A stretch of DNA of 23,314 nt from a virus. Its lineage: Duplodnaviria > Heunggongvirae > Uroviricota > Caudoviricetes. The translations under genes were made by a program, and so were the position numbers. Positions 1-23,314 of the stretch are shown piece after piece. The notes beneath the pieces are model-generated. The model did not search any database, was not told the origin of the DNA, and saw only the letters and a program-made list of their open reading frames with translations. Within the stretch, counting starts at the first letter, position 1; the number at the start of each line of letters is the position of its first letter. The stretch covers positions 64,001 through 87,314 of the IMG/VR virus record IMGVR_UViG_3300046002_003930; one strand, given 5' to 3'.

Positions 1-135
1 GATTGCACAGAAGGCAGAATGTATCCAACAGGTAATCTGTGGGGTCCTGACAGAGTAGAGCATCAATGTAATAGATGCGGGTCTTTCCAAAACTTCGATA
101 AGTGTTATGAGACACTTTGGGATAAGTATGGTTAA
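1..135 (+). CDS. 5'-truncated small Cys-rich (Zn-ribbon-like) hypothetical protein, C-terminal 44 aa
   Basis: Frame 1 is open from base 1: DCTEGRMYPTGNLWGPDRVEHQCNRCGSFQNFDKCYETLWDKYG*. It has a CxxC (CNRC) plus an upstream Cys. Its TAA (133-135) overlaps the next ATG (ATGGTTAA), the same 8-nt overlap seen at 1064-1071. It is not in the ORF track. Confidence 0.55.
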   Translation, partial: DCTEGRMYPTGNLWGPDRVEHQCNRCGSFQNFDKCYETLWDKYG

Positions 136-562
136 CGCAAGACAGAAAGGCGCATCTTGCGAGACACAGCTTAGAGATAAGCTTAGATTAGCTACTGGTC
201 TGCCATTTGAAAGAGTACCCGGCTCTGGCGCCGGAGCTATTAAAGGCGATCTATATATTCCCACTCATCCATATGTGCATTGCATTGAGGTAAAGCACTA
301 TGCAGATTCACATTGGAATGATAAGATATTCACTAGTAAGAGTAACAACTTTGTTATGTGGTGGAAAAAGCTTGTAAATCAGGCTAAAGCCACTGGAAAA
401 GAGCCGCTGTTAATCTTTAGATATGATCGTTCCAAGTTCTTCGTTGCGACCATTAAAAAACCAGTAAACACTGAAAATTATGTTGACATTTGCTGGCTAA
501 AGTGCTATACTTTAGTATTGGACGAATGGCTTGAAAAGGAGAAGATAGAATGGATGAAGTAA
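128..562 (+). CDS. Holliday junction resolvase, PD-(D/E)xK family (T5 D14-like), 144 aa
   Basis: N-terminus MVNARQKGASCE..LRDKL, RVPGSGAG, catalytic GDL...IEVKH, and PLLIFRYDRSK. It lies upstream of a flap endonuclease as in T5-like phages. I moved the start from 107 to 128 based on the family N-terminus and the overlap with the upstream stop. Confidence 0.9.
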   Translation: MVNARQKGASCETQLRDKLRLATGLPFERVPGSGAGAIKGDLYIPTHPYVHCIEVKHYADSHWNDKIFTSKSNNFVMWWKKLVNQAKATGKEPLLIFRYDRSKFFVATIKKPVNTENYVDICWLKCYTLVLDEWLEKEKIEWMK

Positions 563-1071
563 ATTATTCTATCTACTGCTTGTATACTACGAATAACGAT
601 ATTTATATTGGTTTGAGTAAAAACTCTCGGCTACGTATAGAGCAACATTTTAGAAAAAGTTGTAATTTTAGGTTGAGAGAATTAATAGATGGTGGACGCA
701 CGGAAGTTTTCTCAGAGGTACTTCACTCAGGCCTAACTCAACAAGAAGCTAGTAATTTAGAGAAAGTACTTATCAAAAAGTATAGAGAAGACCCAGATTA
801 TAGAATTTTGAATGTTCAATCTGGTGGGGTACGAGGAGGTGCAAAAATTGAAAAGTCTCCAAAAATTTCAAAAGTAAACACGAAACATTTATCAGATAAT
901 CAGATAATTGCACTTCGCCAGAAATATTATATAGCTAATAAGCCTATAAAGTTCATTGAAGAATGTAAACAATATAATATTGCAAAAAGCTATTTTGTTA
1001 AGATTTTAAGAGGTAAGGCCAGACGTAACTTATCTGGGCCTATACTAGGAAAGGATTACACTAATGGTTAA
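550..1071 (+). CDS. Free-standing GIY-YIG homing endonuclease with C-terminal HTH/NUMOD-like DNA-binding region
   Basis: SIYCLY-x6-IYIGLSKNSRLRIEQH (GIY-YIG and R..H motifs), LEKVLI (catalytic Glu helix) and LNVQSGG (conserved Asn). The C-terminus is basic. It is AT-rich (about 27-30% GC in two 60-nt lines counted) and overlaps both neighbours. Confidence 0.85.
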   Translation: MDEVNYSIYCLYTTNNDIYIGLSKNSRLRIEQHFRKSCNFRLRELIDGGRTEVFSEVLHSGLTQQEASNLEKVLIKKYREDPDYRILNVQSGGVRGGAKIEKSPKISKVNTKHLSDNQIIALRQKYYIANKPIKFIEECKQYNIAKSYFVKILRGKARRNLSGPILGKDYTNG

Positions 1072-1888
1072 ATTATATAATGCAGAAGATGGGGAGAACA
1101 GTAACGTACTAATTGTTGATGCTATGAACCTAGCTTTTAGGTGGAAACATAGCGGAGCTACTAATTTTGTCGACGACTATATCAAAACAGTACAAAGCCT
1201 TGCACGTTCTTACAAATGCGCAAAAGTAGTAATTGCCGCTGACCAAGGCGGTTCTCAATATAGAAAAGAAATTTTTCCAGAGTACAAAGCAAATCGAAAA
1301 GAGGCTTACAAAGATGACACGCCCGCGCAAAAGGAAGCTACACGCAAATTCTTTGACGAGTATGAACGAGTACTTGAGGCCTGTGATAGCCGCTTTACAC
1401 TGTTGCGCTACAACGGAGTTGAGGCCGACGATATCGCTGCGTACATTGTCGGCAACAGAGAGCGCTTTGGAGTTGAGCGTATCTGGCTTATCAGTTCCGA
1501 CCGAGACTGGGACCTTCTCGTTGGAGAACATGTCTCTAGATTCTCTACTGTTACACGGAAAGAACAAACTCTTGATACATGGGATAACCCTGTCCCTCCT
1601 GAAGATTACCTCACGTTCAAATGCCTTGTGGGAGATAAGGGAGACAATATCCCTGGAGTTGACGGAGTCGGGCCGAAGAGAGCTGCCGCTATCATTGATG
1701 AATACGGATCCATCTTTGATATTTGCGACGCTTTGCCAATCCCTGGAAAATACAAGTACATCGCATCGCTTAACGAGAGTAGAGAGCAGATGTTCACCAA
1801 TGTCGAACTCATGGATTTGGTCACCTACAGTGAGGAAGCCGTGGGTAAGCAGAACTGTGTAGACATTGAAAATAAATTAAATGCTTAA
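1064..1888 (+). CDS. 5'-3' exonuclease / flap endonuclease (T5 D15-like)
   Basis: Motifs LIVDAMNLAF, YKANRK, VEADDIAAY, ISSDRDWDLL and the H3TH motif LVGDKGDNIPGVDGVGPKRA. Confidence 0.95.
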   Translation: MVKLYNAEDGENSNVLIVDAMNLAFRWKHSGATNFVDDYIKTVQSLARSYKCAKVVIAADQGGSQYRKEIFPEYKANRKEAYKDDTPAQKEATRKFFDEYERVLEACDSRFTLLRYNGVEADDIAAYIVGNRERFGVERIWLISSDRDWDLLVGEHVSRFSTVTRKEQTLDTWDNPVPPEDYLTFKCLVGDKGDNIPGVDGVGPKRAAAIIDEYGSIFDICDALPIPGKYKYIASLNESREQMFTNVELMDLVTYSEEAVGKQNCVDIENKLNA

Positions 1889-1912
1889 TTATAAGCAAAG
1901 TACGGAGACTAA

Positions 1913-3877
1913 ATGACGAGCGTAAGAGCAGAGATTATTACACGTAGGACCTATAACAGGCCTACATCAGAAGACGGGAAACATTTTGAGACGTGGCCCG
2001 AAACCGTAAGCCGAGTAATTGGGCACCAACAATGGCTTTGGGAGCGCGCTAAAGGTGACGAAGAGCTAACAGACACAGAGTACCAAGAACTGTTTGACTT
2101 AGAACAGTTTATGCTACAAAGAAAAGTTCTAATGTCGGGGCGAACCTTGTGGCTCGGCGGAACTACGGTAGCGCAAAAGAGAGAAGCCTCGCAGTTCAAT
2201 TGTAGCTTCACCGAGGTTGAGACTGTATACGACGTAGTAGATATTCTATGGCTTCTTCTACAGGGCTGTGGTGTAGGCTTTAAACCAATTGTAGGAACGC
2301 TAAACGGGTTCTCCAGATATATTAAAGACATTAGGGTCGTTCACAGTACTCGTACTGATAAGGGGGGGAATGAGAACAATGTCGAAATCTGGGACGCGAA
2401 AACCGGAACGTGGACTATTAAAGTTGGTGATAGCGCCGAAGCGTGGGCCAAATCCATTGGAAAATTACTTGCTGGTAAGTACCCGGCCCGGACCCTGGTA
2501 CTCGACTTCTCTGAACTTCGACCTGCCGGAGAACGCCTCAAAGGATACGGCTGGATTAGCTCTGGTGACGCAGCCATTAGTAAGGCCTATATGGCTATCG
2601 CGAAAATTCTAAATGGACGTGCTGACAGTCTTCTATCCAAGATGGATATCATGGATATTGTTAACTGGCTAGGCACTATTCTTAGCTCACGACGATCTGC
2701 TGAAATTGCTCTATTTGAGTATGGTCAGAGTGAGTGGGAAGAATTTGCAGTAGCGAAGAAAGACTTCTGGGTTTACGACAACGCTCACCGTACTCAGTCG
2801 AATAACTCTCTACTATTTATGAGTCGACCAACGCGTCATGAACTAGCATCTATCTTTGATCTAATGATGGACGCTGGTGGTTCCGAGCCGGGCTTTATCA
2901 ATGGAGTTGAGGCGCAGAGACGCGCACCTTGGTTTAAGGGTTGTAATCCTTGCGTTGAGATTCTACTTGGAAACAAATCGTTCTGTAACTTAACGGAGAT
3001 CGACATTGCCAAATTTAGAGGTAACAACGCAGAACTTCACTATGCCGCCAGACTGGCAGCGCGAGCTAACTACCGTCAGACATGCGTCAATCTCAAAGAC
3101 GGAATTCTTCAAGAAGCTTGGCACCTCAACAATGAGTTCCTACGTCTCTGCGGAGTCGGACTTACCGGAGTCGTTAAGCGTCCAGATATGTCCGCCTACG
3201 ACTATGAGTATCTCAAGCGTACGACTGTTGCCGCAGCTTTCAGCATGGCTGAAGAACTTGGCACACCGTATCCGAAGAATGTTACCTGCATTAAACCGTC
3301 GGGGACGCTCAGTAAGATTATGGACACTACCGAAGGTGCCCACAAGCCTCTTGGCAAGTACATATTCAATAACGTCACATTCAACAAGCTCGACCCAATC
3401 GTTCAAAAGATGCGAGACGCCAACTATCACGTCTTCAACCACCCGACCGATAGCGACGGGGTACTTGTATGTTTCCCAGTAGCTTATGAGGGTGTACCGT
3501 TTGATGTTGTTGACGGAGTTGAGGTCAATATTGAATCAGCTATCGCCCAACTAGAGAGATATAAGCTTTTGCAAACAAACTGGTGCCAGCAGAACGTATC
3601 CGTAACAATTAGTTACGATCCTAGTGAGGCTGATGATATCATTGATTGGCTTATGGAGAACTGGGATATTTATGTTGGCGTGAGCTTCCTATATCGCAAT
3701 GACCCTACAAAAACCGCTAAGGACCTAGGCTACCTGTACCTACCTCAAGAGGTAGTTACTAAAGAAGTATATGATAAATATGTTTCTACGCTTAGAGAGG
3801 TTAACCTCGATGCAACAGAAAGCTTCGATGAGCTAACTGATGCAGATTGTGCTACCGGGGTTTGCCCTGTCAAGTAA
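1913..3877 (+). CDS. nrdJ: Adenosylcobalamin-dependent (class II, monomeric type) ribonucleotide reductase
   Basis: RRTYNRP N-terminus, QFNCSF, NPCVEI (thiyl-radical Cys), CNLTEI, TCIKPSGTLS, QQNVSVTI and the C-terminal redox pair CATGVCPVK. SD GGAGA upstream. No beta-subunit gene is adjacent. Confidence 0.95.
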   Translation: MTSVRAEIITRRTYNRPTSEDGKHFETWPETVSRVIGHQQWLWERAKGDEELTDTEYQELFDLEQFMLQRKVLMSGRTLWLGGTTVAQKREASQFNCSFTEVETVYDVVDILWLLLQGCGVGFKPIVGTLNGFSRYIKDIRVVHSTRTDKGGNENNVEIWDAKTGTWTIKVGDSAEAWAKSIGKLLAGKYPARTLVLDFSELRPAGERLKGYGWISSGDAAISKAYMAIAKILNGRADSLLSKMDIMDIVNWLGTILSSRRSAEIALFEYGQSEWEEFAVAKKDFWVYDNAHRTQSNNSLLFMSRPTRHELASIFDLMMDAGGSEPGFINGVEAQRRAPWFKGCNPCVEILLGNKSFCNLTEIDIAKFRGNNAELHYAARLAARANYRQTCVNLKDGILQEAWHLNNEFLRLCGVGLTGVVKRPDMSAYDYEYLKRTTVAAAFSMAEELGTPYPKNVTCIKPSGTLSKIMDTTEGAHKPLGKYIFNNVTFNKLDPIVQKMRDANYHVFNHPTDSDGVLVCFPVAYEGVPFDVVDGVEVNIESAIAQLERYKLLQTNWCQQNVSVTISYDPSEADDIIDWLMENWDIYVGVSFLYRNDPTKTAKDLGYLYLPQEVVTKEVYDKYVSTLREVNLDATESFDELTDADCATGVCPVK

Positions 3878-3880
3878 AAG

Positions 3881-3912
3881 AAAGGGCGGTGGATTGCTCC
3901 ACCGCCTTTTTT
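3881..3912. terminator. Bidirectional intrinsic terminator between convergent nrdJ and endolysin
   Basis: GGCGGTGGA-TTGC-TCCACCGCC (3885-3906, 9-bp stem) is followed by TTTTTT on + and preceded by an A-rich tract that gives the U-tract on -. Confidence 0.9.
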
Positions 3913-4510
3913 ACTTATATAACGCTGCTTGGAAGATTAGTGCTTCCTTTGCAATCTTATCGGCTTTGTCTGTACCGTTGATAATTTTACGGCACTTTGT
4001 AAAGGCTTCTAGAGTTCCTGGCGCCTCCGTTAAGTATGTGCTCAACGATTTTCCAGTAAACCAACCCTGCTCCATACCCTTAACAAGGATACTAGATGCG
4101 ACTTTGGGCTGCATAGCTAGGTCTGGGTTATTTACCAATGGAACATCAAGCTCTTTCTCTGCTTTCGCGTAGTTAACTTTCCAAGTTAGCTGCACATAAC
4201 CTCGTCCACAGTATTTTGCCCCGTCACCTGGAGCAGTATTTCCATATTGCCGCGCACGTGCAGGATTTTGCCCAGTAACGTCGTACATTTTAGTGTAGTA
4301 ACTAATGCCACCATACTCTTTGATAGGTTGCATAGTCCCCGCAGTTTCATGGAAAGCAGTTGCTAGTGCGTAGGCAATATAAGCTTTAGGCCATTTAGCT
4401 GCTTCACCAGCCACTAAAATAGCCTCTAAACCTTCAACCTCTGAGCTTGATAAGGTTGGCCCGAGAAGTTTACTAGCCCTTAAGTGTGTATAAAAGTTTT
4501 CTTTATTCAT
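3911..4510 (-). CDS. Endolysin, glycoside hydrolase family 19 (lysozyme/chitinase-like), 199 aa
   Basis: AYALATAFHET...PIKE (catalytic Glu residues), YCGRGYVQLTWKVNY (GH19 signature), NPDLA, GWFTGK and RKIINGTDKA. Start set at ATG 4510 (AGGA-aaac-ATG; 8-nt overlap with the upstream stop). There is no N-terminal signal or SAR segment. Confidence 0.9.
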   Translation of the reverse strand: MNKENFYTHLRASKLLGPTLSSSEVEGLEAILVAGEAAKWPKAYIAYALATAFHETAGTMQPIKEYGGISYYTKMYDVTGQNPARARQYGNTAPGDGAKYCGRGYVQLTWKVNYAKAEKELDVPLVNNPDLAMQPKVASSILVKGMEQGWFTGKSLSTYLTEAPGTLEAFTKCRKIINGTDKADKIAKEALIFQAALYK

Positions 4511-4940
4511 GTTTTCCTGTTGAGTTGATAAGGCCAACCCCTCCTAATGTTGCTAATACAATGCATAGTATTAGATTTATCTCGGCAACATATAGACTTA
4601 AAAGTTCCGGCGTTAAAATACCGTCTTTCCACATAACAATTAAACTTGCATGTAATGTAAGTTGTGATATAAGCCCTCCTATTACTATAAGTTTCCACTG
4701 CTGTCTTTGTTTAAGCCACATATGATATACCCATAAAGCTAAAGGAAAGTCGAGTAGTGGAGATATTAGTGCTGTATTCAATAAACCAAATTTAAGAGTT
4801 AGTAACGTACAAGTAATAACGCTAGATAATAGAAGTATAGTTACCAGCAAAAGATCAGCGTTTTTAATCGGTGATACGTGAAAAGCATTGGCGGCTAGTG
4901 CTAAAACAATTAGCATTATTATGGAGTATGTTAATATCAT
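4503..4940 (-). CDS. Polytopic (4-5 TM) membrane protein in lysis cassette; holin, antiholin or accessory candidate
   Basis: Five hydrophobic stretches (about residues 1-20, 29-49, 54-73, 83-103, 113-137). ATGA overlap with the upstream gene and ATGAATAA overlap with the endolysin. Function is inferred only from position. Confidence 0.7.
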   Translation of the reverse strand: MILTYSIIMLIVLALAANAFHVSPIKNADLLLVTILLLSSVITCTLLTLKFGLLNTALISPLLDFPLALWVYHMWLKQRQQWKLIVIGGLISQLTLHASLIVMWKDGILTPELLSLYVAEINLILCIVLATLGGVGLINSTGKHE

Positions 4941-5590
4941 GGGTCACCTTCATGTGTTCCTAGCCCACATACATATATGTCTTGGCCTAATTTAAAGGAC
5001 CACTTAACGCCAACAAATCGCCCACGAACTCCGTGCGAGTTGGCAATTTTTTCATTTATTTCTATTACTTCACCAGACCTGTATGCTGCTTCATCGTTTA
5101 AAGCAAACTCAGCAGCAACTTCTGCGGGCCAGAGCTCAGCGTCCGTTCTACCAGCATAAGTTATAGGTTCTCCATTCAGATATTTATCTGCGTAGACCTG
5201 ACTAACTTGAATCATGCGGAATCGTCCAGTGCCTTCTCTGCGTTTAATCCACATAAGTCTTGGCATAGTTAATACAAAAGTTTCCAGTTCTTGAACTGTA
5301 ACGCTCTGACGATGCACCATTTCTTGTATCATATGAAGAGTTATCTCTTCAAATTTTAAGCCTGTGGCTGCCGCAAGTACGGCTCGTATTTGTCCAAGTT
5401 CTACTTCTGTTTTATGCGCACGCTCTCTTAGTCCATCAATAAGTTCCGCAGTTTTGGACTCTGCAATTTTGCGGCCTCGCCAATTAGCAGTTATCCAAGC
5501 AATAACTGCTGCTCCACCTGTAGACGCCAATGGCCACAGATCAACGATTTGACTCACTAAAGAAGGAGCCTGAGGAATAACATCGGTCAC
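4937..5590 (-). CDS. Holin-like membrane-anchored protein: one N-terminal TM, coiled coil, C-terminal PAS (PAS_4-like) domain
   Basis: GTG start. TM LWPLASTGGAAVIAWITANW is followed by RGRK, then a heptad-like helix. Residues about 102-214 match the PAS pattern: F..TMP.LMWIK, V+QVY, YAGRTDAELWPAEVAAEF..NDEAAYRSG..IE..E, R.RFVGVKW, VCGLG. Confidence 0.7.
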   Translation of the reverse strand: MTDVIPQAPSLVSQIVDLWPLASTGGAAVIAWITANWRGRKIAESKTAELIDGLRERAHKTEVELGQIRAVLAAATGLKFEEITLHMIQEMVHRQSVTVQELETFVLTMPRLMWIKRREGTGRFRMIQVSQVYADKYLNGEPITYAGRTDAELWPAEVAAEFALNDEAAYRSGEVIEINEKIANSHGVRGRFVGVKWSFKLGQDIYVCGLGTHEGDP

Positions 5591-5602
5591 ACTATACCCT
5601 AT

Positions 5603-5654
5603 ATTAGATTATCTAATTCCTAGTCATATATGACTGGTTACACTTACTATAGTA
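5603..5654. repeat. Three tandem DNA palindromes upstream of the lysis cassette
   Basis: ATTAGAT-T-ATCTAAT (5603-5617), AGTCATATATGACT (5622-5635, perfect 14-mer) and TACTATAGTA (5645-5654, perfect 10-mer). Confidence 0.85.
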
Positions 5655-5677
5655 GGGCGGGATAAAAATCCCGCCCT
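5654..5677. terminator. GC-rich hairpin after the tail-fibre operon; possible weak terminator or processing stem
   Basis: AGGGCGGGAT-AAAA-ATCCCGCCCT, a 10-bp perfect stem. No U-tract follows it on the - strand, so it is not a canonical intrinsic terminator. Confidence 0.45.
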
Positions 5678-5684
5678 TAGTAGT

Positions 5685-5957
5685 TTAAGGAGCCGGGAAT
5701 CCTGGCATACCTGGATTCGGTGTTCCATTCTGACGAGAAATCAGATTAGTTAGCACACGTTCAATCTCCTGTTCAAAGCTAAGCATCTGAGAGCCAACAC
5801 GCATTAGCGTATTATCAGCCTCTCCACCAATTTTGATTACTGTTGGAATATGGCCAGCAACGGCCTCATTAAAATCCTCGATAGCAACTAGTACTACGTT
5901 AAGGTCTGCGATTTGTAGGTCTAGAAGTTGAGTTTCTAGTTCTGCACGTTCTGTCAT
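5685..5957 (-). CDS. Small acidic helical hypothetical protein, 90 aa (possible fibre-assembly helper)
   Basis: AAGGA-9nt-ATG at 5957 (MTERAELETQ...), with a Pro/Gly-rich C-terminus. The track start at 6005 overlaps the upstream gene's stop and has no SD. Confidence 0.7.
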   Translation of the reverse strand: MTERAELETQLLDLQIADLNVVLVAIEDFNEAVAGHIPTVIKIGGEADNTLMRVGSQMLSFEQEIERVLTNLISRQNGTPNPGMPGFPAP

Positions 5958-5994
5958 TTTTGTTTTTCCTTGTATATTGGGGATAATTCCCCGA

Positions 5995-6627
5995 TTATGG
6001 ACCACCAGGATCGCCCGGGTCTCCTGCTCCTGAAGAGCCTCCGCTTAAACCAATAGTAAATGTATTACCTACTACATTTGAGGCACTTGAGGTGTTTTTA
6101 ATAGTGAAAGTTGCTGATGCCCCGGCTGCGCCTCCTGCTTCAAGACCGCTAACGTATAATACTGCTGTAATAGTTAATGTATCAGAAGCAGATACGCTGG
6201 GGATTGATATGGTACGGCTTATACCAGTAGTTTGTCCGGCTGAAAGTCTTTGCCAAGTACACCCATCAACATAAGAACCATTTCTAAAGATTTGAAACTC
6301 GAAATCCGCGGAATAACCGGAGGAAGTATTTACCTCTCCATTAGTAGTTTCAAAACTTAAAGTAATTGCACTAGTATTACCAGTCACTGTTAGAGTTTCT
6401 GTATCTGAAATTTCATCAGTTCCAGAAGCGCTAAGAGATGGGAAATCAATCCAATTCGGCACTAATGCCATATTTTTAGAGTAGAAGTCAGTTGGCATTA
6501 CTACACTTCCGGTTCGCTTACCCGCTAGACGTCTTACAGTAGCATTTGTAAGTTCTAGCGGGAGCGAAACTCCTGTTTCAGTTGAAATAGCAGCAAGTGT
6601 AATATTACCGGAGGCAGCTAAAGTCAT
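5995..6627 (-). CDS. Putative tail-fibre tip adhesin / receptor-binding protein
   Basis: The N-terminus MTLAASGNITLAAISTETG..L.LT...VRRLAG...G...MPTDFYSK is a recurrent phage anchor motif. It is followed by a Ser/Thr-rich beta-strand domain and a Gly/Pro tail. GGAGG SD and ATGA overlap with the S74-containing fibre gene. Confidence 0.65.
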   Translation of the reverse strand: MTLAASGNITLAAISTETGVSLPLELTNATVRRLAGKRTGSVVMPTDFYSKNMALVPNWIDFPSLSASGTDEISDTETLTVTGNTSAITLSFETTNGEVNTSSGYSADFEFQIFRNGSYVDGCTWQRLSAGQTTGISRTISIPSVSASDTLTITAVLYVSGLEAGGAAGASATFTIKNTSSASNVVGNTFTIGLSGGSSGAGDPGDPGGP

Positions 6628-6905
6628 TTTGCCTCCAGTAATGCTACTCGCTTACGTAATTCTTTGACTTCAGCAAGCAGGGCATAAGTAAAGCCAGCAA
6701 AGTCAACGGTTAGAATTGGTGTTCCATCGTGGAACTTTGTACCGCCTTCGTGAACTAGAAGAGCTGCCGGAGTATTTAGAACTTCTTGAGCAATAACACC
6801 CCATTGACGTGTCCCATCTTTAATGAATGAGTATACGTTTGTTGCATCAATTACTTTACTAAAATTAGTTAGAGGTTTAATTTCGCTCTTAAGTCTGAGG
6901 TCTGA
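6624..6905 (-). other. Peptidase S74 autocleaving chaperone domain of the fibre
   Basis: S|DxRLK cleavage motif (Ser codon 6905-6903, Asp codon 6902-6900), WGVIAQEV, and the coiled coil ALLAEVKELRKRVALLEAK. Confidence 0.88.
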
Positions 6906-9900
6906 TGTAGCGGTAACAGTTGCGCCTTGAATGGCGCCACCTGTTAGGATACCTTTGTCAGCAATGGAACGAAGCCATGTACCGTCAGTCATATTCCAAC
7001 CGCCGTTATATGTTTCGCAATAGAATCCGCCAGTGCCTTGAGCACGGAAGTAGTTTCCGGAACCGGAGTAGAACTCTACACCAGATATATTGCCATTAGT
7101 CCAAATACCATTGCCAATAGCTGTTTGGGTTGTGCCACCCCACTGGACTAGAAGCTGGTGTCCGAGACCAACTTTAGATTGCGGGTTATTGCCCGCGCCG
7201 CCGTAATCAGGGTTATAAGACCATGCAAGACCATAGAAGCTGCCGTAGTTAGTGCTAGCACCACCTGCTGGAAGAACATATGACGCACCCATAGCCCAAA
7301 TACCTTGAGTATTAGTTGGGTCATACACACCTACCGCTTGACCGCGTACAGTATCATACTGGTTATTGCGAACAGAGTTGTGAATGGTTCCAAGAGTACC
7401 ATGAGACCTAATTATAGGAATACCAGCAGTAGATGAATTAGACATTTGTAATGTCCAGTTGCCAGCACTATCCAAGAAGCCGTGATAGTTGCCGTTATCT
7501 GCGTAAACACTAGCGCGATCTATGCCACCGGCCGTATACAATCTAATACGTGCGACGGTACTTCCAGTACTCAGTGTTGCTCCGTCTCCGCTGGAACCTA
7601 AGTTCCAATGTGAACCAGATGTTGATGAATAAATGCCGCCGCCAAGGCTATCAAACCAGTTAGCCGTTAGATAACCCCCGGCGTTTCTAACTGCTACTGT
7701 GTTTATAGTAGCGACCATAGACGATTGATAACCATCTAGAAGGTCAGCATCTAGGCCAGAACCAGCCCCATCGTTCCCATCATTCCAGAACTTTTTCCAC
7801 CCTTGACGAGTACCGTTCTGAATAGTTTGGGTGTAAATATCTCCAACACCAGCGCCAGTCATACGAATAGCTAGTGTATTACTGTAATACGTTAGTGGGT
7901 CACCATGTGACATTCGTATAGTATTAAACCACTCTCCATCTGGTGCTTCAGTAATACCTAGAGCCGAAGATTGCCAGTATTGTAGCGCGTTGTCTGGGGC
8001 ATCCCTAGTTGAGGCTACGAAGCTTGACCCGCCGGATAGAGTTCCGTAAAAGTTTGTAGCGGTTACGTTCACAAATGTTGGAGACGCATCAGTTCGCACA
8101 GACTGGTTTAGATAAGATGAAAATTGGTAGCCATCCCACAAGTCAGCATCTAGGCCAGACCCGGCGCCATCATTAGCATCGTTCCACATCTTGCGCCATG
8201 CACTAGCACTTGCAAACGCTCCGTCACTAACTCCAGAACCAGAACGCCACCACATATTAGCGTCATTATAGTTCATATAAATTTGTGACATAGTGTCAGA
8301 GCCGCGGATAACCAGCATATTGCTATAACCACCGTACCCAGAAGGCCCATTAGTAACTGTAGGCCCAAATCGGTAGAACCCTGAATCAGTAACTGTGTTT
8401 AGGTTAACTGCATCAGAAAGTCCAACATATTTTAACGTGAAAGCTGCTGCTTGATTTCCGTCAAGTAAGTCAGCATCAAGCCCAGAACCTGCACCATCAT
8501 TACTACTATCCCAAACAGTTCTCCATGCTTGCCACGTTCCTCCATTTTTACCGCGAATAGCAATTTGCCCAGTACGGTAGTCACCAAAGATTTGGTGCTG
8601 CCAGTCTGTGCTATATGCTTGGGTGTAAAGTGCGCCGTCAGCCTGTCCAAGAATAGATATACCAGTAACATAACTGATACCGTTTTTTGCAAGCGTGTCT
8701 GCCGCTACTGGAGTCAAATTGTTACTATTAGAAAAGTCACCAGCATGAACAACTTTGTTACCATTTATTTGTATGCCCGCCGCATTGGTGGCGAGCCACG
8801 CGTTGGTGTTAAGACCCCATGTTACACCAGCAATACCGCTGATATGGAAGCTCATGTAAGCGGCACGGTTACCATCACCATTGTAAATTTCTAATGCGGA
8901 GTTAGTATAGCTGTTAGCATAGATATCACCTGCACTAGTTCCTGCGGAAGATGAGAAAGTCTTGCGCCCGCTTGCAGTTTGTACTCCTGCAAGTTGCATA
9001 AATGCATTACTATTAATACCATCAAGAAGATCAGCATCTAAGCCACTACCAGCACCGTCATTGCTCGAGTGCCAAATTCCACTGCCATTAACTGTAGGAG
9101 TTGCAGCAAACGTAATAATTTTTGATGCATCCCAGGTGTACAGCGGGCTTGAACCACCGTAGTCTGTCATTAGGGACATTCCACCAATGGTTACATCGTT
9201 AGCATTGGTTGCGGTACGTTCAATAGTTATTCTAAAATGTGGATAAGTGCTGGAAGGTGTTCCAGTCATCTTATGTGTAATATACCCGGGCCAAGTAGAA
9301 GCCCAACCTGAAGTATAGTACGGAAGCCATGTAGCCCCGGTTTCTGACTTCTCAAAGATGAATCGAATACTATTGCCGTTTGTCGAGCATGCCGCAACGA
9401 AGTTATCAGTAAATATGTAGCCAATAGGGCTCCAAGTAAATCTAACTTTTTGAACAGAAGATGGGATATTGAATCCGCCCCACTGATTACTAATCATTCC
9501 CTTGAAAATTGAGGTTGGAATAGTGATTGAACTAAAGTTTGTCCCGTCAGTGGACCAAGTAGCTGTGGTAGGCGGCGTGAACGCTAAACGATCAGTAACA
9601 ATACCGCTTAGTGTAGTAGTGCTGGCACCAAACCACGAGGCCATATCCATTGTTGGATTCAGGACAGATTGTGTATAGTTATCTTGCGTGAATATGCGGC
9701 TCGCAGTCACATCAGCAAATGTGACGTGATTGTTGAGACGGGCGAATGCTGAGCTATCGTACCCATCCAGAAGATCAGCATCCAGACCAGAGCCAGCACC
9801 ATCATTGCCAGAAGTCCAAATCGTATGTCCGCCAGCTGTGATAGAGGGAGAAGAAAATGTAACATTTCCAGTACCTCTAGCAATTCGAAAACGCTCTACT

Positions 9901-12563
9901 GGTGAACTATTATCATAAGATAGGAACACAAATGCTCCGCCCTGGCCGGCACCACCACCTGTGTAGGTGCTGGTAAAATAGGTGGTGTCGCCGTCGTACG
10001 CCATTGAGCCGAACTGACCAAAAGAACTTGGACGATGTACGTTGATACCGCTTGTTCGCGCATCAAATGTAGCTGTGTTGTATATTGTGAGCGCACCGTT
10101 TGGTACATTCGTTCCGATGCCGATTTTACCAGACGATTGAATCGACATAGATATTGCGCCGCCCGAAGTAAAGTTCAGACGAGTACCAGAGCCCCAGTAG
10201 ATAGCAGCTTCGCCGGAAGATTGGCCGATGCCGACAGTACGAACGGCCGTTCTATATTGAAGACCACCATCGGTATTTGCACCGACCACATCAAGAACGG
10301 CACTTGGAGTAATCGTTCCAATACCGACATAGCCCCCCGTGGGGTTAAGAGATAGGAATCTTACGGCACCAGCAGCATCAGCGTACGATCGAATTTCGCC
10401 GTAAGCTGAACCAGCGTTTCCTGCCATATAAGTGCCACCAGCAGCATTATAGCGAGAAGGGCTTCCGATGGCATTGAAAGCGTTAGCAAATACGTTGCCG
10501 GCGACTTCAAGCTTATCACCTGGTGACGTTGTACCAATACCAACATACCCATCATGACTAAGACGGATACGTTCAGTTGCAGTGCCGTTACTAACTGTAG
10601 AGATAGTTCCATATGCGCCGACACCCTGATTTATGCCGCCACCTAATTGCATACCATAATTGTCACGAGCTACGCGAATATTACTTGCAACCGAGGCCCC
10701 ACCAGAAGCTTTATCGATATGAAGTTCGGCGCTTGGTGATGTTGTACCAATACCAAATCTTCCGTTGTCTTTAAATACTGCCAGCTGAGCTGTAGACGCG
10801 TTCCAGATTACAACTTCACCACCAGAAGGTGCTTGAATATAAGTTTGTGGAGTACCAGCACCAGAGTAATATCCAAGTACGCCTCCAACAGGATTAGCAG
10901 TGTAACCAGAGCTAGTGACCATTATTCTGCCGTTGACGTGCAGCCTCTCGGTTGGTGCAGTTGTGTTGATACCAACGTTGCCGTCTTTCTTCAAGTAAAG
11001 TTGATTAGTCCTGTTACTCCACGTCCCCAGTACAAGATCGCCCTCTGTGAGGAAGAAGTTGGTATAGATGCTGGAAACGCCGCCTGTCGTAGCATTACCG
11101 TGTATAGTCAGGAAGCTGCCAACGGTTCCACCACCGACTTGGAGACCCGTCGTGACACTGTTGGCAAGACGAATGTCCAACGCACCAGCTGGTGCAGTTG
11201 TTCCAATACCAACGAGACCAACGCTTGAAACCGTTATCGAGGTGGCAGCATTACCAAGACCTGCACCACCATAATCATTTGTAAGGTATATATTTGAGTC
11301 ACTAGCCTTACTGCCAAGACGCAGCGAAGCGGCTCCAGCTTGGTGTAGCTGAAGTGAAGTTTCTACTCCGGTATTTTCGGCCCCATATAATGTAGCAGCG
11401 CTTCCAGTATTATAGCTTTGGAAGCTACCTACGCGAAGTCGGCCATTAATATTAACTCTTTCATCGCCAACTGGTGCAGTAGCACCAATTAATAGTTTGC
11501 CATCGACATTAACGCGTAGACGTTCTAAAGTTGCACTAGAGGTCGGTACAAACTGATTGATTGCAAAATAACCTGCGCCACTTCCGTCACCTGAGTAAGT
11601 TGCTACAAGCCCAGAACGGTAATCAGCAACAGGAACAACGTGAATACTACCAATAGCGAAGTTGCCAGACGAAGCTTTAGCGCGTAAAGCTAAACCTGCT
11701 TGAGCACTTGCTGAACTTGCACTAAGTATTTGAGTCCAGGTTGAGGCATGCAGATCGATTGCACTAACCGAAGCGTCCGAAACAAAAGACCATGTAGATA
11801 TAATAGTAGCTGTTTCATCTTTACGTGGAAAGGCTACGGCATGATAGCCATCTAGAAGATCGGCATCAAATCCTGCACCAGGATTATATTGAGGTATATT
11901 TATTGCATACGAAAAAACTGGAGACGATTCATTACCTGAATAATCTACTGTGGCCACCCAATAATAAAGATCTGTTGAAACAGTTTTAGAATGATTATAT
12001 TTATACACGCCACCTTTTGGCGCAGAAGTTGCTAATACAATTAAAGGGTTAAATATTGGACTAACTGTGCCACCATATATTTTTACATGGCTATAATCTA
12101 AGTCAGTAGGGTCAGTCCATGTAATAGTAACTTCTTTTGATGTGGAACTACCGAAAGCAGATAGTCCTGTTACAACTCCTGGAGGTGTAACGTCACCATT
12201 TGCTACAACGGAATTAGAAACAGGGCTCCAACTTCCAGATCTTAATCCGTTTTTATTGGATCCTTTTACTCTTATACTGTACGTTAAAGGGCTAGGCTTT
12301 ATTTCAACTTCGAAGTTTTTAATAGACGCAACTGGGCTGCTAATTACCCAAGTTGTTCCATTATTGATTTCAATATCATACGTAGTAGCCTCCGTCACCG
12401 AATCCCAACTACCAGACAGATATGATTTAACAGTGCCGTCTTTAGCTATAAATGTAGATAAGCTAATTACTGGAGCATTAGTAATACTTGCAATTGTGCC
12501 AACGCTTGATGGGGCCGAACCCTCTACGCCTATGCTACTTGGGTGAAATGACGAAAAACGCAT
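6624..12563 (-). CDS. Long modular tail fibre (1979 aa): N-terminal FN3 domains, repeat shaft, knob modules, C-terminal peptidase S74 intramolecular chaperone
   Basis: FN3 motifs (LSGSWDSVTEATTYDIE; DVTPPGVVTGLSA..VTITWTDPTDLDYSHVKIY..YYWVATVDYSGNES), VGIGTTxP repeats, GAGSGLDADLLDG repeats, knob-like LNTVTDSGFY...WRKMW, and the S74 motif TSDLRLKSEI...GVIAQEV followed by a terminal coiled coil. AGGA SD 10 nt upstream. Confidence 0.9.
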   Translation of the reverse strand: MRFSSFHPSSIGVEGSAPSSVGTIASITNAPVISLSTFIAKDGTVKSYLSGSWDSVTEATTYDIEINNGTTWVISSPVASIKNFEVEIKPSPLTYSIRVKGSNKNGLRSGSWSPVSNSVVANGDVTPPGVVTGLSAFGSSTSKEVTITWTDPTDLDYSHVKIYGGTVSPIFNPLIVLATSAPKGGVYKYNHSKTVSTDLYYWVATVDYSGNESSPVFSYAINIPQYNPGAGFDADLLDGYHAVAFPRKDETATIISTWSFVSDASVSAIDLHASTWTQILSASSASAQAGLALRAKASSGNFAIGSIHVVPVADYRSGLVATYSGDGSGAGYFAINQFVPTSSATLERLRVNVDGKLLIGATAPVGDERVNINGRLRVGSFQSYNTGSAATLYGAENTGVETSLQLHQAGAASLRLGSKASDSNIYLTNDYGGAGLGNAATSITVSSVGLVGIGTTAPAGALDIRLANSVTTGLQVGGGTVGSFLTIHGNATTGGVSSIYTNFFLTEGDLVLGTWSNRTNQLYLKKDGNVGINTTAPTERLHVNGRIMVTSSGYTANPVGGVLGYYSGAGTPQTYIQAPSGGEVVIWNASTAQLAVFKDNGRFGIGTTSPSAELHIDKASGGASVASNIRVARDNYGMQLGGGINQGVGAYGTISTVSNGTATERIRLSHDGYVGIGTTSPGDKLEVAGNVFANAFNAIGSPSRYNAAGGTYMAGNAGSAYGEIRSYADAAGAVRFLSLNPTGGYVGIGTITPSAVLDVVGANTDGGLQYRTAVRTVGIGQSSGEAAIYWGSGTRLNFTSGGAISMSIQSSGKIGIGTNVPNGALTIYNTATFDARTSGINVHRPSSFGQFGSMAYDGDTTYFTSTYTGGGAGQGGAFVFLSYDNSSPVERFRIARGTGNVTFSSPSITAGGHTIWTSGNDGAGSGLDADLLDGYDSSAFARLNNHVTFADVTASRIFTQDNYTQSVLNPTMDMASWFGASTTTLSGIVTDRLAFTPPTTATWSTDGTNFSSITIPTSIFKGMISNQWGGFNIPSSVQKVRFTWSPIGYIFTDNFVAACSTNGNSIRFIFEKSETGATWLPYYTSGWASTWPGYITHKMTGTPSSTYPHFRITIERTATNANDVTIGGMSLMTDYGGSSPLYTWDASKIITFAATPTVNGSGIWHSSNDGAGSGLDADLLDGINSNAFMQLAGVQTASGRKTFSSSAGTSAGDIYANSYTNSALEIYNGDGNRAAYMSFHISGIAGVTWGLNTNAWLATNAAGIQINGNKVVHAGDFSNSNNLTPVAADTLAKNGISYVTGISILGQADGALYTQAYSTDWQHQIFGDYRTGQIAIRGKNGGTWQAWRTVWDSSNDGAGSGLDADLLDGNQAAAFTLKYVGLSDAVNLNTVTDSGFYRFGPTVTNGPSGYGGYSNMLVIRGSDTMSQIYMNYNDANMWWRSGSGVSDGAFASASAWRKMWNDANDGAGSGLDADLWDGYQFSSYLNQSVRTDASPTFVNVTATNFYGTLSGGSSFVASTRDAPDNALQYWQSSALGITEAPDGEWFNTIRMSHGDPLTYYSNTLAIRMTGAGVGDIYTQTIQNGTRQGWKKFWNDGNDGAGSGLDADLLDGYQSSMVATINTVAVRNAGGYLTANWFDSLGGGIYSSTSGSHWNLGSSGDGATLSTGSTVARIRLYTAGGIDRASVYADNGNYHGFLDSAGNWTLQMSNSSTAGIPIIRSHGTLGTIHNSVRNNQYDTVRGQAVGVYDPTNTQGIWAMGASYVLPAGGASTNYGSFYGLAWSYNPDYGGAGNNPQSKVGLGHQLLVQWGGTTQTAIGNGIWTNGNISGVEFYSGSGNYFRAQGTGGFYCETYNGGWNMTDGTWLRSIADKGILTGGAIQGATVTATSDLRLKSEIKPLTNFSKVIDATNVYSFIKDGTRQWGVIAQEVLNTPAALLVHEGGTKFHDGTPILTVDFAGFTYALLAEVKELRKRVALLEAK
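7732..11883 (-). repeat. Six dispersed (W..xNDG)AGSGLDADL(L/W)DG peptide repeats in the fibre
   Basis: Copies at about 7732-7788, 8130-8187, 8458-8512, 9018-9075, 9763-9819, plus a degenerate copy (NPGAGFDADLLDG) at about 11848-11883. Synonymous positions differ between copies. Confidence 0.9.
10090..11490 (-). repeat. Six (plus one degenerate) G.(V/I/F)GIGT..P...L.(V/I) shaft repeats in the fibre
   Basis: GLVGIGTTAP, GNVGINTTAP, GRFGIGTTSP, GYVGIGTTSP, GYVGIGTITP, GKIGIGTNVP and degenerate GKLLIGATAP, spaced about 70 aa apart. Confidence 0.88.
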
Positions 12564-12565
12564 AT

Positions 12566-14572
12566 TTATTCGATCCTATATCTAATCCAGTAATATTTAA
12601 TTACTATTGAATCGGATTGCACTACGTCAATATATGAAGTAGCAGTTGAAGGTAGTGTCGCAATAAGAGAGGCCGTTACAATTGGCAGAGTTAATCCACT
12701 TGCATTGGTAAAGCCTGTAAGTCCTGCACCGTCTAGTGATTCGCTTAAAGTGAAAGTGGTACTAGTTGGGGCAGTCTTAATATAATAAGTTTTATTATAT
12801 TCTAACCCATTTAATGCGGTCTGGCTGGTGATCTTATCATTCAGCGCGAAACCGTGGGCCGCAGAAGTTGTAAATGTGTTTCCACCAGAAATTGTTGTGA
12901 TCGTTCTATTAAGAGTCGATTGATTTGAACGGAATATTTCTAAATACACTGTCGAATCATTAGTAACCGTATTCGCCCACTCAAGCTCAATGGCGCCAAC
13001 CATGGCATCCGCGTCACCAATTTGTGTGGCAACAAGGTTGCCAGGTAGGATTGTTGAAGCGTTCGCTGATTGTCCCGCCGCCGAACTAATGCGCCTAATG
13101 TTGCTGATAAGGTAGAACTTATCGTCGTACTCTTCGGCAACAATATCTACAGTTGCATTCTCGTTGTGCGCTAGGTTAATGATTCTGAACTTCTTATCAA
13201 CCCAATCATATTTGTCGTGCTGAAGTTGAATTACGCTACCTGCAAGAAGCAGAAGTCCTTTAGGCGCTACATTTAAGTTAATAGTTAATCCGTATCGTGA
13301 CTTAACCAAGAATTTATCGGCCAGCATTCTAGCATTGTAATAATTTGTAATTCCTGGGATTGATACGTTACCCTTCTTAGGTACGTTTCTATCCGCTTTC
13401 AGGAACTCGGAATTGAAGAAGCTAATGTTTCGACCTTCAAACTTGTTGGAAGGGTCGGCATAGGCAACAGTTAGAGAATTAAACGCTTTTCTGATTCCCT
13501 CGTCGGATACCTGAATTTTTCCGATAATATCATCTATTGTAAGGTTTCTTACATCATTCGCTAAAATTGGAGGCTCTGAAACTTCTACATCAAGATGATA
13601 CTTACCGGCTGAATAGCGTAAAATACCGCCAAAGTGCTGAAGCATGTTGTTCAAATTGTCTGAAATGGGCACCGAGGTATCAATTGATAGGTTGCCTTGG
13701 TGTCTAGTAACATATCTCTGATCGTGTGCGTCCCACCCAAGATACCTCCAGTAGTCTACTCCATCTGAATCGTACAGAGAGTATCCTGAAATCAGTTGAT
13801 CTTTGGTATTTACATCTCGTACTGGATTACCAGCTGCAAATAAGGCTAAAGTTGCTGGGCCAGCGCCTGAGATTTTGGTAATATTTACAGAAGACTGAAA
13901 TGCTAATCCTCCAGAAGTGTCGGATAAGTGCACTGGGCGGGTCGTAATAGTTCCAGCGCCAGTAGTCAAATAGAGTCTATCTTCTTCGTAAACGAGAGTC
14001 CCTGATTCATAAACTTTCCAACTACACCATTTATTTGCCAGCTTACCTATACATTCAGTAAATCTGATGTGTCCAGTTTTCCAGCTCTTAACCTTACCTT
14101 GCCACTTCAGTGTACCGCTCGTAAATGTGTACACATCTCCCACAGCGAGCGCTCCGAAGGCTGTAGCAGTCTTAATTGTAACATCGGACTGTGCGTCACA
14201 TAAACGAGCACTTTCCAGCCACGAAGGAAGGTATAAGTCTTTGAAAGGATCTAAGCCCTTACCGTAGCGTACAGACTTGATGTAATCAAGTGTCTGAATA
14301 GCAAAATTAATGCTAACACGAGAATCGGGATAACGAGGAACAATATCGTAAGTATCACCCACAGTAGGAATAAAATCCGCATCCCAAATTCCGCTGATCG
14401 TCGCAATGCGTGTAGTACCGTCATAGTCTACGATATCCTTTCTTTGAACAAGCTGTTTGCCTGTTGCTGCATCAAAACGAGTAAGCACAATTTTATATCC
14501 AACGTAGTAGTTATCTACTGCGGAGGCTGCTACTGCTAATTTGATGGTGTTTCTTGAAACAATTGTTGGCAT
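12566..14572 (-). CDS. Baseplate hub protein, C-terminal part (T5 pb3-like) with a C-terminal FN3
   Basis: SINFAIQTLDY..SVRYGKGL, YWRYLGWD, FGGILRY..GKYHLDVE, FNS..V..ADP, FFNSEFLKAD, ITNYYNAR..ADK...KSRY and KY.W.DKKF all match pb3-type hub motifs as I recall them. TAATG overlap with the upstream ORF; AGGA SD 8 nt upstream. Confidence 0.85.
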   Translation of the reverse strand: MPTIVSRNTIKLAVAASAVDNYYVGYKIVLTRFDAATGKQLVQRKDIVDYDGTTRIATISGIWDADFIPTVGDTYDIVPRYPDSRVSINFAIQTLDYIKSVRYGKGLDPFKDLYLPSWLESARLCDAQSDVTIKTATAFGALAVGDVYTFTSGTLKWQGKVKSWKTGHIRFTECIGKLANKWCSWKVYESGTLVYEEDRLYLTTGAGTITTRPVHLSDTSGGLAFQSSVNITKISGAGPATLALFAAGNPVRDVNTKDQLISGYSLYDSDGVDYWRYLGWDAHDQRYVTRHQGNLSIDTSVPISDNLNNMLQHFGGILRYSAGKYHLDVEVSEPPILANDVRNLTIDDIIGKIQVSDEGIRKAFNSLTVAYADPSNKFEGRNISFFNSEFLKADRNVPKKGNVSIPGITNYYNARMLADKFLVKSRYGLTINLNVAPKGLLLLAGSVIQLQHDKYDWVDKKFRIINLAHNENATVDIVAEEYDDKFYLISNIRRISSAAGQSANASTILPGNLVATQIGDADAMVGAIELEWANTVTNDSTVYLEIFRSNQSTLNRTITTISGGNTFTTSAAHGFALNDKITSQTALNGLEYNKTYYIKTAPTSTTFTLSESLDGAGLTGFTNASGLTLPIVTASLIATLPSTATSYIDVVQSDSIVIKYYWIRYRIE

Positions 14573-16881
14573 TAATATAATCCTGTTGTAAACCCGGTAG
14601 CGGTAATATCACCAGTCATCGTGGAATCCCGGAAGATAGTTCCATCATCGTCAAACACTGACACAATAGGACCGGTTCCTCCAGTACCGCCAACGGTTAA
14701 GGTCGGCGTTGTGGGGAATACCACTGTAACGTCAACGTCTGGGGTTGTGGGCGGGTCAAAAGTAGTTACTGTTGTACCAATCAGCTCAGGAATCGTTCCT
14801 GAGTGCAATACCCAGTTAAACGTGTTCATAGTCCAAACATTACCACTTTTAGTCATAGTAAATGTTTTTGTGGCAGGAATTCCATCTACTTTACCCAGTG
14901 CTGGGTCTGCGCTAAATCTAAAGCGAGTTTCAATTACACCATCTGGACGTGCAAATGCCCACTTATCGATAATTTGAACAGTTTGTCCAGTACTAAGAAC
15001 AACCGTATCTCCTAGTAGGAAGTTGTTTGCATTTTCGGAAGTCATACGCTCATCATGCGCATAGCTTTCGTCATAATTATAGCAATCTAGAACACGACCA
15101 CGTGTCACAAACTCTAGGTCTGGAACTGTAGTCTCGCCTTCTTTAATTACGACCTTAACAACAACGTAAGCTGTATCCAATAGACGGTGGTTCGGCCCCC
15201 AATACTCAGAAGTATCGCTACCTGTCCAATAATCATTTTGAACTTTAAAGTTCTCAGCTTTAGCTATTTCAACAAGGTTAGAGGCTGCAAGTTGATCTTC
15301 CGTGCCAGAGAAGAAATCTATTGTAATTTCTTGTGGTGCGGTTAGCTTAATGCTTTCGCCGCCGATAACACCTTTACCAGTTCCATCCGCTGCTTGGTTA
15401 ACACTAGGAGAAACATAGTTAAGATAGTCTACGATTGAGTTACGGTTGAAATCATGGTTCCATACGTCTCGCAAGTCATCGGTGTCATAGAAAGGAAGGG
15501 TAGTACCGCCCTGATTGGAAGTACCGCCTAAAACATCTCCTCTATCTGCGCGCCCACGGCATATTAGATCAACAGTACCTTCCGTATTCTGAATACTCCG
15601 CGCATCTGAATCTTCTTGATTATTACATATAAGAGATTTGCCATCAATTAGAACATCGTATAGTCCGCCAATTTCACCCTCAGCCAAAGCGTATACCATA
15701 TAAACAGTGGAACTATCTGTCTTTAGAGTATCGGCAAATACTGGGGTGCCAACTAAGGTACGCACTCCGTAAATGATTGGAATACTTTTTGCTTGTAGTT
15801 GGAAGTCTAGCGCAGTATTACGCTCCTCCGGAACCGTTGTAGTTTTGATTTTTACTTTTGTGCCAATACCAAGGAACCCGCGCTTTGTTCTAACGGTAAT
15901 TTTATCTACCATTACTGTATAGCTAGCTAACAGGTTAAGGGATGTTTCGGAGTGGATGAATCCTTTGTCATACGCATAAATTGGTTTAATGGCAGAATCC
16001 GGTTGTGGATTGCCATTCTGATCTAGTGCGCGATGGAATTCATCGGATGTAATACGCCCACGTACTTGGGCGAAATCACCCCAGTGACTTGTTAGACCCC
16101 ATTGAACTCTAATTCCGCTGTCATCATCTTCGAATGTTACATTCGTAATAATACCACGAAATAGAAGTACTGGTCCAACTGTACCACTCACGTCAGGAGT
16201 GGCACCAACAAGAGCTCCGTCCTGGAAATAAGCACGGTAGATGTATACTTCGCGGTTAATAAACGAGGCATAGTCAGTAGCATTTTTATTTACTAATACG
16301 CTAAGAATTTCTTCGGAAGCAAGTGTTGCTGTAATTGTAGCTGTGCCAGTTGTTAGTTCGTCATCAATTTTTGTTAGACGAACTACTCCGCTGGCACGAA
16401 AACTATGTATATTAAATGAACCGGTACGTGCGCCGGATAGGATAATTTTATCCCCTTCACGGAAGCCGTTCGCGACTAAGTCTACAGTCCATTGCGTGTC
16501 CCACACTCCGGCAGAAACACTTGTGATTACCACCGAACCAGTTACGCTACCGCCAATACCATTGGCGTCTAAAGTAAGTGTGCATGAGTCTGCCTTGGCC
16601 TCTACAGACTCTTGGAAACTAGATACCTTTAGTACCTTATTTGCAATATAAGTCTGTGCACCATTTGCAACACCATTTAGATCAGTACTAAGGTCATCGA
16701 AGATTACGTCACGACTGCCATCGGTTAGGTAGGTGTAGCGCTCTGCCGAAGTCGATACCTTGCCAGAAAGAGCATTTGGGCGACTTGGGCGTTCAAATTT
16801 GATAAGGTGCGCATACTTAAAAGGCGCATTGCTTGTAAGCAGCGCCTTTAAGTCAGTATGAATTACTCTTTCAGTTTGCAT
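14572..16881 (-). CDS. Baseplate hub protein, N-terminal part (T5 pb3-like)
   Basis: YLTDGSRDV, GPVLLFRGIIT, TSDEFHRAL, YDKGFIHSE, LDFQLQAKSIPIIYGV..GTPVFADT, VYALAEGEI and EYW...RLLDTAYVVV....VPDLEFVTRG. It lies directly after Dit with a TAATG overlap. Confidence 0.88.
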   Translation of the reverse strand: MQTERVIHTDLKALLTSNAPFKYAHLIKFERPSRPNALSGKVSTSAERYTYLTDGSRDVIFDDLSTDLNGVANGAQTYIANKVLKVSSFQESVEAKADSCTLTLDANGIGGSVTGSVVITSVSAGVWDTQWTVDLVANGFREGDKIILSGARTGSFNIHSFRASGVVRLTKIDDELTTGTATITATLASEEILSVLVNKNATDYASFINREVYIYRAYFQDGALVGATPDVSGTVGPVLLFRGIITNVTFEDDDSGIRVQWGLTSHWGDFAQVRGRITSDEFHRALDQNGNPQPDSAIKPIYAYDKGFIHSETSLNLLASYTVMVDKITVRTKRGFLGIGTKVKIKTTTVPEERNTALDFQLQAKSIPIIYGVRTLVGTPVFADTLKTDSSTVYMVYALAEGEIGGLYDVLIDGKSLICNNQEDSDARSIQNTEGTVDLICRGRADRGDVLGGTSNQGGTTLPFYDTDDLRDVWNHDFNRNSIVDYLNYVSPSVNQAADGTGKGVIGGESIKLTAPQEITIDFFSGTEDQLAASNLVEIAKAENFKVQNDYWTGSDTSEYWGPNHRLLDTAYVVVKVVIKEGETTVPDLEFVTRGRVLDCYNYDESYAHDERMTSENANNFLLGDTVVLSTGQTVQIIDKWAFARPDGVIETRFRFSADPALGKVDGIPATKTFTMTKSGNVWTMNTFNWVLHSGTIPELIGTTVTTFDPPTTPDVDVTVVFPTTPTLTVGGTGGTGPIVSVFDDDGTIFRDSTMTGDITATGFTTGLY

Positions 16882-17609
16882 TATGGGAGAATCTCTTCAA
16901 GGTTTAGCTGGAACTGGAATAGGTTGTCAGTCGACAGCTGATACTCTAATACATCGGCTTTTTGAACTACACGCATTGCTGGGTTAATCCAGTTAATTAC
17001 CGAGTTATCCGCTACTGCTCGTACTAGTGGTGGATGGATATGTAATCGCATCTGGCTAGTAGTTGGTTGTGTAGTACCGACTTGATATAGCGCGTAAGTT
17101 TCTACTCTAGTAACACGGTAAAACTTAAGATGATTTACATCTGTAGAATCCGTAATCGTGAAACAGTCCATTGGCGCAGCATATGCAGGGAACGTTGTAG
17201 GTGTGTCAATAAGCAATGTTGAAGAATCTGCTACATGCGCACCAACCGTTCTAATAACCTCGCCTTCTGCGTGAGTAGCGAAAGTAGCATTACTTGGTCG
17301 GCTATGTTGCGGTAGGACCACAAAGAAAGGGTTTAACCTTCCATTGTGTGCTTCCAGAAAACTTACGATCGGGCTAAATTGAGCCTTCTTCATCGGGTTA
17401 TACGAAATGTTTATTTCCCAGTGATGTGCGCCGGACGTAGCATGAATACCGCGCCCGCTTAGCGTGCGAGAAACTTGCACAGGCAAATTTGAACTCATAG
17501 ACACACTGGCGAAGCCGGCAGCAGTGCTGCCGGCTCCAACCGAACCCGCGTCACTTACAGTGAACGTAGGGTCTGGTAAACGATTGTTAAATGTTGCAAA
17601 AGTTGCCAT
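16881..17609 (-). CDS. Distal tail protein (Dit, T5 pb9-like), 242 aa
   Basis: Located between tape measure and hub genes. Motifs RLPDP, GFASVS, SRTLSGR, WEINISYNPM....FSPI..FL...GRLNPFFVVLPQ, and the C-terminus YQLSTDNLFQFQLNLEEI. The start is ATG 17609 with an AGGA SD; the track's TTG at 17660 is the promoter -35 box. Confidence 0.85.
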   Translation of the reverse strand: MATFATFNNRLPDPTFTVSDAGSVGAGSTAAGFASVSMSSNLPVQVSRTLSGRGIHATSGAHHWEINISYNPMKKAQFSPIVSFLEAHNGRLNPFFVVLPQHSRPSNATFATHAEGEVIRTVGAHVADSSTLLIDTPTTFPAYAAPMDCFTITDSTDVNHLKFYRVTRVETYALYQVGTTQPTTSQMRLHIHPPLVRAVADNSVINWINPAMRVVQKADVLEYQLSTDNLFQFQLNLEEILP

Positions 17610-17626
17610 GATATGTCCTAGTTGAA

Positions 17627-17652
17627 TAATAATTATATACACATAATTATTA
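17627..17652. repeat. Operator-like inverted repeat overlapping the -10 box and spacer
   Basis: TAATAATTAT-ATACAC-ATAATTATTA. The arms are 10 bp, and each contains the palindrome ATAATTAT. Confidence 0.6.
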
Positions 17653-17660
17653 AATGTCAA
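17632..17660 (-). promoter_or_regulatory. Perfect-consensus sigma70 promoter driving Dit and downstream tail-tip genes
   Basis: TTGACA (17660-17655), a 17-nt spacer, then TATAAT (17637-17632), in the short intergenic gap upstream of the Dit SD. Confidence 0.88.
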
Positions 17661-17678
17661 TCATAATTTTGACCTAAA

Positions 17679-20600
17679 TTATAAGCGGCCAACATTAGGT
17701 TTATTGTATACTTGAGTATTCACATTCTCTAAGAAAGTCTGCCCGCTATTGTTTGCAGCTTCTCTTAGCATAGTAATTAGATTACCGCGTTGTCCGTACA
17801 GTATTTCTTCAACGCCCTTTGCATCAAGTGCTTGAATGTTGATGTTAACTGGTGGAAGCGCGCGCTGCGAACCCTCGTTATCGTTAGTTGGACGTACTGT
17901 GATTGGAGTGTCTGGAGTAATGGTTTCCGGACCATGCTCTCCAACTACGAAGGCGGTGTTGCCATATCCTCTTGGCATAGCTCCACCATAAGCAGAACCA
18001 ATTAGAGAATAGTTAGCAGAACTTGTACCGCGCCCACGTGCACCTCTTAGGTACCCGATTTCTCCTCCGGCATTGGGGTTATTCTTTGCCAGATCGACAC
18101 CGTCGCCTCGTTTGCCTATGGATATGCTAGAGGGTGCGGACACCGACGCTGTGGAGGCAGCACCACCACCGTACGACGTTCCAGCAATCATTGCTATTTG
18201 GGCTGCACCTAATGCTCCCATAGCCACAGCCATTCCGATATTGAAAGGACTGCCAGGGAACGGAGGAGCTGCTAGCGCGCCTACTACCGCTGCGGCAGTA
18301 GACATTACAGCTTGTGCAATCATAAGCTTTTTGTTAACTTCAAAGGCTTTACGTGCAGTCGCATCTTTCTTCTTTTCTAGTGCAGCAATTTTTGCCACAC
18401 TGTCGGCTGATTTACCATCACGTTTCTGCTCTGCTGCAATTTCCGCATCTATTCCAGCAATTTTAGATGCGCTAGCTGCTGCTAGTGCTCCTTGAATGGT
18501 AGATAATGCTGCATTTGCTACCTGAGCCCCCGCCTGGAATTTATCGGCGATGCTTACGTCTTTTCCATTGAATACTGCAAATGCAGATTCCGCGGTAACC
18601 GCAATTAAAGATAGCCCTGCCACAAGATTTTTCATTGCCTCGCCGTCGGGGCCAAGCTGATCAAATCCAGCAAGAATTTCAGTTATTCCTGCATTATACT
18701 GCTCCACAAAGTCTGCAATAGGAGTATTTAGGACTTGAGTTTGGGCGGGGGTTGCGGACGACACTGCTGCGGATTTATCGCCTTGAACAATAACATCGTT
18801 AAGTTCCGAAACTCCGGCAGCAATAGCTGCCGGTATTACAGAAGCTAAAGTCTCGGTTACGATTGCGGCCCCAGTAGGTATACCGTCGCTTACTGCCTGA
18901 ATCATCCCAGAAGCAATATTGTTAGTAGTTGCTGCACCTGCTTGCTCCATAAGCGCCGCTGCTTCTGCGTAGCGAGTAAATCCGCGGGCAAACTCAACAT
19001 GCATATGGTTAAAGTGGCCTTCAGTTTGCCATAGTACTGTTGCACCTAAAGCTCTGAATTCTGCCGCTAATCTATCGTACTTAGCTTTTTCAGCCGGGTC
19101 GGTAGACTCACCAGTGCCAGGGCGAGAGTATAGATCGACGCCGCGACCTTCATAATGCGCATTGCCAGCATGGCCAGCAACTAACTTACCTGAGGCATCT
19201 CTGCGGCGTGCAGTTACGCTACCTGTTTGTACACTTTCGTGCGCATTTACACCTACTTCTGCTGCTCTTGCAATTACCCAGCGTATCGCGGCATCAGCAG
19301 AAGCTAGATTCGGTCCACCCGTTGTTGAGGCTGTCGCTGGTGCGATATCAGATACTCCAGAAACAACTTGTCTTAACTTATCAAGCGCAGCTGTTAATGC
19401 CACATTAGACTCTGTTAAGTTAGGTACAGCAAGTGCCGATGGATCTAATGTATTTGGAAGAACAGTATTAATTGGCTCACCAGTAGCGGAGTAATTTATG
19501 GCAGTATTAGCTGCCGAACGTCTACGGGCCTGTAAGTTTGCTACATCTGCAATCCTACTGCCAGGATTTGAGCCTCCTTCACGTCGTGAAGCAATGTTAA
19601 GAGCTAGCCCTGCGTTTTCTACTCCAATTATAGCGGCCCTTCTAGCTAACAGTCTTGAACCTTCCGTGTTAGCAGAGGTTAGATTAGTGATAATTGCATC
19701 TAACTGGTCTGTTTGTTGGCCAGTTAAGCCTACTATTTCTCTTCTTTGCTCCAGTTCTGCTAGCATTAATACGCGCTGCGCATCGAGCAATGAGAACTCC
19801 AGATCAATCATAGCTAGTTTAAGCTCTAAACCGTCTACAAGTAGCTTGTATTCAAGTTCTTTAGCCTCTAACGAACTGGCTTCTGTATAAGCTTCTGAAT
19901 CGGCAATTCCTCTTTCTCTACGCGCTAATGTTGTGCGTAGCGTGGATTGCTCTTGCTCTAAGCGTAGTAGCTTATTCTGTTCTTCAACAGCTTTTTCTAT
20001 ATACTCAAGCGATTGTTTTTGCCACTCTAGACCTTCTTTTCTAATGTTGAAGGAAGCTAGCTCTAATTCCTTAAGTCTCGCAGCGCTGTCTAGGCGTTCA
20101 TTTTCTCTTGCCTGCAGAATTAACGTATCGTTTATTCTAGTTTGGAATAGAGCATCGGCTGCAATATCGGCAGCGCCTGATGTTCTTCTAGCATTTGCTT
20201 CTGCTCGCTCAGCCGTAATATTAGCAATAACTACAGCGTCTTGAACACGTTTTTTACGCAGCTCTTCCGCCGTGCTAGCTCTTTGTAGAGCTAATTGCTC
20301 CATGAGAGTGCCATTTAATCCATTTTGAATATTGGAAATTTTAGCGAGATTTACCGAATGTTCAAATTCTACAGCTCGTGTAGCTTCGGCTAGATTATAT
20401 AATTCCGTAGCTGTCTTTAATCTTGCTGTCTGAATTTGGGCGTCTTTTTCTGCTTGAGTTACTTGGCTAATGGCAATAGCTGCGATTTGGTTTTCTAGAG
20501 CCAGTTGGGATTGTCTTGCTGCTGCAATACTTCCTGTGGCCGACTCTATGCTATCTAATTGCGCTATAGCCGTATTACCACGCTCTATTTGCTGGTCGAT

Positions 20601-23314
20601 AGCAGTAAGGTCCCAATCAAGACCATCATGCTTAGAATTATAGGTTTGATATAGGATTTTAAGTCTTTGGTTCTCTTGAATATTGGCTTCTAGTAGAGTT
20701 CTATAAGCGGCATTATCCATGCCTTGGATTAGTTGGAGTATTTTTAACCGATCTATAAGAGCTTCGTTCTTTTCTATTTCTGTGTCTAAAATGGTTTTTT
20801 GAACGTTTAATCTGGCTATCTCTAGTGCTTTAATCCCATTCTCAGCATCGATTTGTGCTGCTACTCCTTCTGCTGTTAAAGCATTGTCTCTAGAGTGCAC
20901 GCTTAGCAAAGCTTTAGCAGTATTTATTTGTCCTTGTAATACAATATCTTGACTTTGAAGAATGGCCAGTTTTATATTTTGAGCTTTGATCTCTTCTCGA
21001 ACAACAGACAAATTACCTTTTCTTAGCTCAAATAATTTTTTTGCCTCAGCTAAGTCTGTCGCATAAGTTGCAGCTCTTTCATTTTCAGGTTGCAGTTCTA
21101 ACCTTCTTAGTGCTGCAATAGAAGTCTCTAACTCTTTTAAGCCATTAAACGCATCAGCAGAAAGAGTATTTCTTGTTTTTTCACCAATAGAAGTTAATAT
21201 AACCTGCCAATCATTTGCCACTGCTATACCATTAGCGGTTGCGCCAGTTAAGGCATTAATTGAAGATACCACCTTAGAAGATGAAGTTACTAGGCCATCA
21301 AACGGAGTTTTTGTAGATGCTGCGGCTAAATAAGCTACATAGGCATTTTCTAATTCAGTTAGGCTAGTAGTTAGATTTTGTACTAACTCTGCTGCTCCAG
21401 CAGATCGTCGCCCGATTTCGGCAATTATTTTAGGCAATCTTTCATTGATCTCAGCCCGACTTAAATCATCGATCCCGCCGTAAAGGTCTATTACGTTATC
21501 AGTAACTTCGGGTAGCAGTCTATTCATGCTATCCAATGTATTTAGAGCTGCTGGGTCGTCTAATTGTCCGTCGCCCGCTCCAATTCTATTTAGAATTTCC
21601 GAGTTTCTAGCTACTCCGGCAGTTCTAGAACGGACAGCCAGTCTACCTACTTCTAATTCTGGGGTCAGGGTCTCTATAAAAGATGCTGGTTTACTAGATA
21701 GCGCCCCTCGCCCACCCGGTGTACCATTTGCAAGTTGAGCTTCTGCTGCTTTTTTTGCTTCGTCTGCGACCCGCTTATAAGTATCAGCCAGCTCGGTAGC
21801 CGCGTTGCTTTGTATAATAATTTGCTGAGCAACTCTAGCTGCTGCCGAAGCCTGGCTATCTCTTACCTTTAGCAGGGCTTTCTCTTTTTCAATAGTATTT
21901 TCAGTTATTGCTAAAACTTCTTTCAGAGCCTTTTCTCTTCTTTTCATGCTTTCTGGCTTCAGGAAAGAATCCCAAAGCTGCACAAGTACCCCTATAGCAA
22001 CGACTACCATGCCTATATATGGAATTGCTGCTAAAAGTGCAGCCCCCAACATTTTCAAGCTTAGCCCAAACGCATAAGCTGCAGTTCTGCCAGCAACCAT
22101 GGTTCGTTGGAACAGGGTTGTAGCTCCAGTAGCAACCATAGTTTGCTGAGCATAGGATAGTATACTGGCCTTAAGGAATGATACGGATTGTCCGAAATTT
22201 AAAGAAGACGCCGCAGCTACAGCATTAGATGCCGTTTGTGTAGTGGTTGCTTTATGATTTGCATGTAGAGCCTGTGTTAGTTCTACCGTAACTTCACGGT
22301 GCATTCTGATAGATGCCCGAGCCTGTTCTCGTATTGTGGCATTACCTGTTAGTGTATTGCTGTGAGCTTTTTCAATTCTTTCCGAATTAGCAATAGCAAC
22401 CGCATTTCTTTCCAAAGCTTTTGTATAGTCATCAACACCTGCAGCATCGCCTAGCTTCTTAATAGGGTTTAGATAGCTTGGGTTTTGGTTGAATTCTAGA
22501 ATGTCTTTTTGCTCTTTTAAGGCAGATTCTTTAGCATCTTTGGCAATGCTTGCGGCTTTATCAGTAATACTTAGAAGCCCAGGTAGTAGCTGTGACTTAA
22601 GGGTAGATAAAAATAGTACACCCGCGCCTGCTAAAGCAGTCATATTGTTTGCGAAGAACCCAGCAATATTTAAACCGCCAAGAGCATTGACGGTGTTTAA
22701 TATATTCTTTGCTAGGTCCGCAAATGTCGCTGCTAATTTGTCATAGTTCTTTAGATTGCCAGCAGCATCCGAAACACCACCAAACTTAAGCTCCCCTTCG
22801 GCCATGACAGCATTCATAAAGCCTTGTCGCTTTTCAAGCGTAGTTAGGGAGGTTACTGGCTTACCAAGTTGTAAAGCATAGGCAGCACTAGCTTCTCCCA
22901 GACGTGTCATTAGGCCAAGTTCGTCCAGAAGTTCTGGTTCAAGCTTAATGACACCTCGAGTAAGACGATCCATAGAATCGGTCATATCTCGACCAAGAGC
23001 CAGAGACACGTCAGATGCTAGCTTACCAATTTTTAATACGGCATCGCTCTTGAATCCGGCAGAAGTAATCTGCGCGGTAGAGCGTAATGCTTGCTCCGTG
23101 CTAATAGCATTATTAGTTACCTCTCTTAACCCTTTTGCAACAATACCAAGGCTTTGACCGCTGCGCGCACCTAGAACCTCAAGACCGCGCGTGATTTGCT
23201 CAACCTGCGCAGCACCCTTGAGTGCGTTAAATGCCGCGGTGACGGCGAATACGTTAGCGGCGAGAGTAGCATAAGCACCAACGATACCGCCACCCTCGCC
23301 CATTGTACGTGTTC
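17679..23314 (-). CDS. Tape measure protein (T5 pb2-like), 5'-truncated by the window edge
   Basis: The frame is open to the window end (TRT precedes the track's Met). It has the pb2-type motif GAYATLAANVFAVTAAF..L and LGRD..DS.DRLTRG..KLEPELLDELG, a long Ala/Leu/Glu coiled coil, two hydrophobic regions, and C-terminal VVGEHGPE. Confidence 0.93.
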   Translation of the reverse strand, partial: TRTMGEGGGIVGAYATLAANVFAVTAAFNALKGAAQVEQITRGLEVLGARSGQSLGIVAKGLREVTNNAISTEQALRSTAQITSAGFKSDAVLKIGKLASDVSLALGRDMTDSMDRLTRGVIKLEPELLDELGLMTRLGEASAAYALQLGKPVTSLTTLEKRQGFMNAVMAEGELKFGGVSDAAGNLKNYDKLAATFADLAKNILNTVNALGGLNIAGFFANNMTALAGAGVLFLSTLKSQLLPGLLSITDKAASIAKDAKESALKEQKDILEFNQNPSYLNPIKKLGDAAGVDDYTKALERNAVAIANSERIEKAHSNTLTGNATIREQARASIRMHREVTVELTQALHANHKATTTQTASNAVAAASSLNFGQSVSFLKASILSYAQQTMVATGATTLFQRTMVAGRTAAYAFGLSLKMLGAALLAAIPYIGMVVVAIGVLVQLWDSFLKPESMKRREKALKEVLAITENTIEKEKALLKVRDSQASAAARVAQQIIIQSNAATELADTYKRVADEAKKAAEAQLANGTPGGRGALSSKPASFIETLTPELEVGRLAVRSRTAGVARNSEILNRIGAGDGQLDDPAALNTLDSMNRLLPEVTDNVIDLYGGIDDLSRAEINERLPKIIAEIGRRSAGAAELVQNLTTSLTELENAYVAYLAAASTKTPFDGLVTSSSKVVSSINALTGATANGIAVANDWQVILTSIGEKTRNTLSADAFNGLKELETSIAALRRLELQPENERAATYATDLAEAKKLFELRKGNLSVVREEIKAQNIKLAILQSQDIVLQGQINTAKALLSVHSRDNALTAEGVAAQIDAENGIKALEIARLNVQKTILDTEIEKNEALIDRLKILQLIQGMDNAAYRTLLEANIQENQRLKILYQTYNSKHDGLDWDLTAIDQQIERGNTAIAQLDSIESATGSIAAARQSQLALENQIAAIAISQVTQAEKDAQIQTARLKTATELYNLAEATRAVEFEHSVNLAKISNIQNGLNGTLMEQLALQRASTAEELRKKRVQDAVVIANITAERAEANARRTSGAADIAADALFQTRINDTLILQARENERLDSAARLKELELASFNIRKEGLEWQKQSLEYIEKAVEEQNKLLRLEQEQSTLRTTLARRERGIADSEAYTEASSLEAKELEYKLLVDGLELKLAMIDLEFSLLDAQRVLMLAELEQRREIVGLTGQQTDQLDAIITNLTSANTEGSRLLARRAAIIGVENAGLALNIASRREGGSNPGSRIADVANLQARRRSAANTAINYSATGEPINTVLPNTLDPSALAVPNLTESNVALTAALDKLRQVVSGVSDIAPATASTTGGPNLASADAAIRWVIARAAEVGVNAHESVQTGSVTARRRDASGKLVAGHAGNAHYEGRGVDLYSRPGTGESTDPAEKAKYDRLAAEFRALGATVLWQTEGHFNHMHVEFARGFTRYAEAAALMEQAGAATTNNIASGMIQAVSDGIPTGAAIVTETLASVIPAAIAAGVSELNDVIVQGDKSAAVSSATPAQTQVLNTPIADFVEQYNAGITEILAGFDQLGPDGEAMKNLVAGLSLIAVTAESAFAVFNGKDVSIADKFQAGAQVANAALSTIQGALAAASASKIAGIDAEIAAEQKRDGKSADSVAKIAALEKKKDATARKAFEVNKKLMIAQAVMSTAAAVVGALAAPPFPGSPFNIGMAVAMGALGAAQIAMIAGTSYGGGAASTASVSAPSSISIGKRGDGVDLAKNNPNAGGEIGYLRGARGRGTSSANYSLIGSAYGGAMPRGYGNTAFVVGEHGPETITPDTPITVRPTNDNEGSQRALPPVNINIQALDAKGVEEILYGQRGNLITMLREAANNSGQTFLENVNTQVYNKPNVGRL
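18985..19300 (-). other. Hedgehog/DD-peptidase-like (M15/LAS) Zn-peptidase module embedded in the tape measure protein
   Basis: An H-x6-D motif (HYEGRGVD) and a downstream HxH motif (NHMHVEF) interrupt the coiled-coil sequence. Confidence 0.75.

Follow-up and report, generated by a model that had tools for sequence, protein, structure and literature searches.

What does a protein with a PAS domain do at the head of a phage lysis operon? The locus that raises this question lies in a window of 23,314 nucleotides, by which we mean the whole stretch of viral DNA that was analysed. Phage burst size and fitness depend on the timing of lysis, and the known controls of that timing are the holin's own clock, antiholins and lysis inhibition of the T4 or N4 type. 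Our preferred reading, to which we give a probability of roughly 0.55, is that the first protein of the operon, P0001, belongs to the holin system as a membrane-tethered cytoplasmic subunit with an accessory or regulatory part, of the co-holin or antiholin type. The features to which the argument refers are as follows:

5655..5676 (-), GC-rich hairpin read directly from the sequence, 9-bp stem GGGCGGGAT / ATCCCGCCC with the loop TTTT, just past the stop of the upstream gene
4937..5590 (-), P0001, PAS protein with a predicted membrane tether, encoded by the first lysis cistron; open reading frame with a GTG start, 217 aa
5480..5548 (-), putative membrane helix of P0001 (residues 15-37), weakly hydrophobic and charge-free, with RGRK directly after it
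5264..5479 (-), basic cluster and helical linker of P0001 (residues 38-109), with a 3-4 hydrophobic repeat and AlphaFold2 helices
4946..5263 (-), PAS domain of P0001 (residues 110-215), from Pfam PAS_4, AlphaFold2 and Foldseek
4503..4940 (-), P0002, orphan membrane protein of 145 aa with 4-5 TM segments, second cistron
3911..4537 (-), P0003, GH19-type endolysin, likely start ATG at 4510
3885..3906 (-), intrinsic-terminator-like hairpin with a T-rich tail, from the terminator scan, directly past the endolysin stop and ending the operon

The first-pass annotation placed P0001 at the head of a lysis cassette, and the organisation of the operon bears this out: a GH19 endolysin lies two genes downstream, the cistrons overlap, a hairpin stands on the 5' side and a terminator on the 3' side. 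The 5' hairpin marks where the tail-fibre genes give way to the lysis operon; it was passed over by the terminator scan because its stem is not followed by a T-run. Beyond it, the 94-nt leader contains the palindromes AGTCATATATGACT and ATTAGATAATCTAAT. The stop of P0001 and the start of P0002 share the ATGA at 4940-4937, the ATG of P0003 at 4510 lies inside the end of P0002, and all three genes are translationally coupled. P0003 matched Pfam Glyco_hydro_19 (6.3e-10) and the endolysin family phrog_181 (3.2e-37), and neither a TM nor an N-terminal hydrophobic segment was found in it. P0002 matched no Pfam or PHROG family and had no informative match in the ESM Atlas; within the operon, it makes the best candidate for a holin. 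No ORF with a lipobox was found in the window, and no Phage_lysis match in the genome record.

The motifs from which a PAS domain had originally been proposed were all found in P0001 (MPRLMWIK at residues 109-116, GRTDAELWPAEVAAEFALND at 147-166, RFVGVK at 191-196 and VCGLG at 207-211), and nucleotides 5287-4949 correspond to residues 102-214, as had been given. Pfam PAS_4 (PF08448) matched P0001 with an E-value of 4.3e-5 and 24.1 bits, which is a small margin over the cut-off of 23.1 and covers residues 124-182 only; the same family also matched 15 of 58 diverse relatives (best E 3.7e-7). Homologues of P0001 numbered 28, with an identity of 56-99%, and the AlphaFold2 model was built from 26 homologues. 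Over residues 110-215, its pLDDT was 85-95 (about 90), and the domain was modelled in the order of two strands, four helices and three strands (strands 112-120, 123-129, 176-183, 189-201 and 204-215, with the four helices between). The model had 154 Foldseek matches in the PDB at E<=1e-3, and the best 50 of the 154 were all PAS-type structures, ARNT PAS-B, LOV and FixL among them, with a probability of 1.00. The target TM-score was 0.60-0.72 for the single-domain ARNT PAS-B, short-LOV and Leptospira PAS chains; for FixL it was 0.65 with the isolated domain 1d06 and 0.34 with the longer dimeric chains. At the level of the predicted structure, the PAS fold is confirmed as genuine by the model and by Foldseek, independently of Pfam, and the check by AlphaFold and Foldseek that the first-pass annotation had suggested came out in favour of the fold. 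PAS_4 was the sole family matched by P0001 in Pfam at E<=1. Because Pfam shows no second domain, P0001 is considered to be devoid of an output domain, which agrees with the earlier remark that a kinase or another output module is absent.

Six polar residues of the PAS domain (K116, Y145, D150, D166, E180 and K196) are invariant or nearly so over the 58 diverse members. Cys208 is invariant solely inside the close subfamily. LOV, heme and FAD signatures were not recognised in the domain, nor was any motif for a cofactor or ligand; the family profile, searched against the sequences of the PDB, returned nothing meaningful.

The N-terminal part of P0001 contains a single hydrophobic segment at about residues 15-37, whose Kyte-Doolittle maximum over 19 residues is 1.45 and thus weak. 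Gly, Ala, Ser and Thr make up half of its residues, W19-P20 is invariant, and A27, A31 and A35 form a small-residue face. Since the helix is marginal by its Kyte-Doolittle value, its stable insertion into the membrane is itself a prediction. The linker that follows shows a 3-4 hydrophobic repeat (I51, L54, A58, T61, L65, I68, L72 and A75) and conserves H59, T61, E62, Q67, R69 and an AATG motif. AlphaFold2 placed helices at residues 19-76, 80-93 and 99-107, with a pLDDT below 50 over most of residues 1-78 and about 66-78 over residues 81-110. An N-terminal TM segment followed by a coiled coil had been claimed; the former was found as the one, weak, hydrophobic segment, and the latter is plausible from the hydrophobic repeat, the confidence of the model there being below 50.

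As regards topology, K and R are commoner after the helix than before it in 78 of the 94 TM-bearing members of the family, with a mean of 3.5 in the C-flank against 0.7 in the N-flank; P0001 itself has none before the helix and four after it. In these 78 members, the positive-inside rule agrees with the earlier assignment of the PAS domain to the cytoplasm, in an N-out/C-in topology, and this K/R bias predicts the same arrangement for P0001. One member with a reversed bias is P0042 of lineage L022, with three K/R before the helix and one after it.

A profile search (E<=1e-3) gave 710 cluster representatives of the P0001 family, which is carried on unrelated phage backbones: a large phage with a T5-like tail as well as SU10-like, P2-like and crAss-like phages. 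The first-pass annotation had let its proposal stand or fall with the linkage of homologues to lysis genes, and this linkage holds across unrelated phages, with an endolysin no more than two genes away in 12 of the 18 lineages examined. The endolysins near the PAS gene are of five classes, namely GH19 (the window, L004 and phi14:2), Phage_lysozyme (L006, L007, L008, L023 and L037), SLT (L021 and L022), GH108 (MA9V-2) and Peptidase_M15_3 (L025 and the P0055 contig). The most constant neighbour of the PAS gene is a small multi-TM protein of varying type, and a holin-like gene of this kind is the immediate neighbour in at least eight lineages. It has five TM segments in the window and L008, two in L006, L007, L009, L010 and L012 and also in L003 and L011, where its gene is upstream of the PAS gene, and three in L023, L026 and an uncalled ORF of L022. 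The pairing of the two genes is kept even where there is no endolysin nearby. Moreover, PAS-only homologues of about 145 aa, which have no TM helix, occupy the same position in the cassette, and among the matches listed about a quarter of the small representatives are without the helix. In lysis cassettes, the gene after each PAS-only homologue encodes a coiled-coil protein whose TM helix is C-terminal. As the PAS-only homologues share the cassette slot, the PAS domain can therefore act outside a pore-forming helix. Because the family adjoins lysis genes in so many unrelated phages, it is probably an undescribed part of the lysis-timing machinery and not necessarily the hole-former.

At E<=0.1, P0001 had no match in PHROGs, and the PHROGs families matched by other members are listed there as of unknown function. 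Matches to phrog_20 ('holin') and phrog_312 ('Rz-like spanin') were weak, came from one member each and were set aside as probably reflecting TM and coiled-coil composition; L032 and L035 were likewise set aside, as weak profile matches to longer PAS-containing proteins. The first-pass annotation had left room for existing database annotations. These do exist, for instance the 'PAS fold protein' g078 of Cellulophaga phage phi14:2, and none of them assigns a role in lysis. Its statement that no PAS-holin has been characterised is consistent with our literature search, which turned up no description of either a PAS holin or a PAS antiholin and nothing relevant on PAS together with holin or lysis cassette, or on 'PAS fold' together with Cellulophaga.

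Several known systems resemble P0001 in part. The best structural match in Swiss-Prot is the TM2-leucine-zipper-PAS part of Escherichia coli ArcB (residues 73-265), to which residues 12-213 of the P0001 model would correspond (E 6.9e-7); in ArcB, kinase, receiver and Hpt domains follow, while P0001 stops after the PAS domain. ArcB senses the quinone pool via Cys180 and Cys241. In the P0001 family, by contrast with these two cysteines, the only cysteine is C208, which is not kept beyond the close subfamily. The PDB fold matches of P0001 also include VqmA of Vibrio cholerae (6ide_B). In phage VP882, VqmA is a PAS-HTH receptor of DPO that ties a small-molecule cue to the killing of the host; it is a soluble transcription factor for the lysis-lysogeny switch and not a membrane protein of a lysis cassette. 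The holin T of phage T4 is similar to P0001 in having one TM segment, a length of about 218 aa and a large soluble domain, which in T takes the regulatory input (PMC11413866, PMC8385771); the shared concept is a lysis timing under the control of a signal. However, T is N-in/C-out with a periplasmic domain, while the PAS domain of P0001 is predicted to be cytoplasmic. P0001 showed no relationship to T, either by sequence or in Pfam, and genes resembling those of the T4 antiholins RI and RIII were not seen. The description of the periplasmic domain of T as 'GAF-like', which had been offered as a parallel, found no confirmation in PMC11413866, from which the term is absent.

Closer in predicted topology is the Mu releasin gp25 (DUF2730, PF10805), a protein of 99 aa which was shown by Chamblee et al. 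(2022) to release the SAR endolysin in a phage that has no holin (PMC9239132). Most DUF2730 proteins, whose function is unknown, are paired with non-SAR endolysins too (PMC9239132). Both gp25 and P0001 would be membrane-tethered by an N-terminal TMD in a predicted N-out/C-in orientation, with a helical cytoplasmic part, and both kinds of protein are encoded near endolysins of many classes (PMC9239132); their helices also look alike (LALWPYLLPVVAGGAVWAMRR in gp25 and VDLWPLASTGGAAVIAWITANWRGRK in P0001). On the other hand, gp25 has no PAS domain, and the endolysin of P0001 has no SAR or signal segment and is accompanied by a multi-TM protein. PF10805 did not match residues 1-100 of P0001; its scores with the relatives P0022 and P0049 were 15.3 and 15.2 bits, below the cut-off of 24.9, and 2 of 58 members reached an E-value of about 1e-3, below the gathering score. 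An hhalign comparison of the N-terminal family profile with the Mu-type profile gave a probability of 21.6% (E 0.001, 37 columns), and local HMMs of the two groups gave weak, collinear matches of 6-12 bits in both directions. At the sequence level, homology of P0001 to gp25 is thus not established. Pollenz et al. (2026) described LysF1b of the cluster F1 mycobacteriophages, a one-TMD, N-out/C-in protein that is needed together with the two-TMD LysF1a for efficient and properly timed lysis (PMC13056207). LysF1b suffices for lysis that is sensitive to energy poison and acts as the main lysis driver, not as a mere regulator (PMC13056207). Its likeness to P0001 is one of architecture only, i.e., a single N-terminal TMD, the N-out/C-in orientation and a small multi-TMD partner in the lysis cassette; the LysF1 system belongs to a mycobacterial host and has a 2-TMD partner and no PAS domain, in contrast to the 4-5 TM partner of P0001. 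No sequence relationship between P0001 and LysF1b was seen, Pfam at E<=1 giving PAS_4 alone.

The mechanism that we propose is the following. P0001 would be a type-I membrane protein with a short periplasmic N-tail, a weak helix, a linker that is helical and probably dimerises, and a cytoplasmic PAS domain at the C-terminus. Made from the same late message as the holin candidate P0002 and the soluble GH19 endolysin, it would sit in the inner membrane beside the hole-former and set when the membrane is permeabilised for the endolysin, and the PAS domain might serve as its input or interaction module. From gene order only, we infer that P0001 takes part in lysis, that it would act upon the holin and not upon the endolysin, and any sensing of a ligand or redox state. 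The signal-gated lysis put forward in the first-pass annotation is conjecture; no ligand or cofactor signature was found. Only tentatively, and with doubt, do we entertain a cytoplasmic PAS domain that is a true sensor of a metabolite, of the redox or quinone state or of the energy state and that decides, via the linker and the helix, when the neighbouring holin is triggered. The widespread family would place a classic sensor fold at the cytoplasmic side of the membrane within lysis cassettes, which suggests that many phages may read an intracellular cue before bursting the cell. If so, a signal-gated lysis clock would be built into Cellulophaga phage phi14:2, which is cultured, and into hundreds of uncultured phages; it would be a second control of lysis timing, mechanistically unrelated to lysis inhibition of the T4 type. 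The family would also widen the recently recognised group of one-TMD, N-out/C-in lysis proteins represented by the Mu releasin and LysF1b. One cultured member, g078 of phi14:2 on Cellulophaga baltica, is open to direct genetics, and a ligand, if defined, would provide biotechnology with a natural switch by which lysis is controlled.

The partners of an accessory subunit should be considered as well: the TM proteins beside the PAS gene are mutually unrelated, which is awkward for a specific pair of regulator and target. P0001 could instead be the holin itself, a one-TM protein with a large soluble domain oriented oppositely to T4 T (218 aa), with P0002 as an antiholin or accessory protein, a reading that we consider unlikely. 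The PAS protein is the most conserved membrane protein of the cassettes while its multi-TM neighbours switch family, and the invariant W19-P20 together with the Ala-xxx-Ala-xxx-Ala face suggests a specific packing of the helix. With one weak TMD and an endolysin two genes downstream in its operon, P0001 agrees with the small, endolysin-adjacent membrane protein expected of a holin, and by analogy the sufficiency of LysF1b (PMC13056207) and its part as main driver would count against P0001 being a mere regulator. In L004 and phi14:2, no further TM gene separates the PAS gene from the endolysin gene or adjoins either of them, so that the PAS protein could be the hole-former there, or a holin could be encoded at another place in the genome. 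The earlier treatment of P0001 as the holin is nevertheless not supported: the separate P0002, of typical holin size, precedes the endolysin in the window, a 2-, 3- or 5-TM holin-like neighbour is also present in most relatives, the helix of P0001 is weakly hydrophobic, and the TM-less homologues are found in lysis cassettes in the same slot. The N-in/C-out topology of class III (T-type) holins also differs from the one predicted for P0001 from the K/R cluster after its helix. An argument that the PAS protein replaces holin Y in the P2-like lineage L022 was dropped, as the PAS gene there is separated by an uncalled 3-TM ORF (4593-5027, Kyte-Doolittle 2.1-2.6) from what is probably the true start of the SLT endolysin.

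P0001 may also have no part in lysis and be a late, membrane-tethered PAS protein for host-state sensing in gene regulation, superinfection exclusion or virion assembly, which stands at the boundary of structural and lysis genes by a habit of genome organisation. The lack of a function for the matching PHROGs families agrees with this, as do the L003/L011 lineage and L026, in which genes for a zinc-ribbon protein and thymidylate synthase follow the PAS gene and no endolysin is present within 4 kb. However, these loci still have a 2- or 3-TM holin-like gene directly upstream, with a spanin-like pair in addition in L026, and P0001 is coupled in translation to P0002 and P0003 in the window. A linkage to endolysins of five classes, on backbones that are unrelated, is hard to obtain by chance: in a genome of about 80 genes, a gene placed at random would, by our own estimate, lie within two genes of the endolysin in ~5% of cases, against the 12 of 18 observed. 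We regard the absence of a lysis role as improbable. Least probable is an N-in/C-out P0001 with a periplasmic, PAS-like domain that receives a periplasmic signal, similarly to an i-spanin or to T4 T. An i-spanin is likewise built of an N-terminal helix, a coiled coil and a C-terminal domain, P0042 has the reversed charge bias, and one member matched the Rz-like spanin PHROG weakly. Yet the K/R cluster after the helix in most TM-bearing members is opposite to the bias of Rz-type proteins and argues against a periplasmic PAS domain, the window has no lipobox ORF to go with an i-spanin, and the i-spanin role is already filled in five lineages (L006, L007, L022, L023 and L026), because they have separate i-spanin-like genes. 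Additionally, the structures that match best, the ArcB module among them, are cytoplasmic PAS domains, and the TM-less forms of the family have no export signal.

Relatives among isolates were confined to Cellulophaga phi14:2 and the Chryseobacterium phages MA9V-1 and MA9V-2. A tblastn search of isolated phages with the distant members P0049 and P0088 returned nothing, and single-protein scans of IMG/VR with P0054, P0045 and P0055 gave no loci; a degenerate DNA pattern for GKxDxEIWP found 10 loci, four of which were family members. We do not claim a split or permuted gene for L025 and L037, where the helix of the downstream coiled-coil gene would cross the membrane in the opposite direction. 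The helix encoded by these downstream coiled-coil/TM genes resembles the N-terminal helix of the family (GAAVAWL).

The window, the terminal 23.3 kb of an 87-kb IMG/VR virus record that is a linear fragment and is estimated to be 79% complete, carries a row of tail and tail-fibre genes on the minus strand, which ends at 5685, ahead of the lysis genes. The genes encoding the membrane-tethered PAS protein P0001, the multi-TM protein P0002 and the endolysin P0003 form a compact three-gene lysis operon with the following features:

5676-5655, minus strand: GC-rich hairpin with a 9-bp stem, directly after the stop codon of the upstream gene
4937-5590, minus strand: P0001, 217 aa, the first of three overlapping cistrons
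4503-4940, minus strand: P0002, 145 aa, with 4-5 hydrophobic segments
3911-4537, minus strand: P0003, GH19-type endolysin (Pfam 6.3e-10; phrog_181 'endolysin' 3.2e-37)
3906-3885, minus strand: terminator-like hairpin with a T-rich tail, after the endolysin gene

The stop codon of P0001 and the start codon of P0002 overlap in an ATGA, and the endolysin ATG at 4510 lies inside the 3' end of P0002. The operon leader (5591-5684; 94 nt) is rich in palindromes; the 9-bp GC hairpin is followed by the perfect palindromes AGTCATATATGACT and ATTAGATAATCTAAT, after which come a Shine-Dalgarno sequence (AGGG), which is weak, and a GTG start. This leader may serve the lysis cassette as a late promoter, an operator or a site of translational control. 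No spanins are in view, because no lipoprotein-type ORF was found in the window and no Rz-type match in the whole record. P0002 is an orphan that has only six close homologues among 5.8 billion proteins as well as a 173-aa version, 41% identical, in the phage locus L008. Its polar residues D29, D64, Q93, H97 and N122 are invariant within the hydrophobic segments, and in both contexts in which it was seen, the window and L008, the PAS gene lies on one side of it and an endolysin gene on the other. Directly upstream of the operon, P0004 (5685-6005; 106 aa) is a helical, acidic protein with a Pro-rich tail, which has homologues in the equivalent position in L004 (85 aa) and possibly in L023 (93 aa); it may be a tail-fibre chaperone or an additional cassette member.

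The first-pass annotation had described P0001 as a holin-like protein fused to a PAS sensor domain with no output domain, and all of the motifs it had quoted were found in P0001 at the residues it had assigned to them. The Pfam PAS_4 match (24.1 bits against a threshold of 23.1, residues 124-182 only) would by itself be a thin basis for a PAS call. The PAS fold is nevertheless real, because a model that was built from an alignment of 26 homologues folded residues 110-215 with a pLDDT of 85-95 into two strands, four short helices and three strands, and a Foldseek search of the PDB with this model returned 154 matches at E<=1e-3. The best 50 of the 154 were PAS-type domains, including ARNT PAS-B, short LOV proteins, FixL and VqmA, with a probability of 1.00 and target TM-scores of 0.60-0.72 for single-domain chains. 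The chain stops after the PAS domain, so the absence of an output domain was borne out. The sole hydrophobic segment (residues 15-37) is weak (Kyte-Doolittle maximum 1.45), uncharged and half composed of Gly, Ala, Ser and Thr, and is directly followed by RGRK. The first 78 residues were modelled with low confidence as one long helix; between I51 and A75 the linker has hydrophobic residues in a 3-4 repeat, which makes a short coiled coil plausible there, and the longer linkers of distant relatives match leucine-zipper families. The best Swiss-Prot structural match, residues 73-265 of ArcB (second membrane helix, leucine zipper and PAS domain), covered almost the whole P0001 chain.

A word-indexed search found 28 close homologues of P0001 (56-99% identity), all of which are metagenomic and, apart from one 139-aa fragment, approximately 210-240 aa long. 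They share an invariant W19-P20, an Ala-xxx-Ala-xxx-Ala helix face, the linker residues H59, T61, E62, Q67 and R69 and many PAS positions. When 1.84 billion cluster representatives were searched with a profile, 710 proteins matched at E<=1e-3, 85 of them at E<=1e-10. Most of the small members are 190-290 aa long and are built alike: a short N-tail, which is often acidic, precedes a single helix, and a basic cluster, a helical linker and the PAS domain follow. About a quarter of the small members among the matches listed are approximately 140-160 aa long and lack a hydrophobic helix. Across 58 diverse members, the polar PAS residues K116, Y145, D150, D166, E180 and K196 are near-invariant. Moreover, in 78 of the 94 helix-bearing members the 15 residues that follow the helix contain more Lys and Arg than those that precede it (means 3.5 vs 0.7), and by the positive-inside rule the family is therefore predicted to be N-out/C-in with a cytoplasmic PAS domain, as had been proposed for P0001.

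The linkage of the PAS family to lysis was the strongest result of the analysis. Among the 18 lineages surveyed, two of which (G: L018/L019; R: L024) gave no information because their contigs were too short, an endolysin gene lay at most two genes from the PAS gene in 12; these endolysins belong to five enzyme classes and to unrelated phage backbones. By our own estimate, chance alone would place a gene within two genes of the endolysin roughly 5% of the time if the genome has 80 genes. The first-pass annotation had named a lack of linkage between the homologues and lysis genes as grounds for refutation, and its proposal withstood this check.

Gene order around the PAS gene in the window and in other phages and contigs
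Window: PAS, 5-TM protein, GH19 endolysin
L008: PAS, 5-TM protein, 72-aa TM protein, Phage_lysozyme endolysin
L004: PAS overlapping the GH19 gene directly downstream; no other TM ORF
Four SU10-like podophage contigs: PAS, 2-TM protein, Phage_lysozyme, i-spanin-like protein, just ahead of the portal gene
L023: 3-TM protein, PAS, 73-aa protein, Phage_lysozyme, i-spanin-like protein
L022 (P2-like myophage): gpX, PAS, uncalled 3-TM ORF, SLT endolysin, i-spanin-like protein, 112-aa protein, gpR, gpS
L021: SLT endolysin directly upstream of PAS
Cellulophaga phage phi14:2 (cultured, crAss-like): g078 'PAS fold protein' directly upstream of endolysin g077
Chryseobacterium phage MA9V-2: GH108, lipoprotein, PAS, 1-TM protein, protein with a lipobox and a C-terminal TM helix
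Three PAS-only lineages without a TM helix: endolysin (Peptidase_M15_3 or Phage_lysozyme) adjoining in one, within two genes in two
L003, L011, L015, L016, L017: 2-TM protein of 89-101 aa overlapping the PAS gene start
L026: i-spanin-like gene, lipoprotein gene and 3-TM protein, all ahead of PAS
L009: PAS, 2-TM protein; lipoprotein-like ORF further downstream
L029/L033: lipoprotein-like ORF directly upstream of PAS

No recognisable endolysin was found near the PAS gene in the loci of the last four rows. In L022, the 3-TM holin-like ORF (4593-5027, plus strand) was missed by the gene caller, and the call of the SLT endolysin, which has an apparent signal sequence, was over-extended there by approximately 75 implausible residues; its start is probably M76, with a basic N-region and a signal-like hydrophobic segment. 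The SU10-like contigs L006 (2371-2679) and L007 (2006-2272) encode, a few kb upstream of the PAS lysis cassette, Acb2/Tad1-hairpin proteins, which by Pfam belong to an anti-CBASS/anti-Thoeris sponge family. Two genes past the PAS gene of MA9V-2, a 210-aa protein annotated as hypothetical (L002:5801-6433) combines an N-terminal lipobox (FTFGC) with a TM helix at the C-terminus and is built like a unimolecular spanin. In two of the three PAS-only lineages, an overlapping gene downstream of the PAS gene (L025:2647-2985; L037:4425-4910) encodes a coiled-coil protein that ends in a TM helix, an XhlA-like build; these proteins had no Pfam match, and their C-terminal helix (GGLGAAVAWL) is similar in sequence to the N-terminal helix in the fused PAS family.

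The functional statements on the P0001 family rest on gene order and prediction. We favour P0001 being a regulatory or co-holin subunit of a two-component holin system (probability about 0.55), while its being the holin itself ranks second and appears rather unlikely. The absence of any other TM gene at the endolysin in L004 and phi14:2, the strong conservation of the helix and the lack of a common family among the neighbouring TM proteins all speak for P0001 as the holin. Three findings stand against this as the answer in general: a separate small multi-TM protein adjoins the PAS gene in the window and in at least eight lineages, even where no endolysin is near, the P0001 helix is only marginally hydrophobic, and the PAS-only forms (approximately 145 aa) indicate that the domain works without a helix of its own. 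On these observations for and against, the regulatory or co-holin subunit was therefore ranked higher; the interpretation given in the first-pass annotation was partly upheld, but its holin assignment is not justified. A role as the i-spanin was rejected: at least five lineages already carry a separate i-spanin-like gene, and the topology bias runs counter to such a role.

The first-pass annotation knew of no PAS-holin, and in agreement with this full-text literature searches turned up no publication that deals with PAS domains in lysis cassettes. The family records are labelled only, for example, 'PAS fold protein' or 'regulatory protein', and the PHROGs that the family matched have no known function. 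P0001 represents a one-TMD, cytoplasm-facing lysis-cassette protein that bears a sensor fold.

Weak matches to Pfam DUF2730, the family of the Mu gp25 'releasin' (PMC9239132), were found in two of 58 family members. Mu releasin is a membrane-tethered, cytoplasmic N-out/C-in protein of 99 aa that is needed for the release of the Mu SAR endolysin, and its relatives pair with many endolysin classes, both SAR and non-SAR (PMC9239132). By eye, the helices of Mu gp25 and P0001 are alike (LWP...GGA.W..RR), and the profiles of the two families are collinear with scores that are all sub-threshold (15 bits against a cut-off of 24.9; hhalign probability 21.6%; local HMMs 6-12 bits); any homology between them is tentative. 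Unlike that of Mu, the endolysin P0003 is not a SAR endolysin, and the releasin function is therefore not transferable to the window. LysF1b of the cluster F1 mycobacteriophages, a one-TMD, N-out/C-in protein, is needed together with the two-TMD LysF1a for efficient, timed lysis (PMC13056207); P0001 shares this build and is likewise paired with a multi-TMD partner, but shows no relationship to LysF1b in sequence. The T4 holin T with RI and RIII offers a conceptual model of signal-controlled lysis, although the topology of T is opposite to that of P0001.
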